From: a virus
Taxonomy: Duplodnaviria > Caudoviricetes
IMG/VR virus record: IMGVR_UViG_3300020577_012633
Coordinates: 59,216 to 123,215 of that record
DNA: 64,000 nucleotides
Direction: 5' to 3' (one strand)
Shown here: in pieces, positions 1 through 64,000 of the stretch
How positions within the stretch are numbered: the stretch's first letter is position 1
How the letters are laid out: each line of letters begins with the position of its first letter
Position numbers and translations under genes: made by a program
The notes under the pieces: generated by a model
The model's database searches: none
Seen by the model: only the letters and a program-made list of their open reading frames with translations
What the model was told of the DNA's origin: nothing

Positions 1-110
1 GATTCATGGCTTCATAAACTCTAATCGTGCCTTTCGAAGAATGTATGAACCAATCTTGATTGAAAACCTGCAAAACGATACAATTATAATTAGGCGTTGA
101 TAAAAGATCA

Positions 111-428
111 TTACCAGAAAGCTGAGTAATCTGAGAAATCGGAATTTTCGTCAAATTTGTCTGCCAGTTCTGCAAGAACAACGGCGTGACATCCTTTGGG
201 TAAGCAAAAACAACCAAGTCTTTTTCCTTTTATTTCATGAAGATCTGCTATTAAATTTGGCTGGGCTAATATCCAAAAAGAATATAGTCTAATCGCTTCG
301 TCTCTTGACTCAACTATAAACTTAGCTTTGCTTTTAGGATCATGACTGTATGGATTTCCCCACTTCGATCCTCTGCCAACATCAATATCAAAAGGTTCTT
401 TATACCGATTTACAGCTATTGTTAGCAT
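111..428 (-). CDS. DUF4326-like protein
   Basis: GRGSKWGNPY and LGCFCLPKGCHA motifs; start moved to MLTIAV (428). Confidence 0.75.
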   Translation of the reverse strand: MLTIAVNRYKEPFDIDVGRGSKWGNPYSHDPKSKAKFIVESRDEAIRLYSFWILAQPNLIADLHEIKGKRLGCFCLPKGCHAVVLAELADKFDENSDFSDYSAFW

Positions 429-1041
429 TTTCGTCAGCCCATTCAGATTCTTCTGTCTTATGTTCTGGTCTATGATGATCAAAAGGTTTCCATAAAGAAC
501 CTTCTTTGGCCCATTTAATTCTTGGATCTTCCCATTTCTTTTTAGACATGATATTTTTAACTTCATCAATATTTATTGGAGAATAATTATGGCAATCAAC
601 TCCTACATCAAATGCTTGAGCAGATTCATCATCAGGTAATCCTCCGTGACTATGACCATAAAGATGCCAAGATCCATAATGGGATTTATTCCAAACTTTC
701 AAAGCATAATGACAAAGAACAATATCTTTGTGTTGACCATCAATTTCTGTCTTCAATGTCAACATATCATAAACACCAGAGAACAAGGGGCTATTGTATC
801 TTATTCTGTCATGATTTCCTAAAATGAGTACAATAGTTTTACAATTGATAGCATTTCTAAAATACTCTACTCTATTTTTAGCAAAATCTCCCAAATGAAA
901 TAATCTATCATTGGGGTTGACTTTTGAATTAATATTTTCTATAAGCTTTTCATTCATTTCATCTACAGAGACAAATGGTCTCTTTGAATATTTAATAATA
1001 TTTGCGTGATCAAAATGAGTGTCTGAAATAAACCAGTCCAT
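400..1041 (-). CDS. Calcineurin-like metallophosphoesterase
   Basis: SDTHF, HLGDF, GNHD, GHSH motifs. Confidence 0.9.
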   Translation of the reverse strand: MDWFISDTHFDHANIIKYSKRPFVSVDEMNEKLIENINSKVNPNDRLFHLGDFAKNRVEYFRNAINCKTIVLILGNHDRIRYNSPLFSGVYDMLTLKTEIDGQHKDIVLCHYALKVWNKSHYGSWHLYGHSHGGLPDDESAQAFDVGVDCHNYSPINIDEVKNIMSKKKWEDPRIKWAKEGSLWKPFDHHRPEHKTEESEWADENANNSCKSV

Positions 1042-1160
1042 AAACAAAATCCTTTCATTGGCGAGTTTCATCTTCTGCCTCGCCTTTTTACATTGTTATT
1101 GAGTTATTATCGGCAACGTGGTTGCAAAAGAACAAATAAACACAAGCCGATATTTGTGTC

Positions 1161-1877
1161 ATGGAAACAATTATACCAAAAATATTTCACCAAATATGGC
1201 TCAATGGGAAACTTCCTGAAGAACATTGTTGTTTTAGAGATCATATGTTAGAACTGCATCCTGGATGGGAATATAAACTTTGGACAAAAAGAAATATGCC
1301 CAAACTCATAAATCAAGATATTTTTGACAAATGGCCTGAAATGTGTTTCAAAGCTGATGTACTTAGATATGAAATATTGTACAAATTTGGAGGGATTTAC
1401 ATAGATACTGATTTTTTGTTCTACAAAAATATAGAAGAATGTATGCAAAAGGAATATCTTATAGTCAATGAATTTGATGAACCGTATTTTCATGCGGGTT
1501 GTTATCATATGACGAATAATTGTCTTATAGGAGCTGTTCCAAAAAGCGCATTAATGCAATATGTTGTATACAAACTAAGAGAAAGTATGCAAAGATATGA
1601 GGAATTAAAGAACAAATATAATCATTTTGATGCAGGTCTTTCAACTGTTGGTCCATATTTTTTTGACAAATGCGTAGAAGAGATTATTGGAAGAAGTTTC
1701 TCTTACGATACAAAATATTTCTGTCCATTTAGACCTCATGATTTGCCTCATAAACAATATGAAAATTTTCCTGATGCATACGCAATTCATTTATGGAATA
1801 ATAACTGGAGAACCTATGGTGGAGCTGAAGTTTATAAAACTCTTCCATGTTACAAAAGAAAACATGGAATAAAATGA
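1161..1877 (+). CDS. Glycosyltransferase, GT32/OCH1-like
   Basis: IPKIFHQIW, ADVLRYEILYKFGGIYIDTD (DxD). Confidence 0.9.
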   Translation: METIIPKIFHQIWLNGKLPEEHCCFRDHMLELHPGWEYKLWTKRNMPKLINQDIFDKWPEMCFKADVLRYEILYKFGGIYIDTDFLFYKNIEECMQKEYLIVNEFDEPYFHAGCYHMTNNCLIGAVPKSALMQYVVYKLRESMQRYEELKNKYNHFDAGLSTVGPYFFDKCVEEIIGRSFSYDTKYFCPFRPHDLPHKQYENFPDAYAIHLWNNNWRTYGGAEVYKTLPCYKRKHGIK

Positions 1878-2551
1878 TACCAAAAATATTCCATCAGATA
1901 TGGTTTGAAGGTAAAATTCCAGAACCGTTTTTTTACTTTTCTGAACATTTAAAACAACTTCATCCTGGATGGGAATATAAGTTTTGGAATATAAATAATA
2001 TGCCAGAACTTATTAATCAAGAAGCATTTGAATTTTACAACAATGTAATATTCAAATCTGATATTCTTAGATATGAAATGCTTCATAAATTTGGAGGAAT
2101 ATATGTCGATTTTGATTTCCTGTTTTATAAAAATATAGAACCGTTAATAACAGATGATTATTTTTTAGTTTTTGATGTTGACAACTTGCATATAAATAAC
2201 TGCATTATGGGATTCTCAAAAGAAAATGAAATAATAAAATCAGTAATTGATGAAATACCAAAATCACTCGCAATTGCTAAACAAATAAAAAACGGAAGAG
2301 ACAATTTACAAGTTGGATTAAATGCAGTTGGTCCAAGATTCTTACAAAGAACTATTTCAAAGTTTGATAAAATCAAATTTATTGACAGAAAATTCACTCA
2401 TCCATTCGGAACAGAAGAGGTAATAGAAAAACAATTAAATGAGTTTCCAGACTCTTACGGAGCGCATTTTTGGAGTTCTCATAATGGAACATATTTTATA
2501 GAAGCTCATAAAAAGCTTCCATGCTACATCATGCGTGAGAATGTTCACTAA
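1874..2551 (+). CDS. Glycosyltransferase, GT32/OCH1-like (tandem paralog)
   Basis: IPKIFHQIW, SDILRYE..FGGIYVDFD; ATGA overlap with upstream paralog. Confidence 0.9.
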   Translation: MIPKIFHQIWFEGKIPEPFFYFSEHLKQLHPGWEYKFWNINNMPELINQEAFEFYNNVIFKSDILRYEMLHKFGGIYVDFDFLFYKNIEPLITDDYFLVFDVDNLHINNCIMGFSKENEIIKSVIDEIPKSLAIAKQIKNGRDNLQVGLNAVGPRFLQRTISKFDKIKFIDRKFTHPFGTEEVIEKQLNEFPDSYGAHFWSSHNGTYFIEAHKKLPCYIMRENVH

Positions 2552-3797
2552 GAGATACAGGTCCACCAGTTTTATCATCGAGATCAAAATTGGCGTCTAT
2601 GAAATTTATTACCTCTTGAGGATCAATGCCTTTGTTAAAGACAATATTTGGTCCATGATTGTCAAGATATACTGCATATAGATTGCCAAACTTAGCAAGC
2701 CCATTTGAAGTATTTTGACCGCACTGGTGAGAGCCACATTCGTATTCTCTTTGAGAAACAGTAGGAACAAGATCTCTTGGGTTTTGTTTCAACGGACAAT
2801 GAAAATGTACAATACAATCGCAATCTGGATGTTCTGCAAAAACAATACGTTGAGATTGTCCGCCTACGGAAGGTTTAGCGCCATAAGCAATAACTCTATC
2901 CGGCCCATCAGTCTCAATCTTTACAAGACCATTCTTTTCAATATCATTGAAGTTTGTTTTGCGAATAGAAGTCAAGAAAGTTGTTGGACCAATTTTTGCA
3001 GCAAAATGGCCGACAGTCGCCCCACTAGGACCAACCTTATATGCTCCATTTGCAACACAATAGTCTACAACCGTTCTAAGAACCTCAGGAACAAGATCTG
3101 ACTTCCAAGGAATAGGATCGCCAGCTATGACAGTAGAACGAGTAAAAGTAAGATGAGAACGAAGTTTAGTCATTTCAACAAGACCGCGAAGAGCTGCATC
3201 TCTGTCAAAGGTAACGTGATATCTTGCTTCTTCTGGCGTGATGACCATATTCAATCGCGTCTTTACGTCATTTGCAAGGACAAGGTTACAAGAAGCTTTC
3301 TTGCAAAGATCAAGACCTGCAATATATTGTTCATCTTCTGTTGCGTTACAGGTAGTCTTAAATCCAACAAGGAAAATATCCTTGCGACTATATTTTTCTG
3401 CGCGGAAAAATTTAATCACTTTCTTTTTCATGGATAGATCAATTTTATAACCATTCAAATTCCTTGAATTTAATCTGGTTTCATATTTACCAGGAGAATT
3501 TTCTCCAACCTTTCCTTCATAATCACACATAGCGCAAGAAAAGAAAACAATCTTGACGTTCAAATCAGAGACTATATCCTTTACCCATGCTTCAACATCT
3601 TCATTTGTTTCCATAGCAGAGCCAGGATCTGCCATTTTAGTTAGGCACATTGAGGTAGTCATGCTAGGAATCAATTCTTCGCAAAGAGATTGAAGCTTTC
3701 GTGCTGTTTTACCATAAGCAGGAGCGCACAAAGCTAAATGAGCAGTGACATGAGAAACAGTTCCGCCGCCAAAGATAGCGATTTTCTTGGGGTTCAT
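2529..3797 (-). CDS. CoaB/DFP-like domain fused to class II aldolase/adducin domain
   Basis: GGGT, AMCDY, LVGFKTT, LVLAND in N-half; CIVHFH and LDNHG in C-half. Confidence 0.65.
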   Translation of the reverse strand: MNPKKIAIFGGGTVSHVTAHLALCAPAYGKTARKLQSLCEELIPSMTTSMCLTKMADPGSAMETNEDVEAWVKDIVSDLNVKIVFFSCAMCDYEGKVGENSPGKYETRLNSRNLNGYKIDLSMKKKVIKFFRAEKYSRKDIFLVGFKTTCNATEDEQYIAGLDLCKKASCNLVLANDVKTRLNMVITPEEARYHVTFDRDAALRGLVEMTKLRSHLTFTRSTVIAGDPIPWKSDLVPEVLRTVVDYCVANGAYKVGPSGATVGHFAAKIGPTTFLTSIRKTNFNDIEKNGLVKIETDGPDRVIAYGAKPSVGGQSQRIVFAEHPDCDCIVHFHCPLKQNPRDLVPTVSQREYECGSHQCGQNTSNGLAKFGNLYAVYLDNHGPNIVFNKGIDPQEVINFIDANFDLDDKTGGPVSLSEHSHA

Positions 3798-3801
3798 TAT
3801 T

Positions 3802-4647
3802 TTAACTCCAATAAGTGTAAATGCAGGGACGCAATTCGTTTACGGTTTTTGCCCAATCTTTGAATAATCCAACGTAATAAGTCCACAGAATGACAGATGC
3901 ATGAATTTCAGGTCGATATGTTTCATTCATTTTAATAATATCAGCATTAGAAAGAGATGGTCTTATTTTTTCGCTGAAACGTCCTGTAAGAATATTATAT
4001 GTTCCGCCATTTATTCGATCAGGAAAAAATTCAAGATTATTTTCCATTAAAAAAGGAAGATCATGTACTAGATTTTCTTTAACAATTCTGATTTTATCTT
4101 TGTACGGAATTCTTATCATCATTCCATAAGGGTATATACCACAGAGACCAGTCCTTTGATCAAGCCATTGAATCTTTACATCTACTGAACCACCAGCTTC
4201 ATAGTAATCAATCATATCATCGCTGCGATAAAATGATTTTTGTTCTGGAGGTATAATACCAAAAACGTTTGGAAATCCGAACTCTCCGCAGTAAGCAAAT
4301 CCTAGATGGAAAATGCTTTCTATTTTAGACTTCTTTTCATTTTCAGGTAAAGCCATGAAATCTTTGGCATATTGATAAATACCCCAATTTATGCCAGAAA
4401 TATCTCCTTCCGAAGGACCATTTGCTTGCGCAAGTATTTCTTTGTGTTCTGAAAGCTTAGACTCGTCTAATATCCATTGAAGAAATGGAATAAACATCCT
4501 ACGAGGACGCTCATAATCTTCATCATCATATTCCTCTTTTATTCCAAGCATCCATTCCTGGAATCTTGAATCTGCTAGTCTTGTTTTTTTGTTTGTTACA
4601 ACGTTATCAAGAGCATAGCAAAGGTGTTTTTTAATCCTCATTCCCAT
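3802..4647 (-). CDS. Hypothetical protein
   Basis: 281-aa ORF abutting neighbours. Confidence 0.6.
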   Translation of the reverse strand: MGMRIKKHLCYALDNVVTNKKTRLADSRFQEWMLGIKEEYDDEDYERPRRMFIPFLQWILDESKLSEHKEILAQANGPSEGDISGINWGIYQYAKDFMALPENEKKSKIESIFHLGFAYCGEFGFPNVFGIIPPEQKSFYRSDDMIDYYEAGGSVDVKIQWLDQRTGLCGIYPYGMMIRIPYKDKIRIVKENLVHDLPFLMENNLEFFPDRINGGTYNILTGRFSEKIRPSLSNADIIKMNETYRPEIHASVILWTYYVGLFKDWAKTVNELRPCIYTYWS

Positions 4648-5306
4648 TAGGATCTCATCCTTAGTCCTTCAACAGCCCATTTTCCACTAACAAACTGTGG
4701 ATTTAATATTTCATGTTTCAAACCAATCGTAACGATACTACAATTCCCAGGAGTATCAATTGAGTCAAATTGCTCAACTGACAAATGCATAAATCTCATT
4801 ACAAAACATTTAATAATCATGCCGTGAGTAACAATTACAACGTCTTTCGTTGAGCCGTTTGGACCAATTTTTCTTTTCAGTTGTCTCATCATTGAATCAA
4901 GGAAGGTTGCGCATCGCTCAAAGCAATCTGCTCCGCTTTCGCCACCATCCATACGATACCAAAAGAAACCTTCATGTTCTCTTTTGTCTTTTTGGCTTTC
5001 AGGATCTCCATAGCCAAAATCAACCTCTCGCAAACGAGGATCTTCATAGACTCTTAGATTGTCTGTGTCTTCAGTAAAACCTGCTCCAACTTTTATGAAA
5101 TGCATTGTTTGTCTTGTTCTTTTGTAAGGAGAACAATATAGTAATGAGTCCTGTAGGAATTCTTTTCCTAGTAATTTGCCAGCATTTAAAGCTTGATCTA
5201 CGCCTTCAGGTTCCACAATAGGAATCTGATGGTTTGGCATATCTTGATGCTTAATAAGCTTAGCATTTAATGCAGAAAGAGCATGACGCACAAGTTTAAT
5301 CTGCAT
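4647..5306 (-). CDS. Histidine phosphatase (phosphoglycerate mutase family)
   Basis: LVRHA, SPYKRTRQT, LREVDFG, GES, VTHG. Confidence 0.9.
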   Translation of the reverse strand: MQIKLVRHALSALNAKLIKHQDMPNHQIPIVEPEGVDQALNAGKLLGKEFLQDSLLYCSPYKRTRQTMHFIKVGAGFTEDTDNLRVYEDPRLREVDFGYGDPESQKDKREHEGFFWYRMDGGESGADCFERCATFLDSMMRQLKRKIGPNGSTKDVVIVTHGMIIKCFVMRFMHLSVEQFDSIDTPGNCSIVTIGLKHEILNPQFVSGKWAVEGLRMRS

Positions 5307-5938
5307 GATATTTATCCAAGTTTCGCAGGATCAAAATTAAACTGTTTTTTGTATTTTACTTTAAGATCCTCGAAAACTTCTTTCGAGATCTGTTCCCATT
5401 CTGATTGCTTAATTCCTTTTACACCTTGAACACTTGAAACAAAATCAGTAGTTCCACTTATCATAAAATCTGAGGGCAAATAAATATTTGCAATAAGCAT
5501 TTTTGTATTATTTTCATCGTTCATGAATCCCATTACATACAAAAGAGCAGGGTTTTGATTTTCTGTATTTTTAAACTTATAAAAACAACCTTCTTTAAAG
5601 TTGTAGACACGAGTAGTTGGATCATCTTTTGTTGGGTCTATATTATCTGTGCCGCAATCTTCGCATGGATAAGACTGAGGATGTCTTTTTTGTACTACAG
5701 TACAATCTTCGTCTCCATACTTACAACCATGAACGATGCAACAATGTTCTGTGTGAACGTCTTTAGCCATTGTTGTTTTTTCTTTTCTGTATAAGTATGC
5801 CAAGAACAGAATCGGCACGGACAGCAAGTATTTTATCATATACCCCTGTTTCTTTATTCCAAACAGGAACATGAAGCATTTTTACCGTCTTAGCCTCGGT
5901 TCTGCAAATAGGACAGATTTTGGTTTCTTGTTTTTCCA

Positions 5939-7516
5939 TTATGCGGAAAATTCGACCAGGTAACGAAGCTGATGCTGATCTCGATCAAAAGTAATGAACT
6001 CGTTGTTCATAACCTGACTTACATTTGCCTTTCCAAAAATACAGTGGTGGCCCTTTGGAGGTTCAGTATAACCGCGAGGACCAGGAGCTACGAAAGGATT
6101 GCCAAGTGCAGTATCAGAGACGAACATGAACGCATGGCGACCAGCAACGGAACCTCCTCCGCCGCCCCAACGAGAATATCCAGAAGTATAGCCAGCGCTC
6201 TTTTTCCAGTCATCAGCCCAATATAGACCGCCTCCGAACATAGCACCAGTAATAACAACGCCAACGAGAGTCTTAGGAAGGCGAAGGTTCTCTCGAAGAA
6301 TACCAGGAACGTTCACAGAGCGAGTTCCGTGGAACATCATAGAAACGTTAGCTTTTTCATAGAAAGGAGCTTCATTCGGGTCAACATCATTGCGAGAATG
6401 AGGTTGGTGCAAAGCTTTTTCTGAAATCTTTGATTTACTGGCAGCGATTTCTTTGATAGCCTTTCGCCATCCATCAACATGAGCAAGCTGACGAACAGCC
6501 CACATGTTATGAATCTTCATTCCTCCAACGTCACTATGACGATTTCGCGTAGCATTAGGCATCCATCCAAGAATAAACTTGCCACGCTCCGATTTAGGAT
6601 CAATATAGGCCATTTCAATGTTGAAACCAGCAAGAGGATCAACATCTTTATCAAGGCCCATGTCAACAGCATATAGAGCAGACTCGAAAGCATCGAGATC
6701 CTGGTCCCATGCAGTAATGTTGTCTTTATTCAAAATCCAGTTAACATCGCCAACTCGCTTTACCTTCGGAATACGAGAGTAAAGATGGTTGGTGAGAGCC
6801 TTAAGCTCTGTATCATTCATCTGGTCTTTTTCATTATCGCCAACTGCTTTGACCCGCTTACGAGCTTCGGTCAAGATTTCTCGACCTTCATCAAGAGATG
6901 CCTGAGTTGGGATATTGCCACCTTGAACAACAGTCTTTGCATAAGCAACAGTACCTACGTTCATATCTCTCATCAATTTGAGAGTCTGCTCGTCCCATTT
7001 TGGCTTTGTATTTACGTTAGCTGTTGAAGTATTTGTAACCTGAGCCGTCTTTTTTGCTCCGTCATTGAAAGCAATCTTTTTTGCATCAGGAAGACCAGTT
7101 GTACGAGTTGCAAGAGGACGAACAAGATAGCAATCCTCTCCAGATTTTGCTTGGAGAACTTTGCGACCAGCAATGGTTGTCCATTCACCTCTTTTATCAT
7201 TCTTGGAATGAAGCTGTTTTTCGTATTCGCGTTGCGCTTCATCTTCACTACCGCATTCAACAAAAGTGAAATCAGCTTTTGTTGCGCCAGTGCGACCCCA
7301 TTCAAAATATGCGAACCAGGAATTGGTTTTTTTACTCTTTACCACTGATCCGTGGTAATATTTGTTTGAATCTTTTCCGTCCTGCGTAAAGCAACCCATG
7401 TCAGCAAGTTTAGTGCCTGAGAAATTGCCGTCTTGGGTAGCGGGAGGACCAAAGCATTCAAAATCATCAACCGTGTGACCTTTAGGAAGCGTGCCTCGAC
7501 CAAGTTTGGTTGCCAT
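5939..7516 (-). CDS. WGR-domain PARP-like ADP-ribosyltransferase
   Basis: EWGRTG (WGR), helical regulatory-like region (LYSRIP), FHGT / GAMFGGGLYWAD / NNEF = H-Y-E triad. Confidence 0.88.
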   Translation of the reverse strand: MATKLGRGTLPKGHTVDDFECFGPPATQDGNFSGTKLADMGCFTQDGKDSNKYYHGSVVKSKKTNSWFAYFEWGRTGATKADFTFVECGSEDEAQREYEKQLHSKNDKRGEWTTIAGRKVLQAKSGEDCYLVRPLATRTTGLPDAKKIAFNDGAKKTAQVTNTSTANVNTKPKWDEQTLKLMRDMNVGTVAYAKTVVQGGNIPTQASLDEGREILTEARKRVKAVGDNEKDQMNDTELKALTNHLYSRIPKVKRVGDVNWILNKDNITAWDQDLDAFESALYAVDMGLDKDVDPLAGFNIEMAYIDPKSERGKFILGWMPNATRNRHSDVGGMKIHNMWAVRQLAHVDGWRKAIKEIAASKSKISEKALHQPHSRNDVDPNEAPFYEKANVSMMFHGTRSVNVPGILRENLRLPKTLVGVVITGAMFGGGLYWADDWKKSAGYTSGYSRWGGGGGSVAGRHAFMFVSDTALGNPFVAPGPRGYTEPPKGHHCIFGKANVSQVMNNEFITFDRDQHQLRYLVEFSA

Positions 7517-7650
7517 TTGAGATTCTTTCAAAACAGGTTTTAGTTGGAGATCTCAAACGATCTCTCGCACACCATATTTTAGCCAAAAAAGTCTAGAGTC
7601 AAAGGCTGAGCAAGTGACAGAACAATAAAGTTTCTTCAGGTTCTTTTATT

Positions 7651-7926
7651 TTACTTCATTTTATTTTTAAAATATCCAATACTAAATCCCATGCTTAGGA
7701 ATTCAGAAAGATTTCTTTTTGCATCTTTATTATTTATTCCAGAAAAAACAACGCCCTTTGTATCTATCCCTTCAGGGAATCTTGATAAGCATTGATCAAA
7801 TATGTCTTTTATAGAATCTCCAACAAGAGTTATAGAATCATCTGAATCTGTAACGAGTTGGCATACAAACCTTGGAGGGCCAGGAATTTTTAAGATTTCA
7901 AAATCAAAAGCTTTCATTCTTTTCAT
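7651..7926 (-). CDS. Hypothetical protein, paralog of 8377-8625
   Basis: DSITLVGDS..IF...RFPE...FSG shared with 8377-8625. Confidence 0.6.
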   Translation of the reverse strand: MKRMKAFDFEILKIPGPPRFVCQLVTDSDDSITLVGDSIKDIFDQCLSRFPEGIDTKGVVFSGINNKDAKRNLSEFLSMGFSIGYFKNKMK

Positions 7927-8376
7927 TATTGTTTTCTTTTATATGAGCATCATAGAGATCAGATACTAGCTTTATCAAATCTTCTTTTGAGTTGAATTCA
8001 ATAGAAAATCCAGGAATCCACAATTCCATATCTCCATCTTTCTCTTTTACTATAAATCTATTTACGTCTTTCATTTCTCTATCAGTAATTCCAAGACCAC
8101 CATTTATAAACATAAATACTCCTTATACTAGATCATTGAATCCTATATCATTTTCTATATATTTATCTTCGCAAGATTTATATATAGCATCATAAAGCAA
8201 TTTAGGAATACTTAGAAGAAACTTTTTCCCATCTTTCTTTTCGACAATAATAGTTCTTTCTTTATCATCGGTAGATATAATAGATTTTATTTCATTCCAA
8301 TCAGATTGACTAAAACTATTTAATTTTAGTGGAAATGGACATTCCAGAGATCCTAAATCTATATCAAGATGCTTAT

Positions 8377-8625
8377 TCATTGTTGATTGTACCTGCTAAT
8401 AAGATGCAAAAACTCATTAAGATACTGTTGTGATTCTTCTTTCGTTTGTCCAGAAAACCCAATAGCTTTGAATGGAAATTTTTCTGGAAATTTGCGAGAA
8501 AATTCAAAAAATATATGAGATACGGAATTTCCTCCTATTGTTATAGAATCATTATTTTCTAATATGAATTGTAAAACAATCGGAAATTCAAATTGCTCAT
8601 CATATTCATGTATATTATTTTCCAT
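8377..8625 (-). CDS. Hypothetical protein, paralog of 7651-7926
   Basis: DSITIGGNS..IF...KFPE...FSG. Confidence 0.6.
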   Translation of the reverse strand: MENNIHEYDEQFEFPIVLQFILENNDSITIGGNSVSHIFFEFSRKFPEKFPFKAIGFSGQTKEESQQYLNEFLHLISRYNQQ

Positions 8626-9229
8626 TGTGATTTTGTTGACAATATGAATACATCGCTATCCCTGAAGCAACTCCAACATTTAAACTTCTAACACTTCCAA
8701 ATTGCTTAATATATACAATCTCTTTACATTCATTTATTACATCAGATGTAAGACCTACAGTTTCCTGACCAAAACACATAATAACATGTTTTTCTTTTGG
8801 CCAAACGTATTCGTCTAATGGTTTGGCATTAGGCAGATCATCAAATCCTATAAATACATTATCGCCCATAATATCTTTGATACTATCAATATGTATTATG
8901 TTTTCATAATGATTTGTTCCTACCGCCCCTCTGGAATCAAATTTTCTTTTGCCCAAAACATAAAGATTCTTACCTAGAAACGCATTTGAATTTCTGATAA
9001 CGCTACCTATATTGAAATCATGAAAATGATTTGTTATAAGGACTGAAAAATTGTGTCTCTTTGTGTCAAGCTTTACCTTGATAGCATCTGTTGTCCAATA
9101 TTTATATACATCAATTATGTTTCTTTTATCTACCTGACATTTCTTTTTACATTCATAAGCTTCATCTATAGTGCTATAACGCTTCTTACAAGAAGTGCAT
9201 TGAAATTTTATTGTTATTTCAGTTGTCAT
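8615..9229 (-). CDS. SpoU/TrmH family RNA methyltransferase
   Basis: NIGSVIR, FGQE..GL, SLNVGVASGI. Confidence 0.9.
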   Translation of the reverse strand: MTTEITIKFQCTSCKKRYSTIDEAYECKKKCQVDKRNIIDVYKYWTTDAIKVKLDTKRHNFSVLITNHFHDFNIGSVIRNSNAFLGKNLYVLGKRKFDSRGAVGTNHYENIIHIDSIKDIMGDNVFIGFDDLPNAKPLDEYVWPKEKHVIMCFGQETVGLTSDVINECKEIVYIKQFGSVRSLNVGVASGIAMYSYCQQNHNGK

Positions 9230-9288
9230 AAAAGAATAACGACCAAACAAAAAGAAAAGACCATGAATTCACCTTATAAATTTTGCAC

Positions 9289-9319
9289 AAAAAGAACAAG
9301 ACTGCTCTCGCAGTCTTGT
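9289..9319 (-). terminator. Intrinsic terminator after porin
   Basis: ACAAGACTGC-GAGA-GCAGTCTTGT hairpin followed by a U-rich tract. Confidence 0.75.
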
Positions 9320-9341
9320 CTTTGGATAATCTTATAAACGA

Positions 9342-10526
9342 TTAGAACAAAAGTTGGAACTGCATACGGAATGACATTTCGCCATCGCCAGTAGATCCAA
9401 GAAGTCCTGTATTAGAAAAATTCGTCATATTTGCGAGATTCGAAGTATCATCGAATGAATAGACCATATCCGTAGTAATCTTTGCAGCCTGCCCATAAAG
9501 GTAGTAATTCAAACCAACAGTTGCAAATGCGAAATTGTTATTTGAAAAGCCTCTTGCCGAATCAGCAAAAACTTCATCATAGCGAACAAATGGTTCAATT
9601 CTTTCTGTAACTCTGTATCCGCCTTGAGCAGCTAATCCAAAGTCTTCATATGTTGCAGCAGGATCTTCAACACTTCGTCCAACGCCAGAAACAAACGCAT
9701 TCCATCCATGATTCTTCCAAGTCAAATCACCTGTGTAAGAATATGAAGTGCTTTGAGTTGAGCCTTCTTGATAATGGAATGCAGCTCCAGCTAGCAAAGC
9801 ATTCTCGTCATTAGTTTCAGAAGTAAACTGGCTAAAATCTCCGTTATTTCCCAAAATGGAATATTCGCCTCTTACAGTAAGAGCAGTATTAGATTCAGAA
9901 GGATCTGTATATTCTGTGTTGACTGTATTAAAGCCATCAGAAACAGCTCCAACCAAACGGAAACTATCAGTATTGTAAGATAGCTGAACTCCCTGAGAAC
10001 GTCCTTGACCAAAAACGTAAGAAACGATAGAACGATCTATTGCAAGCTGATAGCGATCAGAAACATTAACTTCCTTCATAAAAGGAAGCTTAAACTGTCC
10101 AACCTGGAATCTGCCACCATCAAAAGCCCTAATACCTGCATAAGCATCAAACAAAGTAAAATTTCCGCCTTGGCGATTAAATCCGCCTTCTAGCATGAAA
10201 TCAATTTGTTCATTTATATTTCCGCTAAAACGGATTCGAGCAAGAGGATCACTAAATCCTACATTGTTATCACTATTGCCTTCGCGGTTTGTATTCCAAG
10301 TATAACGGAACTGCACATCACCGCCGATATTCAATCTCGCTCCATTGCCATTAGTAATGAAAAAGCCGTTGGCATCATGACCTGAACTATTCAAATTAGA
10401 ACGAGACTGAGCATCTGCTACCAAAGCAGCATTCTGCAATCTTGCAACATCTGAAGTCTGTCCGATTGCAACAGAACCAAGAAAAACAGAAATCCCAAAG
10501 AAACCTAAACTAGAAATCTTTCTCAT
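9342..10526 (-). CDS. Outer-membrane porin (phosphate-selective porin O/P-like)
   Basis: Signal peptide, QFRY, DAY, GQFKLPF..E, C-terminal Phe. Confidence 0.8.
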   Translation of the reverse strand: MRKISSLGFFGISVFLGSVAIGQTSDVARLQNAALVADAQSRSNLNSSGHDANGFFITNGNGARLNIGGDVQFRYTWNTNREGNSDNNVGFSDPLARIRFSGNINEQIDFMLEGGFNRQGGNFTLFDAYAGIRAFDGGRFQVGQFKLPFMKEVNVSDRYQLAIDRSIVSYVFGQGRSQGVQLSYNTDSFRLVGAVSDGFNTVNTEYTDPSESNTALTVRGEYSILGNNGDFSQFTSETNDENALLAGAAFHYQEGSTQSTSYSYTGDLTWKNHGWNAFVSGVGRSVEDPAATYEDFGLAAQGGYRVTERIEPFVRYDEVFADSARGFSNNNFAFATVGLNYYLYGQAAKITTDMVYSFDDTSNLANMTNFSNTGLLGSTGDGEMSFRMQFQLLF

Positions 10527-10767
10527 TTCAAAATCCTTTAATTGGGTAATTACAAAAATTATACTAAACCTACCCTGGTCTAATATAAATAAACTAAGCC
10601 ATACGAAAAGGTATCGGCTGATAGCGAACGCTAACTCCTTAGCATTCACACAATCTCTTTCGGCTTTTGATGATATTTTTCTTTAGGAATAGAAACAGTC
10701 ACATTTGGGTATGTTGTACATAAATCTTTACAAAATGAAATTTTAGGCTAAATTTTGCCAAAAATCA

Positions 10768-10962
10768 TTATTTTATTTTTTCATTTGGATTGTATTCGGT
10801 TCTTCCAGACTTAAGAGAATCCTTGATATAAGGAAAGCACAGTCTGCATTTTGTGCCGCATTTTAAGTTTTCTTGAACTTCCTGTGCGGACCAATTTTTT
10901 TCTTTTGCAATAGAAAGAATTTCGCTAAAAGTTTTGTTGAAGCATATACATTTGTTTATCAT
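10768..10962 (-). CDS. BFD-like [2Fe-2S] protein
   Basis: CIC...CGTKCRLC. Confidence 0.7.
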   Translation of the reverse strand: MINKCICFNKTFSEILSIAKEKNWSAQEVQENLKCGTKCRLCFPYIKDSLKSGRTEYNPNEKIK

Positions 10963-11003
10963 TAAAAAGCCATTCAAGATTTCTCTTGAGTGGCCCTTGT
11001 GTT

Positions 11004-11456
11004 TTAGGACTCGAATTCTTCAAGATGAGCAAGCATATTGTCGATCTGATCAGGAGTCAGCCCAATAGATTTCACATCATCAGGAGTTGCATACGGATAT
11101 CTTGCGATTGCGTAAGCAGCTTCAATGCCCATGCTATTAAGGGCATGGCATCCTTCAGGAACAAAATTCAATTTTCCAAAAACAGGATATCGCTGAGGCT
11201 CAGGCTTAGGACCAACAATTTCAAAGCCGGTTTTCTGACCATTCTCATTACGATACCACTTACGAAGAATGCGATTCTGGGGTTCTTTGCGATTCCATCG
11301 CTCCCATTCTGCATTACGACGAAGAGCCTTCCAGTAGAAGCTATAGAGTTTCTTGAGCTTCTTGAAAGTATCGAAATCGCAAGCATGATAACCCCAACGA
11401 CCTTGATAAGTATTCTGGTTGAACTTATTCTTCTGTGCATTCTGAATCGTAGTCAT
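11004..11456 (-). CDS. Hypothetical protein
   Basis: 150-aa ORF with RBS. Confidence 0.6.
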   Translation of the reverse strand: MTTIQNAQKNKFNQNTYQGRWGYHACDFDTFKKLKKLYSFYWKALRRNAEWERWNRKEPQNRILRKWYRNENGQKTGFEIVGPKPEPQRYPVFGKLNFVPEGCHALNSMGIEAAYAIARYPYATPDDVKSIGLTPDQIDNMLAHLEEFES

Positions 11457-11476
11457 AAATTTTCCTTTTTCTAAAA

Positions 11477-12040
11477 TTACTGGTTTCCGTACTTTTCTTT
11501 GAGACGAGCATATTCTTGTTTATCATGCTCTTCATTTAACAGTTTCATTCTTTCTTTTTCTTGCTGTTCTTCTTGTTTCTTTTTTTGCTCCTTTTCTAGT
11601 TTTTGTTTTTCCTCGTTTGCAAGCCTAATTGCTGTCGCATTTTTCTTTTTCTGGTTAACTATATTTAAGAGTTCTTCCCGATGTTCCCAGTCAGTCGGAG
11701 TATCTAGAGTTCCGTTTTCTCCGCTAATACAAAAATTTTCATCAGTGAAGCTATATTTTGAAATAATCAGGTGTGAATATTCGTATTCAGGATCATGTTC
11801 TTTGGTCCGAGACTTAGCGATGCTTTCTTCAAACTCGCTATAGTATTTGCATCTGTGAACTTCATCATAGAATTCTCTATCAAGTTTAACAATATGATTG
11901 GCGATATCTTCAAGAGAATTGAAAATTTCAGTTACCATATTGGCATCCTTGGAGTGCCGCCAATCGCACTCGCCTCTGAAATAACTTGCAAGTTCGCAGT
12001 TATTGATATGACTGATAACGATGACAGGAAAACTGTTCAT
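11477..12040 (-). CDS. Hypothetical protein (C-terminal coiled coil)
   Basis: 187-aa ORF. Confidence 0.55.
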   Translation of the reverse strand: MNSFPVIVISHINNCELASYFRGECDWRHSKDANMVTEIFNSLEDIANHIVKLDREFYDEVHRCKYYSEFEESIAKSRTKEHDPEYEYSHLIISKYSFTDENFCISGENGTLDTPTDWEHREELLNIVNQKKKNATAIRLANEEKQKLEKEQKKKQEEQQEKERMKLLNEEHDKQEYARLKEKYGNQ

Positions 12041-13206
12041 GATCTATTCTCCATATTTGATAAGTTCAAAAGTTGATATTTACGAAAAAGATTTCTCTTT
12101 TTAGAATCAGCAGGAATCGGTTCTGTGGCAATGGCAGTCACTTCGTAATCCTCACAATTATTGTTTATTGATGAAACAGTCGATACTACATTGTATGGAG
12201 GTTTATTATGACAAACATTACCGTTGGATCTTCCTTTGGGAAATGGAAAGTCATCTCTGTTGGGCATAGACCCGAAGGAAGCCTTTCTAGGGCCAAATAT
12301 TTTCTTTGTGAATGCCAATGTCCTGCTAAAACTAGAAGAATGGTTATAGGGCGTAGTCTTCGCGAGGGAACTAGCAAAAGTTGTGGATGCATTGGTCCAT
12401 CTCAAAATACTGGGAAAAATGAAATTAACAAAACGTATGGAAAATGGACGGTTCTTGATGAAGCTAAAAAACCTGTTCATATAACTGGAAGAGGTAAGTA
12501 TTTTTTGTGCGAATGTTCTTGTATTCATAAGACTAGAAGAATCATTTCTGGTCACGCACTCCGTAGCGGAGGATCTAATAATTGTGGCTGTAAATGGAGA
12601 TATTCGATTAGAAATGTAGACGCTCCATTTAATATGTTGCTTGGAAATTATATAAACAGCGCGAATAAAAGAAACAAGTCTTTTAACTTGTCTTTGGATG
12701 ACATTAAGCGTCTTTCGCAAGATATTTGTTTTTATTGCGGACAACAACCAATGGCAACTTTGAAGCCATTTGGCAAGCATAATTTTGTTTATAATGGTAT
12801 TGACAGGATAGACAATTCTCTTGGATATACCATTAAAAATTGTGTTTCTTGTTGCAAGAACTGCAATACCGCAAAACTTGACATGAACGTTGACCAGTTT
12901 AAGAATTGGATTACATCGGTCTACCTGAGACTTTGTAAGTGAATTCGAATTTCTTGGTCTATCAGGTTCTTGAAACTTGGCGACCTGAATGCCATAATAT
13001 TGGAGACGATCGTGAGCTTTCAAAAGCTCGCTTTCGTTCTTTACGCCAATAAGAACAAGATGAGGATGTTCTTGGTTCTAACCAGGAGCAAAAGCTCTGA
13101 TTGCCTCAATCACAGCGTGTGCGCTTTGAACAGCGATCTGCGACTGCGAGAGGTCTTCTCTAACGAGAACGTACATGTAAACAGTTTGTGATTGTACCTA
13201 CGTCAT
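12037..13206 (-). CDS. Pth2-like (peptidyl-tRNA hydrolase II-like) gene with two in-frame TAG and an 807-bp in-frame insertion; recoded gene or pseudogene
   Basis: Manual translation MT*VQSQTVYMYVLVREDLSQSQIAVQSAHAVIEA..G*NQEHPHLVLIGV..FQEPDR[insert]DYEVTAIATEP; AGGAG RBS and promoter upstream. Confidence 0.7.
12208..12942 (+). CDS. HNH-type homing endonuclease inserted antisense in the Pth2-like gene
   Basis: Two CECxC..SCGC repeats, CFYCG, GIDRIDN..GY..NCVSCCKNCN..K. Confidence 0.85.
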   Translation: MTNITVGSSFGKWKVISVGHRPEGSLSRAKYFLCECQCPAKTRRMVIGRSLREGTSKSCGCIGPSQNTGKNEINKTYGKWTVLDEAKKPVHITGRGKYFLCECSCIHKTRRIISGHALRSGGSNNCGCKWRYSIRNVDAPFNMLLGNYINSANKRNKSFNLSLDDIKRLSQDICFYCGQQPMATLKPFGKHNFVYNGIDRIDNSLGYTIKNCVSCCKNCNTAKLDMNVDQFKNWITSVYLRLCK

Positions 13207-13227
13207 ATTTTGTCTCCTAAGTAAGTC

Positions 13228-13251
13228 TATCGTCATTTTTCCCAAAGTCAA
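13228..13251 (-). promoter_or_regulatory. Putative promoter (TTGACT ... GACGATA)
   Basis: -35-like hexamer plus the recurrent GNCGATA motif upstream of the RBS. Confidence 0.55.
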
Positions 13252-13308
13252 GCCTTGTTGGAATTTTTTGTGAAAATTATTAGTGTTAGTAATCTATTTT
13301 TACAAGAT

Positions 13309-14226
13309 TTACGAAAGAATCCAGTTGCAAATTCTTTCCAGCAAACTTTTCTTTTTTACTTCCGGTTTTGGTGACACTGAAGGATTCATTGAGAATTTGC
13401 CTTCATTTAGTCCATCTCTTATCATTTTAAGACCAATTAGGTGGGATTGAACTCTCAAAGATATTGTTTTGCCAATATCTGCATATTCGTAATATTCTGA
13501 ACCAAAAAAATCATCGCCATAATCTGACAAAAATTGCACCCAATTAAATTCGGTTTCACAAGCTCCGATTGCCTCGTGACGCAAATCTTCAAAAACGTTT
13601 TTATTTTTAATGACTTCGTAACGATAATCAGTCTTATTCAAAGACTCCCACTTCCCGCTCGTATAAAGATCTCTGAGATAATCTTTAGAAACGGAAATTA
13701 TTTTATTTTTCTCGTCAGCAGAAAGATCTTTCCAAGCTTTATAACCATCTTCAGTATAAAGAACAGCCATTTCAGGATATTTATTTTTCAATACATCTTC
13801 AATATGTCCATCAAGATAAAGATCGCTAAACAAAGAATCGCCTTGATCTTCTCCAAAAGTATGAGTTTCAATGTATTGTTTTACAAAATCAATAGCAACT
13901 TCTTGATTCCAGGTTTTGCCTCTTTCTCCACAAGAACTTGCTCGGCATTTCCCGTCAAAATAGTCCAAATCACAACCGCCTAAAAAGTTTATACTAATAG
14001 GAGAACCCCAACTATATACAGCTTCTCCCAGATCACCAGAAACAAAAAGAGTAGCAGAATTCTGGTCAATATAGTAAATAACAGCAAAGTTCCAATCGCC
14101 GGGCTTTTTCCATTTAATTTTAATTATGTTACCATCTTCAGAATAAGTAAAAGTAGGAACATGGTCTTTAAACCAGTTTTCTCGTATATTTTTATCTTCT
14201 CTTTTGTAAATCTCATACTTGCTCAC
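13309..14226 (-). CDS. Hypothetical phage protein
   Basis: 305-aa ORF. Confidence 0.6.
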   Translation of the reverse strand: MSKYEIYKREDKNIRENWFKDHVPTFTYSEDGNIIKIKWKKPGDWNFAVIYYIDQNSATLFVSGDLGEAVYSWGSPISINFLGGCDLDYFDGKCRASSCGERGKTWNQEVAIDFVKQYIETHTFGEDQGDSLFSDLYLDGHIEDVLKNKYPEMAVLYTEDGYKAWKDLSADEKNKIISVSKDYLRDLYTSGKWESLNKTDYRYEVIKNKNVFEDLRHEAIGACETEFNWVQFLSDYGDDFFGSEYYEYADIGKTISLRVQSHLIGLKMIRDGLNEGKFSMNPSVSPKPEVKKKSLLERICNWILS

Positions 14227-14551
14227 AGATCAATTCTCCGAGTTTCTGAGTATGGAGTCTGGTCACAAGAAGGACATGCAGGATAAACGAAACCATCACA
14301 TGAAACCATGTTCTTGTCAAGTCTCAAAGAAAAATCATAAATCTTTCCACAAGCACAATGAATAGAACCTTCTCCTGCATCATTATCTGAAATAGTTCTA
14401 TGATCAAATTTGGTAATATTGACTTTACTTACGATCTTCATTGGATATGACCTTTTTAGGCTTGTGTTTTCTGAAAATAAACTTAACAGGCTTTGGAACT
14501 TCCTTTTTCGGTTCTTCTTTATTATTTTGAGAATCTTTCACAGATTATTCC

Positions 14552-14761
14552 TTATTTTTTGTGTCCTAATTTATTGAAAATAGAAAGAGCTTCTTCAACA
14601 GAAACTCCATGTCCTGCAATTGCTATTTTGTCCTTTGGAAATTCAAAACCAACACGGATTTTTCCTTGTCCAATACTGACAATTTTTATTTCTCCAATCT
14701 TCTTACCGTCTTTAGTATAAAGAGTTGAAGTTTCCTCAGGTTTCATTGTAAAAACCAACAT
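14552..14761 (-). CDS. CsrA-like protein (divergent)
   Basis: MLVFTMKPEET...IKIVSI..GKIRVGFEFPKD resembles CsrA. Confidence 0.55.
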   Translation of the reverse strand: MLVFTMKPEETSTLYTKDGKKIGEIKIVSIGQGKIRVGFEFPKDKIAIAGHGVSVEEALSIFNKLGHKK

Positions 14762-14766
14762 AACTT

Positions 14767-15144
14767 TTACTCCTTCAAAGAAGCAAGATATGCATAAAGA
14801 TCTTCAACAGAATCAAACACTGGAATTTTTAGAAAATTTGCAATATTAATTTCTCTTTCAACACCAGAGCTTTCTCCTGGAAGGCGAAGGACCGCATGAC
14901 AAAGAGGAAGGAAAGACATGCAATAAGCAAGCCAATCTTCATAGCTACGAGGTATGATGCAATGGTAAAAATGCGTCCACAACATATTGACAGGAACGCA
15001 TTTTCCTTCATCCATCAACCTGTTAAACATCTTTACTGAAATGTTAATGTTTACAGCAGGATCAGGCTTGGTGTATGGAGAACAAATGAAAACACGTTTC
15101 TTGTTCTTTGAATTCAGCAGGATTTGTTCAGCAGTAAGTTCCAT
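14767..15144 (-). CDS. DUF4406/nucleoside-deoxyribosyltransferase-like protein
   Basis: VFICSPY, C.AVLRLPGESSG..RE, IPVF. Confidence 0.7.
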   Translation of the reverse strand: MELTAEQILLNSKNKKRVFICSPYTKPDPAVNINISVKMFNRLMDEGKCVPVNMLWTHFYHCIIPRSYEDWLAYCMSFLPLCHAVLRLPGESSGVEREINIANFLKIPVFDSVEDLYAYLASLKE

Positions 15145-15158
15145 TTTAACCTTTCAAA

Positions 15159-15233
15159 TGCCCTCGGCGGGACTCGAACCCACAACTCTCAGAATTTTAG
15201 AGATTCCGGTTCTGCCAATTGAACTACGAGAGC
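15159..15233 (-). tRNA. Amber suppressor tRNA (CTA)
   Basis: Full cloverleaf; anticodon arm GGAAT-CTCTAAA-ATTCT. Confidence 0.88.
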
Positions 15234-16617
15234 AATATCAGTCACCTTCAAACGAAAGAGAAAAAGGCTTTCTCCACATTCCGTAATTGTTCTTAATTTT
15301 CATACCATCAATAACTTCCTGGGGAGGAGAATTTGGAATGATAGTACACTGGTCTTCATGAACATTGAAGTCTCTATCTCCTTCGGCAGTTTTCGGGTCC
15401 ATGACCTTGTAAATAGCGCCAAACCAGGAGAAAGCAAACTTACCGTCATCACACTTCCACCAGCCAATATCTCCAATTGCATCACGATTCTTGCGAATCC
15501 TTCGCATAAGAGAAAGCGCCTCTTTAGAAACTTTAACCATTTCCTTAGAGTTTATAACAACGCATCCAAGGTTATCGTTCCCAGTAGGAAAGAAACCTTT
15601 GTTCTTCTTATGAGAAGAAGGACAAAAGACAATCTTGCCATCAATAGCAAAAATATTTACAGTAAATGGATTTGCCTTTTTTGTTGGTTTTTTGGTTTTT
15701 GTTTTACTGGTTAGAATTTTTGAACCAACATTTTTATTTTTTACTGTCATATTCTTATTTCCCGTACCAAGCCGCGATTGGTTTAATAATAGCAAAAGCT
15801 GACCAACAATGATAAACATAGCCAAAATCGTGACAATTCATTCTAAAACCTTTACCAATCGTCCCGTCAAAATCTTTAATTTCTTTTTCCCAATTATTAT
15901 CTAGATCAAAGTCATTCAAGTTTGCATTTTTCAACCATGCAATTACAAAATCTTTCCAGTCGATATCAAAAGTTTTTACTTCTATTTTTCTGGCTTCAGA
16001 ATTAATCGTAAAATATTGGTCTTTTGGGTCAGTCCAAAAAAGAACAAGACCTTTTCTTGGTACAATAGTATAATGAGAGGCTCCTTTAGGACAAAGAGCA
16101 GACAAATAATCAAGACACGCATTTAGTGTCTTATAATCGCCTCTAATATCGAATAATATGTTATTCATTTTATTCTGGATCTTTTTCAATAGCGACAGAA
16201 TGACCTGCTAATCCAAAGAAAACAACATCCGCAATTGAAAGCATGAACTCTCTATGTGGAGTCCTCTTAAACTCATGCAGGAATACTTCGCAATTTTCAG
16301 CCTGAACGGCAGCTTGTTCCAGCCTAGCTTTGATCTTTTCAATTTGACCGCTATTTATGGCGATAGAACGATCAGCAAGAAGCTGTGTCATCTTGCTTCT
16401 AAAATATTCTTCTTGCTCTTTGTAAAAGGAAACTTTTTTAGTAGCAGCCTCTATCAGCAAAGAACCTGGATATGTAAATTTCCATGTTTCCCGATTTCTG
16501 TCTTTGAATTCACTGTACATTTTAAATTCCTTTTTGAAGTTTTTCTTACTCTAAATTCGCCTTGAAAAGTCTAGGGCCAATTTTGTTGATGGAGGCAATC
16601 TCAATAACCAGTCTGTA

Positions 16618-17850
16618 CTAAATGGTAATTTTATCTTTTGCTACCAGCATTGATTTTACGCAATCTCTTCGAGATCCTGAACTAACATAAACTCTCAACA
16701 CATTGCAAGATTTTGCAACAGTATGTATAAGATCATTATACCCTGAAACTTTTACAATTTCATTGTTATTCTTTATTTCTACATCAGGAGGAATTTGATC
16801 AATATGAGTTATTGCAACCTGATGTGAAACTGAAATTTTACTTGTATATGTTTGCTGCAAATCATTTTCTATGGTTTTTGACAAAAGATCCACATCCAGA
16901 CATCCAAAACGCAATTTTCCCTGAAATTCATTTGGAACATTAGTGCTATCTTTATAGGAAAGATTAGGATCTTCTGTTGGAAATGGACCAAGACCATGAC
17001 GAGTCATGTAAGCTCTAGTTACATATACCGTATCAAGATTTTTGATTTCAAATTCTTTGCAAAGACTAAGTACATTTTTTAGACCTGTTTTACTTCTTGT
17101 TACATGCGGGAAAAATTCATGATCTTCATCTAACAGAAGACCTTGAGCGCCTTCAAAAACAACAGATTCTGCTTGAGAGTCTTCAAGAACCTCTTTATCG
17201 TCAACTATTGTGCTATTTTCAATAAAAAGCTCAATATCACTAATGAAATTCTCTAAAAGATTATCTGAATCAAATATTTCAAAAAACTTTTTATCTGGTT
17301 TTAGGTTAAGCTGTTCAATACGATTTCGGAAATACCCGTCTCTTAGATGTTCGTATTGTCTTTTTCTTTCTATACGATCTAAATATGTTGCAATAGTTGT
17401 ATGATATGTATCGTTTATATTTTCTATTCCACCAAGAAATCTGGTGACGGTTTCATTAATACCCATTCCACAAGAACCATGTTTATTATTTCTTTCTCTC
17501 TCAACCTGTTGATTTATCAACATATCATATGGAAGAGTCATGCAAGCAAGATCAGAAACAAACAATTTAGGTTTTTTTATGCCTATTCCATTGAGTATTT
17601 TGAATTCTTTTTTCCAGAGTATTGGATTGATGATAAAGTAATGACTTAGAAAAGTAGCAGCCCCAGCTAAGGAGCCGCTACCAAAGTGACTGAAAACATG
17701 GCGCAAACCTTCAGGAGTAACAACAGTATGTCCTGCTTGAGCGCCACCGTTATATCTGACAACCAGCGTATCATTGGAGCTAAAATAATCGGTCATAAGG
17801 CCTTTGCCTTCATCACCAAAGTTCGCTCCAATGATCGCTGTAGCCTTCAT
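16618..17850 (-). CDS. purA: Adenylosuccinate synthetase
   Basis: GANFGDEGKG, GGAQAGHT, FEGAQG, TRHG.GPFPTE. Confidence 0.88.
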   Translation of the reverse strand: MKATAIIGANFGDEGKGLMTDYFSSNDTLVVRYNGGAQAGHTVVTPEGLRHVFSHFGSGSLAGAATFLSHYFIINPILWKKEFKILNGIGIKKPKLFVSDLACMTLPYDMLINQQVERERNNKHGSCGMGINETVTRFLGGIENINDTYHTTIATYLDRIERKRQYEHLRDGYFRNRIEQLNLKPDKKFFEIFDSDNLLENFISDIELFIENSTIVDDKEVLEDSQAESVVFEGAQGLLLDEDHEFFPHVTRSKTGLKNVLSLCKEFEIKNLDTVYVTRAYMTRHGLGPFPTEDPNLSYKDSTNVPNEFQGKLRFGCLDVDLLSKTIENDLQQTYTSKISVSHQVAITHIDQIPPDVEIKNNNEIVKVSGYNDLIHTVAKSCNVLRVYVSSGSRRDCVKSMLVAKDKITI

Positions 17851-17865
17851 AACGATTCCTTACGA

Positions 17866-18771
17866 TTAGAGGCGAATGAGGTCGGTATTTGAACTAGAAG
17901 CCTTATCGAGGTTCTTGATTGCGTTACGAACAACAACAGAAGTAGTCCCGTCCCAGCTATCCGCAACCTTATCAGCATCCTCGCCTTCGATAACCTGAAT
18001 GGTTGAAACAATTACTTCTGCCAACTTGGATTCGTCAGGAATTACAATAGCTCGCTGGCCAAGCAAGTCACGCCATACTTTTATAGCGCCCTGTGTTTCG
18101 GTAGCGCCGGTCTTAACAATGATATGGAAGACTTCCCAGTTCTTCTCAGCCAACTTGAGAAGATCTTTAATGGACATATCCGACTCAACATCATCACCAA
18201 AAAATTGCTTGATTTGGCTCTTGGAAAGCTTGATTGGGCATTCGTCGCCAACGGTAAAGAGATAACCCTTGCGCTTGCGCTTGGTGATGGCATCGCATTT
18301 GGTCTTATTAGCAGCAAAATACCATAGAATCGGGTACGATTCGCCACCGTTTCCTCCGCCGTTTCCTTCGATGTATATTTTTTCAACCTGCTTGGTGATT
18401 TCGGTAACACCAGCTTCAAATTGAGTCACTTGAATCGGAGCGCGATCACAAGTTGCGTCTCCAATACCTGCAATAAGAATATGAGGATCAGATACAGGCT
18501 TTCTCTCGTAAATTTCCTTCATGACAATACCAAGACCTTTCTTGATAATGTCTTCCGCAAGACGACCCATAGAGCCAGTTTCATCAACGCCAATAATGAG
18601 AGGAGTTGAATTAGGATTCTTGTCTGAATCAACAGATTCACGGAACTTGAACTTAGAAGGATCAAGTCCGTTATCCATGCCAGAACTTGTAAAAATAGCA
18701 GATGCTGGTTTAGATGAAACTGAAGAACTATAGCTGGTCCAATCACTTGCGTCAAAACGTGTGCCGCCCAT
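17866..18771 (-). CDS. vWA-like domain protein
   Basis: GVDETGSMG MIDAS-like motif, GGGNGGESY, FTVGDE. Confidence 0.75.
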   Translation of the reverse strand: MGGTRFDASDWTSYSSSVSSKPASAIFTSSGMDNGLDPSKFKFRESVDSDKNPNSTPLIIGVDETGSMGRLAEDIIKKGLGIVMKEIYERKPVSDPHILIAGIGDATCDRAPIQVTQFEAGVTEITKQVEKIYIEGNGGGNGGESYPILWYFAANKTKCDAITKRKRKGYLFTVGDECPIKLSKSQIKQFFGDDVESDMSIKDLLKLAEKNWEVFHIIVKTGATETQGAIKVWRDLLGQRAIVIPDESKLAEVIVSTIQVIEGEDADKVADSWDGTTSVVVRNAIKNLDKASSSNTDLIRL

Positions 18772-18774
18772 AAA

Positions 18775-19803
18775 CTACTCCTTGTAAATGTCGCTATCTT
18801 TTACCGTCATTTCAACGAAGCGACGTTCGCCGAAACTTTTATCTCTTACTTTTTCCCATTTTTTATATTCTTCAAAAGCATTACCGTTATTTGAATTTCT
18901 TAAGAAGTTTATAAATGGCTTCGGAAAAGAATCGTCATGTAATAGATTCATACCTGTTGAATCACCAAGACATTCTAAACCCACTTGTTTAATCAAAGTT
19001 AGATCCAAAACAGGATCAGCTATTTTTTTATCAAATATATCTGATGGACAATTATTCTTGGAATGAGCTGGTAAAGCAACAAGATTTTTGCCGGCAGTTT
19101 GAGAATACCACCATCCTCCATAGAGCAATACACTATGGAATTTTGGAGAAATAAAACAAGTTGTAGTTGAAATGGCATTATGCGTAATGCCAATTGTTCG
19201 CATATAACATGCTAAGTTATGCAAAGAACTCATAATCCAAGCAACATGCTTTGGGTCAATCGGACCAAGAAAATCAATTACATCTTGAAGCAAGAAAACA
19301 TCTGGAGTTTTCGCCAACACTAGAACAGATTTGCCGTCAGATGTTTCAAAATTATCAAGAACTACAGGCAAATATTTTTCAATTTCTTTTTTCAGTTTAT
19401 CATCTTTGTAAACAAAGGAATGTTTTATAGTTTCAAGACCTCTACCGAATAGGTCTTTTGCAGAATTGTCAACAATATAACAAAGGACTCTTTTACCATA
19501 GGCGACTTCACCTAGTTCAAAAGCCCTTTTGCGAAGATATTTTATTGTTCTGATTTTACTATCAGCGCCTTTGAGTACAAGAGTATTAGGTTCTGCCCAG
19601 GTTTTGTTTTTTATTTTTGAATTAACGAGATCGTATAATTGTCTAATATGTTCTACTATTTTACCTGAATTTTTTGATTTATTTACATCAGGATGCCATT
19701 TTAGGAGAAGCTTCCTAAAAACAGCTTTAGCATCTTCTTCTGAATTAGGAAAAAGACGTTCTGGTTCGCTATTTGGGATACTAAGAATTTCTTCTTCTGT
19801 CAT
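18775..19803 (-). CDS. J-domain (HPD) protein with kinase-like C-terminal region
   Basis: KWHPD; HVAWI..THNAI..LYGGWWY. Confidence 0.65.
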   Translation of the reverse strand: MTEEEILSIPNSEPERLFPNSEEDAKAVFRKLLLKWHPDVNKSKNSGKIVEHIRQLYDLVNSKIKNKTWAEPNTLVLKGADSKIRTIKYLRKRAFELGEVAYGKRVLCYIVDNSAKDLFGRGLETIKHSFVYKDDKLKKEIEKYLPVVLDNFETSDGKSVLVLAKTPDVFLLQDVIDFLGPIDPKHVAWIMSSLHNLACYMRTIGITHNAISTTTCFISPKFHSVLLYGGWWYSQTAGKNLVALPAHSKNNCPSDIFDKKIADPVLDLTLIKQVGLECLGDSTGMNLLHDDSFPKPFINFLRNSNNGNAFEEYKKWEKVRDKSFGERRFVEMTVKDSDIYKE

Positions 19804-20610
19804 ATAGGCTAATGCTTTCCTAAAAAAGTCATTTTCAAAGACTCATCTCTTCTACGGATTTTGAGTCTCTTTTCTTGTTTCTTTGTTTTTTTTCGCTTTG
19901 ACAACAGTTTTGTGTCTTATTTGCATTATGTTACTGGATGTTCTACCGCTATGCGATTTAATTATACTTGCAACAAAAGCAAACACAGCCGCTATTATAC
20001 AAGTAAAAAGAATCCAAATAACAATTTTTATCTGGTCTGCGGTCAACCCGTAAGGGTGAAGTTCGGAAAACTTTTCGTTCATTTCATGTAAGTGTATCAA
20101 AGACATTTCCACTTTTTTGATATTTCGTGTCTATTTGAGCATTTACAAACGAATGGGATAGTCAGTAGAAATAAAGTAAGAAATCAGGAAATAAAATACA
20201 AAAAAAACAATACATATAATTATAGCAACTATAATTGATGAAGCAAATAAAAATAAACTAAACATCAAAGTCTTTTCAAGTTCTTCTATGAAGTTTTTCA
20301 TCTAACAATCCTGAGTTTTTTCTCTAATACTTCTATTTTTAGTTTCGATGAAATATTTTTGCCAGCAAAATTCTATATTGACTTAGAATTTGAGCTGACT
20401 GTTCTATTCCCTGGTCTTTTGTTTCCAGTGACGAAAACTCATTCCAATCTTTTCCAGCCAATTCTCCAGCTTTATGATACAAATTGAGCAACAATTCCCT
20501 TTCTTCTGGGCTACCTTGTGATTCTATCCAAGCTTCTTTTCGAGCTTGAATATAAGCACATAAACTTTCGTTGTCTCCATATCCAACATTCATTTATTTC
20601 ACCAAAAAAT

Positions 20611-20838
20611 GAGCAAGAACAACAAGGCCTCATAAATGCCGTTCTGTTTTTATCCTATCATTTCTCTAATGGCCTCAACCCGTCCTCATAGAGCCACCGA
20701 CACTCTCAGACTGTTTGAGTTGCTACTTAGGTTGTTCAATCGACTTTTCAGGTCTCCAACCGTAGGTGGAGTAGCGGCAATTTTCCTCACGTCTTTTTCA
20801 AGATGGTGCGATAGGCCGGGCCTCGTTGTCCTATGCTC
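20611..20838 (-). ncRNA. rnpB: Minimal RNase P RNA
   Basis: CR-I GAGGAAAAUUGCCG and CR-V ACAGAACGGCAUUUAU form P4 with a bulged U; P1, P2 (CCUAUCG/UGAUAGG), P3, P5, P15 and CR-IV AGAGAAAUG present. Confidence 0.85.
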
Positions 20839-21234
20839 GTAAATATCTTAGCGATTTATCGACAAGAAAGCAATCCTTATTGCATTTTTTGTGGTTTTCT
20901 AAAAAATCGGGATTTATCAACATTCAAGTATTGAATTTTCATCTGGTTTTGGTTGCATAGGAAGGTTTTCCGGTTTATAAAAAACACCTATCATAGAATG
21001 ATTAACTAAAAATCTATAATATTTATATTTATCATTAAAGACTGACCAGCAACCAGTTTGATTCAGTTTCAGATTCATAAAAAATACAATATCTTTTTCG
21101 TTACTGGAAATGTTATAAGAAGAACCTCCAAATAATAAATCATTATAAAGACTATTAGCTTTACCTCCAACTACTATTTGGTTATAATTAGAATCTGAAT
21201 TTCCGCCATTCAAAATAAAGTTTTCCATTTTATA

Positions 21235-21867
21235 TTACTCTATTTTATAAATTAAATAACTTCCTGAAACAATAGTTGAGCTAAAATCCATAGGATATAT
21301 TCTTGATTGTTTTGTTTTCAAAGATATAATTCCAGAAGAAGATGTTTTAACAATACCGTCTATGTAAAAATAAAAATACTCATTTTCAGCATGAGACTCT
21401 AAATTAATTGAAGTTCCATAATCGGTTTCAATTAAATAATTGCCTTTAGGTCTTGTTGAATTTGAAATTATTTCATTAGTTAAAATTCCTGAACTTCCAA
21501 TTGGGGAATTAATTCCAAACAAAAAACTTGCATTAAAACTTGAATAATAGTTTGTATTTATTTTTATATAAGATTGAATGCGATAATTTTTATTAGCTTC
21601 AGCTTCAAATGACAATTCATTAATAGAATACCATTCTGAATCCAAAACTATATTTTGATTATTTTGTTTTACTATTTTTGAAAATAAACCAGGAATAAAT
21701 TGAGAAGGAGGTAATACATAAGACAAAGAGTTCCATCTAGAAACTCCGTCTCCAATCTTGAAAAAATTTGAGCTAGTTTCAAATCCTATTTCTCCGCTTA
21801 GAAGAATAGGATTATGTAAAGACCAATTTGCAGCAGAATCGTGTCGAATTTGTATATTTGTTGCCAT
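21235..21867 (-). CDS. Tail-fibre-like protein with Mtd-N/hyaluronidase-N-type domain
   Basis: IQIRHDSAANW..NPILLSGEIGFET..FKIGDG..WNSL.Y. Confidence 0.7.
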   Translation of the reverse strand: MATNIQIRHDSAANWSLHNPILLSGEIGFETSSNFFKIGDGVSRWNSLSYVLPPSQFIPGLFSKIVKQNNQNIVLDSEWYSINELSFEAEANKNYRIQSYIKINTNYYSSFNASFLFGINSPIGSSGILTNEIISNSTRPKGNYLIETDYGTSINLESHAENEYFYFYIDGIVKTSSSGIISLKTKQSRIYPMDFSSTIVSGSYLIYKIE

Positions 21868-22234
21868 ACTACATATTACTGTAGTATTAATTATTCATCC
21901 TTCTTGCGAAAAGAAAAATTTGGTTTCCATCCATTTTTAAAAGCTCTAATTCAAATTTTAGTATTTCCCTATGGCAATTTACACCATTTTCAACAATATC
22001 TCCGTAAACCATCATACTTCGCAATGGATCTTGTGCATGTTCAGATTTAAGTTCTTTTCTTATTCTTTCTTTTATATGTTCAGGAAGTTGATTATAAAAT
22101 TTTCCTGGTTTTCTTTGTGGATCTAAAATATTTCTTTTGATAGATGAAAGATATCCAAATTTTACTTCACCATCATTTCGTGCTTGTTCGCAAATATCTA
22201 AAAACAAAGATTGTATGCTTATTTCCATATTAAT

Positions 22235-23323
22235 TTATATTCCCAATTTATTCGTCTCTCCAGAATTTCCAAAGAACCAATGTTCATTTGCTGTAACGTG
22301 TCCTTTTCTAACAAATTTTGCTATAGACCTTGAAAAATCTTTATAATGAAAACTATCGGCCAACCGAACAACGTATCCCTCACAGTCCTCACCATTTATT
22401 ACTGGTTTATAAAGTTCTTTAATCGTTTTTTCATTCCATATTCCTCTATAAATAATCGGTACTATTGGAATGCCAAGAAGTTGAAACCATTCGTTAGTTG
22501 TATCCCAATCAAGACAAATTAGATTGTTCCAAGCTGAAATCCCATAGCAATAACTTTCCAAATTCTTATATGGAATGGAATGTTTTGCATAAAGATTTTC
22601 TACAACAAATCTCATGTTCTCAGGAATATCATGACAAATATTCCCGTGAAAATTCTTTATCCAACTTTTTGACCAGTGTTTCTTATCTGCTAAAGAACGA
22701 GCATGAATATAGTCATTATACATTGTTGTATTTTCACCATCCATCTTGATGGTTACTACAACCTCTTTGCCATTAAATATGTCTATATTCTTTATAATGC
22801 GATCATCGTCAGTAGCTCCAGGAGACCAAGGCAAATGCCAAGTTCTTGGATACTTTACATAACGACTAAATAAATTAAGTACATTGCCTTCGTTCAATAC
22901 TTTTTGAACAGAAATATCATCAAAAAGCTCGCCTCTGAGTCTTGTCCCATTGGGCATAATAGGATTAGCCCATTTATCATACACTTGATCATCGTAAAGA
23001 TGTTCTGGTATAATCTTATCTTTTTCTAGGATTCCGCAAGCTGCTCTAATCTCTTCAACACATAAAATTGTCATTTCAGCTTTGATATGACATTCAGGGC
23101 AAAGGCTAGAGCCGTTGTTGATTAGATATCCACCGAAAGTTTCCGGGTCTATCCATAGTCGTCTTTCTAAGATATGATGAGCATCGAGATTCGTCTTAGT
23201 TGATGTCTTAAGACAAATAACGCATTTGTGATCATCACGAGCAAAAACCTTCTCTCTAAATTCGTTTCTAGAAAGAATTTTCCGTGACCGATTTACATAG
23301 TTGTTTGAATTTGACTTCATCAA
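22235..23323 (-). CDS. HNH domain fused to ATP-dependent RNA ligase (start uncertain)
   Basis: CVIC..AHHI..LCPECH; KYPRTWHLPWS, KMDGEN, EGYVVR, AKFVR. Confidence 0.85.
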   Translation of the reverse strand: MMKSNSNNYVNRSRKILSRNEFREKVFARDDHKCVICLKTSTKTNLDAHHILERRLWIDPETFGGYLINNGSSLCPECHIKAEMTILCVEEIRAACGILEKDKIIPEHLYDDQVYDKWANPIMPNGTRLRGELFDDISVQKVLNEGNVLNLFSRYVKYPRTWHLPWSPGATDDDRIIKNIDIFNGKEVVVTIKMDGENTTMYNDYIHARSLADKKHWSKSWIKNFHGNICHDIPENMRFVVENLYAKHSIPYKNLESYCYGISAWNNLICLDWDTTNEWFQLLGIPIVPIIYRGIWNEKTIKELYKPVINGEDCEGYVVRLADSFHYKDFSRSIAKFVRKGHVTANEHWFFGNSGETNKLGI

Positions 23324-23999
23324 AATTTCTTTTCATTAGGTTAATGTCCTTATGCGTCCATTGAACATTGCCCTCGATATATCCTTTACTTGAGTCTATG
23401 CGATCAAGAGAAGCAGTTGCGCTACCGTGACTGGTTTTTGGAAAGGAAATCTCCAAACCCGAAAGTGCGCATTTCCCTTTTTGGTCAAGATAGAGTTTCC
23501 AACCATATTGAATAGAAATGGAAAAGTCTAATTTTCGTTTTGATGCCTGAATTCTATACAAGGACCATCTACTTGCATTAATGTCTCCACAACCTTTGAA
23601 TAGCGGATTGCTTTCACCGAATCTGCGAATTTCATTTCTGGCACAGCCGCAAGACTTGACTTCGTTTCGAAGAAGAACCCCAGGTAATCTTTCTACATTT
23701 TTCTTTCCGCAAGAACAATCACACATTGCGATCCATCGTCTTCCCCATTTACCCTCCTTGACTCGCATATCAATGACGGATAATTTACCAAAAACTTTAC
23801 CGATAAGTTCTCCGTTGTATTCAGGAACATCTCGATTTTTTCTATCTATTGCTGAACAATTTTTGCGTTTTCTTAATCTATTTAGGGTGGTTTTACTAAT
23901 ATCAAATTTTGAACATATTTCTTCTATAAACTCCCCTGAACGATAAGCTTCTACTATCGCCTTTTCCTGCGATTCCGTAAGTCTCTTTCCTTTAACCAT
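23268..23999 (-). CDS. HTH + HNH homing endonuclease
   Basis: CDCSCG..SCGC, CALSG, ASLDRIDSSKGYIEGNVQW..N.MK. Confidence 0.88.
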   Translation of the reverse strand: MVKGKRLTESQEKAIVEAYRSGEFIEEICSKFDISKTTLNRLRKRKNCSAIDRKNRDVPEYNGELIGKVFGKLSVIDMRVKEGKWGRRWIAMCDCSCGKKNVERLPGVLLRNEVKSCGCARNEIRRFGESNPLFKGCGDINASRWSLYRIQASKRKLDFSISIQYGWKLYLDQKGKCALSGLEISFPKTSHGSATASLDRIDSSKGYIEGNVQWTHKDINLMKRNFDEVKFKQLCKSVTENSF

Positions 24000-24721
24000 A
24001 AATGCTCCTTTCGACAACATGAAAGGAATACAAAAATGATTAGTCTCATTCCTTCTTAGAAGATATCATTTTTACAAATTGCCATTCACTTGCCATTAAT
24101 TTGTTTATTTGCTTCAATGGCGTAATATGGTTGACTCCATTGACGATTTTTCTTGTCTATAGAAAACAATAAACCCCATATACGATATACAGGAATATCC
24201 CCATCATCAAGATATCTTCCTACAAATCCTCTTGGATTTTCTATCCATCTTTTAATTATTTCTATATCGTTTGGATTATACTTTTCAAGAAGTCTAAGTC
24301 CTTCTTGTTCAAGATATTTAATCTCTATTTTGCTTCTTTGAATAAATTGACCAGAAGCTATTTTAACCTTCAAAAAGGGCGCAACAACAGCATCAACATC
24401 TTTAATATATCTATCTCTTCTTGCAGCTTCTTTTATATCAGAATAAACTGAACCATCATCAGCTTGGAATACTTTTTTCATATTCTCTTACCGTCCTTTG
24501 TTACCGCACAAGTTTTTTGTTCAGCTTCAATATAAGGCAAACCCTTAATCCTAGACTCATGATATTTTTCACAATTAGCTAAAAATTCTGATTTACCAGG
24601 AACTGTATCATGATTATATTGAGCATTAGGATCAATAACTCTCCAAAGTTCAAGATCATTTTCCCAGCAAAGACCATTGCCGCTTTGTTCTTTGTGTTTT
24701 TTAATAGCATTAACCAGTATC

Positions 24722-25795
24722 TCAACTGTTAGTTTTTGCATTTTTCTTAGCTTTCTTTTTAGGTTTATTAGAAATGATTACTTTCTTTTCAGGAGTAGCG
24801 TTATAGCCGTACAAATTATACGGTTGATATTTTTCTTCATGTGTTCTATTTGAATCTTTATCATATTCTATCTTAGCATTTTTGCAGGCTTTAAACTCTG
24901 CTGATAAAGCTGAAAGAAATTTCTTGTCAGAAAAATCCTTGTCTTTGCTAATAATTTCAATAAGATTTTTATGCTGATGATCATAATAATGACGACGACC
25001 AGACATTCGCAAAGCAACAAGTATACGATTCCTTTTAAGCTCAACACCTTCTGAACCAAGCAAAATAAGATGCTGATTAACAATCCATTCTATATCTTCA
25101 CCAGTGTCTGAAATGACTCTAGTTATGTCATGATGCATATTTTGATAATGCAACCATTCGTCAACAACATCTTTGTATTTATCCTGATAATTAATTCTAT
25201 AATGATCCGCATAAAGAATCTTACATATTTGATGTACAATATAACATTTAGAAAAATCTGGATTTTCATAAAGAATAGAAAAACAGGTTCCCTGAATATT
25301 GGCTATTAAATCAGAAAACTCTTTCTTTTGTTCCAAGTATTCATCATTATATCTCCTAAGAGCATAAATGATATTTTCTACTAACTCATATATTTCACAA
25401 ATACATGCAATATCTTTTTTATCAGAGTCCACAAGCAATGACGGAATAGTAAGAACGTCTTTTATTGGATTATATCCATCATTATCTGGTGTAATATCTT
25501 TACTAATTTTACCTTCATCTACCCTTGGAATTGAAGAAGTAACAGCAACAGACCACAAATCTTCATTATCAATAACTACTGGATTATGGCTTGAAGAACC
25601 AAGTAACCAATGAACAGAATTACTTTCTGATCCGAGCAAAGTAGGCCAAAGGTTATTACAGAAAACAATTAATCTTTCAATCTTATCCTTACAGGAATAA
25701 GATAAAGAAAATCCTTTAAGGCTTTCTGCCTTTTCAATTATTTCACGAACACAATAAAGAATTTTACCTGTACGTTCTCTGTTGCTCAGTCCCAT
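24722..25795 (-). CDS. Hypothetical protein
   Basis: 357-aa ORF. Confidence 0.6.
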   Translation of the reverse strand: MGLSNRERTGKILYCVREIIEKAESLKGFSLSYSCKDKIERLIVFCNNLWPTLLGSESNSVHWLLGSSSHNPVVIDNEDLWSVAVTSSIPRVDEGKISKDITPDNDGYNPIKDVLTIPSLLVDSDKKDIACICEIYELVENIIYALRRYNDEYLEQKKEFSDLIANIQGTCFSILYENPDFSKCYIVHQICKILYADHYRINYQDKYKDVVDEWLHYQNMHHDITRVISDTGEDIEWIVNQHLILLGSEGVELKRNRILVALRMSGRRHYYDHQHKNLIEIISKDKDFSDKKFLSALSAEFKACKNAKIEYDKDSNRTHEEKYQPYNLYGYNATPEKKVIISNKPKKKAKKNAKTNS

Positions 25796-26284
25796 TTGAT
25801 GCTTTCTCTTTTTAATGACTTTTTATACTATCTCAGGAGCCATTACATAAATACCTTCATATTCATGACCCGATCTATGAGAAAGAATTGAATATGCTGA
25901 CCATCCATCATTATTTGAAAGTGCTGATTGAATGCTATTCCAAACAATTTTATTTTTCTCATGATATTTCAATTCGCCTTCGTATAATTCCCATATATTC
26001 AAAAGAGCTTCTCTTAATATTTTAGGAGAAGCCTTGCCAGCTTCTTCTTTACTTATTGATGGAAGTTTAGGAAGTTCACTCTTTTCAGGATTTATGTAAT
26101 ACATTTCGCTTTCCAAGCGATCTTTCAATACGCTTAAGCAATATTTTAAAAAATTATCTTCACTTTTGATAAGAACTTCATGATCTCCATGCTTCCCATT
26201 AAGTACAAAAAGAATGATAGAACCTTCAGAAAACCATTTCTGAATATGTTTTTTAGATGGAGTATACGGTGTGAATCCCATAAT

Positions 26285-26884
26285 TTATCCTGGTTTTACA
26301 GCAATATGCCTTGTCCAGAAATCAACTGATTCCATGTACTTATTGCGGTCCAGAGGAACACCAGAGCCTCCCTCAGCTACCCCAAGCGCATTACGCATCA
26401 TAGTTATAGGAGGCAAAGGAGGCTCTTCCAAGGTCATTGTACGAAGAATATTGACTACCGCAAAATCTCCATCAATAGGAGATCCCTCCTTCGCCATTTG
26501 ATCTTTGTCATAAACAATAACACAAAGATATTTAGCGCGAAGAATTAAATTACCATCACTAGAATCTCGTATCAACGCTGGAAGTTCCAAATATCGCGTC
26601 AACACTGGAAGTTCAGTTTCACGACGTGCTTCATATTCGGTCCTAATAAATGGCAAAGCTTCATTTGTAAGTGGAACAATGCCAGCTTGAGCATTCGTCC
26701 AATTTTCAAACCATATAAGAGAACAAAAAGGCGCATATCCTTTTTCAACCTGAACAGGAACTCTTTCGTTTATTTCAGTCCTAAACTGTTCGGGTGTAAT
26801 GCCAGGAATAGCTGGGCTATGTTTTGTCCCATCAAAATGACTAAGAGCGAATTCTGGCAATACGATTTTTAGATAAGCCGCCAT
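26285..26884 (-). CDS. DUF3228-like protein
   Basis: GYAPFC, YEARRETELPVLTR, PITMMRNALG..GGSGVPLDR. Confidence 0.75.
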   Translation of the reverse strand: MAAYLKIVLPEFALSHFDGTKHSPAIPGITPEQFRTEINERVPVQVEKGYAPFCSLIWFENWTNAQAGIVPLTNEALPFIRTEYEARRETELPVLTRYLELPALIRDSSDGNLILRAKYLCVIVYDKDQMAKEGSPIDGDFAVVNILRTMTLEEPPLPPITMMRNALGVAEGGSGVPLDRNKYMESVDFWTRHIAVKPG

Positions 26885-27653
26885 AAAGATCCTTTTATGA
26901 CATGATTGCTGCATGACGTTTTTGAAAAGCCAAATGAATCAAATCTACAGCGTTTATTGCTGATTCAAGTTCAAGTTTTTGATCTGTAGTAAGTCCTGAA
27001 GTATTTAGAACCTTTTCTTTTGTTGATTCTCCTTGCCTGCATATTTTATAGTCAAAATATTCTGCCGCAAGATTTGCAACATCCATTATTTGTTCTTGCG
27101 ATAAAGAAGTACCAGATTTCATGTTTTTCCTTTAATTTTCTCAGACTCTTACTACTATGATATCAAATAAATGATATCCTGTCAAAGAAGTGAACGCCTT
27201 CAGCAGATCCATCCTTAGCTGTAAATGTTTCCAATATTTTAAAATCTCGTCCAACAAAAATCCAGAGGCCACTTCTTTTTAATTTGCCTGGTTCATTTTT
27301 GGCAAAACCTTCCCAGCTTTTTCTTACTTCATCTTCTTTTTCGCCATATACAAAACAATTCCAACGTTGATCTGCTTTTGTCTTGCAGAATATAAAACAT
27401 CTTTCTTTTCTCCATTTTGCATAATGATTTACAGCATCATTTATTGAAGTAAATCGAGTAGAAGAAATAAAATTATCTGTTCTATTCGATGGACTGCTTT
27501 CATGTTCCCATTCACCAGTGTTCTTATCTAAGCAACGGCTCCAATGAACCAACGCCCAGGTATTTTCACTTCTACGTTCAAGCGTAACGTCGAAAAGAGG
27601 GTCAATGATAAATGAATTAGCCATTTCTAGAAATTCATCGTTTGTAAACATTT

Positions 27654-28286
27654 TTACCTCGTAAATTTAGACCACCCTTTTCCTAACACAAAACCGTCTT
27701 TTTGCATCATTTTTTTAATTGATTTATAACCAGCAGGAGTATTTGAAAAACAAATAACATTGATAGGAGAAAGATCCAAACGAAGATGATGAATACTATA
27801 ATTTTCGTTTAATTTCTTTAATTCTGCTTGGATCTCTTCAAGAGATTTACCTCTAAAATCACCAACATCTTCAAATTCGGTTTTGTCTATAGGACTTTGA
27901 TTTGAATAACGACAAGGAGCAAGAATCCTGTTTTGTTTAGCAAGAATTTTTAAATCACGGATTATTTCTTCTTTGCTACTAAAGATTTCAGGAGAAGTAA
28001 CATTGAAAGAAGACAAGAAGCCAAATAAAGAGTAGTCATTACATGAATAAAGCTTATCAAGTTTCCAATCAAGAACTACCAATCCGTATCCATTAGGAGC
28101 AACCCTATTTTGAGATTCAGGAGCAGCGTAAATGTTTGGTCGATTAATAACCTCATCTACAACAGAACGGTCTTTCTGGTATATCCTAGGGTCCATTAAG
28201 ACATAAGGCATGGAATTAGTCCATGTCAATCTTTTATGAACAGACCCATCAGTATCTCGAAATACAAATTGAATAGTTCCGCCCAT
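27654..28286 (-). CDS. Hypothetical protein
   Basis: 210-aa ORF in a gene run. Confidence 0.55.
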   Translation of the reverse strand: MGGTIQFVFRDTDGSVHKRLTWTNSMPYVLMDPRIYQKDRSVVDEVINRPNIYAAPESQNRVAPNGYGLVVLDWKLDKLYSCNDYSLFGFLSSFNVTSPEIFSSKEEIIRDLKILAKQNRILAPCRYSNQSPIDKTEFEDVGDFRGKSLEEIQAELKKLNENYSIHHLRLDLSPINVICFSNTPAGYKSIKKMMQKDGFVLGKGWSKFTR

Positions 28287-28783
28287 TATTACTTCTTTCT
28301 CAGGAAAGGATGATTATCAGCACTAATGTCATAATTGAGCATAAATTCATGCGCCCAATCTTGAGTGTATCCGCATTTATCTGGACAAATCCAGCCTTCA
28401 TTAGTAGCAACAAGGATTGAACGACAATATTTGCCGTCTTTTTGACCGCCGCAAGTGAATGGATGATAAACACCACAGTTTTGGTAATCATTTAGATTTT
28501 TAACTTGTTTATCTGTCCAATTTGCAGGCATTAAAACCTTCCTCCAGACCAAACACATTCGGCTTTGTCGTTATAAACATAGGCTTTGAGCATTTCACCA
28601 GAATGTTGTCTAGCGATTTCGATAGCTTTTTCTAGAGTTTTTTCATCTCCATGATTCAAATCAGATCCATCAAAAGTATCTACGGAAACAACTCTAAATT
28701 TCCCCTTAGGAGCTTTTAATTCAAATTCTTCTCCTGCTGCTCTATTACCACCTTTGCTTATTGGTCTTGGATCGTATGGCATG

Positions 28784-29086
28784 TTATTTCTCGCTTTCAT
28801 TGTTAGCAATAGGCAATCTTGTTGGGTCTGTTATTCCTCTTTCAGCATTAGAAAGAATAACAGCATCAATTCCTAACATTTCAGCTTCTTTTCTAAGCGT
28901 ATTACCTCTCTGTAGTCTATCTTTTCTCATTGTATTACCCAAATGAATCCAGGTTTCTTGAACATCAGGTACTTCTCCTGATTCTTCGCAACGATAACAT
29001 GGTATAGAATCAATAAATTGTCCATATCTATTATATTTTGGTATAATAGCTATTTCTTTTGCGCCTTGACAATCAGGACATATCAT
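28784..29086 (-). CDS. Zn-finger + XRE-type HTH protein
   Basis: CPDCQG/CYRC; TLRKEAEMLGI..LSNAERG. Confidence 0.6.
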   Translation of the reverse strand: MICPDCQGAKEIAIIPKYNRYGQFIDSIPCYRCEESGEVPDVQETWIHLGNTMRKDRLQRGNTLRKEAEMLGIDAVILSNAERGITDPTRLPIANNESEK

Positions 29087-29842
29087 TTTTTGAACTCCCT
29101 TTTTATATTAAAATCAATAAGCATATCTCTAGCGTTTTTTAAATGATCTTTTACTTCTTGTGGTAACTCTGAAAATTCTTGTGGTGTAAGTTCCTCTAGT
29201 TGTAAATCTTTATTGAATCTAGCTATGGTCGTACAATACATACAAATTGAAATGTCGCCTGGAGATGGAGAAACATCTTCTCCTTTTGACTCCGTAGCTC
29301 CATTTAAGGACTTGCCACAACAAAGGCAATTATGAGTTTTATCAAGTTTCAAAATATTAGTCCTTTCTTTTTTGAACTAATCTATTCCCTCTCCAATAAA
29401 ACCTTTTAAAAGGAATATCTGATTTTTCCCAGCTTTTATCTATTTCATCATATGTATCAAGATTCCAAAAACTTTTCTTTTTTCCAGCCAAATTATTGGC
29501 AATTTTCCAAAGTTCAGGAACAACTTGCTTATGCCAATTTATTCCTTTTCCAGGAATACGAACCAAAACAAAATTGAGATTCGTTTCTCCATATGAGAAT
29601 TCTCCGTACATCAAAAATGTATGATATTTAGGAGGCGGAGGTTTGATCTCAATTTCTTTTTTCCAGCACTTTAATTCAGCATTCCAAAAATAAGAAGTTC
29701 TATCAGTTCCAAATCCTTCGCCATCAGGTCTTGTCTCTGGAGGTTTTTTACCAAATGAAAAATCCATAAAATCTTTCTCAACTGCTCTATTCTTTGCAGG
29801 AGAAAGATCAACTAATTTAGTTTCAGGAAGTTTCCAGCCCAA

Positions 29843-31759
29843 TCAAACTCCTGCCATTCTTAGGAATTGATCCTCAGTAATAAGCTTGATCCCAAGCTTA
29901 CGAGCTTTTACTGCCTTGCTAGAAGTGCTATTCAAATCAGCAATTACAAGGTAATTCAAAGTATTATCAACACTGTCATACGGAGTTCCGCCATTATCTT
30001 CAACAATCTTCAGAAGTTCCTTACGAGGCTTATTGGCCGCGCCAGTAAAGCAGAACGAAAGACCTGACAAAGATCCCTTAGAATGAACCTTAGGAGCAGC
30101 CTGACCCTCTTTTACATTAAGAATAGATGCCAATTCTTCAATAGTCTTCCAGTTTGCCTTAAGACTCTTATGAATTCTGCCAGCTTTCGTGTCTTGAAAA
30201 CCACCAAGCTTCAGCAAATCAGATTCTTCCATATTGCGCCAACTGGCAATAGTATAGAATCCTCCATCGACAATATTCTCTGCCTGAGATCTTCCAAGCA
30301 AATCAATAGACAAAGAACCAATCAAATCAGCGAGCGTAACATCCATAGATTTCTTGATTTCATCAAGAATCTTTTTGGACATTTCTTCTCCAAGACCAGC
30401 TTTGACCATTGATTCAACAGTAAGGAAATACAAATCCTTAACGCAAGTTACCGAACCAGCATCAATAAGCTTGTCAAGAGCAGAATCGCCAAGGAACATG
30501 ATTTCACGTTTCTTGATATACTTCATAATGCGTTTATTCAAAACGCCTTCGCAATTGTCGTTAGTGCAACGAAGGAAAGGCCCATCCTGCTTGACAGAGC
30601 TATCACAAGCAGGACATTTTGAACAAGTAATAGTTTTGCGAATTGATCCTTGCTTGACAACGCGAACAATCTTTGGAATAACATCGCCAGCTCGAACAAC
30701 TTCAATATCATCGCCAATTTGGATGCCAAGACGATCAATCTCGTCCATGTTATGAAGCGTTACATTTCGGATTGTTACGCCACCTACTTCGACAGGCTCA
30801 ATCAATGCCACTGGATTGATAGTCCCACGAGTTCCTACGTCCCATGAAACATCAAGAAGCTTACTGAAGCCTCCCATTGATGGAAACTTCCAGGCTCTTG
30901 CCCAATAAGGCAAACCGTCTTTTTCTCCAAGACGATCTTGATGAATTACGTTATCTACGCTAATAACCAGACCGTCAATCTCATAAGCAAGATTGGCACG
31001 GTTAGCTAAAGTCTGATCAACAACCTGTTTTACCAAATTAGAAGTAACAAAATATGTTTGGCTCACTTCAAAACCATTATCATTCAACCAAGTGAGTTTT
31101 TCTTTATAGGTTTGCCATTTTTTCGCGCCAAGAATATTGAAAGCAACACAATGAATGTGTTCAGAATTGCGAGAATCTGTTCTACGAACTGTTCCAGCAC
31201 AGGCATTACGAGGATTCTTGCCTTCTTTATGAAGAAACTTATTCCAGTCAGAAAGACGAAACAAGGCTTCTGCTCGAACAGAAATATCAACTTTCTCATC
31301 AAGTTGTTTAGGAAAGCCTTTTGCGTTTTTAATCGTATGAGTTACATCTTCTCCGACTTCGCCATCGCCTCTGGTAATCGCTTGTACAAATTTACCAGCT
31401 TTGTAGACAAGCTCAATGCTTGATCCATCTAGTTTCCAGTTTACAGAAAGAATAGGATTAGCACCAGTAACAGGAATAATCGAGTTCAACCAAGTTTGAT
31501 ATTCGCCTTCTGAGTTGTTGATCTTTTTCAACGAACCCATAGGAATTTCGTGCTTTACTTCTGTCAATTTATTATCAGAGACAGGAGCGCCAACCGTTTT
31601 CAAAAACGGGTTAGAAGGATCTAATGAAACCAGTTCGTCTTTTGCTATATCAAAAGCAGCATCAGACATTATAGGAGCATCGCTATTGTAGTAGGCGTTA
31701 CAGGCTTCTTTGAGCTTTGAAACCAGATTTTCTACTTTTGCTTTTGTCGTAGAGTCCAT
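29843..31759 (-). CDS. ligA: NAD-dependent DNA ligase
   Basis: KLDG, TRGDG, IDG, Zn finger, HhH, BRCT (FCFTG). Confidence 0.95.
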   Translation of the reverse strand: MDSTTKAKVENLVSKLKEACNAYYNSDAPIMSDAAFDIAKDELVSLDPSNPFLKTVGAPVSDNKLTEVKHEIPMGSLKKINNSEGEYQTWLNSIIPVTGANPILSVNWKLDGSSIELVYKAGKFVQAITRGDGEVGEDVTHTIKNAKGFPKQLDEKVDISVRAEALFRLSDWNKFLHKEGKNPRNACAGTVRRTDSRNSEHIHCVAFNILGAKKWQTYKEKLTWLNDNGFEVSQTYFVTSNLVKQVVDQTLANRANLAYEIDGLVISVDNVIHQDRLGEKDGLPYWARAWKFPSMGGFSKLLDVSWDVGTRGTINPVALIEPVEVGGVTIRNVTLHNMDEIDRLGIQIGDDIEVVRAGDVIPKIVRVVKQGSIRKTITCSKCPACDSSVKQDGPFLRCTNDNCEGVLNKRIMKYIKKREIMFLGDSALDKLIDAGSVTCVKDLYFLTVESMVKAGLGEEMSKKILDEIKKSMDVTLADLIGSLSIDLLGRSQAENIVDGGFYTIASWRNMEESDLLKLGGFQDTKAGRIHKSLKANWKTIEELASILNVKEGQAAPKVHSKGSLSGLSFCFTGAANKPRKELLKIVEDNGGTPYDSVDNTLNYLVIADLNSTSSKAVKARKLGIKLITEDQFLRMAGV

Positions 31760-31962
31760 TGCTTTTTCCTAAAAAATTTCGCTGACCCATATCCTAAATA
31801 TTGTATAAAAAGTCTAGGGATAAGTCATCAAGATTTTCGTCCAAAAACAGAAGACTTTTTACGAAACACAAATAACACTTCCTGAAGAATAGTATAAAAA
31901 CAAAAGATATGCTGTAGTAAGCATATCCTTGGTTGATTTTATTTTCCACTTTTTGTGCAGAT

Positions 31963-33123
31963 TCAAATAACTGTAAATTCAATCCAATTTGTAATGCTGG
32001 ATGTTTTAAAAACATTTGTATCTGGAAAACTATAAGCAGATCTTATCGCATAACGATATTTTCCAGGACTTCTAGGAGACCTAGTATAAGAACTTCTATT
32101 TGAGGGTATTCTTATCATATCTTGTCTAATCCATGAATTATTTATCCATTTTTCTTCAAGTAAATGAAAGACAGTTTCATCTTTTGAATTATCTTGCCAA
32201 ACAAAATAAATACTCTTATCAGATTTAGATGTTCCTCCAAAATTTGAAGGAGAAACTGGTTCTTTAAAATTTCCGTCTACTAATATATAAACATAATCAC
32301 TAATAGCAGAATATGTTATTGAAGAATCTGTTTTAAAAGTTACCTTTTGTAATGGATCTTTTGGATTTACAGATACTTTTCTATTAAAAGACCAATTATC
32401 TTCAGGAGTGGAAATAGCTGAACGTATAGAAAATCTATAATAACCCGGTTGAATAGGATATTCTAATTCTGTTGTATTAGCATTTGCTCTTATATATGAA
32501 GGTAGTCTTGTCCATTTGTCTCCAATATATTGATCTACAATTATATGGAAAGCAGTTTCATTATTTAAAGTATCATTCCATGAAATTTTTACTTTTTGTT
32601 GACCAATACTCTTAACAGATAAACCAGTAGGAGTAATAGCTGTAATAACTCTTGTATCAATTACGAAACTCTCAGTTACTAGATTTGGTCCTCTTGACTG
32701 TATATAATAAACTCCTGACTGAGGAAGAGTTATGTCAAAAAATCCATTTATATTAAGATCAACATCATTAACTGTTGTTTGTTGTTTAAAAACTGTTTTT
32801 ACTTCTTGAGAAGGCAAAGCATACCAATATTTACACTTTCCATCTACAATCACTTCATTTACTGTTTTCATATTAGAGCAAATGGGTTTTTCTTTTTGAG
32901 GAGTTAAGCAGTATATCTGAACAAAATGAGGGCTATTTAATCTTATGACATTATTGCCTAATTTTTCAAAAAGAGGTTTTGAATCATAATTTTCTTGTAT
33001 TGGCATCATTGAAACAAATAATGGAAAATCAAAACCATATAGTTCTGGATCTAATGCAGGATTTTCTACTTTAGATACAGTAGATTTTGAAACCGATACC
33101 ATTTTAATTTTGTCTGATTTCAT
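31963..33123 (-). CDS. Fibronectin type III repeat protein
   Basis: Two repeats W.D...NET.FH...Y.F.IRSA. Confidence 0.65.
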   Translation of the reverse strand: MKSDKIKMVSVSKSTVSKVENPALDPELYGFDFPLFVSMMPIQENYDSKPLFEKLGNNVIRLNSPHFVQIYCLTPQKEKPICSNMKTVNEVIVDGKCKYWYALPSQEVKTVFKQQTTVNDVDLNINGFFDITLPQSGVYYIQSRGPNLVTESFVIDTRVITAITPTGLSVKSIGQQKVKISWNDTLNNETAFHIIVDQYIGDKWTRLPSYIRANANTTELEYPIQPGYYRFSIRSAISTPEDNWSFNRKVSVNPKDPLQKVTFKTDSSITYSAISDYVYILVDGNFKEPVSPSNFGGTSKSDKSIYFVWQDNSKDETVFHLLEEKWINNSWIRQDMIRIPSNRSSYTRSPRSPGKYRYAIRSAYSFPDTNVFKTSSITNWIEFTVI

Positions 33124-33463
33124 TTATATTTCCTTGATCTTTTTGCATTTTATTTATACCGATAACATCTTGAAATAGCTTTATTGAGGCTTTACTTCCT
33201 CCAGCAATAGCAGCAGCAGTTAGAATAAAACCAAGAGTTTTAACTCCTTGAGTATTTGTCATAAAAGATATTACATCTATTTGCCAAAGTTTACATACAA
33301 AAAAGCAAACAGAAAATGCTATAATTTCTTTTATAGCTTTATTCTTTATAAGTTTTATTATATGTTTTTGTTCAAATACTAAAGCTAGTGACCTTTCTAC
33401 AAGGACTGCCAATATTGTTAATAACATAAAAGAATCAAGTATTGCAGTGGTGTTTATTTGCAT
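33104..33463 (-). CDS. Small membrane protein (holin-like)
   Basis: About 3 hydrophobic segments, AGGSK motif. Confidence 0.45.
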   Translation of the reverse strand: MQINTTAILDSFMLLTILAVLVERSLALVFEQKHIIKLIKNKAIKEIIAFSVCFFVCKLWQIDVISFMTNTQGVKTLGFILTAAAIAGGSKASIKLFQDVIGINKMQKDQGNINEIRQN

Positions 33464-34012
33464 ATATTCCCTTTTGTTTAGGCAATAAATCTCTAAGTCT
33501 TTATATTCAAGACAAAAAGATTAACAACCTCCAAGGAAATATCTATCAATTATGATGGAATCTATTACCCATATTCCAGGATCTAGGCCAAGGACATACA
33601 AAAATATCCCATAATTCATGCCTATAAACAAAAAGACCGACTCCGCTACCATCAGGAATCTTCGGAGGAGGGCTTTCTATATTTAGGCCATTATTTACAG
33701 ATTCTTCGTATTGATCACGAAAATCTTGATCTGCTATATCTTGTTTTCTTTGGTTCCCGCCCAAGCAATATTCGCAACGACAGCGCCAAGAATATCTACG
33801 ATCCTTGCACTGTCCTTTTTTTCTTGCTTGTTCTTGCGCGTTATATCTACGAAAAAACCAGGATTCTGGAGTTCCATGATATCCACAAAACAACTGACGA
33901 AATCGTTTTTCAGCAACGATTCGCGTTCTAAATCGACGTTCAGCTCTGTTCATTCATTTTTCCTTTGTAAGTTAAACAACCTACAAAGGAGCAAATGTTA
34001 TCCACCTTTTCA

Positions 34013-35251
34013 TTATGACAATTTCCTAACTATTTTAACGTTTTTCTTTCCCTTTTTAATTATCAAAAATTTATCATAGAAAAACTGATTAATTTTTACG
34101 ATTGGTTCATTTACTTTTGCGCCATTTATTGTTATACCGCCAGATTCGATTATTCGAACTGCATCTGATTTGCTAGTCGCTAATCCGCTTTGAATAAGGA
34201 CTGACACAACCGGAACAGTTTCGCTATCAATGTTTGCAGATCCAAGAACCTTACATGCCAACTCAAATTCTTCTTGGGTTAAATTATCCCAATCTTCGTA
34301 GTACATTGATCTAGAAATATTCCTACATTTGTAGGCTGAATCTTTACCGTGAACAAGTTCTGTCATTTCTATTGCTAGCGCATTTTGCAAAATTCTAGCA
34401 GATTTGTCTTTATTATGTAGTTCTATATTTGTATCAAGCTGTTCATCTGAAGACAGACTAAACATTTTAAATACATTTTCAATTTCATCATCTTCAATAT
34501 TCATCCAAAACTGGAAAAAATCCCATACTGAAGTTTTGGAAGAATCTAGCCAAACTGCTCCTTCAGAAGACTTGCCAAATTTTGTTCCATCTTTTTTAGT
34601 TAGAAGAGGGAAAGTTAATCCGAAAACTTCATTCTTTTTCTTTCTACAAAGCTGTATTCCAGAGCAAATGTTTCCCCATTGGTCATTGCCTCCAATTTGA
34701 AGTATGCATCTAAATTTTTCAAATAGCATATCAAAATCTGAAGCCTGAAATAAAGTATAACTCATTTCGCCAAAGGTAAGTCCACCATTTGACAATCTCG
34801 CATGAATAGCTTCATTTTCTAGCATGTTATTAACAGAAAATCTACAAGCAACATCTCTTATAAATTCTAGTATGCTCACATTTTCGTAAAATGAACCATT
34901 AAAAACAATCTGAAAAGGCGCTCCAACAATAAGAGAACACTGTACTGCAATCTTCTGAGAATTTATATGAATTTCATGTTCAGTAAGTTGAGGCCTATCA
35001 GTTCTCCGACCAGTTGGATCTCCAATCATTGCAGTAAAATTACCAACTAAAATTATTGGCATATGGCCATGCTTAGAAAACCTTTTAAGGGTTATCAATG
35101 CAAGAAGATTGCCTACAGTGAGGCTATCTGAAGTTGGATCAAATCCACAATAGACAGGTATAGTTCTATTATCAATGATTTGAGAGACTTTATCAAAGTC
35201 TGAACATTGAGCAATAAGATCTCTAGACTGTAGTTCTTTAAATAAACTCAT
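34013..35251 (-). CDS. tyrS: Tyrosyl-tRNA synthetase
   Basis: YCGFDPT, GDPTG, QIGGNDQWGNI, KFGKS, C-terminal S4 domain. Confidence 0.95.
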   Translation of the reverse strand: MSLFKELQSRDLIAQCSDFDKVSQIIDNRTIPVYCGFDPTSDSLTVGNLLALITLKRFSKHGHMPIILVGNFTAMIGDPTGRRTDRPQLTEHEIHINSQKIAVQCSLIVGAPFQIVFNGSFYENVSILEFIRDVACRFSVNNMLENEAIHARLSNGGLTFGEMSYTLFQASDFDMLFEKFRCILQIGGNDQWGNICSGIQLCRKKKNEVFGLTFPLLTKKDGTKFGKSSEGAVWLDSSKTSVWDFFQFWMNIEDDEIENVFKMFSLSSDEQLDTNIELHNKDKSARILQNALAIEMTELVHGKDSAYKCRNISRSMYYEDWDNLTQEEFELACKVLGSANIDSETVPVVSVLIQSGLATSKSDAVRIIESGGITINGAKVNEPIVKINQFFYDKFLIIKKGKKNVKIVRKLS

Positions 35252-35542
35252 TTTACCTGCCATTCAACTTCAACTGTTTCTGTATCAATTTTGTACTTGC
35301 CAGAATTTGATCCATACAATTCTGTATCAAGTCCTCTCCAACTTAATGCAATGTTGTGCTTTATTGCAGTCTTTACAAGATGATCTTCTGGAACTTCTTC
35401 AATAGGAACAATGTCCCAAAATGATATATTATTTTTTGAAGAATAATTTATAAGTTCGCAAAGAATACTTCTTTTTGCAGTAAGTGTCCCAAAAATTCCT
35501 TGAATTTTTACTCTTCCTGATTTAGGAGGAATTTCAGCCATT

Positions 35543-36301
35543 TTAATTCCTGTTATTTACAACAAATGGTTCTGCTACTTCAAGAAAACGAGTTACCTTG
35601 TCTAAATCAAGTTTAGAATCATCTTCTGAACGAACTCTTCTTTCGACATCAATCCAAATACGAGAATCTCCAGCCACTAACTTGATCTTTTCAATTTGTT
35701 CTGCTACATTATCTGGAGAAAGGCCTCCAGCATAGCCAGTATAAGATTCCTTAGCCTCAGGCCAATAGGATGGAAGGATTCCAGCTCCTCCTGATAGATC
35801 AAACAATGGGCTTGCGATAATCCCCATTTTCTTAGCTTCATCAAGAAGAGAATTATTTACGTTATCCATCTGAAAAATCAAAGACGAATTATATACTTGA
35901 AGGAATTCTATTCCTCCATAGAAAAACTTTTCCCTATTCAAATTGTGAACTTGAGCATGAAAATTAAGCTGAAATCTTTGGAAAGAATGTAAAATATCAG
36001 ACAAATCTGGAACCATAGGTAATTTATCTTTAACAATAGTCCAGTTACCTTCGCAAATATCTCTTACCCAACGACCACAAATATGACCAGATAGATTTAT
36101 AGTATTAGAATGTTTTCTTTCTTTAATTGCGTTTATAAGACTTTGTATCCACGTTCTTGTTGGGAAACGAAAAGATCCTTCGCTACTCTTTGAAAAAAGT
36201 ATACCCCACTCAACAAAAGGAAATCTAATAGAAAGTTCTATTAGATCCTCTGGTCTAGTGCTATCATCTGCTCCCGTAACGGTTACTCTATCAAGTATCA
36301 T
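35543..36301 (-). CDS. TrpF-like TIM-barrel protein
   Basis: VTGADD, VEWGIL, FDLSGGAG, YAGGLSPDNV, WIDVE. Confidence 0.6.
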   Translation of the reverse strand: MILDRVTVTGADDSTRPEDLIELSIRFPFVEWGILFSKSSEGSFRFPTRTWIQSLINAIKERKHSNTINLSGHICGRWVRDICEGNWTIVKDKLPMVPDLSDILHSFQRFQLNFHAQVHNLNREKFFYGGIEFLQVYNSSLIFQMDNVNNSLLDEAKKMGIIASPLFDLSGGAGILPSYWPEAKESYTGYAGGLSPDNVAEQIEKIKLVAGDSRIWIDVERRVRSEDDSKLDLDKVTRFLEVAEPFVVNNRN

Positions 36302-36698
36302 CTTTCTTCTTTCTTTTTCGGATAAACCCAATATCTCTTTTTTACACATTGTTCAAATGGAATAACCCAGGATGTTCCTTCGCTATCATTAAAGGAATAA
36401 CATTCTAAGTTGCCACTATCCCATCCTCTATTCGGGAAGATGTCTCCACCTTCCCAAACAAACGACATTTCTTTCCCTTTATACATAAAAGATAATTCTG
36501 TTCTTATATACGGAGCATCTTGTGGATTTGACACAGATTTAGTATCTTTTGTATCTAATACATTAAAAGAATGAATTGCAAGAATTGCAAAAATTACACT
36601 ACATAACGCAACGAATACATAAAATATTACATTTTTTGTTTCTAACCAATTAGATTTTGGAGTTCTTGAAACTAAAGTTGGCATCGTGAATTTCCTAA

Positions 36699-36835
36699 AG
36701 GGGTTGACGGGACTCGAACCCGCATCTTCTTCGTTATGAACAGATGCTTTCGGCTTATTACGCCTTTTCCTTGGAGTCTTTTCTAGAACTTATGATCACT
36801 AGATTCTAGATATCCCTCGCTTAAGCTACAACCCC
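36699..36835 (-). tRNA. tRNA-Met(CAT)-like with ~60-nt D-loop insert and a weak anticodon stem
   Basis: GGGGTTG/CAACCCC acceptor, T arm GCGGG-TTCGAGT-CCCGT, loop TTCATAA. Confidence 0.6.
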
Positions 36836-37075
36836 GACTTTAATGCTTTTATCTCATTTAAAAGCTTTTCAATTTCCTTTTCTAAAGAGTTTTCAAATTT
36901 TGGTCTTTTGAATACCAGAAATTCAGCAGCAGTTTCTGCGCACATTTCCCAACCTTGCTCTCCTAAAGAGTTGAGCTGTTTTGTGTACTCTACCGTTGAA
37001 GAGGCTCCGGTAATAGATTGTACTACTTTGTATTCCCAAATCATAATTCACCTAATGGAGCCGAGGGGAATCGAA

Positions 37076-37483
37076 CTATTTCCCAGTAACTATAAAAACC
37101 TGCTCAAGCATCAATCGAGTAATCCTAATGCATTCTTCAGCTTGCCTTTTTGTTGAACTCTTAATGTCATGGTTTGCAATATTTCCATGTTTTCTTAATC
37201 TCGTAAGAGCAGGTTTCATTTTCTTGGAAAGAAGATTAGTGTTGACTATAAAATCAACATAAGCAGCAAAATTCAAACCAACTACCGCGCCTTCTTTAAC
37301 AGCAGCATTCATTATCATTTTCCTGCAAAGCATTGTACATGCCGTATAATGCCCACAAGAAAAAGACGACTTAGCTTCTCTATAAAGAGAATCTAAAGAT
37401 TTTGGAAGTCCATTGATATCAGCAGGAAGATATTTAATAAAACTAGTTACTAGTTGTTTGCTTAGATCAGAAGTTTGAGTCAC
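37076..37483 (-). CDS. DUF4145 (HEPN-like) protein
   Basis: YTACTMLCRK, LRKHGNIANH. Confidence 0.75.
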   Translation of the reverse strand: MTQTSDLSKQLVTSFIKYLPADINGLPKSLDSLYREAKSSFSCGHYTACTMLCRKMIMNAAVKEGAVVGLNFAAYVDFIVNTNLLSKKMKPALTRLRKHGNIANHDIKSSTKRQAEECIRITRLMLEQVFIVTGK

Positions 37484-38021
37484 TTTGTTTCTCCGTAACT
37501 GCTTTGCAAAACTCTATTACTTCTTTGTCGTCAAATTTATTTCTTGCGTAGTTGGCAATCACGGAAACAAATCGAACATTCCCTTGTATGTACCCCTTAG
37601 AGCAGTCTATACGATCAAGACTTGCTCTATTTGTTACGGGTTTACTACTCCATTTAACGGTTCCAAGAGGAAGCTCCATTTGCCAACCAGTAAAAGGACA
37701 AATGCCTTTTTGTCTATCCCAAATCTCTTTCAGATATTCAAGAGTTAGAGTGTTTTCTTTTCCTTGTTCTTTTACTCTTGTTCTGATCCTTGCTAAATAC
37801 CAACGAAAAGGACTAAAATCATCTTGTTTTTTACCTTTTTGAAGGTTTTCAGGTCTTGGCTTAAATAATCCATTTGCAAAGTTTTCTTTTGCCGCGATAG
37901 AAGAGGAACAATCTCTACTACAGAAGTGCCTCTTTTTTCTTTTGATTGTTCTGTTGTATTCTGATACGGTTTTCTTAAACTTCACTTTGCATGAGAAACA
38001 TTCACATTCAAAATAATTCAT
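37467..38021 (-). CDS. HNH homing endonuclease
   Basis: CPFTG, ASLDRIDCSKGYIQGNVRFV..N. Confidence 0.85.
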   Translation of the reverse strand: MNYFECECFSCKVKFKKTVSEYNRTIKRKKRHFCSRDCSSSIAAKENFANGLFKPRPENLQKGKKQDDFSPFRWYLARIRTRVKEQGKENTLTLEYLKEIWDRQKGICPFTGWQMELPLGTVKWSSKPVTNRASLDRIDCSKGYIQGNVRFVSVIANYARNKFDDKEVIEFCKAVTEKQSDSNF

Positions 38022-38104
38022 AACTAGATTCCTCCTAGTTATGAATTACTGTATTATAATGGAGCAGTCCTCTAAAAAATGGAGGAAAGCTCATGTATTT
38101 TTAC

Positions 38105-38452
38105 TGGAGCCGAGGGGAATCGAACCCCTGTCTTTAGCGAATCTTTCAAGCGTTACTACAAGTTTGTTTGATGATTTATCTTATCTCAATGTCTATCATC
38201 AACGAACATACATTGAGAGCATTTTTCTCTTATCTCAAACTGACTTAATGAAAAAGGTTTGGGTCAGTTCCAGCAGATGTTTTTCGCTAAACTCATTATC
38301 TGCGTCAAAAATTTAGCGGGTAGCCTTAATTAGGCTGCCATTGCGAGAGTGCTGTTGCCAGCTAGTTTTTTGCATACTTTTTACGAGTCCAGCATGCTCC
38401 TCGACTTGCAACGTTCTTGTCTAATCCCTAAATCGAATACCAGTACGGCCCC
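38105..38452 (-). ncRNA. ssrA: tmRNA, predicted tag (A)GNSTLAMAA*
   Basis: GGGGCCG/CGGCTCCA acceptor with G3.U70, T arm, internal ORF GGC AAC AGC ACT CTC GCA ATG GCA GCC TAA. Confidence 0.92.
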
Positions 38453-39381
38453 TTGTTTTTTGTTCTCTTCAAACGGTTGACCAGCCCTTTTGACTTTCTT
38501 AATCCTTCTGATCTCAAATGGGGGCGGTCATCTCTGAATTCTCGCATCTTCTTCTGCTTCTGAGCGGCCATGAAGTAATCTCCATAGCCAACGTAATTGT
38601 TGGCTAATTAGATTTCATGGCACGCTCCTTTCTGAGATTTATCATCTTACTTCCTTGGTGTTCTAAATGGATGCCTGTTACCAGGCAAGTTGTCTCTTCT
38701 TATCGGAATTTGCTGACCTGGAACTTTATACTTTTTTGATGGAACATAAACACTTTGTTTTGGAATATTGCTTCTTTTGCTTTTTATTGCTTCTTGGGTG
38801 TATTTTATTTCTAGAGGAGGAGGTATTATCTTCTTCAGGTTTGTTAATTTATCGTATTCTTTCTTGTTATTCTTTTTCAACCATTTCGCATATTTTTCAT
38901 TAGTATTTAGAAGTTGAATAGATCTCTCAGCAAATTTCAACATGTCATTTCTATCATCTCTTTGCATTGCGTCATAAAAATATTGAAGGTTCCATTTTAT
39001 AAGATCAGGTTGTTCAATATATTCGACTTGACGAATAGTGACTATCTTTGCCTCATGCTTGATTGTAGGAGGCAAATGCAAAAAACAAGATATAAAAAGT
39101 GCAGAGAGCATAAATCATTGCGGGGCTTTTCAACCCCGCAACGAAAATTCAAAATTCTTCACAGTTTCTATCGACAAGCAATTTTTTTATAACTGCTCGG
39201 AGAGATTTCTTCATTTCGGTTCTACTATTTTCCACCAAAGTTAAACCAGCGTAAAAAGATTTTTCCGTCTCAAGAACTCTATGCTTTTCTTTAAGGAATT
39301 GCAATACTTCTTCCGTTACGGAATCAATCTCTTTATCATCCGGCATATGTGGACCCATACATGGCATTCAAATATATCCTT

Positions 39382-40194
39382 TTATACCAAACAGGTTGAA
39401 CACTCAGAGCAATACTTTGCGCTAGATTTGCAAGCCTTACCGCAAGTAGGGCATTCAACCTTTTTACGAGTAAGAATAGGAGTAACAACCGCATTTCCTT
39501 GAGTTGTTTCGCCCTTCAATTCAAAGACAATAACATGCTTTGTTGGATTAAGACTCCATAGAGTAGTGCTTCCAAAATTTTGATTTACATGAGATCCTGC
39601 AACAGTTATGCCTGCTTCGTTTTGAGAAACAGTATGACCTCTTTTTACATTCGATTCTTCAACTACAGTAGAACTCTGAAAATTTTGGCTCTTTATGCCT
39701 TTAGTCTTTACAGATCTAAGATTATTTAGAGTCCAATTATCAGGACGAACCCAAGTAGGTTTTGTCTTATAATGATCATCAAAAGTTACTAGAGGACGAA
39801 CAGGATAAGTGGGAAGCTGATTTTCGTATTGGAATTCAATACGAATAATTCCATCGTCAATTCTGTCTCCGCGATGATTGCTTATCTTTTCAGTTTTTTC
39901 GATGAAACGAAAAGCGTTCTTAGCAACATTGCCAGAATCGTCTAGGAAACCTTTGATTTCGCTTTCAGAATTTCCATCAATAACGAGCTGACGATTATTC
40001 AGAACATCTTTTCCATCAACTGTTACTCTTACTGCTGCTCTGCGAACATCGTTATTCTTGAAGCGAATACTATATTCACTTCCAAATGGAAGATAAACCG
40101 CTCGGCTTCCTCCATTATTGATTTCGCGAGCAATCTTCCCATTAACTGCAACTACTGCTACCAAGCCTGCTGTATACATCATAGTATACTCCAT
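39382..40194 (-). CDS. Hypothetical protein with C-terminal zinc ribbon
   Basis: CPTCG..CSEC. Confidence 0.65.
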   Translation of the reverse strand: MEYTMMYTAGLVAVVAVNGKIAREINNGGSRAVYLPFGSEYSIRFKNNDVRRAAVRVTVDGKDVLNNRQLVIDGNSESEIKGFLDDSGNVAKNAFRFIEKTEKISNHRGDRIDDGIIRIEFQYENQLPTYPVRPLVTFDDHYKTKPTWVRPDNWTLNNLRSVKTKGIKSQNFQSSTVVEESNVKRGHTVSQNEAGITVAGSHVNQNFGSTTLWSLNPTKHVIVFELKGETTQGNAVVTPILTRKKVECPTCGKACKSSAKYCSECSTCLV

Positions 40195-40278
40195 TTTTTA
40201 GAGCGTTCCGGCTAGCCGCTCAACCTGTTTTAAGCCGGATGGAACTTCTTTGAGGAACAACCTCTTAGAAGCATGATA

Positions 40279-40306
40279 AGTATATCGTCTTTTTTTCACT
40301 TGTCAA
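40279..40306 (-). promoter_or_regulatory. sigma70-like promoter
   Basis: TTGACA-N16-TATACT overlapping the GACGATA motif. Confidence 0.65.
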
Positions 40307-40612
40307 GAACATTTCACGCTCTCATTTCATTTTTTCCAATTTCCTGCTTATTTTTTCTCCTCTTTTTTCCAGTTCAACAATACATTTATGATAAAATGAT
40401 TTTCTATTCTTGAAATTTTCTTTTTTATCCCAAGTTGCATCCAGGTATGCAATCATCATTTCTTGATTCATGTCTAAAATATTTGCACTTGAAAATATAG
40501 TGTCAATTAGGCTATATTGCTGAGCCTTACAAATATCTTCTGTAGCTAAATAAATATTATTGATATCGCCAAGCGAATTCGCCATTAATAGCTCCTTATT
40601 TTTATGGGAAAA

Positions 40613-40740
40613 TGGACGAGAAGGAATTGAACCTTCAATCTTTGATCGGCGGACCTGCAAAGGTTGTCTAGTTTTCACCAGACTGCGAAGTGAGAGCGGC
40701 AGGTTCCTAATTCAATGTTCTACCTTTGAACTAATCGTCC
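40613..40740 (-). ncRNA. tRNA-like RNA with the anticodon arm replaced by a large structured domain
   Basis: GGACGA/TCGTCC acceptor, D arm GTTC-AAAGGTA-GAAC, T arm GAAGG-TTCAATT-CCTTC. Confidence 0.7.
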
Positions 40741-41548
40741 TCGATATTATATGGTATAAATTCTTCAAAATCTTCAATACAAGCTTCATAAGGTTCAAAA
40801 TCTTCATATGCCAAAAATTCTGCATAAATATTTGTTGGAAAACTAGTTACAGAATATTCTGCTATACGCTTCTCTGTATCTGCTGTAAGTTTGTTTATAA
40901 AAGACGGGTCAATCATACAAGGACCAATTTCTTCTTTTATAATAAAATCAAGTTTTTCATGTTTATTATGTGAATTATTTTCCATGTTTTAAATATTTAG
41001 ACCTTAAAAAAGGTTCTGCGCAAGAATCATAAGGTTGCCAACGATCTTTATAAAATGCATCAAGATCATCAATCTTATCATCTATATCGCTATTTGATGC
41101 CCAACGATCAATGTCGTCCCATTCTCTTTTACATTTAGAGGCATCTTCAGTAAGATGATCACACTCTTTAATAATATTCAATATCTTTTTATTATGCTTC
41201 ATTATTTAAAACGAGTTGTTCTTCTTTAATAACATTTATATAAGCCTTAAATATACCAAAATATTTTCGCATTTCTATATCAATTTTGTTTAAGAAAGCT
41301 TCAGCTTTTTCTGGACTATTAAAGAAAACTCGTTCTCCCCATCTATTATTCGTTATACCCTCAGAATAACTCATGCCAATAACTTTACTAGAATCAGGGA
41401 ATTCACCATTTTTTTGCTTGCAAGCAACTAGCCAAACTTCATCTAATAAAACAGAATTTTTATTTTGTGACATATATTTTTTTCGACTAGAAAACTAGGA
41501 ATCAAAAACGTCTCACATCAATCATTCATAGAATCTATATAAAATTCC

Positions 41549-41627
41549 TCTATGATAGCTTCACGATCATTGATAACTATAAAATTTATCTATGGTCGCT
41601 TCACGATCATTGATAACTATAAAATTT
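41549..41627. repeat. Tandem duplication, 40-bp period, 2 copies
   Basis: TCTATG(A/G)T(A/C)GCTTCACGATCATTGATAACTATAAAATTT twice. Confidence 0.9.
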
Positions 41628-42095
41628 GTGGATATTTCATCATTTGTTATTGGAGGATAAAATTTTAGAACATTATTGCTTATTGAAATAGAATGGACAA
41701 TTCCAAAACCTGATATAATTCTTTGACCTTCTAAAAATCCACTATCTCCTAAAGGAATATCATCAACTTCTTTTCCAAAGGATAGAATAGAATAATCTTG
41801 ATTATTCTTATAATCAATAACAAAAAATATAGTTTCTTTATTAGAATTAGAACAATACATAAGTTTAACATTGTCTTTTATATCTAAGCAATGCCAAACA
41901 TTATCTTTGTAAATTGTCGTATTTTTGATTTGTTGTTTAGCTAAATCAATGTAGTTTTTTGGATCAACGTAAAAATAAAGCAAAAATTCTTTAACTAAAA
42001 GAATTGAAACTATTATCCATATTAAAAAACAAAAAACTATGAAAGCAGTTAGATGTATTTTTTTCATATTCCATTCATCGGAAAATATGAAAAAA

Positions 42096-42701
42096 TCATC
42101 CAATTATAGATTCGTCATCAGCATCGACAAGATCTCTCAAGCAAGCTCTATCGTTCTTGAGAAGTTCATCCTGATTAGGAATAAATTCTTCTCCGTTTTG
42201 ATGTCTTTTGAGTAATCTATCATACATTACAATAGATACAGCAGTTGCTAGATTAAGACAATGCCTAGTAGGAATAACAACCCTTCTATGACAATAGACA
42301 AGTTCATCTCTTCTCAAACTTCCATCTTCAGGTCCAAAAACATAAAGAGATTTTTCTGGATGAACAAAATCATGAAGTTGTTCTGCGCCTTCTTTAAGTT
42401 CAATAGCAACAGGAACAACATCTTTAGGAAACATATCAAAAAACATATCATTCTGTAAAAGTTGAACGTTAGAATACCCTTTCATGCGTTCTTCACGAGG
42501 TATTCTTTCTTTCCCATTAGGATCAAGATTTAGTCTATCTCCACTAAACCATACCTGCTTTATTCCAAAACAAGAAGCAATTCTTATAACTGCTCCAACA
42601 TTTCTAGAAAACTTTGGATTTACCAATGCTATAGCAGGAGATTCTCCGACCTGTGGAGCGTTTTTACCAATCAGCATTTTCTTAACAGCATTGTTTGTCA
42701 T
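42096..42701 (-). CDS. SpoU/TrmH family RNA methyltransferase
   Basis: NVGAVIR, FGPEDG, CLNLATAV. Confidence 0.88.
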   Translation of the reverse strand: MTNNAVKKMLIGKNAPQVGESPAIALVNPKFSRNVGAVIRIASCFGIKQVWFSGDRLNLDPNGKERIPREERMKGYSNVQLLQNDMFFDMFPKDVVPVAIELKEGAEQLHDFVHPEKSLYVFGPEDGSLRRDELVYCHRRVVIPTRHCLNLATAVSIVMYDRLLKRHQNGEEFIPNQDELLKNDRACLRDLVDADDESIIG

Positions 42702-43119
42702 ATTTATACTTCAACAAATTCATCAAAAAGCTGAGAACCTAGATCTTCAGGAGAAGGTATATATTCAAAATTTCTAAAATCTTCAATGCTTTTCAATACA
42801 AGATTATCAATATTTTCTTCTTTTGTATGAAACGCTTTTTGGCCAAAAGCAAAAATAGCTGCATCAATTTCGCTTCTGTCTCTTTTTGGGAATTTAGCAA
42901 TAAGGTATTCAGAAAGCCATCTACCTGAAAAATCACATTTCTTAAAATGTGAAAGATTTACATGAGAGAAAAACTTTTTAGCTTCTGGTCGTGTTTCTAA
43001 CAAATCATGCAAAAATTTTTCTCTAATCTTGAACTGTCCAATTTTACCACTGTACAAAAAGTCTTCTTCATATCTAGCAAGTTGTTCACTAGTAAAAATC
43101 GGAACGCCATTACTGATTA

Positions 43120-43671
43120 TCATTGGTTCAATTCCTCTTTGATTTGGTCTAGAACTTTTCTAGCAGCATCAAAGTCGCTTAGTTTCCCGCCTTTTGCTCC
43201 ACGAGAGAAATGGCAAGATTCGCATAGTGTACGCAGCCAATAACCACCCGAAGCTGAAGTTGTGACAGATTCTTTAGTGCCACAATCCTCGCAAATAAAA
43301 CTGGAGCGATTACATATTTCCTGAAGTTTATCGTAAATCTCTTTACAAAGTTCTTGAGAAGCATGATTGAAACCAATATAAATCGTTAGTCTAGCAAATT
43401 TTTCTTTAATCTGTAATATATGTATTTCTGGACATTGATTTCTATACGATTCAAGCATTTGACAAGCTTCATCTAATAAAGAATACCAACCTTTACCAAT
43501 GCCAAGTCCTCCATTCATGGAGTTCATTGGCTTTCCTCTTTTGATAAATAGTTCCGGGTATTTAGCTTGAAAAGCATCAGCAGCTTTTTCGTCTTCTTTC
43601 CACATTTCAGCATCTACACTCATAATAAACTCTTTATAATTTATAAGGCTCACATACACCACAGAAGCCAT
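43120..43671 (-). CDS. Hypothetical phage protein with C-terminal Zn site
   Basis: GWYSLL, QIKEKF..L.IY, CEDCG..LCESC. Confidence 0.6.
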   Translation of the reverse strand: MASVVYVSLINYKEFIMSVDAEMWKEDEKAADAFQAKYPELFIKRGKPMNSMNGGLGIGKGWYSLLDEACQMLESYRNQCPEIHILQIKEKFARLTIYIGFNHASQELCKEIYDKLQEICNRSSFICEDCGTKESVTTSASGGYWLRTLCESCHFSRGAKGGKLSDFDAARKVLDQIKEELNQ

Positions 43672-44584
43672 ATGTTGAGTATACTGGAGTTTGACATTTA
43701 GGACATTTTCCTATTGGCTTAGGATTTTTCTTTTCAAGACATTCTTTACCGTCACAATCAACTGAATTACAATGGTCGCATCCGGTCAATTTGCCATTGA
43801 TTTCAAGAGCCTTAAATCCATTTCCTTCAATCTTCTGAATACACTTGGTATTCTTATCTTTGTCAAAAATCCAAAAAAGTTCTCCGGTCGGAGGGTAAAC
43901 AAGAATATTTCTTTTCTTATTGTGCCACTCAAAAGGACCAGAGTTTCCAACACTTACCTTGCCATTAATTTCAACAATCTTATCAAAATCACTATGAAGT
44001 TCAATTGGATTACCTTCGCCAAGCTCATACCAAGGACGAGACATTCTACATGGAGGTGGTTTAGGAAGCGGATCTTTACCAGAAAGAACCCTAAACAGCA
44101 AAGCAGAATGATCTGCATCTGCGCTACTGGGTTTTGATTTTATTTTATCAAGCCATAATCCAACTCTCTTAATAGCATAATGAATTTGACTATTGCTCAA
44201 TCCAATAAAACTAAGATTATAAGGCTTTATTATTTTTGAATTTTGCGCAAAAGAAGAAATAGCTTCAATTTCTTCAAGCCTTTGTTTAATCATTTCTGAA
44301 ACAGATGATTCATCAACTTTATGGCAATAAAAAGCATCGCACTTATTTGTTTTCTTTTTCTTTCCAGAAGGTTTGAATTTCGAATCAAAAGCTAACTCGT
44401 AATTAATCAATGAACTTTTCTGATCGCCGGTTTTACCGAATCTTCCTTGATACTGGGAGTTTTCACTTTCGGTAACGAATCTCTTTTCTATAGAAGTTAC
44501 TATCCAATAGCCGCTGTGATAGGCAGTAATTAAGTCTCCTACCTTGATCCCGTTTTCATGATCTACCATATTTAAAAGAGCCAT
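43634..44584 (-). CDS. Hypothetical protein
   Basis: 316-aa ORF. Confidence 0.55.
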   Translation of the reverse strand: MALLNMVDHENGIKVGDLITAYHSGYWIVTSIEKRFVTESENSQYQGRFGKTGDQKSSLINYELAFDSKFKPSGKKKKTNKCDAFYCHKVDESSVSEMIKQRLEEIEAISSFAQNSKIIKPYNLSFIGLSNSQIHYAIKRVGLWLDKIKSKPSSADADHSALLFRVLSGKDPLPKPPPCRMSRPWYELGEGNPIELHSDFDKIVEINGKVSVGNSGPFEWHNKKRNILVYPPTGELFWIFDKDKNTKCIQKIEGNGFKALEINGKLTGCDHCNSVDCDGKECLEKKNPKPIGKCPKCQTPVYSTYGFCGVCEPYKL

Positions 44585-45523
44585 TTTTTACCCTTATCCA
44601 ACAACAATAGATCTAGCTACACCATTATGATTAATCATGGTAATCCTATCATAATCAAAATCGCAAGTTATAAGTTCACCTTCTTCTAAAAGATATACTT
44701 TGTAATCTGGAAATTCTTTTTTAATAGCTTGTAAAGCCTCTTGAGCCGGTTTGCCTTCGTATTTTTCTAAAGCTTTATTTGCTTCTTCAAACTGGATAAC
44801 ACATTGCTCTTCTTTGGTTAGTTTTGATGGATAGCATTGTCTTAGAAAGAAAAATAAAGCCATTGCTGCCCAAATACCTTCAACAGTTGCTGCTTGCCAT
44901 ACTTGTCCAGCTATGCAGGAATAACATACAAAAGATGCTCCCGTAAAATTGAAAAAATGATAGAGTTTACGGGTTCTAATAAGATTAAATGAAAGAAGCG
45001 CATACATTCCTAGTATTTGCGCCGCTCCAACCCAAGCTGCTATTTCAAGATAAATTGACTAGTTCTCCTGCAAAAATTATCAGAGCAACAAAAACGTAAC
45101 CAAGAGATAAATCAAAATATTTCAGGAATTTATTTTTATCTTTTTTGAAAGCATGATATATTGAAATTCCTAGCATAAAAAAACCAATGCAAAGAAAAAA
45201 TATCCCAATTCCATACATAAAAATTTTCATTACAATTTTCCTGCATACGAAAAAGCATTTATACTATCTGAAATGAAAACTTTATTACCTTTAGCTATTT
45301 CAGAAAGAACCTTTATGTGTTTATGCGCAGTCAGTAAACCTGAAGTTTCTTGCTTCAAAGTTTTACGAAGAAATTCAATTTCTTCTTTTAGTTTATTAAT
45401 CTGATTTTCCTGTTCATTCAAAATGTCCGCAACTCGTTCTTCACTAATACCAGACCCATTTTGTCTAAACGTATAGCTGTTGTCGTATGTCAAATAAGCA
45501 TATTCGTAAGTTTTTTTCATAAA

Positions 45524-45611
45524 CGGATGATGCAGGATTCGAACCTGCGTAGGCTTTAGACCTCTCTTGTTTTCGAAACAAGTGCATTAAACCAGACTCT
45601 GCCAATCATCC
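45524..45611 (-). tRNA. tRNA-Ser(CGA)
   Basis: CTTGT-TTCGAAA-ACAAG, long variable arm. Confidence 0.92.
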
Positions 45612-46262
45612 CAATCATAAACCATGTTTTTTGAAGGTTTCAATATCTTGTTTTAGATTTGTCGCCATCATTGTCAAATATATAAGTATTTGACCTTGAG
45701 AACAGGAAGCCCAACCTTTATTTTCAAAATCCAAATAAAACTTGTTTTCTTCTATGTATCTGTGTATTTCTTTTTCTACCTGTAATAGCAAAATAGATAG
45801 ATTTGTAGAAAGTTTATCCATGCATTAACTTGGCATGAATAATTGTATTTATCCTCTATAATTCCTACTCAAATTCTCCAGCAGAAAAAGACCAATCATC
45901 CTCGTCTTTCCATTCCATTTTCCTGCTAACTCTTTCTTCCCAACCTGGATATTTTCTTAAACAATAATCAAAGTGGTTCAATTCTTCATTTTTAGTATTT
46001 TCAACAATCAGGAAAAACTCTTCAACTGAAAACGTTTTCTCGTATTCATCTATTATAGGCCTTTCCATTCCACTATTTTCAATTTCTCTCTTCCAGTCCT
46101 CCCAAGAAATAATATGAGGGATATTATCGACAAGCCCATGAAAAGAGAATTTCCAGCCAGAAGATCTTTTACCTATGTGAATCTTTTCGTGTCTATTACA
46201 AGATTCACATTTGTTTTTTATCAAATAATAGTTAGTACCCATGAATACATCCTTATTTAAGC

Positions 46263-47825
46263 TTATACCAAAACTCTAGCTTCATTCATGGCATCTTTAA
46301 TTTTCGCCTCTTCACCAGCCGCCATAAACTTGGCCAATTTTATTCCCCATCCGGTAAGCTGCGAAGTTGCCCATTCAGACGCTTTATTTACGCAATTGCG
46401 AGGACCATAGGACTGAACAACCTTACCTTGATTGTTGATCATAATAGAAGCTTTTTCGCCATTATAATCAACATGGAACAGGAAACATTCGCCTTTAATG
46501 GCAGTCCTTGAATAACTTGCTATACAATGTCCCATATCAACGCCTTCAGCGATAATCTCTTCAACCGTTTTTAGAAAACGTATATTTTCATTTTCTGGCA
46601 AATCAATAGGAGGCATTTTTGCAGGCATAAGCTTTTCAGCCTCCTGCTCAGCAAGTCTTTCTGCTTCTCTTATAGCATACTCAGCCGCTCTTTGAGGAGC
46701 AAGCCTTACATATTCCTCTTCTCTTCTTATTGCTTCAATGCGTAACAATTCATAACGAGCCTGTCTTATTAAATCTGCATCCTGATGCCAGCGATGAGAC
46801 TTCTCAAGAAGTCCAATTATCTCTCCTTCATGCTTTTGATCGTAATCACAAACATAATTTACAAAGTATTGAATACCTTTATGTCCTCTAAGAGTAAAAG
46901 AGCATGACTTATGCTTTTTTATATAACTTTTCCTGAATAGCTTGAATGCCTTACGAATCTGTTCAGGACTAGATCTCATAAAACAATCAACATGATTTAT
47001 TTTGTCTGGTTGCCAAGAGTTATGCTCATTAGCCATAATTACAGCCATAATTTTAATTCTGTCAAATATAGGCTCACTGAGATGAATTTTATTAAGTTTC
47101 TTGGCAAGATTTACAGGAATGCCACGAGGCCAATTATCCAAAGTCTTATTAAGTGCTTTGTATGTTTTAGGAATGTCTGAAAAAAGAAGACGCCAATTGT
47201 CAGCTTTTCTTTCTACTCTGGCATAATCACCTTCAAACTGGAAAACAATTTTATCTCCATCAAAAATAGATTTATCTAAACAAAGATGAATAGCATTATA
47301 AGTAAGAAGATCGTTTATAAAAGCTTTATTGCTAAAGATCTTAGATTCCATAAGAATACGAGGAACTAAGGCCTTTGGGCCTCTTGTAACAAAGAACTTC
47401 TTATGAATAGAAGAAACTTCTGGTTGAACGTTTTCCAACATACTCTTCCATGCTGGATAAAGGTAATAACCAAGACCCTTTGTGAATTTAGCCTTGGCCC
47501 ATTCTTTAAGCTTTTTACCAGGCAAACATTTAAATTGCGTTTTTCCTTGAGCCGCTAACTTATCAGATCTAATCTGTATCCAGTTAAACATAATCTCATC
47601 TATCATCTTCTCTTTCAAGAGAGGATAGTTCATAATGGAAATAAGATCGCTATGGTGACGAACACCGTTGCGATGAAATTCTATTTCAATGTTATTATCT
47701 ATCTTGATTTTAGCATCAAGAAGACCTTCTCTCTTGATATTACAACCAGTATCTGTTTTCTCTACATTATAGAGAACTGGTTTAGTTGCATCAAAAACGA
47801 AGGTTTTAACTATTTTCTCTGGCAT
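46263..47825 (-). CDS. Large protein with C-terminal PcfJ-like domain
   Basis: IAEG.DMGHCIASY, VQSYGPRN. Confidence 0.65.
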   Translation of the reverse strand: MPEKIVKTFVFDATKPVLYNVEKTDTGCNIKREGLLDAKIKIDNNIEIEFHRNGVRHHSDLISIMNYPLLKEKMIDEIMFNWIQIRSDKLAAQGKTQFKCLPGKKLKEWAKAKFTKGLGYYLYPAWKSMLENVQPEVSSIHKKFFVTRGPKALVPRILMESKIFSNKAFINDLLTYNAIHLCLDKSIFDGDKIVFQFEGDYARVERKADNWRLLFSDIPKTYKALNKTLDNWPRGIPVNLAKKLNKIHLSEPIFDRIKIMAVIMANEHNSWQPDKINHVDCFMRSSPEQIRKAFKLFRKSYIKKHKSCSFTLRGHKGIQYFVNYVCDYDQKHEGEIIGLLEKSHRWHQDADLIRQARYELLRIEAIRREEEYVRLAPQRAAEYAIREAERLAEQEAEKLMPAKMPPIDLPENENIRFLKTVEEIIAEGVDMGHCIASYSRTAIKGECFLFHVDYNGEKASIMINNQGKVVQSYGPRNCVNKASEWATSQLTGWGIKLAKFMAAGEEAKIKDAMNEARVLV

Positions 47826-47840
47826 GTCTGTTACCTCTAA

Positions 47841-47922
47841 AGCCACCGACAGGACTTGAACCTGCAATATCTTTCGATGCCACTTTACAAAAGTGGTCCC
47901 TTGCCATTCGGGTCACAGTGGC
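47841..47922 (-). tRNA. tRNA-Thr(TGT) with long variable arm
   Basis: CCACT-TTTGTAA-AGTGG; variable arm ATC-GAAA-GAT. Confidence 0.85.
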
Positions 47923-49193
47923 GTATTGTTATTATTTTCCTAACAATGCAATTCTTATATTTTCGACTATTCCTGAAAGTTTCCTTTCATCTTCTTTGTG
48001 AGATTGATCACAAAATTCATAACCCATAAGCCCATTCTGCTGCATTCCTCCTATAACAGAAAAAGCTTCATTTACTAAATGATGAACAAGAGCCATTTGT
48101 TGTCCCGTAAAATCAAATTCAGGATTATTAGGATTCCCAGCTCCCATAAAGATTTGATCATCAAACAATATTTTGTCAGCTATGCTTTCAAGAGAATATC
48201 CGCTTCTATCAATAGCTATTTCGAGAACTGATTTCATATAGCAACCTTAGAACAATTCGCCTTTGACTGAATCATTGCACTTTCCAGTTCATTTGCGAGC
48301 TTACGAAGATTATCAGGATTTAAAGATATTCCTATAAGATTAAACTCAGCAGAATTTCTATATGATTGCAAAGTAAGTTTTTGATTGGTATAAATTCCAG
48401 TTTTAGGACCATTTCCATTATCAAAAAATTCTGTTTCAAGAAAAAGAGATTCTTCGCGATCATCATTTGGATTGAAAACGAAAACGTGTTTACCAACATT
48501 TTTGTCTCTATTTGCCATTGCCAATCCTTTACTTAAACAAGAACCTGTGTTTATTCAACCATTCTGCTTCAAGACTAATCTCATCTTCATCATCTTCTAT
48601 TTCTTCATCATCGTCACAATTTTTATCTATTATATCTTGGTCATCACAGCAAGGACCGCACCAAAGAATACCATTCCCGTAATAGTCATTAAGTTCATCT
48701 ATTGAAAAGCCACTTGTTCCGCATTTCTTACATTTCATCTTTATCCTCCTGTTTCTTTGATATATGAATATTTTTTGAGAAAAGAGAAAGCATTCCGCCA
48801 TTAAAGCTTATATAATAATCTTTCTTAAGAATATCAAGAAAAACTTTGGCGTTTGCGTCTTTTATTAATTTTTTCAAATTAGAACAAAAACTTAGAAAAT
48901 CTTTGTCATTTGGCAATAACATAATCATATCCAATAAGAAATTTCTTCTGGAACCATTATTTCTTTATTTTGTTTTGTAGCTTTTTGGGAACTTCCACCA
49001 TATCGGTTTTTTATAAACCGATCTTCTTGAAGACAATAAACAAAATCAGCAGTAGCTAGTTTGTGAGAACTAAGCTTTAGTGATTCTTTGACAGAATCGC
49101 AAACTATGGCAATGGCTTCTTTCATAGTCTTTAATCGTCAATCAAAGACTATATGCTCAAGAAATACACCAAGGAATTTATTTTATGTGCAAA

Positions 49194-49286
49194 CGGTTGA
49201 GGTTGGTATCGAAACCAACTAATCCAATAATCTTTGTTCGTCGGCCTATTTACATAGACATAGATTTGAAGAAAGATTTCTCAACC
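49194..49286 (-). ncRNA. tRNA-like RNA (acceptor + T arm only) with Y-RNA-like motif
   Basis: GGTTGAG/CTCAACC, GTTGG-TTTCGATA-CCAAC, internal GGCCGA-N8-GATTATTG. Confidence 0.6.
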
Positions 49287-49290
49287 AAAA

Positions 49291-49412
49291 TCGCTTCGGA
49301 CGGGATTCGAACCCGCCAACCTCTTCATTATGAGTGATAACCGTCAACAATCGACCTATTCGGTATGTTGGAGTCAACGGGCTTTAGCGCTCTACCATTG
49401 AGCTACGAAGCG
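49291..49412 (-). tRNA. tRNA-Met(CAT) with 48-nt Y-RNA-like insert in the anticodon stem
   Basis: CGCTTCG/CGAAGCG, D arm, CT[insert]TCA-CTCATAA-TGAAG, T arm. Confidence 0.75.
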
Positions 49413-49416
49413 AAAA

Positions 49417-49487
49417 TTGCTAGGAAGGAGTCGAACCTTCATCTCCAAGTTAAAAGCCTGGAATGTTACCAATTACAACACTAGCTA
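49417..49487 (-). tRNA. Atypical tRNA-Lys(TTT)-like
   Basis: TCCAGG-CTTTTAA-CTTGGA and T arm; imperfect acceptor, no clear 8-9 linker. Confidence 0.55.
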
Positions 49488-49642
49488 GCTGTCTTTCCAG
49501 CAGTCCAACCTCGTTTATTGTCATCATTTCAAGCCCATCGGGCTTGTGATTTACTTTAGGAGTATGGTTTATTCCTATCCTCGTTTTGCTCTTGCCAGAG
49601 ACTTATAGGAGTTTGGACTATTCCTTTGGCAATCAAGTTTGT

Positions 49643-50410
49643 TTAATTCGCAAATAATTCCTTCACTTGCAAAGCTGTAGATCGAACACTTCTGAACAGA
49701 TTCAACTGAGGCTCAATAATGTCATAATACAGATCATCAAGCTTATCCTTTTCAACATCCTCAGGGATAGAACTCTTCTCAAGTTCAATTGGCACTTGAG
49801 CATCCAGTTCTTCATAACGAGCTTTTACAACTTCAACAGGAATCTCTCCATGACGAACCTGACGAAGAAAATCCGCGTTAGGCCTAGGAAAAGTAATCGT
49901 GCCTGTCTGTAGAAGCTCAATACACTCTTCAAGCAATCTTACTGCATGGTAAGCATTCTTAATACTGTAACCATAAGCAACAATATGCTCTTTACGTTGC
50001 GCTCCAAGTTTTCTCATTTGCTCGAAATAATCTACAGCCTTTTTCCACTCTCCAAAAGCAAAACCCTGCATTGGCTTAATAAGCTTTTTAGAAACAAATA
50101 GATGTTTATTATCAATTAGTTTCTGACCAGCTTCAGTAATTTCAAGAATATGTTCTTTCGGCGCAAAAAGAATTTCTGCCGTATTAGGACTGAAACGTTC
50201 AAGCAAGTTAAAAAACTTAGGAAAAGACCATATTACTGTATCTGGATCTTTACTTTCATACTGATCCCAGTGACGACGGCCAAGAAGATATTCAGCATAA
50301 GGCACCGCAAAACCGCGAGTATCAATGTCGCTTGTTGGCGTGCTACATCCATAAAGATGAGAACCAGTTCTGACTAGCAAGTCTGGTCTCTTATAAAAAT
50401 CAGCTATCAT
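49643..50410 (-). CDS. Pol-beta superfamily nucleotidyltransferase (RlaP/YcgL-like)
   Basis: GSHLYG..TPTSDIDTRG, PN..EIL, HAVRLL. Confidence 0.85.
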   Translation of the reverse strand: MIADFYKRPDLLVRTGSHLYGCSTPTSDIDTRGFAVPYAEYLLGRRHWDQYESKDPDTVIWSFPKFFNLLERFSPNTAEILFAPKEHILEITEAGQKLIDNKHLFVSKKLIKPMQGFAFGEWKKAVDYFEQMRKLGAQRKEHIVAYGYSIKNAYHAVRLLEECIELLQTGTITFPRPNADFLRQVRHGEIPVEVVKARYEELDAQVPIELEKSSIPEDVEKDKLDDLYYDIIEPQLNLFRSVRSTALQVKELFAN

Positions 50411-50502
50411 AACTTGGTCCTCCTTTCTTCTATGAAATCAACTATTTGAACTTTTGGTTTATCAAATATTCTAAGCAATCTTGTAATAACTCGCAAAAAA
50501 AG

Positions 50503-51071
50503 TCAAGGTGACAGGATTCGAACCTGCGGACTCGTGGACCCTACCATATAAAATCATTAGCCCATTTAATATTCTTTTTTTGCCCGTTTTTAGGCTTTTC
50601 AATTCTCACGCATAACATTCTTTTATTTTCAAATTGTTCTGGCCCAAAACACAGGATTTTATCTATTTTTGGAACATAAACAAGAACTAAATCAATATCT
50701 TTTGAAGAATAAGTATCATGTTTATATTTAGTAAGAGCTGTTTTTCTTGCCATTTCAATTCTAACAGAACCTTCACTATCTTTAGATACTTTCCCGTCTC
50801 CATATTTACATTGAATCTTTAGTATTTTGCCATTATTTTCAATAAGTAAATCGTACACTGATTCTGTTGTGGGTATTGATACTATGAAATCTTTTTCCAT
50901 AGCTCTTTGTTGTATCTTAAGCACTGCTAACTGACCTTTATTATTTGTATTCATTTAAATTCCTATATTAGTATTAGAACCTTGTGGTATAGTTACATAG
51001 GGTTATTGAATATCCTTCTTATACAAATAAAATTACTAACCACGCACTCTACCAAGCTGAGCTACACCCTG
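50503..51071 (-). tRNA. Split tRNA-Pro (reconstructed AGG); halves 51036-51071 and 50503-50543
   Basis: Halves join to CGTGG-TTAGGGT-CCACG; TAG duplicated at the junctions. Confidence 0.8.
50541..50954 (-). CDS. PD-(D/E)XK endonuclease (I-Ssp6803I-like family)
   Basis: KGQLA, VSIP...YDLLIE..KIQCKY, IDLVLVY. Confidence 0.8.
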   Translation of the reverse strand: MNTNNKGQLAVLKIQQRAMEKDFIVSIPTTESVYDLLIENNGKILKIQCKYGDGKVSKDSEGSVRIEMARKTALTKYKHDTYSSKDIDLVLVYVPKIDKILCFGPEQFENKRMLCVRIEKPKNGQKKNIKWANDFIW

Positions 51072-51594
51072 AAAACTTAAGCCTCACTCATACCAATTAA
51101 CATGTAACTTTTTCAATCTCGCAAGCTGTATGATAGTCCTTATCAATAGCTGATTCAATCTCATCCATTTTTTTCAAATAACATTCTATAAGATCAGGAT
51201 CTTCTAGACCATCAACAATATTAGACAAAGAAATCATTTCATCAAGACCTGCTACAGTCTTAAGGATATATTCTTTTTGCAACTGAATAAGCTTTATTTT
51301 CTTTTCGTTATTTTGATTAGTGCTACTCATGTAACATTAATCGTCTTATTTTTTACGAGATTTTAGGCTATCACGCCATTTATCGCTTGTATGATATTGC
51401 CACAAATTACATTTTTTACACTTATAGCCATGTTCATATATCTTTTTCTTTAAATTCAAAATACTAACTAAAGGGTGCAATGCACATTTAACATAAGTCA
51501 TTGTTTTTTTACAATTAGCACACTTTACTAATGTATTTTCATCTACATCTATTACTCGATATAGATTATTCTTTTTACGGATAGATCCCATAAG

Positions 51595-51668
51595 TCAGAA
51601 TAACAGGATTTGAACCTGTAGCCTTCTCGTCCCGAACGAGATGCTCTACCAAATTGAGCTACATTCTG
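51595..51668 (-). tRNA. tRNA-Pro(CGG)
   Basis: TCTCG-TTCGGGA-CGAGA. Confidence 0.9.
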
Positions 51669-51675
51669 AATTTAT

Positions 51676-51981
51676 TTATGAAGAAACTTTTTGAATGGCT
51701 TCTTTTATTTTGGCCTCAGTCTGAAGACCAACTAGCTTTTCAGCAAAAACTCCATCTTTGAAAATTACAATAGAAGGAATAGATGTTACATTATACGTTT
51801 TTGCAAGATCTGTATTTTCTTCAACATTCGCTTTCAAAAAGGTAACATTTGATATTTCTTTAGAAAGCTTTGTTAGAAGAGGCATAAGCATTTTACATGG
51901 CATGCACCAATCTGCCCAAAAATCAACAACAACTATAGGATAGTCTGAAGGTTCAAATTTAGATTCTATTATTTCTTTCAT
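51676..51981 (-). CDS. trxA: Thioredoxin
   Basis: DFWADWCMPC, SIP. Confidence 0.9.
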   Translation of the reverse strand: MKEIIESKFEPSDYPIVVVDFWADWCMPCKMLMPLLTKLSKEISNVTFLKANVEENTDLAKTYNVTSIPSIVIFKDGVFAEKLVGLQTEAKIKEAIQKVSS

Positions 51982-52006
51982 TTTTTACTCACAATAACGA
52001 ACAAAG

Positions 52007-52081
52007 TCAGGGAGACAGGATTCGAACCTGCGACTTCTTGGACCCAAACCAAGCGCTCTAGCCAAGCTGAGCTACACCCTG
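52007..52081 (-). tRNA. tRNA-Pro(TGG)
   Basis: CTTGG-TTTGGGT-CCAAG. Confidence 0.93.
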
Positions 52082-52161
52082 AAAGCCCGTCCTTGATTCT
52101 GGTCACTCTTTCGAGGAGAGCAGAGACGGGAAGTCAGCACGCGTGCTGACATTATATGTTG

Positions 52162-52288
52162 CTGACAAATATAGGGCCGTATCTAGGAGTTTCAGAATAC
52201 TGGAAGCCATTGCTGGATAGTCTCTTTATCTGAGTCATAAAGACCACTTCTACGCATAATGTTAACCTAGAAAACATCGACTTGTCAG
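52162..52288 (-). ncRNA. Y-RNA-like ncRNA
   Basis: CTGACAAGT/ATTTGTCAG closing stem, GTCGA-N9-GGTTAACA. Confidence 0.65.
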
Positions 52289-52304
52289 TGACTACTAAAA
52301 CTAA

Positions 52305-52435
52305 AGACAAATATGTTGTTGCATTTAGCGATCTCAGAAACTGTACCTCATTCCGAGGCTAGGTCATCTCTGATGAACAACCTACTGAACGAACTTCTCC
52401 TATTAGTATGTTAAGCTAAACGCTCCGACTTGTCT
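52305..52435 (-). ncRNA. Y-RNA-like ncRNA
   Basis: AGACAAGT/ATTTGTCT closing stem, GTCGG-N8-GCTTAACA; GTCGATA motif just upstream. Confidence 0.65.
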
Positions 52436-52647
52436 AATAAAGTATCGACATTTCTATAAAGAAATCTCGAACTACACGCTTTTCAACCTTGGGCCGCTAC
52501 AACATTTCCTTTATCATCATATATCAAAACTTTACCATTTTGATCCACTCCAAAAACTCTTTTCCCTTTTGGAGCTTTTAAATCTGTTTCATATTTTTTA
52601 GTCTTATTATTGAACTTTACATTAACTTGTTTGGCTTTTTTCATAAG

Positions 52648-52720
52648 TGGAGACTACGGGAGTCGAACCCGTGACCTTTTGCATGCCATGCAAACGCTCT
52701 GCCAACTGAGCTAAATCCCC
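52648..52720 (-). tRNA. tRNA-Ala(GGC)
   Basis: TTTGC-ATGGCAT-GCAAA; G3.U70. Confidence 0.93.
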
Positions 52721-52744
52721 AAAAAGGAGGGATAAAACCCTCCT
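52721..52744 (-). terminator. Intrinsic terminator after the RF gene
   Basis: AGGAGGG/CCCTCCT hairpin followed by TTTT. Confidence 0.7.
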
Positions 52745-52749
52745 ACTAT

Positions 52750-53500
52750 TTACTTCAATATGATATCAAGATTTCCCTTTATAACATCTTTGATATCATA
52801 TGTTTTCTTGCCTGTCAAATGATCAGAAACATAGCCCTTATAGAAACAATAAGTTCTTCTAGCTCCGCCTCTTCCTGTATTGCTGAGAATGTTTTTACGC
52901 TTTTCAGCATAATCCTTATTTTGTTCAGCAAACTTCATTTCTTGAATACGTCCGCACAGAAGCTCATAAGCATGAGCTTTATTCTGCTGAGGAGAACGAT
53001 GAACCTGAGACTTAACAAAGATTCCTGTTGGAATATGTTTCATTCTACATGCACTCTTGCATGTATTAACTCCTTGACCACCTGGTCCTGAAGCATTTTG
53101 AAACATAATCTCAATGTCTTCGTCTCTAATAATCGCTCCTTTGAAAGCAAATATTGGCAAGATTCCAACTGTTACAGTTGAAGTATGACGACGACCGCTT
53201 CTTTCGGAAGGAGGACATCTTTGAACAACATGCTTGCCTGATTCATTTTCAAAAGCAGATAATACATTTTTACCGCTTATTTCAAGAGTAGAAGAACCGT
53301 AATCAACATCAACAATCGAAATGGTTAGGTTCTTCTTTGTTGCGTATCTAACATATATTTCGGAGAGTTCGTGAACAAAGTTTTTAGCATCTTCTCCACC
53401 CTCTCCTGCTCTTATTTCAATAAGAATAGAAGAAGGGTCAAAGAGACTCCTGTGCCTTATGCTGAAGGCCATCGTTCCAGCGATTTCTGTTACTATTCAT
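52750..53500 (-). CDS. Class I peptide release factor homolog (lacks domain 1) with a predicted +1 programmed frameshift
   Basis: EIRAGEGG, GRRHTS, GPGGQ; AGGAG-TCT-CTT-TGA-C at 53451-53437 in frame with ATG 53500. Confidence 0.85.
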
Positions 53501-54107
53501 AGCAAAACCCTTTCAATTAAAAGTCCACTGGCTTCTTGCAAAAATAACAAGACTACGGTTCGCTTGCCGCTGCGCTACATCGTTGTTTTCATATTGAAAA
53601 CATTAGGTTCTTTAATTGGATGAATGCTGGCGACATCCCCACTCCACTGAACTGTTCCAATACAAAATAAATGGAACTTAGGCTCTCCATTAACTTCTTT
53701 TTCTACTGTCCTGGCTTTTGCATGTATATGAACTTCAGAAGCTAAATGCTCAATATCATTTATGACAACTCTCCATTTGCGACCTTCTGGATCATTTTGC
53801 CATTTGGTATTGAATCTCAAAAGTATATTATCATATTCTATCATGGTAATTCATTTTTTGCTTCTACTTCAATTTCTCTTGAAGAATAACATTCTGATAT
53901 TAATCGAAAATGTTGTATTTTTGGGCCACCAAGACCTTCATATGTTGCAATACGCAGTCCTTTAGTATTATATCCACGAGGAATTCTACAAACAACATTA
54001 TCTTTTGGACCAAAAGGATCTGAATCTTTTTCTATAGACCAACAAAAATCTCCAGCTAAAAGAAGTATTCCATCTTTTGTTATAGGAAGAGACTTTTTCA
54101 TAGTAAA

Positions 54108-54178
54108 CTGACCTACTAGGATTCGAACCTAGGCAACAGACTCCAAAGGACTGCGTGCTACCGTTACACCATAGGTCA
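54108..54178 (-). tRNA. tRNA-Gln(TTG)
   Basis: Loop CTTTGGA, cloverleaf. Confidence 0.9.
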
Positions 54179-54376
54179 ATATAATTATCTTCTTTTGGAA
54201 GACTTTATAGCAAGAAGTGCTTCTTGCATTTTTCTCTTAAGTCTAGCTTGTCTTTTACGATGCCTTTTTGCTGTATTCTTTTGCTTACTTGTCATTTCTT
54301 GCCTTTCTGATTAATTTCTGCGCCAGAAATATAATCATCGTATACATATGATGTAAAATTCAACCATTCACCAAAA

Positions 54377-54447
54377 TAGCCCGACAAGGATTTGAACCTA
54401 GACTAATTGAATCAGAATCAACTGTGCTACCGTTACACTATCAGGCT
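54377..54447 (-). tRNA. tRNA-Gln(CTG)
   Basis: GTTGA-TTCTGAT-TCAAT. Confidence 0.88.
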
Positions 54448-54733
54448 AAAACTTTCCAAACCATTCTTTTACGCTGCCGTCATTCCTGTCGTCTTCATCT
54501 TCTTGCGACATTCTTTCAAACTCTTTTTCTTGATTCTTGTATGCTTCATCATTGAATATTTTCATCATTCTTATGGCATGAGCGTATTTAGAACAAGATT
54601 CTTTATGACCAAAAGCAGGCTCTTCGCTATTATTACAAGTCATTTCTTTGCATTCATCGCATCGAATCTTCCATTGACTCATAACAGCAAAATATGCCTG
54701 CTTCTTTTCTTTATCAGAAATCTCTTCCATAAG

Positions 54734-54807
54734 TGGACCTGACGAGCATCGAACTCGCTTCCTCAACGTTGCGAACGTTGCGCTCTACCCAACTGAGCTT
54801 CAGGCCC
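54734..54807 (-). tRNA. tRNA-Ala(CGC)
   Basis: CAACG-TTCGCAA-CGTTG; G3.U70. Confidence 0.9.
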
Positions 54808-54811
54808 AAAA

Positions 54812-54872
54812 ACCAGTATGTTTGTGAAATAAGGGGTACGTTACAAGTGATAACCTTATTTCTTCGACTGGT
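54812..54872 (-). ncRNA. Minimal Y-RNA-like hairpin
   Basis: ACCAGT-CGAA-GAAATAAGG...CCTTATTTC-ACAAACAT-ACTGGT. Confidence 0.65.
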
Positions 54873-55081
54873 ATTTATTTCAACGACGGTGATGATAGTA
54901 AGAATGAGAATGATAGTAGTACGGAGCTGGTTGCACAAAAATTACAGTTCTTGGAGGTGGGCAATAATATGGCCCACTATCAACAACATAAGTTGTACAA
55001 CCTGTTAAACTCAAACCACAAACTGCTAACAAAAGAAAACAAACTAGTTTTTTCATATCTTCCCCCAAATATACTCTAAAG

Positions 55082-55154
55082 TGGAGCCTGCGAGATTCGA
55101 ACTCGCCGCCTATTGCTTGCAAAGCAATCGCTCTACCAAATGAGCTAAGACCCC
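55082..55154 (-). tRNA. tRNA-Ala(TGC)
   Basis: ATTGC-TTTGCAA-GCAAT. Confidence 0.92.
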
Positions 55155-55172
55155 AATAATCTATCAAACAAT

Positions 55173-55541
55173 TTATTTCTTATTTGATTCTCTTTCTTCC
55201 CAATGTAATTTTTTATGACAATTTGAACACAGAACGTCACACTTTTTCATTTCTTGTTTTATTCTTTTTAGAGAATAACCGTTTTTAATAGCCCAACTTA
55301 TTTCAAAGTCCTTTTCTGCTGAGTCTCTATGATGAAATTCTAGACAAGCTACATGACATTCGGAGCATTTTGCGCAACCATTTATTGTCTTAAATCTATT
55401 TATATATTCGTATCCAATTTTCATGTACTTATCTCTAAGAATAGATGAATTCTTGATATGCTTTTTCTTGTTTTTCTTATACCATTCTTTTTGATATTTC
55501 TTCTGGTAGGCTTTATGGTCTTCAATGTTTTTGTATGGCAT
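55173..55541 (-). CDS. Free-standing HNH endonuclease between tRNAs
   Basis: CAKC, LEFHH, CDVLCSNCHKKLH. Confidence 0.85.
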   Translation of the reverse strand: MPYKNIEDHKAYQKKYQKEWYKKNKKKHIKNSSILRDKYMKIGYEYINRFKTINGCAKCSECHVACLEFHHRDSAEKDFEISWAIKNGYSLKRIKQEMKKCDVLCSNCHKKLHWEERESNKK

Positions 55542-55596
55542 AATTTATATGTCCATATAGGACTTTTGAGTTTATAACTTCAATTTTACTTTCAAA

Positions 55597-55669
55597 TGCG
55601 TTCGGAGGGAGTCGAACCCTCAACTTCGGGCTTAAAAGGCCCTTACTCTGCCAATTGAGTTACAAACGC
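55597..55669 (-). tRNA. tRNA-Lys(TTT)
   Basis: Loop CTTTTAA, cloverleaf. Confidence 0.9.
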
Positions 55670-55742
55670 TATCTTTTACCATCATCGTCAGTCTGTTTTC
55701 GACATTTCATTGCAACACCATTCCTTTTTATATAAACACAAA

Positions 55743-55814
55743 AGCGGCTTCAGGGATCGAACCTAACTTGGGAGATAATGACTCTCCCCAGACCACCAAG
55801 GCCTAGCCAACCGC
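55743..55814 (-). ncRNA. Atypical tRNA-like RNA (6-bp D stem, loop GTCATTA)
   Basis: GCGGTT/AGCCGC, TAGGCC/GGTCTG, GGAGA/TCTCC, GGTTCGATCC. Confidence 0.55.
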
Positions 55815-56095
55815 ATCTTAATCATCTGATTGATCAAACTCAGAATCATCAGATATGTCAAAAGCTCTTGTATAATTTATTCCAATAAATTTAGAAACAT
55901 CCTCTAAGATTTCATCTATTTCTATATGCTCATTACCTTCATTACCGTGATATTCACCAGAAGCTACCTCAAAAAGCATATGCATTTTAGAAATCATTTC
56001 TTGTAAAATCTTTGATACATCCTGAAGACTTGGATCTTCATTATATTTGATATTATTTTTTAATAAATCAATAGCTTCTTGTGGTTTTATCATAA

Positions 56096-56170
56096 AGCTC
56101 CCGGTGGGACTTGAACCCACACACTTCAGTTTTGCAGACTGAGCCATTTGTCCAATTCTGGTACAGGAGC
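56096..56170 (-). tRNA. tRNA-Cys(GCA)
   Basis: TCAGT-CTGCAAA-ACTGA; U73. Confidence 0.9.
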
Positions 56171-56571
56171 AATTCTAAACTAACACCATTTATTCTTATT
56201 CTTATGAAGGGCATTTCTTTTGTTATTTATAAAACTTCGCGCCTTTTTTATTGCAACTTCTTCTGGAAGATTTTGTAGTTTCTTTATTTCTTCTAAGCTT
56301 TTCTTAACTTTATTTGGATCGGTTGAAAGATTTGCAATATATCCAATAACAACAGCAAGCGTTATTCCATTACCTTTAGCATGAGGGCTTGCCCAATCCC
56401 AAATCTTGTCAAAAATTCTCTGTTGAAAAGCAATAGCTTTCCAATTGATTTTAACTTTACAATTATTTTTCTTTCTAAGCAAACGAATTTCTTTTATTTG
56501 TTTAGAAAGAACCTTTTGTTGTTTGAGAAGTTCTTCCAATCGTTTCGATATTTCATCTTGCTCATTCATAA

Positions 56572-56642
56572 AGACCAGATCAGGAATCGAACCTGCGATA
56601 TCAGTTTTGCAGACTGAACCCTTACCACTCAGGCATCCGGCC
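56572..56642 (-). tRNA. tRNA-Cys(GCA)
   Basis: TCAGT-CTGCAAA-ACTGA; U73. Confidence 0.9.
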
Positions 56643-56645
56643 AAT

Positions 56646-56790
56646 AGCTAGTATATTTAATTGGTCTGGGGTTAGCTCTCTAATCTTTCGACTTTGAGAG
56701 GTGCCTTACCGTTAGGCTACCCCGCCATATTTTCAAAAGGCGGGGATAAGATTTGAACTTATAATGTTAACCCATTCCATTCGACTAGCT
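56646..56790 (-). ncRNA. YrlA-like Y RNA (circularly permuted tRNA mimic)
   Basis: Order: stem with GTCGAATG, T arm, closed acceptor CCCCGCC/GGCGGGG, D arm, 3' stem. Confidence 0.8.
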
Positions 56791-56825
56791 GAATTTAGTT
56801 ATCGGCTTTTCAGCCAAAACTAACT

Positions 56826-57143
56826 CTATTTCACTCTTTTATTCCAAGCCTTCACAGCATCTCTTACTAACCAAGCTTCCCAAGGTTCTTTTTTAGAACC
56901 ATTCTTACTATTAGTTACTACGACCTTAGCAGGACATTTTGTACAGAAAGCTTTGACTACTTTATATGAGTCTGTAAAGACTTCGCCGGAATCCCATGAG
57001 CTGTGCCAATTCCTTTCATAATCAAGCTTAATATCAGGTTCTTTGTTGCCGCAAAATGGACAAGGTTTAAGATTACGATGAACTACAGTAAACTTTTGCG
57101 TTCCAACCTTGCTAGTATCAAGATATTCTATATTAGTTTTCAT
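56826..57143 (-). CDS. Lar-like (restriction alleviation) zinc-ribbon protein
   Basis: LKPCPFCG..CTKC..AWNKR. Confidence 0.7.
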   Translation of the reverse strand: MKTNIEYLDTSKVGTQKFTVVHRNLKPCPFCGNKEPDIKLDYERNWHSSWDSGEVFTDSYKVVKAFCTKCPAKVVVTNSKNGSKKEPWEAWLVRDAVKAWNKRVK

Positions 57144-57604
57144 AAACTCAATATATCCCAAGCAGCAGATGCAGCTATAGGACGACTCTTATAAGTACAT
57201 TGACCCGTATTTTCATTTTCAGCCCACCACCAATAGCAGCCAGCTTCGATTTTATGTAAAAGTCTCCAGCCATGAAGTTGTAAAGTGGACCAACAAGAAG
57301 GAAACAAGTCTTCCCTTATTACATCAATCGTTTCAGCTTGAATAATCATTTCTCATCACCATAATCAATTAATTTGCCTTTTTCTATCGTATAGCGGCAG
57401 TTCTCGTTTTGATAACCAAAAACTTTATCAAGTATTTTCTTTTCTTTAAGAGTTATTTCGCCTACATGAAAAAGACCAAAAATATATCCTTGACAAAAAT
57501 CCATAGTTGATTCATGTCCAAGAGCTAATCTATCTGTAATGTTTTTCAACTTTGTTGCATTTTTGTCAATATTCTTTTCGCTTTTATTCATTATTTTTGA
57601 CATA

Positions 57605-58252
57605 CTAAATATTTCCTTTTGGGTTACTCAGAAACAAAAGTTGTTCTCTATCAGAAGTATGATGCTCATATTGTATGGGCCTAGTTTCTACATGATTGAA
57701 CATATTCTCAAACATAGAAATAGGATATAAACCTTCTCTTACTCCAAATACCATTTTACAATCTGGAGTAGCAATCTTTAATATATTTGGCATTATATCT
57801 TCAAGAGGATAATGATATCCTGCACTCAAAAATGACATAATAAAATCTACTTTATCAAGCTTATCAAAACTGTCAACTTCAACATTGAAACATTCAATGT
57901 TTGTGAGATTGTTCATTATGCAGAATTTTTCTGTCATTGATAAATCGTTATATATTCTTTTATTTCTAGAAAAACCGAACATCTTACTATTTATTTTAGC
58001 AGGAAAAGTATTTCCGTCTGCAAGTATGAATCTAGTATCATTCAATTCAGCAACATTTTTTACATAAACAGACATTCTTCCTAATCCGCAACCAATTTCA
58101 AGTAATCTTTTTGGTTTGCCAATAAGGTCAGAAAAAGCAGAATATTCAGCTCTTGATATTTCATCATATGCAGATTTATCAATGTGCAATTGAGAAACAT
58201 GAGCCAAAGCTATTTTCATAAAAGGGGTTGGTATGTCAAATACAAAAAGCAT
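57605..58252 (-). CDS. Class I SAM-dependent methyltransferase
   Basis: LLEIGCGLGR, SFLSAGYHYP. Confidence 0.75.
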   Translation of the reverse strand: MLFVFDIPTPFMKIALAHVSQLHIDKSAYDEISRAEYSAFSDLIGKPKRLLEIGCGLGRMSVYVKNVAELNDTRFILADGNTFPAKINSKMFGFSRNKRIYNDLSMTEKFCIMNNLTNIECFNVEVDSFDKLDKVDFIMSFLSAGYHYPLEDIMPNILKIATPDCKMVFGVREGLYPISMFENMFNHVETRPIQYEHHTSDREQLLFLSNPKGNI

Positions 58253-58255
58253 AAG

Positions 58256-58343
58256 CGGAAGCGACAGGATTCGAACCTGTGGGACTTTTTACATCCGTCA
58301 CCTTTCCAAGATGATGCATTAAACCAGACTCTGCCACACTTCC
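58256..58343 (-). tRNA. tRNA-Ser(GGA)
   Basis: Loop TTGGAAA, long variable arm. Confidence 0.92.
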
Positions 58344-58638
58344 AAAAGACAATTTATTCAAACCACTACTTCCAAGGATCATTTTCTATTTCTGCTCTAT
58401 TTGACATAATCTCGTCAATATTTTCTATTTGATTTCTCAATTTTGCATCAATTTTATCTATAAGTTCCCAAACTTCTTTAGAATACTTATCGTATTCTTT
58501 CTTTGTTAGAAGTTTAAGCCTTCTATCAAAAATTCTTTTTGGATATGTTGTTCCAAGATGAAACATAAGCAACCTGAAAAATTCAAGATGATCTGTTTCA
58601 GCAGCTATTGGTGGTTGTCTTTTTTTCTTTTTCATAAG

Positions 58639-58730
58639 CGGATGGTGTCAGAGTTGAACTGACGGTCGCCTATTAAAGACGACGGCGGTTTAGCAAACCG
58701 CTGGGAAAAACCGACATTCCCGTACCATCC
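58639..58730 (-). tRNA. tRNA-Ser(GCT)
   Basis: GCGGT-TTGCTAA-ACCGC, long variable arm. Confidence 0.88.
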
Positions 58731-59740
58731 ATTCTCAAATGCTAAACTCATGCTTAGCATAAACCTTAATTTCTTCTTCGTATTTTATTCGACTAGAAAT
58801 GATATTCTTTATTTTTTCTCTATCTCTTTTTTGCGTCTTAAGATAATCTTCGTCTCCTCTTGATGAACAAGGATAATCGGTAACATCTCGTATTTTTGCT
58901 ATTCTAATAAACTCAGTAGGAGATAAAAGCCATTTTTCTTTTGTTACTGAAACATCATAAACATTATAAGTACAGGAAGCTCTAACCTTGTTCTTTGTTC
59001 TATAAACAAAATATTCAGAATATTTATCAGGGTATATTGCGCTAAAACAACATGAAATAGAGGGAGCAACGCAAATTCTCTTTATGTCTGGTTCTCTTTG
59101 ATCAGCATTAACAATGCTTCTAGGAACAAAAGTATAACTAGAACCAAGATTTTTAGGAGTAACATGATAATAATATCTTGAAATTTTGCTCTTTATTATT
59201 TTTCGCATAAAATAAAAATCGACAAAGAATATTCACAATATTATACTTTCACAGTATCAAAAAAATAGCTATTCCCCAAAATCATTCCATCTTATTAATG
59301 GATTCCAACTAATATTTAGTTCGTCAAAGAATTCTCTATTAAAACCATCATCTTCAATCTGATCAAACTTCCAATGTGTTTGATAGCCTATCTCTCTAAG
59401 AATATCTTTAATATTCTGCAAAGCCTTGCGATTTCTTTTATTATATTGACTTTCAAACTGACGAACACCAATCTGTACTGAACAAGAATCATGAAGATCA
59501 AGAATAGCACAAGATATAGAAGCTGAAACTTTTAAAAGCATTTCTTGGTAAGCTTTTTCATAGAGAAACTCTTCAGATTCTACTTTTTTTGTTTCTCTTT
59601 TATTTTCAGACTTAATTCTTTCTTCACGAGCTTTTTCTAATTTTTTGCGAGCAGTATCAGCAGTCATTAGTTCAATAGATATTTTATCCATAATCACAAA
59701 TCGACTTAAACTTAGCTTACTGATACAAATTCACCATAAG

Positions 59741-59883
59741 TGGAGACGGTAGGAGTCGAACCTACAATAGTCCTTATCGGACAACCCGGTGTACAGTCGG
59801 GCTTGCTCGCCTTTTCTTTAGCATAATACAACTGATTATTCTAAAGATTGGAACTCGCTTTAGCTTATCCTTGCCGCGTCCCC
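59741..59883 (-). tRNA. tRNA-Tyr(GTA) with large D-arm insert
   Basis: GGGGACG/CGTCTCC, loop CTGTACA, variable arm GTCC/GGAC, T arm. Confidence 0.7.
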
Positions 59884-60183
59884 GTCAATTCAATAGTCTT
59901 TCGAAAGACTACGATACCTCTCTGAACAACATTTCGGATCAACTGCATCTATCCCTGGAATCAAAAGCGTAAAATTATGACTCTTTGGGAAATACTTTAT
60001 CCCGAACCAACCAGTTAAAGGAAAAACAAACCACATCAAAAGCAATTGTCTTCTTACTGTAATATATCCATCCAAAGCAGGATCAACCTTTATCGCAAGC
60101 CTTACAAAAAACCATTGTAAGATAAAAAAGTTTACGAAACCCATAAGAAGCGGTGTTTTTTCATTATTTTGCATATATTCCCT

Positions 60184-60687
60184 TTATGATGGTAATTCTA
60201 AATGTAATTTATCTTGATCTAGGCCGTATTTGGTTGGAGGAGCATTCTTTTTAAGCTGAACCATAGCATTATCGTTTATCAGCTCGGCTTTCGTCGCAAA
60301 GCCTCTATAAGTAAACCTAGCCCCATCTTTCAAACTGCCAGTCATAAGAACATAGTAATCGTTTTCACCAGTGCAATGAGGAGCAGCTAAAAGCCTCCCA
60401 TTTGGATGCTTTGTCTGTTTGACATCGACCTTTTTTCCAGATGGAAGTAAAAGATCCACTCCGCCTTTTCTAGCTCCAATACTAAGATCAGGATACAAAT
60501 TCATTAACTTTGCAAAAGCAAGTTCTGCTGCAAAGCCATCAGTATCAGTTTCTTCATTAGATTGATCGCCAATCTTTTTGTTTTCAACACCAGACGCTCT
60601 TGCTGTCTGATACCTTGCACGGCCAAAAGATACACAAAGCTTTTGTTCATACTCTTCAAGAATTATTTCTATTGGAGCTTTTCTCAT
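60184..60687 (-). CDS. PD-(D/E)XK-like nuclease fold protein
   Basis: AELAFAK, GVDL, VDVKQT. Confidence 0.55.
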   Translation of the reverse strand: MRKAPIEIILEEYEQKLCVSFGRARYQTARASGVENKKIGDQSNEETDTDGFAAELAFAKLMNLYPDLSIGARKGGVDLLLPSGKKVDVKQTKHPNGRLLAAPHCTGENDYYVLMTGSLKDGARFTYRGFATKAELINDNAMVQLKKNAPPTKYGLDQDKLHLELPS

Positions 60688-60770
60688 ATTCTTTTATCGC
60701 CAAAAAAAGAATATTACTCTGCAATCCACAAGCTTCCTCCCGGAATCGAACCGAGTTATCTGAGATACGA

Positions 60771-61433
60771 TTACTCAGACCATCTAGGACAATGAAATTT
60801 ACCGTATTCCTGTATCGCTCCAAACACCATTTGAACTATTTCGGTGCTATGAACGGAAATTATACAAATACCATATGGAAGTTTGGTTTTATTTTGTTTT
60901 TTAGGATAATATTCGCTTTTTATTGTTACTTTTCTTTTGTTTTGAGAAAGAAGATTAAGTGACTTTTTCCAATATTCTTCTACTTCTTCAATAGAAAAAC
61001 CACAATCGAGCCTGCAATTAACTTTCCATATAACCTCTTTACTGGATATATTGAAATGTTTTTGCAAAAAATCTAAAAACACTTTTAACAAGTTGCAATC
61101 AGAATTACAAATTTGTAAACTATTGCGACCTTTTGATCCTTCACCCCAGTAAAGCATGCAACCTGCTATAAAACTTGGATCAAGTTTACGAGCAATGGAT
61201 GCCCCCATTTTTTGCCACTCAAGTCGCTTTGCTAAAGCATCAGAAGATCTTTTTACAGAAGCCATAGTTGAACTTCTTTTTAGTAAAAAAATTTTCTGTT
61301 CCTCAGAAATTAGAATTTCTCTAACCCATAAAGAAACACTAGACTTAGAAACATTAAGAATAGAAGCAATTTGAGTTATTGAAATACCAGATTTCCTGAG
61401 TTCTATTGCTTTATTTTTTAACTTCTTTTTCAT
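60771..61433 (-). CDS. HTH + LAGLIDADG-like endonuclease
   Basis: N-terminal HTH (IASILNVSKSSVSLWV), AGCMLYWGEG, NSD..L. Confidence 0.65.
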   Translation of the reverse strand: MKKKLKNKAIELRKSGISITQIASILNVSKSSVSLWVREILISEEQKIFLLKRSSTMASVKRSSDALAKRLEWQKMGASIARKLDPSFIAGCMLYWGEGSKGRNSLQICNSDCNLLKVFLDFLQKHFNISSKEVIWKVNCRLDCGFSIEEVEEYWKKSLNLLSQNKRKVTIKSEYYPKKQNKTKLPYGICIISVHSTEIVQMVFGAIQEYGKFHCPRWSE

Positions 61434-61499
61434 TTGATACTCTCTTTTTAGAACCTTGTGCTATAGTTATATACTAGGAGTATCATATGAATCCTTCAA

Positions 61500-61574
61500 A
61501 GTTCTTGGCAGGACTTGAACCCGCAACCTCCTTATTACGAGTAAGGCACTCTACCAAAATTGAGCTACAAGAAC
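61500..61574 (-). tRNA. tRNA-Thr(CGT), carried inside the insertion
   Basis: CCTTA-CTCGTAA-TAAGG, complete cloverleaf. Confidence 0.92.
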
Positions 61575-61835
61575 ATATACGAACTCAGCGCATCGCCAGC
61601 AATGCTTAGGAAGCATTTCTTATGAGCTTCATCATCATTTTGTAACACATAGGTATTGAATTCTTATAAGAAAAAGAAAAAGCATGTTTTAGATTTTCTA
61701 TTTTGCGAAAACCATACTCTTTACCTGTCAAGGAAAGTATAGCATAATAAAACAAAATTAGAAATCGCACTGTTCTCATGACAATGTATACAATTACTTA
61801 AAATGTTTTCCTATATGTAAAATAAATTTACATAA

Positions 61836-61908
61836 TAGCGATACCAGGACTCGAACCTGATACTCAGTCTTATGAGGACTGCGCGTTTGCCCGTTACGCC
61901 ATATCGCC
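61836..61908 (-). tRNA. tRNA-Met/Ile2(CAT)
   Basis: CAGTC-CTCATAA-GACTG. Confidence 0.9.
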
Positions 61909-62343
61909 GTCAAATCTTCTTATGTTTTTCTCTATATCTGTCTAAATGTAATATTTCTTTCTTTCTTTTCTCTACAGCAGCTTGAGCATTTTCAAGTGAA
62001 GAAAAACAAGAAAAACTAGCAGTCAAAATTCCATCATGAGAAAGGTTAAATATTTTATTAGGATCTCTATCTTCTGGATACTTCCAAAGACTTAAACTTC
62101 CGCCTTTCAAAATAAACCTAACCATACCAGTTATAATCTTCAAATCCTTACTGTATGGATGAAAATGCCATACCTGCATACCAAGCTTTACATCAACACT
62201 ATCAGCCAACTTATATGGTTTTTTGCGAATGCAAGGTAAATATTTTTTACCATCACGAATCATCTTGTGATATTCTTTTGCATAGCCACATCGCTGACAA
62301 GTCTTGTCATCGTCAAATCTCATTGGCTCGTCAATGTTTGGCA

Positions 62344-63240
62344 TTATAGTATTTTTTCTAAATATTCTTCAATCAATTCTTTACCAGATAAGCCATTAAT
62401 AAATCTTTCTGGAATTGATCTGTATCCGTAAAAAGCACCAGCAAATTGTCCTGCTATTGCTCCAGTTGTATCGGCATCATTACCTAGATTTACAGCTTTG
62501 AGAACAATATCTTCAAAAGAATCGCCAGTAGCAAAAGCCCATAGAGAAGAATGCAAACTACTTACAACATTGAAATCGCCATGAGCTTCTTCTGTGAGAA
62601 AATTTCCATTTGCTATAGCCCTAATCTCTTCATGAAGATCAAGATTTCTAGTCTTTTCCCAATCTTTGTCCAAAACAATCTCTTTGGCTAGACCGTTCAA
62701 CAAACCTGCAAGCACAACTGCCATGTATTCGCAAGCTGATTTGCATACAGGACTATTATGGGTTGTAGAACTTGATTCATTTGCGAAATTTACAATATTT
62801 TCATCATCGAAATACTTTATGCAAACTGGAGCAAGTCTCATGATAGAACCGTTACCTCTAGTATCAACCAGGCTTGATTCCAATTGACCTGTTTGAATAT
62901 AATCTTTAATAGCTTGTCTAGTAGTGCCGCCTATTCCAAAACACTTACCAACAGTCGTATATTTGCCATTATTATACCAATCAACATACTTATCAAGTTG
63001 ATCTTTTCTGGAATGACCATTGGAAAGAGAATCAGCAAGAGCTAAAGCCATGCTAGTATCATCAGTCCATTCACCAGCTTTTGAACCAGGTTGTCCCCAA
63101 TTTCTTGGTTTTCCATTTCTATAACCTGTTACTATGGGAAACGTGCCTGCTTTTTTCTTTTCTATAGGAGTTCCAAGGGCATCTCCAATAGCAAGGCCAT
63201 AAAAACAGCCTTTTTTACGATCACGAATATCTGTTGTCAT
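62344..63240 (-). CDS. ADP-ribosylglycohydrolase (DraG/ARH family)
   Basis: GDALG, WTDDT, GNGSIMR, DADTTGAIAG. Confidence 0.93.
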   Translation of the reverse strand: MTTDIRDRKKGCFYGLAIGDALGTPIEKKKAGTFPIVTGYRNGKPRNWGQPGSKAGEWTDDTSMALALADSLSNGHSRKDQLDKYVDWYNNGKYTTVGKCFGIGGTTRQAIKDYIQTGQLESSLVDTRGNGSIMRLAPVCIKYFDDENIVNFANESSSTTHNSPVCKSACEYMAVVLAGLLNGLAKEIVLDKDWEKTRNLDLHEEIRAIANGNFLTEEAHGDFNVVSSLHSSLWAFATGDSFEDIVLKAVNLGNDADTTGAIAGQFAGAFYGYRSIPERFINGLSGKELIEEYLEKIL

Positions 63241-63274
63241 GTTCAAAGTATAGACAAAAAGAATGCACAAGTAA

Positions 63275-63347
63275 AGCCTTCTGTGGGATTCGAACCCACT
63301 ACCCCTTCCTTACCAAGGAAGTATTCAACCATATGAAATTAGAAGGC
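63275..63347 (-). tRNA. tRNA-Thr(GGT)
   Basis: CTTCC-TTGGTAA-GGAAG. Confidence 0.88.
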
Positions 63348-63368
63348 GTTTAATACAGAACTTATCAA

Positions 63369-63440
63369 AGGCTCCTGAGGGAGTTGAACCCTCGACAAGT
63401 TGCTTAACAGGCAACCACTCTACCGCTGAGTTAAAGAGCC
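63369..63440 (-). tRNA. tRNA-Asn(GTT)
   Basis: GTTGC-CTGTTAA-GCAAC. Confidence 0.9.
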
Positions 63441-63451
63441 ATTAGTTTCAA

Positions 63452-63524
63452 CGGTATGGGACGGTTTTGACCCGCCATCCTTCCACTATTCAAGTGGTCG
63501 CTCTACATTTGGAGCTACCATACC
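63452..63524 (-). tRNA. tRNA-Phe(GAA), atypical D and T loops
   Basis: CCAC-TTGAATA-GTGG; T loop GTCAAAA. Confidence 0.65.
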
Positions 63525-63528
63525 ATAA

Positions 63529-63600
63529 AGTTCTCTCAGAGACTCGAACTCTGCTAACTGGGATACAAATCCAGCCCCTCGCCATCTAGGGTTAGAGAAC
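63529..63600 (-). tRNA. tRNA-Thr(TGT)
   Basis: Loop TTTGTAT, cloverleaf. Confidence 0.85.
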
Positions 63601-63747
63601 GTAACTTGTAGGCTCCTCATGGTTTGGAGTTATTCCTACAAAGCGGTAAATCTTACGAATTACACTCTTGGAGCATCGTTTTATAATGGTGATTCCCATG
63701 CCGACATCACCTGCTAGTATTTTTTCCATCGGTCTAGCTACGATAAG

Positions 63748-63821
63748 CTCCAGGAGCAGGCCTCGAACCTGCACTCACCAAGTTAACAGCTTGGCTGCTT
63801 ACCTACTTTGCATACCCTGGA
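63748..63821 (-). tRNA. tRNA-Asn(GTT)
   Basis: CCAAG-CTGTTAA-CTTGG. Confidence 0.88.
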
Positions 63822-63904
63822 ATGACGCCCTTTTCAATTCTATGATATTAACCCGTTGCCCCGGTACTTCATAGTTTTTATACGAAAAGGATTTGATGCA
63901 AAAG

Positions 63905-63946
63905 CTCCCTGAGTAGGACTCGAACCTACGACATGCGAGTTATTAA
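63905..63946 (-). tRNA. 3' half of a tRNA (Ile-like); 5' half not adjacent
   Basis: ATAA-CTCGC-ATGTC-GTAGG-TTCGAGT-CCTAC-TCAGGGA-G preceded by AT-rich non-tRNA sequence. Confidence 0.7.
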
Positions 63947-63961
63947 TTTTTAAAATAAAGA

Positions 63962-64000
63962 TTAATTTAGTCGAAGTAATTCTTCGTGAACCTCTGCATG
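63962..64000 (-). CDS. Probable C-terminus of an HNH endonuclease (truncated by window)
   Basis: HAEVHEELLRLN* resembles the CxxCHxxxH tail. Confidence 0.5.
   Translation of the reverse strand, partial: HAEVHEELLRLN

What the first reader, a model, noticed from the sequence alone, without database searches (positions are those of the whole stretch)
49291..49412. tRNA-Met with a 48-nt Y-RNA-like helix inserted in its anticodon stem
Seen: a complete tRNA whose 5' anticodon strand reads CT[AAAGCCCGTTGAC...ACC GAATA GGT CGA..GTTGACGGTTA]TCA (insert 49338-49385), with an intact CTCATAA loop. This is the un-permuted counterpart of the RNA at 56646. Inference: either a tRNA/Y-RNA chimera that could still be aminoacylated, or a short protein-spliced intron at position 28/29.
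Basis: partly seen in the sequence, partly recalled or inferred. Interest (0 to 1): 0.75.

Follow-up and report, generated by a model that had tools for sequence, protein, structure and literature searches.

The report
tRNA-shaped Y RNA with Ro60 handle
A giant phage carries a complete methionine-tRNA-shaped RNA gene with an extra conserved arm growing out of its anticodon stem; the arm matches the handle by which bacterial Y RNAs are thought to dock the Ro60 protein, so this looks like a new tRNA-order form of Y RNA, not an ordinary or intron-bearing tRNA.

Summary
On the minus strand, 49412-49291 is a 122-nt cloverleaf. Deleting exactly 49385-49338 makes ARAGORN call a 74-nt tRNA-Met(CAU).

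The 48 nt are a conserved structured arm between tRNA positions 28 and 29. The arm has an outer helix, an asymmetric internal loop and a small hairpin ending in GGU, followed by CGAUUG...GGUUAUC. This handle (GUCGA-N10/11-GGUUAWC) occurs 9 times on the transcribed strand of the 123-kb phage record and once on the other strand. Four copies lie just upstream of the phage Ro60 (rsr) gene. One of those four is a clear paralogue with the same arm at the same position.

I parsed 13 members: 11 from phage contigs and 2 from bacterial MAGs. In all 13 the split anticodon stem is paired in 65 of 65 cells, with compensatory changes at all 5 pairs. Four of five further carrier records encode Ro60, usually next to the RNA.

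This copy sits behind rlaP (an RNA-repair nucleotidyltransferase) in a tRNA-Lys / this RNA / mini Y-like RNA cluster.

Best reading (about 0.6): an unspliced Y RNA in normal tRNA gene order, with a free acceptor end and an anticodon loop. A spliced intron is unlikely. Whether it can be charged is open. No expression data could be obtained. The scan had already noted the rsr-adjacent paralogue elsewhere in this genome.

The parts
49291..49412 (-). Whole 122-nt tRNA-shaped RNA (5' end at 49412, discriminator A at 49291)
   Evidence: Sequence; fold; ARAGORN tRNA-Met after deleting the arm; covariation in homologues
49406..49412 (-). Acceptor stem 5' strand CGCUUCG; pairs with 49292-49298 (CGAAGCG)
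   Evidence: 7/7 pairs here and in all homologues, with compensatory changes
49389..49403 (-). D arm GCUC-AAUGGUA-GAGC (G18 G19 present)
   Evidence: D stem covaries (GCUC/GAGC versus GUGU/GCAC)
49386..49387 (-). Anticodon-stem nucleotides 27-28 (CU); they pair across the arm with A42 G43 (49323-49324)
   Evidence: Cross-junction pairs hold in 26/26 cells of 13 members, against 6-15/26 when slid by 1-2 nt; pair types include C-G, U-A, G-C, A-U and U-G
49338..49385 (-). 48-nt extra arm: linker AAAGC, outer helix 5' strand CCGUUGAC (49373-49380), loop UCCAACAU, hairpin ACC-GAAUA-GGU (49354-49364), CGAUU, outer helix 3' strand GUUGACGG (49341-49348), UUA
   Evidence: Folds on its own. A 20-nt core is kept in homologues apart from one U/C change in the hairpin loop, while the outer helix changes with compensation. 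The same architecture appears in most of the 13 members
49336..49355 (-). Handle GUCGAUUG-UUGAC-GGUUAUC (Ro60/Rsr-docking-like motif); its last two bases are nucleotides 29-30 of the anticodon stem
   Evidence: 9 copies on the minus strand of the record, 1 on the plus strand, shuffles mean 1.8; 4 copies just upstream of rsr; the nearest is GUCGAUUGAAGACGGUUAUC. Resembles GNCGAAN0-1G of YrlA (PMC4201824)
49323..49337 (-). Lower anticodon stem UCA / loop CUCAUAA (anticodon CAU at 49330-49332) / 3' strand UGAAG
   Evidence: UCAUA of the loop is kept in L131-L134 while all three lower stem pairs change
49299..49322 (-). Variable region AGGUU(G), T arm GCGGG-UUCGAAU-CCCGU (49300-49316), extra C at 49299
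49416..49487 (-). tRNA-Lys(UUU), 3 nt (UUU) upstream of the RNA: same cluster
49194..49286 (-). Second, smaller Y-like RNA 4 nt (UUUU) downstream: acceptor stem, handle-like arm (hairpin + GCCGACGA...GAUUAU) and T-like arm, with no D arm or anticodon hairpin
   Evidence: homologues sit behind rlaP in L131 and L135
49643..50410 (-). rlaP (PF10127, RNA-ligase-associated Pol-beta nucleotidyltransferase), immediately upstream on the same strand
   Evidence: Pfam E 2e-14; the rlaP-then-RNA order is conserved in 8 related contigs

Best explanation
The locus encodes a stable ~122-nt non-coding RNA: a Y RNA built in normal tRNA gene order.

The proposed pathway is as follows. It is probably transcribed together with tRNA-Lys(UUU) and a smaller Y-like RNA, then released by tRNA end-processing, because it has a real acceptor stem and only 3-4 nt U-spacers. 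It folds as a tRNA L-shape. A 48-nt arm branches from the 5' strand of the anticodon stem between nucleotides 28 and 29.

The arm is the handle (helix ACC/GGU, then CGAUUG, outer helix, GGUUAUC) that docks the phage's Ro60/Rsr ring. The tRNA-Met-like body has a free acceptor end and a canonical-looking CAU anticodon loop. It serves as the head that presents Rsr to tRNA-binding partners or gates the ring. Candidate partners are exonucleases such as PNPase, as in known Ro60-Y RNA complexes, or the phage's own tRNA-repair enzymes RlaP and RtcB.

Shown here: the structure, its conservation and covariation, homology of the handle to the rsr-linked RNAs, and co-occurrence with rsr.

Inferred: that the arm is retained, that Rsr binds it, and which partner the tRNA head recruits.
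For: (1) Complete cloverleaf. Every stem is paired in the 8 close homologues and paralogues. The split anticodon stem is paired in 65/65 cells of 13 members, with double changes at all 5 pairs. The two pairs that bridge the arm hold in 26/26 cells, against 6-15/26 when slid.

(2) The arm is conserved and structured. A 20-nt core (AACAUACCGAAYAGGUCGAU) is kept, apart from one U/C change in the hairpin loop, between this window and L131-L134 while the flanking helix changes with compensation. Most of the 13 inserts fold alone into the same helix / asymmetric loop / hairpin-GGU-CGA layout.

(3) The handle GUCGA-N10/11-GGUUAWC occurs 9 times on the transcribed strand, once on the other strand, and 1.8 times on average in shuffles. 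Four copies lie directly upstream of rsr, one differing from ours at 2 of 20 positions.

(4) A paralogue with the same arm at the same position lies just upstream of rsr in this genome, and in three related phages.

(5) The genome encodes Rsr/TROVE and RtcB, and rlaP is the adjacent gene.

(6) Further members, found with a strict pattern, come from other huge phages and two bacterial MAGs. TROVE is present in 4 of 5 of those records. In L311, L361 and L362 the RNA is within about 1-2 kb of rsr.

(7) Literature. The YrlA motif GNCGAAN0-1G is proposed as the Rsr contact (PMC4201824). A phage Ro60 binds phage Y-like RNAs that carry a CGAA motif and forms a complex with host PNPase (PMC12135203). 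Jumbo phages pair RtcB, RlaP and TROVE with a tRNA-like partner (PMC7824862).
Against:
- The motif reads CGAU, not the published CGAA.
- The Rfam YrlA model gives only 23.8 bits against a 69-bit threshold, and that match spans the neighbouring tRNA-Lys T arm.
- This copy is about 76 kb from rsr in the record.
- The anticodon loop (U33, CAU, A37), A73, G2:C71 and C3:G70 are kept in this subfamily. That would also fit an RNA recognised as tRNA-Met.
- Part of the pairing statistics is by construction: acceptor and D stems were required by my parser, and the anticodon parse chose among four variable-loop lengths.
Confidence: 0.6

Rival explanations
1. It is a working, chargeable tRNA-Met that keeps the arm. 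MetRS charges it after CCA addition. The arm then recruits or shields it with Rsr, for example to protect a phage tRNA from host anticodon nucleases, or to bring Rsr to the translation or repair machinery.
For: Canonical 7-nt loop with U33, CAU and A37. UCAUA is kept while the stem below it changes at all three pairs. A73, G2:C71 and C3:G70 are shared with the phage's ordinary tRNA-Met at 61836-61908; that these are MetRS identity elements is from my own knowledge. Other members have loops that read as UUG, UGC, GUU and GUA with U33. The acceptor end is free, unlike YrlA.
Against: An extra nucleotide between the T stem and the acceptor stem gives a non-canonical stack. A 48-nt arm on the anticodon stem is unknown in decoding tRNAs. 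The rsr-adjacent paralogues have C37 or A33/A34 loops that are unlikely to decode. The record already has a canonical tRNA-Met.
Confidence: 0.15
2. The 48 nt are an intron. A phage or host endonuclease removes them, RtcB joins the halves, and an ordinary 74-nt tRNA-Met results.
For: Clean excision restores a tRNA that ARAGORN accepts. The genome encodes RtcB. The conserved core could be a recognition site.
Against: - No bulge-helix-bulge can be drawn at the junctions (by inspection).
- No tRNA_int_endo domain in this record or in three related records carrying family members, two of them 98-100% complete.
- 48 nt is too short for a group I or II intron, and there is no Rfam ribozyme hit.
- The same handle occurs in RNAs without tRNA exons.
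- The conserved handle runs 2 nt into the supposed exon.
- Spliced paralogues would carry non-tRNA loops.
Confidence: 0.07
3. The arm is a real conserved module, but its partner is not Rsr. It could be RlaP, RtcB or an RNase, or the arm could be a processing or stability element for the tRNA cluster.
For: This copy is next to rlaP, not rsr, in 5 contigs. Binding to Rsr is inferred from motif likeness only.
Against: Four handle copies lie in front of rsr here, and similar arrays precede rsr in relatives. Unrelated carriers have the RNA next to rsr.
Confidence: 0.12
4. It is a decaying tRNA gene disrupted by a small inserted repeat, with no function.
For: tRNA finders do not call it.
Against: All stems, including the split one, are kept by compensatory changes across diverged phages. 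The insert core is almost invariant. The exact 122 nt occur only once in the record.
Confidence: 0.03

Closest known systems
YrlA (Y RNA-like A; Rfam RF02553; Chen et al. 2014, PMC4201824; structure preprint 10.1101/312249)
   Same: tRNA-like D and T arms with tRNA tertiary nucleotides. A GNCGA-type motif followed by a helix strand and a YUAY-like UUAU leading to the T arm. Found in genomes that encode Ro60/Rsr, including phages, and linked to RtcB-type RNA repair.
   Different: YrlA is circularly permuted. Its 5' and 3' ends lie in the handle, its acceptor stem is a closed loop, and it has no anticodon loop and no free CCA end (10.1101/312249). Here the gene order is that of a tRNA. The acceptor end is open, an anticodon hairpin with CAU is kept, and the handle is closed by its own hairpin as a fifth arm. 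The Rfam model does not reach threshold. The motif reads GUCGAUUG, not GNCGAAN0-1G.
Deinococcus radiodurans Yrn1 Y RNA
   Same: T-like and partial D-like elements with an 'anticodon arm' between them in tRNA order (PMC4201824). It binds Rsr and tethers PNPase.
   Different: In Yrn1 the Rsr-binding stem is formed by the RNA ends, at the acceptor position. Its D arm is incomplete and its loop has 6 nt. Here the acceptor stem is a normal tRNA acceptor and the handle is an added arm.
Thermus phage phiLo Yrl1/Yrl2 with phage Ro60 (PMC12135203)
   Same: Phage-encoded Y-like RNAs beside a phage Ro60, with a CGAA-type motif in an internal loop. Binding has been shown experimentally in that phage.
   Different: Those RNAs are stem-bulge-stem RNAs with paired ends. 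The text I searched has no mention of 'tRNA-like' or 'YrlA' for them.
Archaeal tRNA genes with introns at non-canonical positions (bulge-helix-bulge introns)
   Same: An insert inside a tRNA stem whose removal restores a standard tRNA.
   Different: No BHB motif and no splicing endonuclease found. The insert is a conserved protein-handle-like module shared with non-tRNA RNAs.
The rsr-adjacent tRNA-shaped Y RNA of the same phage
   Same: Clear paralogue: same D arm type, same arm at position 28/29, same handle.
   Different: That copy has a non-canonical loop (CUAUCCA) and a normal 7+5 acceptor/T stack, and lies next to rsr. This copy has a canonical CAU loop and an extra nucleotide at the T/acceptor junction, and lies next to rlaP.

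Membership tests
Canonical tRNA (Rfam RF00005) | Four-stem cloverleaf supported by covariation | tested here: met
   All 21 stem pairs are paired in 8 close relatives, and the anticodon stem in 65/65 cells of 13 members. Acceptor and D pairing were partly imposed by the parser.
Canonical tRNA (Rfam RF00005) | Continuous anticodon stem and 70-95 nt length, so that tRNA models detect it | tested here: not met
   Not called by ARAGORN with or without its intron option, nor by the Rfam tRNA model even at E<=10. It is called only after the 48 nt are removed.
Canonical tRNA (Rfam RF00005) | 7-bp acceptor stacked on a 5-bp T stem with no intervening nucleotide | tested here: not met
   Extra C at 49299 (A or C in L131-L134) between the T stem and the acceptor 3' strand. 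The rsr-adjacent paralogues lack it.
Canonical tRNA (Rfam RF00005) | Conserved tertiary nucleotides (U8, A14, G18 G19, U54 U55 C56, A58, 15:48 pair) | tested here: met
   UA at 8-9, D loop AAUGGUA, T loop UUCGAAU, and A15 with U48 at the end of the variable region.
Canonical tRNA (Rfam RF00005) | Aminoacylation and use in decoding | not testable with these tools
YrlA / bacterial Y RNA (Rfam RF02553) | Covariance-model score at or above the gathering threshold (69 bits) | tested here: not met
   Best match is 23.8 bits, model positions 28-81 only, spanning the T arm of tRNA-Lys and the D arm of this RNA.
YrlA / bacterial Y RNA (Rfam RF02553) | GNCGAAN0-1G motif in the Rsr-binding stem | tested here: inconclusive
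   Here the motif is GUCGAUUG, with U for A at position 6. The same 8-mer occurs in a Y-like RNA directly upstream of rsr. Paralogues in L272 and G004 read GUCGAAUG and GUCGAACG.
YrlA / bacterial Y RNA (Rfam RF02553) | tRNA-like D and T arms | tested here: met
YrlA / bacterial Y RNA (Rfam RF02553) | Circularly permuted order: ends in the handle, acceptor stem closed by a loop, no anticodon loop | tested here: not met
   Open acceptor stem formed by the RNA ends, the handle closed by its own hairpin, and a 7-nt anticodon loop present. The YrlA features are from 10.1101/312249.
YrlA / bacterial Y RNA (Rfam RF02553) | Encoded in a genome with Ro60/Rsr, usually next to it | tested here: met
   rsr is present in the record. 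This copy is about 76 kb away, but its paralogue is adjacent. Other family members lie within 1-2 kb of rsr.
YrlA / bacterial Y RNA (Rfam RF02553) | Physical binding to Ro60/Rsr | not testable with these tools
   Needs EMSA or a pull-down.
Protein-spliced (BHB) tRNA intron | Bulge-helix-bulge: two 3-nt bulges separated by a 4-bp helix at the exon-intron junctions | tested here: not met
   Both junctions flank the base of one helix at a multi-helix junction (linkers AAAGC and UUA). No 4-bp helix between intron and 3' exon can be drawn (inspection).
Protein-spliced (BHB) tRNA intron | Splicing endonuclease available | tested here: not met
   PF01974 is absent from this record and from three related records carrying family members, two of them 98-100% complete. 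A host enzyme cannot be excluded.
Self-splicing group I intron in tRNA | Ribozyme core of about 200 nt or more, inserted in the anticodon loop | tested here: not met
   The insert is 48 nt, lies in the stem rather than the loop, and has no Rfam intron hit.

The most novel reading that the evidence does not exclude
These are chargeable tRNAs carrying a Ro60 docking arm. Family members imitate different tRNA species: loops read as CAU here, and as UUG, UGC, GUU and GUA elsewhere. They would couple the Ro60 ring to particular tRNA identities. They might act as decoys or sentinels for host anticodon nucleases, feeding the phage RlaP/RtcB repair enzymes. Or they might be protected phage tRNAs that still enter translation.
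Probability: 0.15. Interest if true: 0.9.

Novelty: new variant of a known kind. Interest (0 to 1): 0.66.

Why it matters
Known bacterial Y RNAs imitate tRNA but lack exactly the two parts that make a tRNA act as one: a free acceptor end and an anticodon loop. This RNA has both, plus the Ro60-type handle, and it belongs to a family found in several half-megabase phages and at least two bacterial MAGs.

It would give a direct experimental route to the open question of what the tRNA-like head of Y RNAs is for. One can test whether the head is processed by RNase P, given CCA, charged, or cleaved by anticodon nucleases, and whether Ro60 rides along.

It also ties Ro60 to the phage tRNA-repair genes rlaP and rtcB.

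Finally, it warns annotators that tRNA finders miss these genes, or mis-call them as intron-bearing tRNAs; ARAGORN called the L131-L134 homologues tRNA-Phe with an intron.

Tried and rejected
- Two loose DNA pattern scans of viral contigs returned only chance hits and ordinary tRNAs.
- blastn of the neighbourhood against phage GenBank records found nothing.
- The exact 20-mer core in metagenome contigs gave 5 loci. L268 is the L131 type. L267 is a variant with the same 5' half and arm but an unclear 3' half. L265, L266 and L269 look like chance or unrelated contexts.
- An alternative helix UUGACY/GGUCGA, which resembles the vertebrate Y RNA helix, can form here and in the rsr-adjacent paralogues but not in L131-L134. 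I therefore rejected it as the consensus fold.
- A self-contained anticodon hairpin without the two bridging pairs needs a register shift between members and shows no covariation. I rejected it in favour of the split stem.
- RNAalifold proposed a different hairpin for the L131 type (CCUUUC/GAGAGG); the window sequence does not support it.
- The tRNA body is not a recent copy of the phage's own tRNA-Met; the best match among window tRNAs is 75%, to tRNA-Thr.
- The strict pattern scan of bacterial genomes mostly returned ordinary tRNAs (56 matches) and permuted YrlA-like RNAs (43 matches). Only 2 genome hits were of the unpermuted kind.
- I built no covariance model, because MAFFT mis-registers the split stem and the extra nucleotide. 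I parsed the sequences by script instead.

Full report
ORIGIN. The window is bases 59216-123215 of a 123-kb IMG/VR virus record that CheckV rates about 24% complete, so it comes from a phage of roughly half a megabase. The second half of the window is a minus-strand run of small ORFs, a tmRNA and more than 20 tRNA genes.

OBSERVATION. Read on the minus strand, 49412-49291 is a 122-nt RNA with these parts:
- acceptor stem CGCUUCG/CGAAGCG;
- U8 A9;
- D arm GCUC-AAUGGUA-GAGC;
- G26;
- C27 U28;
- a 48-nt insert (49385-49338);
- U29 C30 A31;
- loop CUCAUAA;
- UGAAG;
- variable region AGGUU(G);
- T arm GCGGG-UUCGAAU-CCCGU;
- one extra C;
- the 3' acceptor strand and discriminator A.

ARAGORN, with or without its intron option, and the Rfam tRNA model do not call it. 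When I deleted exactly 49338-49385 in a script, ARAGORN called a 74-nt tRNA-Met(cat). It drew the extra C as an unpaired eighth acceptor position. The insert folds on its own into an 8-bp outer helix (CCGUUGAC/GUUGACGG), an asymmetric internal loop and a 3-bp hairpin ACC-GAAUA-GGU.

HOMOLOGUES BEHIND rlaP. The gene immediately upstream (49643-50410, same strand) is an RlaP nucleotidyltransferase (PF10127). Eight viral contigs encode a 78-85% identical RlaP. In four of them (L131-L134) a 125-126-nt homologue of the RNA follows the gene. ARAGORN mis-calls these homologues as tRNA-Phe with an intron.

The alignment shows compensatory changes in the acceptor, D and T stems and in the outer helix of the insert. 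By contrast, a 20-nt core (AACAUACCGAAYAGGUCGAU) stays the same apart from one U/C change in the hairpin loop. The anticodon-loop bases UCAUA are kept while all three pairs of the lower anticodon stem change (UCA/UGA to CCU/AGG). This rules out a pseudogene or a chance insert.

LINK TO Ro60.
- The record encodes a TROVE-domain Ro60/Rsr protein and RtcB.
- Reading the DNA upstream of rsr, I found several small RNAs with GNCGA motifs.
- One of them (G000 33441-33564) is plainly a paralogue. It has the same D arm type and the same A-rich linker, an outer helix, a hairpin ending in GGU, then CGAUAGG...GGUUAUC, a 7-nt-loop hairpin and the T arm.
- The same kind of RNA lies upstream of rsr in the 494-kb relative G004 and in L276 and L272. 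L272 even has the identical hairpin ACC-GAAUA-GGU followed by CGAAUGG.
- A regular expression for the handle (GNCGA, 3-16 nt, G[GA]UUA[AU]C) hits the transcribed strand of the record 9 times and the other strand once. Shuffles give a mean of 1.8.
- Eight of the nine hits have the same 20-21-nt length. Four are the rsr-upstream RNAs. Four are in this window: 56766-56785, 54849-54868, 52261-52281 and ours at 49336-49355.
- Ours (GUCGAUUGUUGACGGUUAUC) differs at 2 of 20 positions from an rsr-adjacent one.

LIKENESS TO YrlA.
- Chen et al. (PMC4201824) describe GNCGAAN0-1G near the 5' end of YrlA as the likely Rsr contact, and a YUAY that leads to the T arm.
- The Rfam YrlA consensus printed reads acggCGAAUGC...gGgaaCUAc...T arm.
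- Our RNA has GUCGAUUG...GGUUAUC...T arm in the same order.
- The RNA at 56647-56789 in this window is a YrlA-like RNA in permuted order. It has a terminal helix, GUCGAAUG, a T-like arm, a closed acceptor hairpin CCCCGCC/GGCGGGG and a D arm. The Rfam model does not reach E<=10 on it.

IS THE ANTICODON STEM REALLY SPLIT? A local hairpin after the arm is an alternative. I parsed 8 and then 13 members by script. With the arm placed between positions 28 and 29, all five anticodon-stem pairs are standard pairs in 65 of 65 cells. Every pair shows double changes. The two pairs that bridge the arm (27-43, 28-42) are paired in 26 of 26 cells, against 6-15 of 26 when the 5' partners are slid by 1-2 nt. 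They include C-G, U-A, G-C, A-U and U-G types.

Caveats apply. Acceptor and D pairing were conditions of the parser. The anticodon parse picked the best of four variable-loop lengths. The last two T-stem pairs were fixed by the search pattern.

WIDER FAMILY. A strict pattern (GGTCGA, 7-11 nt, GGTTA, 18-32 nt, GGTTCGAATCC) found 49 viral and more than 120 bacterial stretches. Sorting the 140 pattern matches in these stretches gave 56 ordinary tRNAs, 43 permuted YrlA-like RNAs, 15 RNAs in tRNA order with the arm, 18 unclear and 8 cut at a contig end.

The tRNA-order set adds members from other huge phages and from two bacterial MAGs:
- L282 in G004, loop AUUUGGA;
- L294 in a complete 499-kb phage, loop CUUGCAA;
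- L306;
- L311, loop AUGUUAA;
- L361, a Myxococcales MAG;
- L362, loop CUGUAAC.

TROVE is present in 4 of these 5 records. The exception is an 8%-complete fragment. In L311, L361 and L362 the RNA lies within about 1-2 kb of the rsr gene. U33 is present in 12 of 13 loops and a purine at position 37 in 9 of 13. Most inserts fold alone into the same layout. The hairpin always starts with ACC-like bases and ends in GGU or GGGU, but varies from 3 to about 12 bp.

AGAINST AN INTRON.
- No bulge-helix-bulge can be drawn. Both junctions sit at the foot of one helix with linkers AAAGC and UUA.
- No splicing-endonuclease domain was found in this record or in three related records carrying family members, two of them 98-100% complete.
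- The insert is far too short for a self-splicing intron, and Rfam finds no ribozyme.
- The handle is shared with RNAs that have no tRNA exons, and it runs two bases into the 'exon'.
- Removing the arm from the rsr-adjacent paralogues would leave loops such as CUAUCCA or UAUGCAA, which are not tRNA-like.

LOCAL CONTEXT. tRNA-Lys(UUU) ends 3 nt before the RNA. A 93-nt smaller RNA begins 4 nt after it. That RNA has an acceptor stem, a handle-like arm and a T-like arm, with no D arm or anticodon hairpin. The spacers are UUU and UUUU, so the three are probably one precursor cut by tRNA end-processing enzymes (inference). No CCA is encoded.

Published work bears on the neighbours. RlaP is reported to add one or two nucleotides to damaged tRNA 3' ends before ligation (preprint 10.64898/2025.12.29.696909). 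Jumbo phages are noted to combine RtcB, RlaP and a TROVE protein 'with a tRNA-like partner' (PMC7824862). A Thermus phage Ro60 binds phage Y-like RNAs with a CGAA motif and assembles with host PNPase (PMC12135203).

INTERPRETATION. The best-supported reading is a Y RNA in tRNA order. The arm docks Rsr, and the tRNA-Met-like body is the effector-facing head. Structure, conservation, handle homology and rsr co-occurrence are shown. Retention of the arm, Rsr binding and the partner of the head are inferred.

The conserved CAU loop, A73 and the first acceptor pairs leave room for recognition as tRNA-Met, and perhaps charging. The irregular T/acceptor junction and the large arm argue against routine decoding.

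COMPARISON WITH THE KNOWN. [quoted passage not shown] D. radiodurans Yrn1 places the Rsr stem at the acceptor position (PMC4201824). I found no paper describing a Y RNA with an open acceptor stem, an anticodon hairpin and the handle as a fifth arm. The library does not cover all journals.

Earlier notes of this scan describe the rsr-adjacent paralogue and the Y-RNA array in the same genome. I re-read that DNA myself. I find that the paralogue, too, keeps a short anticodon-like hairpin beside the arm; the arm does not simply replace it.

VERDICT. The Y-RNA chimera reading is supported. The intron reading is not supported. Charging is open. This is a new variant of a known kind.

Noticed in passing
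window 49194-49286 (-): A 93-nt RNA 4 nt downstream. It has a 7-bp acceptor stem GGUUGAG/CUCAACC, a long arm with hairpin GUCUAU-GUAA-AUAGGC followed by CGACGAAC...GAUUAU, and a T-like arm, but no D arm or anticodon hairpin. Homologues follow the rlaP-linked RNA in L131 and L135.
   Followed up: partly
window 56647-56789 (-): A YrlA-like RNA in permuted order, with GUCGAAUG after a terminal helix, a closed acceptor hairpin, D and T-like arms, and a second GUCGAAAG in a hairpin loop. The Rfam YrlA model does not reach E<=10 on it.
   Followed up: partly
window 54849-54868 and 52261-52281 (-): Two more copies of the 20-21-nt handle GUCGA...GGUUAWC, lying between tRNA genes. The RNAs around them were not delimited.
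   Followed up: no
window 40613-40740 (-): A 128-nt tRNA-like gene (Rfam tRNA 43 bits). ARAGORN with its intron option calls it tRNA-Pro(agg) with a 57-nt intron. The insert contains GGUCCGCCGAUC.
   Followed up: no
window 36699-36835 (-) and 59741-59883 (-): Two tRNA-like RNAs of 137-143 nt with good acceptor and T arms and large inserts. They share AAAAGGCG...AAGCC(C)GA, which may be another handle variant.
   Followed up: no
window 55743-55814 (-) and 63529-63600 (-): Two 72-nt tRNA-like genes not called by ARAGORN. The first has a 6-bp anticodon stem and loop GUCAUUA (CAU). The second has a 9-nt loop.
   Followed up: no
window 50511-50527 (-) beside 50541-50954 (-): A lone T-arm-like element (GCAGG-UUCGAAU-CCUGU) just downstream of a PD-(D/E)XK endonuclease gene (PF11645, E 2.6e-25). 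It may be a tRNA gene remnant next to a homing-type endonuclease.
   Followed up: no
window 52750-53472 (-): A short (240 aa) release-factor homologue with PCRF and RF-1 domains, in a genome that also has RtcB. By my own reading it might be a PrfH-like ribosome-rescue partner and not a standard release factor.
   Followed up: no
L135:4886-5012 (+) (same in L136-L138): In the 78%-identical rlaP relatives, the RNA behind rlaP has an acceptor stem, a T arm, the extra junction nucleotide and a handle (ACUCC-UUAC-GGAGU-CGAUG...GGAUUAAC). A long hairpin takes the place of a 7-nt anticodon loop.
   Followed up: partly
L282:874-1002 (+), L294, L311, L361, L362: tRNA-order Y-like RNAs whose 7-nt loops read like the anticodon loops of tRNA-Gln (UUG), Ala (UGC), Asn (GUU) and Tyr (GUA). 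Two are in bacterial MAGs (Myxococcales, and an unclassified bacterium) next to rsr.
   Followed up: partly
L267 (minus strand, about 5222-5376 of the reverse complement): A metagenome contig with the same 5' half and arm (core identical) but a 3' half that does not close an acceptor stem. It is followed by a ribosome-binding site and an ORF.
   Followed up: no

Follow-up and report, generated by a model that had tools for sequence, protein, structure and literature searches.

A predicted I-Ssp6803I-type endonuclease gene splits a tRNA-Pro gene of a huge phage with no detectable group I core

Results

A tRNA-Pro gene interrupted in its anticodon loop

In the tRNA array of a huge phage, a tRNA-Pro gene is split within its anticodon loop by a 495-nt insert that contains no group I core and whose single ORF appears to encode a PD-(D/E)XK homing endonuclease. 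We consider it likely that this insert is a ribozyme-less homing cassette, which sits in its own target and silences a redundant tRNA-Pro. What is novel is the presence of such a gene in a tRNA gene without its intron, the kind of nuclease being already known.

The DNA analysed (the window) comprises the final 64 kb of a viral contig of 123 kb in IMG/VR, for which CheckV gives a completeness of ~24%; the contig is therefore a fragment of a huge phage genome. Nearly all genes of the window lie on the minus strand, and its region from 45 to 64 kb holds a tRNA array interspersed with small ORFs. The features of the split gene and of two intact tRNA-Pro genes are as follows (positions are those of the window).

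51036..51071, minus strand: 5' half of the split tRNA, with the acceptor 5' strand, D arm and anticodon-stem 5' strand (sequence, ARAGORN, rebuilt cloverleaf)
50541..51035, minus strand: insert of 495 nt, an 81-nt leader plus a 414-nt ORF (sequence)
50955..51035, minus strand: AT-rich leader of the cassette, 81 nt, 23.5% GC (homology to other leaders)
50541..50954, minus strand: 414-nt gene for a predicted PD-(D/E)XK homing endonuclease of 137 aa, I-Ssp6803I type (Pfam, fold, motif)
50503..50540, minus strand: 3' half, with the anticodon-stem 3' strand, variable loop, T arm and acceptor 3' strand (ARAGORN, cloverleaf)
51036..51038 and 50541..50543, minus strand: 3-bp TAG direct repeat, first and second copy, the second being the ORF stop (sequence)
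52006..52081, minus strand: intact tRNA-Pro(UGG), the 91% identical paralogue of the split tRNA, ~1 kb away (alignment)
51594..51668, minus strand: intact tRNA-Pro(CGG) (tRNA search)

With introns allowed, ARAGORN reports the split gene, together with its 495-nt intron, at c[50502,51071]. The coordinates on the minus strand (36-nt 5' half, 495-nt insert, 38-nt 3' half) confirm the anatomy of the original prediction, namely a 495-bp insert between TAG flanks, made of a 414-bp ORF and about 80 nt of leader, in which the ORF stop is itself the junction. The 5' half ends in ...GGTTAG, its loop reaching U33-A34-G35, and the 3' half opens with G36-G37-U38 and closes at A73, CCA not being encoded. 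Because TAG stands at both junctions, there are four possible registers for the joint; the junction repeat can also be read as TGGT(T)AG, that is, as 6-7 bp with one base missing.

When the halves are joined in silico they yield a clean 74-nt cloverleaf, called as tRNA-Pro(AGG). The prediction that the halves pair well is thus upheld, but its anticodon AGG stands less firmly, as A34 is deduced from the sequence: if one T was replaced by the insert, instead of TAG being duplicated, the ancestral anticodon would have been UGG and the gene a second tRNA-Pro(UGG). ARAGORN's own label for the split gene, Thr(AGU) with an intron at 37/38, was rejected; the tool forces the canonical position, and this reading discards the GG that aligns with the paralogue tRNA-Pro(UGG). 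A Pro identity agrees with the alignment to the paralogue and with C1-G72, A73 and G35-G37.

The rebuilt tRNA is 91% identical to tRNA-Pro(UGG), far beyond chance, as against at most 70% for all other tRNAs of the window. The two copies differ at position 34, by a compensatory change of the 28-42 pair and by a better 6-67 pair in the split copy, whose halves are therefore free of decay. Neither empty-site alleles, which had been proposed as a means of confirming the anticodon, nor relatives carrying the same split were recovered: a blastn comparison of the locus with 50,697 phage records yielded nothing, an exact 31-mer from the 3' half had no match in IMG/VR, and the rebuilt 15-nt anticodon arm had 7 matches in IMG/VR, none of them in a tRNA.

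The insert encodes a predicted PD-(D/E)XK homing endonuclease

The ORF ends with the sense codon TGG followed by the stop TAG (50543-50541), which touches the 3' half. It matches the Pfam family PDDEXK_5 (PF11645) with an E-value of 2.6e-25 (89.5 bits against a cut-off of 26.1) over its full length, residues 1-135 falling on profile positions 1-135 of 138. Its sequence aligns weakly with I-Ssp6803I (PDB 2OST). An AlphaFold2 model built from 13 homologues has a pLDDT of 90.4, and the top four Foldseek matches are the four chains of 2OST (TM 0.69-0.78, with 0.77 for the best match; E-values down to 7e-9). D35, Q48 and K50 are invariant in the 13 homologues and align with the YDL...KVQVK block of 2OST. 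Judged by Pfam family, modelled fold and catalytic motif, the product can be assigned to the I-Ssp6803I type of PD-(D/E)XK homing endonucleases, in agreement with the original prediction, and the nuclease is intact and probably catalytically active. Its closest homologues are P0002 (69% identity, on a 26.5-kb contig) and P0003-P0005. The cassette has a GC content of 28% against 35.7% for the genome, which places it in the lowest 4% of windows. Since the final W of the ORF is kept in homologues that lie outside introns, the 3' end of the insert is protein-coding sequence, and not RNA core.

The insert has no group I core

I-Ssp6803I belongs to the group I intron of the tRNA-fMet gene of Synechocystis PCC 6803 (Bonocora and Shub 2001, as cited in PMC3984707; Table 1 of PMC1995217). 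That intron measures 655 nt and has a 150-aa ORF (PMC1995217), leaving ~205 nt for the core. Only 81 nt of the phage insert are non-coding and the ORF ends at the junction, which is less than the ~200 nt that a group I core needs. A search of positions 49000-53000 with 4227 Rfam models detected no group I, group II or self-cleaving ribozyme at E<=10, and the 616-nt locus alone, under the laxest Rfam filters, gave no family of these three kinds at E<=10 either. The positive control came from three bacterial loci (L033, L037 and L043), retrieved as encoding homologues of the ORF and then searched with Rfam in the same way as the phage locus, where RF00028 was found at 78-88 bits beside the homologous ORFs. 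The folding of the whole locus is no better than that of shuffles (MFE z-score -1.0). The earlier claim that there was no room for a ribozyme, and that cmsearch would come out negative, therefore holds.

A leader shared with cassettes outside introns

The leader carries the motif GAAGGAT (51018-51012) and, ~30 nt on, CACAAGGTTCTAA (50986-50974), and has an AGGA ribosome-binding site 6 nt ahead of the ATG. An exact 13-mer of the leader occurs at only two places in the window, the Pro cassette and a second cassette in a tRNA-Thr gene (described below), and the motif pair recurs nowhere else in the genome but in this Thr cassette (60731-61614). The leader is also homologous to those ahead of homologous ORFs in L003, L009 and L010; in L003 and L010 these begin immediately behind a complete tRNA, in L009 behind a tRNA 3' fragment. 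Common to the Thr cassette and to cassettes after complete tRNAs, the leader is neither intron-specific nor a ribozyme remnant. A consensus scan detected no sigma-70 promoter in it, and RNAalifold no convincing conserved hairpin (4 pairs, -0.16 kcal/mol).

Within positions 50974-51003 (minus strand) the leader contains ACCCUA and ACCAC, 9 nt apart; read together, these two blocks reverse-complement the 11-nt core (GUGGUUAGGGU) of the rebuilt anticodon arm exactly. This pairing of leader and target core is equalled by 2.6% of shuffles, and in the Thr cassette the pairing of leader to junction is not better than in shuffles. The split copy of the target in the leader could be chance, an autorepression operator or a guide-like pairing.

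As expected of intronless homing, the cassette carries signals of its own and the same cassette is found outside introns, leader and ribosome-binding site being common to those that follow complete tRNAs. Intronless homing also implies a position between genes without breaking one, whereas this insert lies inside the anticodon loop of a tRNA.

Homologues are mostly free-standing and lie beside tRNA genes

Protein searches and locus scans, including a scan of genome contigs with a 5-sequence alignment, turned up homologues at ~25 loci of phages, metagenomes and bacterial MAGs. At nearly all of these the gene is free-standing and sits immediately upstream of an intact tRNA gene: the homologue of Streptomyces phage Forrest stands before tRNA-Asp, that of L022 before tRNA-Lys and those of L035-L044 before tRNA-Asp, Gly or Pro, and that of Synechococcus phage Sf-FR1 overlaps tRNA-Val. 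In four loci (L004, L005, L034 and L022) the W codon at the end of the ORF reaches into the first bases of the tRNA downstream, into which the frame runs without a stop codon of its own (at the ORF end in L004, L005 and L034, and at L022:1588-1626).

Group I introns lie next to homologous ORFs at bacterial tRNA genes in L033:1201-1910, L037:1201-1918 and L043:1201-1780, which is the collaborative-homing arrangement reviewed in PMC3984707. The occurrence of this arrangement among close homologues points to anticodon loops as the targets of the clade. The notion that nucleases of this type sit in group I introns is thus true of I-Ssp6803I itself, but the close relatives of the phage ORF are mostly free-standing beside tRNA genes.

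Orphan tRNA 3' fragments, whose matching 5' half is absent, stand after the ORF or after the following tRNA at three loci:

L009:1-700: orphan-fragment site
L005:2380-2540: orphan-fragment site
L003:1232-1340 and 2406-2460: orphan-fragment sites

In L003, further orphan tRNA fragments are found upstream; L009 has two PDDEXK_5 genes in tandem, the second with an in-frame TAG; and in L005 the T arm and acceptor end of an intact tRNA-like gene are repeated after it. These phage tRNA arrays carry the scars of destructive events, and such outcomes are thus common.

A sister cassette carries a spare tRNA

Some 10 kb from the Pro cassette, on the same contig, a second tRNA gene is split:

60731..61614, minus strand: tRNA-Thr(CGU) split by 812 bp, with halves at 61614-61577 and 60764-60731 (sequence, rebuilt cloverleaf)

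Its halves rebuild a clean tRNA and the split again lies in the anticodon loop. The insert consists, in this order, of an intact replacement tRNA-Thr(CGU) at 61500-61574, with the same anticodon CGU and a different anticodon arm, the homologous leader, and a 220-aa HTH ORF at 60771-61433. This ORF differs from that of the Pro cassette: Pfam gives an HTH domain only, an AG...GEGS motif merely resembles LAGLIDADG, and the AlphaFold2 single-sequence model has a pLDDT of 50. Its stop abuts the 3' half, the codons at its end regenerate the anticodon stem's 5' strand, and the duplicated target is ~12 bp long with two extra bases. Since a replacement tRNA would be needless if the inserts were spliced out, the spare tRNA speaks against any repair of these insertions at the level of RNA.

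Other genes of the window

Elsewhere in the window we observed a phage tmRNA at 38102-38452 (minus strand; Rfam RF00023, 125.8 bits), a tRNA with the amber-suppressor anticodon CUA at 15158-15234 (minus strand; labelled 'Pyl' by ARAGORN), and a tRNA at 63452-63524 (minus strand) which scores 43.3 bits with Rfam and was missed by ARAGORN. A 240-aa ORF with PCRF and RF-1 domains, resembling a short release factor, lies within the tRNA array at 52750-53472 (minus strand), and genes for a thioredoxin and an ADP-ribosylglycohydrolase are found at 51676-51981 and 62344-63270.

Other explanations of the split gene

The original prediction had put forward, next to a disruptive insertion, a protein-spliced intron that could use the phage RNA ligase. 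In such a case an endoribonuclease of phage or host would cut the pre-tRNA at both junctions, each with its UAG; the halves, still paired through the acceptor and anticodon stems, would be sealed by RtcB or a PF09414-family ligase, RlaP perhaps trimming or filling. We hold this to be unlikely, and slightly more doubtful still that the insert is a true intron of a bacterial virus removed by protein, with the two cuts freeing the endonuclease mRNA and an RtcB or PF09414 ligase resealing the loop. The genes that could take part are an RtcB-type RNA ligase gene (G000:C1:1932-3062, outside the window; E 2e-107) and the following:

49643..50410, minus strand: RlaP gene (RNA-ligase-associated Pol-beta nucleotidyltransferase), adjoining the split tRNA (Pfam PF10127, E 2e-14)
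22235-23323 of the window, minus strand: RNA_ligase family gene (Pfam PF09414)
G000:C1:42917-43441: second RNA_ligase family gene (Pfam PF09414)

This set speaks for protein splicing, as does the finding of two intact halves that join exactly although a ribozyme is absent. RtcB, Rnl and RlaP are, however, standard RNA-repair genes of jumbo phages (PMC7824862, which also covers the role of RlaP within this set), so that RNA repair accounts for them as well. They are accompanied here by Y-RNA-like genes and a Ro60 (TROVE) gene (G000:C1:31870-32775, outside the window, loci L016 and L045; E 7.7e-32), and the phage RtcB, ligases and RlaP fit a Ro60/Y-RNA repair module.

The junctions themselves show no signals for protein splicing. 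When the two were co-folded, no bulge-helix-bulge (BHB) was formed; the anticodon stem is kept, a bulge of 6 nt appears only on the 5' side, and a weak G-U helix encloses the 3' junction. In favour of splicing, the end of the insert restores part of the anticodon stem's 5' strand (3 bp here against 5 bp in the Thr cassette), but pairing of the insert's first 25 nt with its last 25 nt is no better than in shuffles (-6.4 vs -5.75 +/- 1.9 kcal/mol). EndA (PF01974) is absent from the 123-kb contig, which covers ~24% of the phage genome. The spare tRNA of the sister cassette also stands against splicing. With no BHB, no significant end-joining helix and no EndA on the contig, this part of the original prediction obtained no positive support.

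Two further candidates for intron-bearing tRNAs, flagged by ARAGORN and Rfam, would have strengthened the case for splicing and were dropped. One, at 40613-40740 of the window (minus strand; Rfam tRNA, 43 bits; intron-bearing tRNA-Pro(AGG) according to ARAGORN), has its anticodon loop replaced by ~57-62 nt with a GGUCCG helix and is probably a Y-RNA-like gene. The other, at G000:C1:33441-33564, is a 124-nt tRNA-shaped RNA with ~35 extra nt in the anticodon loop and a Y-RNA-type UUGACC...GGUCGA helix. Because of these helices in their inserts, and because the second lies directly beside the Ro60/TROVE gene, both read better as tRNA-shaped Y RNAs.

A cryptic or degenerate self-splicing group I intron, whose catalytic core would overlap the coding sequence, is very improbable. 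One of the four registers does obey the group I end rule, in that the 5' splice site follows a U and the intron closes with a G (...GGU|UAG...UGG|UAG). The leader's ACCAC complements the 5' exon end GUGGU and its ACCCUA the 3' junction, the two standing in the order that a guide sequence would have, and I-Ssp6803I itself resides in a group I intron. Yet ACCAC, the sole candidate guide, would form a U-A pair at the splice site and not the G-U wobble; RF00028 gave no match at E<=10 on the isolated 616 nt, in a search whose positive control succeeded; and the last 150 nt of the ORF are A-rich coding sequence, with a C-terminal W that is kept in free-standing homologues. The overall fold no better than shuffles, and the use of the same leader by cassettes that are not introns, also count against it. 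Finally, the record is a metagenome-assembled contig of which a second copy was not retrieved, but that an assembly artefact or chimeric contig placed the endonuclease gene between tRNA pieces is scarcely credible, since no mis-join would make two halves fit together exactly at a single nucleotide position, with a 3-bp repeat, and a second cassette of like design lies 10 kb off on the same contig.

Discussion

The reading that we favour is a ribozyme-less homing cassette in its own target, by which the tRNA-Pro copy has most likely been disabled. Of the two possibilities raised originally, it is the recent disruptive insertion that is favoured by the free-standing relatives with the same leader, the spare tRNA of the sister cassette, the orphan fragments and the 91% identical paralogue.

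The DNA site of I-Ssp6803I is the near-palindromic anticodon arm of a tRNA gene, which the enzyme cuts to leave 3-nt 3' overhangs. For the phage element we infer the target site, the homing and the lack of splicing. The nuclease would recognise the near-palindromic DNA of the anticodon stem-loop in the cassette-free allele of a co-infecting relative and cut within the anticodon loop of this intact allele; the break would then be repaired from the cassette-bearing allele, with the two tRNA halves as homology arms, and the split site would no longer be cleavable. The cassette would supply its own leader and ribosome-binding site, nothing would remove the insert from the RNA, and the tRNA copy would thus be silenced. 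Capture of the cassette at a cut with a 3-nt overhang could have produced the TAG repeat, in which case the stop codon would be derived from the target; an equally good source of the repeat would be microhomology between the ORF end (TGGTA) and the target (TGGTTAG).

The cost of losing this copy would be low, because the 91% identical tRNA-Pro(UGG), which is likely to be a functional backup, tRNA-Pro(CGG) and the tRNAs of the host remain. Undecayed halves, an intact ORF and the low GC content of the cassette fit a recent invasion.

Several observations count against silencing. Undecayed halves that sum exactly to a tRNA are also what a spliced intron looks like, although this is partly a matter of ascertainment, as detection requires intact halves. 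In the long ORFs of the phage, CCU is the commonest Pro codon (53%), and there could be an advantage in retaining a tRNA that reads it. Genes for RtcB and for two members of the PF09414 ligase family are present, with RlaP next door to the split gene, and the pairing of leader and target is equalled by only 2.6% of shuffles.

Homing endonucleases are thought to survive inside genes only if a self-splicing intron or an intein hides the damage. Archaea have protein-spliced BHB introns, in rRNA and tRNA genes, that carry LAGLIDADG endonuclease genes, and BHB-type protein splicing is not known in bacteria or bacterial phages. Like these archaeal introns (for background on tRNA introns, see PMC4090602), the phage element is a ribozyme-less, endonuclease-bearing insert in a stable-RNA gene with an RtcB-type ligase available; unlike them, it has no BHB motif and no EndA was found, and under the Pro reading its position is not 37/38.

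With I-Ssp6803I the phage ORF shares the family PF11645, the modelled fold, the D...QxK motif, a tRNA host gene and the position in the anticodon loop. The Synechocystis element, however, has 655 nt with ~205 nt of ribozyme, whereas the phage insert has 495 nt, an 81-nt non-coding leader and no detectable group I core; the stop of the phage ORF is the junction itself, and the host is a huge phage and not a cyanobacterium. The resemblance to collaborative homing lies in the arrangement shown by close homologues, and the difference is that here the endonuclease gene itself occupies the anticodon loop, with no intron to make the insertion harmless. The free-standing homing endonuclease SegB of the phage T4 tRNA region (PMC2330249) is likewise a selfish nuclease gene in a phage tRNA cluster, with its own expression signals, that drives the inheritance of its neighbourhood, and most relatives of the ORF are placed like SegB, between tRNA genes. 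SegB, in contrast, is a GIY-YIG enzyme and lies between genes, while the phage PD-(D/E)XK gene lies inside a tRNA and breaks it.

In this phage, the one PD-(D/E)XK homing family has a member that sits naked in its presumed target. A single protein clade shows all the stages that figure in models of mobile-intron origin, including free-standing genes beside intact tRNAs and a gene alone inside a tRNA, and the sister Thr cassette answers the damage differently, by carrying a spare tRNA. In phage tRNA arrays the invasion of dispensable or redundant genes by selfish nucleases can be studied in a natural system, as can array remodelling and the fragment litter that accompanies it. If protein splicing were true of this locus, protein-dependent tRNA splicing would extend to bacterial viruses, outside archaea and eukaryotes.

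What the first reader, a model, noticed from the sequence alone, without database searches (positions are those of the whole stretch)
50974..61473. 26-bp motif shared upstream of two unrelated tRNA-inserted endonucleases
Seen: TAT(G/A)TAACTATA(C/G)CACAAGGTTCTAA on the minus strand at 50974-50999 and 61448-61473, 24/26 identical. Each is preceded by GAAGGAT and lies 14-19 nt before the ATG of a nuclease from a different fold. GGTTCTAA resembles a T-loop. Inference: a common promoter, element end or processing signal that defines one cassette family with interchangeable nucleases.
Basis: partly seen in the sequence, partly recalled or inferred. Interest (0 to 1): 0.7.

Follow-up and report, generated by a model that had tools for sequence, protein, structure and literature searches.

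The report
Shared leader of two phage homing-nuclease cassettes
Two unrelated selfish nuclease genes that have each split a tRNA gene in a giant phage share a 26-base stretch, which is the tip of an RNA hairpin that hides each gene's translation start; this is a known way for phage homing nucleases to be kept quiet, so the finding is real but fairly ordinary.

Summary
The 26-nt motif is real: 24/26 identical, on the minus strand at 50974-50999 and 61448-61473. These are the only two copies in the 123-kb record.

Both copies lie in the 5' leaders of nuclease cassettes inserted in the anticodon of a tRNA gene. One splits tRNA-Pro(AGG) and carries a PD-(D/E)XK nuclease. The other splits tRNA-Thr(CGT) and carries an HTH plus LAGLIDADG-like protein and a replacement tRNA. 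Related huge phages have an intact tRNA-Pro(GGG) at the first site.

The motif is not a clade-wide promoter. It is absent from five related records, including a 98%-complete 494-kb genome, and from IMG/VR. It is also not a T-arm, a ribozyme part or a bulge-helix-bulge signal.

The deeper conservation lies elsewhere. Two further PD-(D/E)XK cassettes in relatives share the GAAGGAY box and a hairpin that pairs the leader with the ribosome site or start codon, through different sequences. The 26-mer is the apical part of that hairpin in this genome's two cassettes.

Best reading: a modular translation-control leader of the T4 I-TevI/segB type, recently shared between two cassettes. Whether the loop also holds a promoter is untested. 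It is a new member of a known kind and of modest interest.

The parts
50974..50999 (-). 26-nt motif, copy 1 (apical part of the site-1 leader hairpin)
61448..61473 (-). 26-nt motif, copy 2 (apical loop of the site-2 leader hairpin)
51012..51018 (-). GAAGGAT box of site 1, at the 5' foot of the leader hairpin. The same box (GAAGGAT/GAAGGAC) heads PD-(D/E)XK cassettes in related phages (L109, L102).
61491..61497 (-). GAAGGAT box of site 2, 2 nt after the cassette tRNA. Here it also serves as a Shine-Dalgarno-like sequence for a 12-codon upstream ORF (ATG 61486, stop = TAA of the motif).
   Evidence: read from the sequence
50941..51030 (-). Site-1 leader hairpin. The outer helix pairs 51030-51021 with codons 2-5 (50950-50941). 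The inner helix pairs 51001-50995 with the SD region 50968-50962.
   Evidence: MFE -13.8 kcal/mol, z -2.1; start-site accessibility 0.34, rank 21/179
61429..61491 (-). Site-2 leader hairpin. UUCAU.UGAUACUC pairs with GAGUAUCA.AUGAA, burying the SD and the AUG.
   Evidence: z -2.3 to -3.0; -16.5 kcal/mol, 0/1000 shuffles, rank 2/179; accessibility 0.28, rank 7/179
50541..50954 (-). ORF1, 137 aa, PD-(D/E)XK nuclease of the I-Ssp6803I family (Pfam PF11645)
   Evidence: E 2.6e-25
60771..61433 (-). ORF2, 220 aa, N-terminal HTH plus a LAGLIDADG-like domain (FIAGCMLYWGEGS). It belongs to a large family that is nearly always next to tRNA genes.
51036..51071 (-). 5' half of the split tRNA-Pro(AGG) (C1, D arm, 5' anticodon strand, TTAG)
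50502..50540 (-). 3' half of the split tRNA-Pro(AGG); it begins 1 nt after the ORF1 stop codon
61577..61614 (-). 5' half of the split tRNA-Thr(CGT)
61500..61574 (-). complete tRNA-Thr(CGT) carried inside the site-2 insert, directly upstream of the leader
60731..60770 (-). 3' half of the split tRNA-Thr(CGT), preceded by the duplicated TCGTAT (60765-60770); it abuts the ORF2 stop codon

Best explanation
The 26-mer is the apical (loop) segment of a modular 5' leader that controls translation of homing-nuclease cassettes in this clade of huge phages. The leader starts with a purine-rich GAAGGAY box. The RNA that follows folds back onto the nuclease's own Shine-Dalgarno region and start codon. In read-through transcripts of the tRNA array the nuclease is therefore poorly translated. 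Translation needs the hairpin to open or to be bypassed, for example by a transcript that starts inside the loop, by a ribosome loading at the GAAGGA box (standby site, or the site-2 upstream ORF), or by RNA cleavage. The stem sequences are specific to each cassette because they must match each ORF's start region. The loop has no such constraint. It is nearly identical in the two window cassettes because the leader was recently copied or recombined between them, placing the same leader in front of two unrelated nucleases. Shown here: the motif itself, the cassette context, the empty site in relatives, the GAAGGAY box and the hairpin in four cassettes, and the low predicted start-site accessibility. 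Inferred: that the hairpin represses translation, how it is relieved, and that the identity reflects recent exchange rather than a sequence-specific loop function.
For: (1) Both copies sit in nuclease leaders inside tRNA-splitting inserts. (2) All four leaders fold into a hairpin enclosing the SD and/or AUG: window S1 z -2.1, S2 z -3.0, L102 z -2.6, L109 z -7.0. The paired sequences differ in each: UUAUUUGUAU/AUACAAAUAA plus CCUAUGU/AUAUAGG; UGAUACUC/GAGUAUCA plus UUCAU/AUGAA; ACUUUCUC/GAGAAAGU; GGAUUC..UAUAU/GUAUAUGAAUCC. (3) Predicted accessibility of positions -14..+5 is 0.28 for ORF2 (rank 7 of 179 ORFs) and 0.34 for ORF1 (rank 21 of 179), against a genome median of 0.51. It rises to 0.57-0.82 when the 5' strand is left out. 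(4) The duplex between the 5' spacer and its cognate start region is -16.5 kcal/mol at S2 (0/1000 shuffles, rank 2/179) and -10.0 at S1 (7/1000 shuffles). (5) GAAGGAT or GAAGGAC heads all four leaders, although the PD-(D/E)XK proteins are only 31-34% identical. (6) The 26-mer is absent from those relatives, from a 98%-complete 494-kb relative and from IMG/VR, so it is local to this genome. (7) Viral relatives of ORF2 have analogous SD-sequestering hairpins with AT-rich loops, and one loop contains TATAAATA. (8) There is published precedent. RBS-sequestering hairpins with an internal late promoter are described for I-TevI/II/III, segB (in the T4 tRNA cluster) and Aeh1 mobE (PMC2988022). Conserved 5'-UTR hairpin motifs shared by GIY-YIG and Vsr-like gene-splitting nucleases are described in PMC2677866.
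Against: The site-1 hairpin is weak. Its duplex energy ranks only 41 of 179 against the genome background, and the swapped pairing (S2 5' strand with the S1 start region) is just as good. All structure evidence is predicted thermodynamics in AT-rich RNA. No promoter consensus was found in the loop, so the T4-style relief mechanism is unproven. With only two copies, selection on the 26-mer cannot be told from recent copying. The sharp contrast between 24/26 identity in the loop and an indel-ridden spacer could also mean that the loop has a sequence-specific function I have not identified.
Confidence: 0.6

Rival explanations
1. The 26-mer is itself an internal promoter (middle or late class, for a phage-modified or phage-encoded RNA polymerase). 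Its transcripts would start inside the hairpin and free the ribosome site, exactly as in T4 I-TevI and segB. This is compatible with the best explanation and differs only in giving the loop sequence a specific job.
For: The position matches the T4 paradigm. A transcript starting in or after the motif raises predicted start-site accessibility to 0.57-0.82. The block is promoter-sized and TA-rich at its 5' end. Some ORF2-family leaders contain clear promoters: TTGACA-17-TATAAT in L068, TTGACA-17-TAATAT in L025 and TATAAATA in L004.
Against: No sense-strand sigma-70-like site was found at either copy. There is no TATAAATA. No further copy exists in 123 kb of this genome or in the 494-kb relative. 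The motif differs from the genome's two recurrent promoter-like motifs, CTAGACTT and GYCGATA. The loops of the homologous leaders L102 and L109 share no sequence with it. The 123-kb fragment holds no recognised late genes, so a late class cannot be fully excluded.
Confidence: 0.2
2. The motif is the 3' part of a short upstream ORF (leader peptide). Translation of this ORF would melt the hairpin and couple ribosomes to the nuclease start.
For: At site 2 the layout is GAAGGAT, then 4 nt, then an ATG opening 12 codons (MILLVYNYSTRF) that end at the motif's TAA, 14 nt before the nuclease ATG. The upstream ORF's ATG lies in the 5' strand of the hairpin (read from the sequence). The same frame is open at site 1.
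Against: Site 1 has no ATG, GTG or TTG in that frame (only ATA), and an in-frame TAA lies immediately upstream. Both motif differences are non-synonymous. L102 and L109 have no equivalent upstream ORF. A peptide-degenerate search of IMG/VR found only 5 irrelevant hits.
Confidence: 0.07
3. The motif is a DNA operator, bound for example by the HTH domain of ORF2, that represses both cassettes. This would resemble I-TevI autorepression at an operator that mimics its homing site.
For: ORF2 has an N-terminal HTH. ORF2-family leaders in bacteria carry a palindrome, CGAACATATGTTCG, on the start codon. The motif contains GGTTC, as do many family leaders. I-TevI provides a precedent.
Against: The motif has no dyad symmetry. 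It has no significant similarity to either reconstructed target tRNA. The PD-(D/E)XK cassette would then depend on another cassette's protein. The motif is absent from relatives.
Confidence: 0.05
4. The motif is an RNA processing or splicing signal that lets the insert be cut out of the pre-tRNA, with the halves rejoined by the phage RtcB ligase.
For: The tRNA halves are intact and pair well. The genome encodes RtcB, an Rnl-type RNA ligase and an RlaP nucleotidyltransferase.
Against: No bulge-helix-bulge geometry gives a correct tRNA at either site. No group I, group II or small-ribozyme match was found. The motif shows no excess complementarity to the rest of the pre-tRNA. Site 2 carries its own replacement tRNA, which would make splicing unnecessary. 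The motif is missing from the analogous cassettes L102, L109 and L006.
Confidence: 0.04

Closest known systems
Translational-control hairpins of T4-type homing endonuclease genes (I-TevI, I-TevII, I-TevIII, segB in the T4 tRNA cluster, Aeh1 mobE); review PMC2988022
   Same: A leader directly upstream of a phage homing-nuclease ORF folds so that the ribosome site and start codon are paired in read-through transcripts. segB likewise sits among tRNA genes.
   Different: No TATAAATA or other recognisable promoter was found in the loop. A conserved GAAGGAY box at the 5' foot has no described T4 counterpart. The nucleases here are PD-(D/E)XK and LAGLIDADG-like rather than GIY-YIG or HNH. The cassettes sit inside tRNA anticodon loops, not between genes or inside self-splicing introns.
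Conserved 5'-UTR hairpin motifs of gene-fracturing free-standing endonucleases (Dassa et al. 2009, PMC2677866)
   Same: Nucleases of different families (there GIY-YIG and Vsr-like) that split host genes share hairpins and conserved nucleotide motifs in their 5' UTRs.
   Different: There the motifs form the two strands of the stem and often include TATAAATA. Here the shared 26-mer is the loop and the stems differ. There the host genes are protein genes rescued by split inteins. Here they are tRNA genes, one rescued by a replacement tRNA.
I-Ssp6803I, the PD-(D/E)XK homing endonuclease of the Synechocystis tRNA-fMet group I intron (Pfam PF11645; from my own knowledge of the literature, not re-read here)
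   Same: ORF1 belongs to the same Pfam family and also sits in the anticodon loop of a tRNA gene.
   Different: No group I ribozyme is detectable, and only about 80 nt of non-coding sequence is available.

Membership tests
Phage homing-endonuclease translational-control leader (T4 I-TevI/segB type) | An RNA hairpin pairs the Shine-Dalgarno region and/or start codon of the nuclease ORF with upstream leader sequence | tested here: met
   the hairpin is predicted in all four GAAGGAY-type leaders (z -2.1 to -7.0). Start-site accessibility ranks 7/179 and 21/179. The signal is strong at site 2 and weak at site 1.
Phage homing-endonuclease translational-control leader (T4 I-TevI/segB type) | A promoter lies between the hairpin strands, so that its transcripts lack the 5' strand | tested here: inconclusive
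   No sigma-70-like or TATAAATA site lies on the sense strand of the motif. The phage's own promoter classes are unknown. No transcript data are available.
Phage homing-endonuclease translational-control leader (T4 I-TevI/segB type) | Temporal (late) restriction of nuclease translation | not testable with these tools
   This needs infection time-course data.
Shared 5'-UTR motifs of gene-splitting endonucleases (Dassa et al. 2009) | A nucleotide motif is conserved upstream of nucleases from different families that split a host gene | tested here: met
   The 26-mer lies upstream of a PD-(D/E)XK and a LAGLIDADG-like ORF. The GAAGGAY box occurs in four cassettes.
Shared 5'-UTR motifs of gene-splitting endonucleases (Dassa et al. 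2009) | The conserved motifs form the complementary strands of the hairpin stem | tested here: not met
   The 26-mer is apical. Only its first 5 nt enter the site-1 inner helix.
tRNA T-arm / T-loop | A GTTCRANYC loop closed by a 5-bp complementary stem | tested here: not met
   No complementary 3' stem follows GGTTCTAA in either copy. The 11/13 similarity to a T-arm holds for copy 1 only, p about 0.05. There is no tRNA hit in Rfam or ARAGORN.
Sigma-70-type promoter | -35 and -10 hexamers with 16-18 nt spacing on the strand of the downstream gene | tested here: not met
   Searches find no sense-strand site within either motif copy. An extended -10-like TGnTATAGT exists only on the opposite strand (read from the sequence).
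Group I intron (for the inserts that carry the motif) | A conserved catalytic core (P3-P9), a U at the end of the 5' exon and a G at the end of the intron | tested here: not met
   No Intron_gpI hit appears at gathering score or at E<=10 / E<=5. Only about 80 nt lie outside ORF1. At site 2 no junction register gives both the U and the G (read).
Archaeal-type bulge-helix-bulge intron | Two 3-nt bulges separated by a 4-bp helix at the two splice sites, yielding a correct tRNA | tested here: not met
   One search finds no such geometry at site 2. The six chance geometries at site 1 do not give a tRNA.
PD-(D/E)XK_5 / I-Ssp6803I family (ORF1) | A Pfam PF11645 match above the curated cut-off over the full length | tested here: met
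   89.5 bits against a cut-off of 26.1, covering residues 1-135 of 137.
LAGLIDADG homing endonuclease (ORF2 C-terminal domain) | An alpha-beta-beta-alpha-beta-beta-alpha fold with a LAGLIDADG helix ending in a catalytic acidic residue | tested here: inconclusive
   The sequence FIAGCMLYWGEGS has an invariant E98. VIA-align matches to I-DmoI, E-DreI, I-MsoI, I-CreI, WhiA and intein endonuclease domains reach Z 4.4-7.4, which lies within the tool's noise band. Foldseek and HMM searches of the PDB were negative. There is no Pfam LAGLIDADG hit.

The most novel reading that the evidence does not exclude
The shared leader (GAAGGAY box plus 26-mer) could be a recognition signal for protein-dependent RNA processing. 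That processing would release the nuclease mRNA from the pre-tRNA and let the phage's RtcB or RNA-ligase repair set rejoin the two tRNA halves. This would amount to ribozyme-free tRNA splicing in a bacterial virus.
Probability: 0.04. Interest if true: 0.85.

Novelty: new member of a known kind. Interest (0 to 1): 0.35.

Why it matters
The result shows that mobile nuclease cassettes in huge phages are modular. A small regulatory leader (GAAGGAY box plus a hairpin that hides the start site) can be combined with nucleases of unrelated folds. It also gives a sequence handle for finding such cassettes in tRNA arrays. The regulatory principle is already known from T4, so the gain is incremental. The more unusual biology lies in the cassettes themselves: they insert into tRNA anticodons without a ribozyme, and some bring a replacement tRNA. 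That is the subject of separate findings.

Tried and rejected
1. General promoter. There is no other copy in G000. Sub-k-mers of the motif are not enriched upstream of 179 ORFs. The motif is absent from five related records, including the 494-kb genome. An exact search of IMG/VR was empty.
2. Intact tRNA homologue by pattern in IMG/VR: empty. Intact homologues were later found through synteny.
3. Upstream ORF conserved as a peptide: a degenerate search gave 5 hits, all irrelevant.
4. Mimic of the homing site: not significant.
5. Third partial leader copy at about 61665-61640: its score of 29 lies inside the shuffle range of 32-38.
6. Long-range pairing of the motif with the rest of the pre-tRNA: no better than shuffled motifs.
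7. Bulge-helix-bulge and group I models: rejected.
8. Sequence and Foldseek searches of the PDB for ORF2: only the HTH matched.
9. GenBank phages: no ORF2 homologue. Only distant PD-(D/E)XK homologues were found.
10. Other occurrences of GAAGGATTCWTAT in G001 (L113, L115, L116): these lie in ordinary coding context and are not cassettes.
The contigs of the closest homologues (P0003 and P0004, 54-57% identical to ORF2; P0122, 69% identical to ORF1) therefore could not be read.
13. Earlier scan notes held no look-alike of the leader in other genomes.

Full report
**Observation.** The motif is exactly as described. Its two minus-strand copies lie at 50974-50999 and 61448-61473 and are 24/26 identical. 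No other copy with up to 3 mismatches exists in the window, and 0 of 100 shuffles gave two matches. None exists in the whole 123,215-bp virus record either. CheckV rates that record 24% complete, so the phage is roughly 500 kb. When the two regions are compared with each other, the motif is the only significant local similarity (E 2.7e-6). In a genome-wide Smith-Waterman scan only the reciprocal leader exceeds shuffled queries. GAAGGAT precedes both copies, and the nuclease ATGs follow 19 and 14 nt after the motif.

**Context.** Both copies lie inside inserts that break a tRNA gene in its anticodon.

- Site 1 is a 495-nt insert in a tRNA whose halves are about 90% identical to the window's own tRNA-Pro(TGG). 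The tRNA has C1:G72 and rebuilds the loop TTAGGGT, so it is tRNA-Pro(AGG). ARAGORN's Thr(AGT) call is wrong.
- The site-1 ORF is a 137-aa PD-(D/E)XK nuclease of the I-Ssp6803I family (PF11645, E 2.6e-25).
- Site 2 is an 812-nt insert in a tRNA-Thr(CGT). It contains a complete but different tRNA-Thr(CGT), then the leader, then a 220-aa ORF.
- The site-2 ORF has an N-terminal HTH and a C-terminal domain with the sequence FIAGCMLYWGEGS. Its AlphaFold model (pLDDT 90.5) repeatedly matches LAGLIDADG domains, but at Z 4.4-7.4, which the tool warns is within noise. Foldseek and sequence searches of the PDB were negative. I call the domain LAGLIDADG-like with moderate confidence. The two proteins have unrelated folds in any case.

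**The ORF2 family.** The family has more than 700 members. In 78 of 84 loci examined the gene lies within 300 nt of a tRNA gene, typically 27-60 nt downstream of a complete tRNA. One viral locus, L006, repeats the site-2 layout: tRNA 5' half, complete tRNA-Gly(GCC), leader hairpin, nuclease, and further on the 3' half.

**Empty sites.** Using the RlaP gene next to site 1 as a probe, I found eight loci from related huge phages, 78-85% identical in protein. They include a 494-kb record rated 98% complete. Their tRNA arrays are syntenic. Six of them carry an intact tRNA-Pro(GGG) directly upstream of RlaP. It aligns column for column with the joined window halves. An intact tRNA about 85% identical to the joined site-2 halves also exists in relatives. 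The inserts are therefore insertions of mobile cassettes and not ancestral introns.

**What the motif is not.**

- It is not a clade-wide or genome-wide promoter. It has no further copy in 123 kb here, none in five related records including the near-complete genome, and none in IMG/VR. It also differs from the genome's recurrent promoter-like motifs CTAGACTT and GYCGATA.
- No sense-strand sigma-70-like site or TATAAATA lies in it.
- It is not a T-arm. No complementary stem exists, and the similarity to a T-arm is marginal.
- Neither insert matches any ribozyme or intron family in Rfam. Neither can form a bulge-helix-bulge structure that would yield a tRNA.
- The motif has no excess complementarity to the rest of the precursor and no significant likeness to the target tRNAs.
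- At site 2 the GAAGGAT box and an ATG open a 12-codon upstream ORF that ends at the motif's TAA. Site 1 lacks a start codon in that frame, both motif differences are non-synonymous, the relatives lack such an ORF, and a peptide-level search found nothing.

**What is conserved.** Two relatives carry PD-(D/E)XK cassettes whose proteins are 31-34% identical to ORF1.

- In L102 the cassette follows a tRNA 5' fragment broken at anticodon position 34, and a complete tRNA-Gly(GCC) follows it.
- In L109 the cassette follows a tRNA 5' fragment broken at position 34 and then a complete tRNA-Lys(TTT).
- Both leaders begin with GAAGGAC or GAAGGAT.
- All four leaders fold into a hairpin that encloses the leader and pairs its 5' part with the Shine-Dalgarno region and/or start codon, through different sequences in each. 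The z-scores are -2.1, -3.0, -2.6 and -7.0.

In this genome the two nuclease start regions are among the least accessible of 179 ORFs (ranks 7 and 21; accessibility 0.28 and 0.34 against a median of 0.51). Removing the 5' strand raises accessibility to 0.57-0.82. The cognate duplex is very strong at site 2 (-16.5 kcal/mol, 0/1000 shuffles, rank 2/179). It is only moderate at site 1 (-10.0, 7/1000 shuffles, rank 41/179). The 26-mer forms the apical part of the hairpin in the two window cassettes. The spacer between GAAGGAT and the motif is homologous but full of indels, and it is the part that pairs with each ORF's own start region.

**Model.** The cassettes carry a modular translation-control leader: a GAAGGAY box followed by a hairpin that sequesters the start site. 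The 26-mer is the loop of that hairpin. It is nearly identical in the two window cassettes because the leader was exchanged between them fairly recently, while the stem adapted to each ORF. The signature of that chassis is the GAAGGAY box and the hairpin, not the 26-mer. The GAAGGAY box is probably a ribosome standby or loading site, or another cis-element at the foot of the hairpin; this is inference. A promoter in the loop, as in T4, remains possible and is the main rival or sub-hypothesis.

**Comparison with known systems.**

- Gene-splitting nucleases of different families are already known to share 5'-UTR hairpins and motifs (PMC2677866).
- The present case is therefore a new member of a known kind. 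Its new details are the GAAGGAY box, the huge-phage tRNA-anticodon setting, and the pairing of PD-(D/E)XK with LAGLIDADG-like nucleases.

**Limits.**

- All structure evidence is predicted.
- Only two copies of the 26-mer exist, so selection cannot be separated from recent copying.
- The 123-kb fragment holds no recognised late genes, so a late-promoter class confined to the missing three quarters of this genome is not excluded. The near-complete relative, however, has none.

Noticed in passing
window 60771-61433 (ORF2); loci L003-L088: ORF2 belongs to an uncharacterised family of more than 700 proteins (HTH plus a LAGLIDADG-like domain, with no Pfam model for the latter). In 78 of 84 loci the gene lies within 300 nt of a tRNA gene. 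In soil bacteria it usually sits 27-40 nt downstream of tRNA-Gly(TCC), or next to tRNA-Glu(TTC) with a CGAACATATGTTCG palindrome on the start codon. In phages it is wedged between tRNA genes.
   Followed up: partly
window sites 1 and 2; L006 2829-4036; L102 4647-5165; L109 about 1385-1500: Five independent cassettes break a tRNA gene at anticodon positions 33-35. Three of them carry or abut a complete replacement tRNA (Thr-CGT, Gly-GCC, Lys-TTT). The pattern suggests nucleases that cut tRNA genes in the anticodon and travel with a resistant tRNA allele.
   Followed up: partly
L101 7730-7804, L102 2297-2371, L104-L107 7557-7631: Related huge phages carry an intact tRNA-Pro(GGG) at the position of the window's split tRNA-Pro. 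The window allele reads AGG, so G34 was changed or lost at the insertion.
   Followed up: yes
G000 genome-wide; in the window on the minus strand at 54246, 31817, 16574 and 7596: CTAGACTT is the most enriched 8-mer within 90 nt upstream of ORFs (8 observed against 0.8 expected). It is a candidate phage promoter element unrelated to the 26-mer.
   Followed up: partly
window 50985-50993 (+) and 61459-61467 (+): The reverse complement of the motif contains TG(G/C)TATAGT, an extended -10-like element. It points away from the nuclease ORFs, antisense to the leader 5' part and to the tRNA upstream. This was seen post hoc and not tested.
   Followed up: no
L111 and L112, 524-605: In two relatives ARAGORN calls a tRNA with a four-base anticodon (aggt) next to tRNA-Thr(TGT). 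It could be a tRNA with an 8-nt anticodon loop.
   Followed up: no
G000:1929-3203 (RtcB), G000:31219-32859 (Ro60 TROVE+vWA), window 22235-23320 (RNA ligase), window 49643-50410 (RlaP), window 38102-38452 (tmRNA): The fragment is rich in RNA-repair and translation genes: RtcB, Ro60, an RNA ligase, an RlaP nucleotidyltransferase, two aminoacyl-tRNA synthetases, a tmRNA and a release-factor-like ORF. No recognised structural genes were seen.
   Followed up: no
window about 50567-50582 (-) and about 60701-60716: A 16/16 exact inverted match, CAAAAAAAGAATATTA, links the 3' end of ORF1 with DNA just downstream of the site-2 3' tRNA half (E 4.5e-4). The sequence is A-rich and the match may be chance.
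   Followed up: no
window 51018-50954 and 61497-61433: The distance from the first base of GAAGGAT to the ATG is exactly 64 nt at both sites, although the 26-mer is shifted by 5 nt within it (12+19 against 17+14).
   Followed up: no

Follow-up and report, generated by a model that had tools for sequence, protein, structure and literature searches.

The prfB frameshift of bacteria is a textbook example of autoregulatory recoding. A gene on the minus strand of the DNA analyzed here, from a huge freshwater phage (the window, i.e., the whole 64-kb stretch under study, taken from a 123-kb IMG/VR record with an estimated completeness of 24%), raises the question of whether a phage may express a release factor of its own through the same device and, if so, what that device would respond to. 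The listed open reading frame (ORF) for the gene comprises only 240 aa, from an in-frame ATG at 53472. Read directly, the sequence contains a frameshift cassette, AGGAG-TCT-CTT-TGA-C, which closes a 20-codon frame opened by ATG 53500. After the shift site, the +1 frame reads DPSSILIEIRAGEGG... and remains open until TAA 52752-52750, a frameshifted form that the ORF list misses.

A prfB-like cassette at the head of the gene

The elements of the cassette and its surroundings are as follows:

53438..53500, minus strand: leader ORF in frame 0, with ATG 53500-53498, 20 codons (MNSNRNRWNDGLQHKAQESL) and stop TGA 53440-53438
53447..53452, minus strand: internal Shine-Dalgarno (SD)-like CAGGAG, 3 nt 5' of CTT; AGGAG itself is 53451-53447
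53446-53444, minus strand: spacer TCT between AGGAG and CTT
53437..53443, minus strand: shift site CTT TGA C (CTT 53443-53441, TGA 53440-53438, C 53437)
52750..53439, minus strand: body in the +1 frame, 229 codons plus TAA 52752-52750, with release-factor domains 2, 3 and 4
53470..53472, minus strand: body-frame ATG, present only in the window, which would give a 240-aa product and is a possible leaky bypass start
52725..52744, minus strand: terminator-like GC-rich hairpin plus T run, directly after the stop codon

The hairpin was flagged on the plus strand in the hairpin scan; the minus-strand T run was read directly from the sequence.

This arrangement corresponds to that of prfB cassettes in each of its parts. 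The short ORF0 ends at a stop right after CUU (YUU), with C as the next base; the SD-like element lies 3 nt 5' of the shift codon, at the spacing found in five bacterial prfB genes; and the main ORF lies in the +1 frame without a conserved start of its own, behind a site that is kept in homologs. The shift site falls exactly at the domain-2 boundary of the release-factor gene. A UGA followed by C terminates weakly. SD sequences are in use among the phage's own genes (38%, vs 9% background), which makes a shift stimulated by an SD plausible in the host. Re-initiation at the TTG within CTTTGAC was dropped as a start of the body, as this TTG falls in the third frame and not in the body frame.

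In the proposed mechanism, ribosomes would initiate at ATG 53500 and translate 20 codons, so that CUU would occupy the P site and UGA-C the A site, with AGGAG, three bases 5', pairing with 16S rRNA. Peptidyl-tRNA-Leu would then slip from CUU to UUU, and reading would go on at GAC in the +1 frame, yielding a product of ~249 aa composed of the leader and domains 2-4. The leader-body junction peptide predicted after the shift is AQESLDPSSILIEIR; a start at ATG 53472 would give an N-terminus of MAFSIRHR.... The first-pass annotation had proposed such a gate, with 20 codons, an internal SD, a 3-nt spacer and CTT-TGA-C, and the sequence indeed reads so, with the same elements kept in relatives. From these features, we consider it very likely that the gate is real and that the gene encodes an RF1-type class-I factor of huge phages, lacking domain 1, through a prfB-like programmed +1 frameshift.

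Conservation and variety of the gates

For close comparison, six IMG/VR relatives (L001-L006) with 81-83% protein identity were used, one of them from a 494-kb contig. The leader ATG and CAGGAGTnnCTTTGACCC are invariant in all six, and the aligned cassette, CAGGAG-T-nn-CTT-TGA-CCC, is unchanged but for two spacer bases. A wider set of 52 loci, on contigs of up to 572 kb, was obtained by a profile scan of IMG/VR. At ~39 of the 52, a CTT directly before TGA, TAG or TAA occurs in the frame that trails the body by one base, and none of these ~39 loci has a body-frame ATG. In most loci, the shift site lies 37 or 40 nt 5' of the GxGG motif, and gated relatives reach down to ~31% identity. The conservation of CTTTGAC in homologs, proposed earlier as a check on the gate, is thus borne out by the close relatives and, as CTT-stop, by most of the family.

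Among 36 unique sites, the gate stop is TGA in 23, TAG in 10 and TAA in 3; the base after it is C in 25 of the 36, and an SD-like run at prfB spacing is present at 24. In these sites, which were collected by searching for CTT and then a stop, Phe is encoded by TTT and is preceded in the body frame by any of several residues (V, G, L, C, R, H, F), whose codon ends in C. That the residue changes while the third base of its codon does not is indicative of a constraint at the nucleotide level.

Seven lineages carry tandem gates, i.e., a pair of sites in successive frames with a separate SD for each, so that two +1 shifts would be needed:

L016 and L054: TAG/TAG
L018 and L028: TGA/TGA
L027: TAA/TGA
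L033: TAA/TAG
L035/L036: TAG/TGA

The tandem sites lie ~40-140 nt 5' of GxGG, and in these loci an ATG is present in the outermost frame and in no other. The distance from one site to the other is 1 mod 3 in every case, as would follow from duplication of a cassette.

Most loci that at first seemed ungated hold another gate, of one of the following kinds:

in-frame TGA at the Trp of K-G-W
in-frame TAG or TGA near the start
GTT-TGA
CTT-TAG inside domain 2

For example, L017 has GTT-TGA in place of CTT-stop. In L041, L044, L052 and L055, which lack a frameshift site, an in-frame TGA replaces the conserved Trp of K-G-W, ~26 codons after GEGG; this placement suggests a read-through gate. L019 and L021, likewise without a frameshift site, show an in-frame TGA near the start. 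No tRNA-UCA was found in G031, the one nearly whole record of this group with in-frame TGA. Only L022 and L030 are plainly ungated in appearance.

Affinity of the encoded factor

The protein encoded by the body matches the Pfam PCRF profile only over positions 97-194 of 194; positions 1-96, which correspond to domain 1, are absent. The RF-1 domain (PF00472, 87 bits) follows and contains the GGQ motif. The two functional motifs are located as follows:

53074..53082, minus strand: catalytic GGQ (G131, G132, Q133), invariant in alignment A2
53206..53214, minus strand: PPS, the tripeptide for codon recognition, where RF1 has PxT and RF2 has SPF, as aligned to Thermus thermophilus RF1

The first-pass description of a factor without domain 1, with GGQ intact (53082-53074) and with a PPS loop resembling RF1 rather than the SPF of RF2, agrees with these results.

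Scores against NCBIfam models are 206 bits for RF1, 161 for RF2, 71 for PrfH and 34 for ArfB, all under the equivalog cut-offs; for RF1, the scores and cut-offs are 206 vs 400 bits and 202 vs 423. Without an N-terminal domain 1 and with a score under the cut-off, the phage factor does not have the four-domain architecture of RF1 (PrfA). Sequence comparison with the PDB ranks RF1 (150 bits) above RF2 (117). An AlphaFold2 (AF2) model built from a 17-sequence alignment reaches pLDDT 85.7 and is disordered at the N-terminus; its best superposition is the one on ribosome-bound RF1 (TM 0.82, rmsd 2.7 Å over 232 residues).

The hallmarks of RF1 are Q181, the third-base reader, and PxT, and the tripeptide of RF2 is SPF. 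The decoding loop of the window protein, Q-R-C-P-P-S-E-R-S-G-R-R-H-T-S, keeps Q181 and P-x-T/S in the form Q..PPS (T to S), and SPF is absent. Tripeptides in relatives include PPT, PES, PDT, PET, PKT, PPN and PKN, i.e., PxT in most and PxN in some. Two other decoding positions are altered: at the tip of alpha5, an Asp is invariant in alignment A2 where RF1 has E119 (RF2 also has glutamate there), and Arg stands in place of RF1 I192 in most members, including the window protein. Given these two changes, the specificity of the factor may differ from that of RF1.

A tree was built from 40 phage factors, 36 bacterial RF1 and 7 RF2. It separates RF2, at 99 SH-aLRT, from a group of bacterial RF1 and the phage clade, in which the phage factors (support 94) are sister to the bacterial RF1 clade (85), not to RF2. 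The factor therefore differs from RF2 (PrfB) both in its PPS tripeptide and in its placement outside the RF2 clade. ArfB and ICT1 do not fit either, as domains 2 and 4 are present and the ArfB model matches residues 114-146 only. On account of the HMM scores, the RF1-type loop, the structural match and the tree placement, the protein is assigned on sequence grounds as a domain-1-less, RF1-derived class-I release factor. When GTDB genomes were scanned for cellular members of this short family, the best 80 matches were canonical full-length prfA and one short Patescibacteria call.

What the gate may respond to

Host RF2 reads UGA. Termination at the UGA of the gate by host RF2 would compete with slippage, and the output of the gene would thus be expected to rise when RF2-dependent termination is slow. 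Domain 1 is the part of a class-I factor that contacts RF3 and the L11 stalk. Even without it, a factor with GGQ and RF1-type decoding elements would be expected to act in peptide release at UAA and UAG, thereby raising the capacity for termination at these two codons and possibly leaving more RF2 free for UGA. By this reasoning, the factor should not be able to read the stop that gates it in the window. The gated gene is RF1-type by HMM, tree and loop, which would set it apart from RF2-type autoregulation. With such a product, a UGA gate would not be simple autoregulation as in prfB, so it would amount to cross-regulation, unless the specificity of the factor has broadened. Generalized to the family, this gives a dedicated, RF1-derived terminator of huge phages, lacking domain 1, whose synthesis would be wired to current termination capacity by one or two prfB-like gates (UGA, UAG or UAA), with an RF1-type factor under an RF2 codon in the present case. 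We advance this reading tentatively, giving it somewhat less than an even chance. The earlier suggestion, a backup factor produced upon failure of host termination, agrees with how the gate should work and is only partly supported; being RF1-type by sequence, the factor would not replace RF2 at UGA, its gating codon.

The main rival to cross-regulation is true autoregulation, in which a factor with broadened or altered specificity would read UGA, or all three stops, and thereby exert negative feedback as in prfB. The distribution of gate codons speaks for it. All three stops occur among the 36 unique sites, and across the family the decoding loop shows no co-variation with the gate codon, which flips on very short tree branches. 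For example, the near-identical proteins of L023 and L026 (branch lengths 0.012 and 0) have gates one base apart (TAG and TAA), and their sister L020 has TGA. The family's changes at decoding positions (Asp for E119, Arg for I192) would also be in keeping with an altered specificity, and tandem gates would sharpen a feedback. Against this stand the retention of Q181 and PxT/S, the absence of SPF and the grouping of the family with RF1 in the tree, apart from RF2, and we regard autoregulation as rather unlikely.

Whether the gate codon follows the genetic code or the termination signals of the phage was addressed with 14 phage records that carry family members, six of them 96-100% complete and the rest fragments. 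ORF tiling gave about 89-96% coding in code 11, and dropping any one stop produced no outlying gain. The idea that the gate codon is a recoded codon was therefore dropped, none of the 14 records being wholesale recoded. A tie to phage suppressor tRNAs was likewise dropped, as a tRNA-CUA occurs together with TGA gates (G000, G001) and with TAG gates (G025, G005, G017). Between gate codon and terminator usage, the ranges in the 14 records overlap, with no clear link. In-frame stops in TerL, sought as a further indicator of the genetic code, were absent and hence uninformative.

The following two features of the window were noted:

15158-15234, minus strand: amber suppressor tRNA, anticodon CUA, in a record otherwise in the standard code
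12037-13206, minus strand: Pth2-like peptidyl-tRNA hydrolase gene with in-frame TAGs at 13200-13198 and 13080-13078

TAG recoding of the window was rejected, the fragment being compatible with code 11. The Pth2-like gene is the only positive case of an in-frame TAG in coding sequence; its second TAG lies within the Pfam PTH2 match (26.9 bits, cut-off 23). In a pair of ORFs of 355 and 302 aa joined by TAG, no domain spans the TAG. The Pth2-like frame consists of ~100 residues, then ~280 unrelated residues, then a Pth2-like C-terminal piece, an order that suggests the unrelated stretch to be an insertion. The 494-kb relative (G001) has exactly one tRNA-CUA among its 71 tRNAs.

Genome context

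The release-factor gene sits inside an array of 21 tRNAs, with a tRNA-Ala 30 nt after the terminator-like hairpin, and its relatives are embedded among tRNAs likewise. Directly 5' of the leader, relatives carry a tRNA-like gene of 104-126 nt with an insert of 30-55 nt (Rfam tRNA, 35-42 bits). The elements upstream of the leader are as follows:

53497..53580, minus strand, window: end of the upstream ORF, read-through extension and tRNA-like remnant; TAG 53577-53575 and then 25 codons to a TGA overlapping the ATG
L001:2828-2931 and L003:2792-2917: tRNA-like gene of the relatives

In the window, 53552-53580 is a degenerate 5' remnant of this tRNA-like gene, fused to the end of ORF 53575-53844; the remnant itself gives no Rfam match in the window. 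The first-pass annotation had raised the prospect of read-through of the upstream TAG. The 25 codons that run from it to the TGA overlapping the leader ATG are present as described; the read-through coupling is not conserved, because in relatives the tRNA-like gene occupies the site and the window's TAG lies in its degenerate remnant.

A full-length RtcB RNA ligase is encoded by the phage (G000:C1:1932-3062, outside the window) and by its 494-kb relative (G001:C1:268053-269180). PrfH (RF-H) is a domain-1-less release-factor homolog paired with RtcB2. The possession of RtcB, Ro60 and a Pth2-like protein by a phage whose release factor lacks domain 1, as PrfH does, lends some appeal to the view that the factor serves rescue like PrfH or ArfB, i.e., release from stalled or damaged ribosomes independently of stop codons. 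Like PrfH, the phage factor keeps GGQ. It falls far below the PrfH cut-off, however (71 bits vs 167, with RF1 at 206), and an RF1-type decoding loop is kept throughout the family. RtcB lies >100 kb from the release-factor gene in both G000 and G001, with no adjacent copy and no shared operon, and the ArfB match is limited to the GGQ region. A rescue function thus appears improbable, and a factor acting at stop codons remains the preferred reading.

The in-window start codon and the integrity of the gene

Could the gene be an ordinary one, started at ATG 53472, with SD-CTT-TGA-C as a coincidence or the end of a short upstream ORF and without any frameshift? In the window, ATG 53472 opens an uninterrupted 240-aa ORF in frame, so that this sequence alone could make the product without a shift. 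Chance alone might also be invoked for the site: the 13-mer GGAGNNNCTTTGA occurs once in the 64-kb window vs 0.12 expected, a single copy that is weak on its own and draws its weight from placement and conservation, not from count. The relatives speak against this explanation. All six carry AAG at the position of ATG 53472, and none has an ATG, GTG or TTG in the body frame 5' of the site, so the relatives have no canonical body-frame start. The cassette is invariant while its flanks vary, and the same device recurs at about three-quarters of the family loci (~39/52), far beyond the close relatives. In the window itself, no good SD precedes ATG 53472. The combination that had been named as evidence against a gate, a start at ATG 53472 together with an unconserved slippery site, is the reverse of what is found: the site is conserved and the ATG is not. 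An ordinary gene is accordingly very improbable, and the frameshift gate is retained.

The body is under strong purifying selection. Among four distinct sequences, differences in the body number 588 at third codon positions vs 161 and 87 at positions 1 and 2; for the leader, read in frame 0, they number 33 vs 19 and 18. MSKxKNQW-type leaders recur across the family. Metagenome contigs from two studies, one of them riverine, are identical through the site with 0 indels. A diverged variant contig from the same run shows ~20 differences just downstream, mostly in threes, and leaves the cassette untouched. Since independent contigs of two studies agree without indels, the shift site is not an assembly error. 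A pseudogene or sequencing artefact, i.e., a frameshift mutation or assembly indel in a decaying release-factor gene, might be suspected from the way gene callers split or truncate family genes, with database entries beginning at ~residue 17, but is effectively refuted by the agreement of contigs, the selection on the body and the conservation of the shift site at one position in dozens of divergent phages.

Comparison with known systems

Bacterial prfB and the phage gene share SD-N3-CUU-UGA-C, a short leader ORF, a startless +1 body and a class-I release factor as product. In the bacterial prfB genes examined, AGGGGG or AGGAGG stands three bases 5' of CTT TGA C, and some match the phage almost letter for letter: the phage has AGGAG TCT CTT TGA C, and contigs of Enterococcus and Listeria have AGGAGG TCT CTT TGA C and AGGGGG TCT CTT TGA C, respectively. 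The two differ in placement. In bacterial prfB, the site lies 97 residues 5' of domain 2, those 97 residues being domain 1, whereas in the phage it lies directly before domain 2 because domain 1 is missing. Unlike prfB, moreover, the phage gene is RF1-type, and its family also uses TAG, TAA and tandem double sites. A 2025 survey of >12,000 bacterial genomes found the prfB frameshift confined to RF2, with TGA in 98.6% of 8,164 motifs, TAA in the remainder and TAG never, and detected no programmed frameshift in prfA (PMC12421855).

With bacterial RF1 (PrfA), the phage factor shares domains 2-4 and GGQ, with a loop resembling Q181..PxT, and RF1 supplies its best HMM, PDB-sequence and structural matches. 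It departs from RF1 in the missing domain 1, the score of 206 vs 400 bits, PPS, the alpha5-tip Asp, Arg for I192 and expression by frameshift.

Release factors have also been reported from recoded phages, namely RF2 in Lak and RF1 in Jade phages (Devoto 2019, Borges 2021), where a frameshift is not mentioned. As here, these are phage class-I factors encoded near tRNAs, and an amber suppressor tRNA is also present in the phage described here; unlike recoded phages, the 14 records with family members reach about 89-96% coding under the standard code. The factors of Lak-A1 and Lak-B4 (Prevotella phages; L060, L062) are full-length RF2 with domain 1, an SPY loop for SPF and an insertion after GGQ. 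No frameshift site was found in them, unlike most bacterial prfB genes. The phage factor is therefore not the canonical Lak factor, which is a full-length unshifted RF2. In the literature searched, no description was found of a frameshift in phage release factors or prfA. The frameshift device was found described only for bacterial RF2; here, it is carried by an RF1-type phage factor. Cross-regulation between two termination pathways, likewise, was not found described for cells.

Implications

Phage release factors of this kind are routinely mis-annotated as N-terminally truncated ORFs. A single protein family with all three stop gates, sometimes in series, offers natural variants for testing what such gates sense. 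If cross-regulation holds, the phage would top up UAA/UAG termination when host RF2 is limiting during infection. These findings suggest that huge phages may monitor and adjust the termination capacity of the host cell, independently of genetic-code switching.
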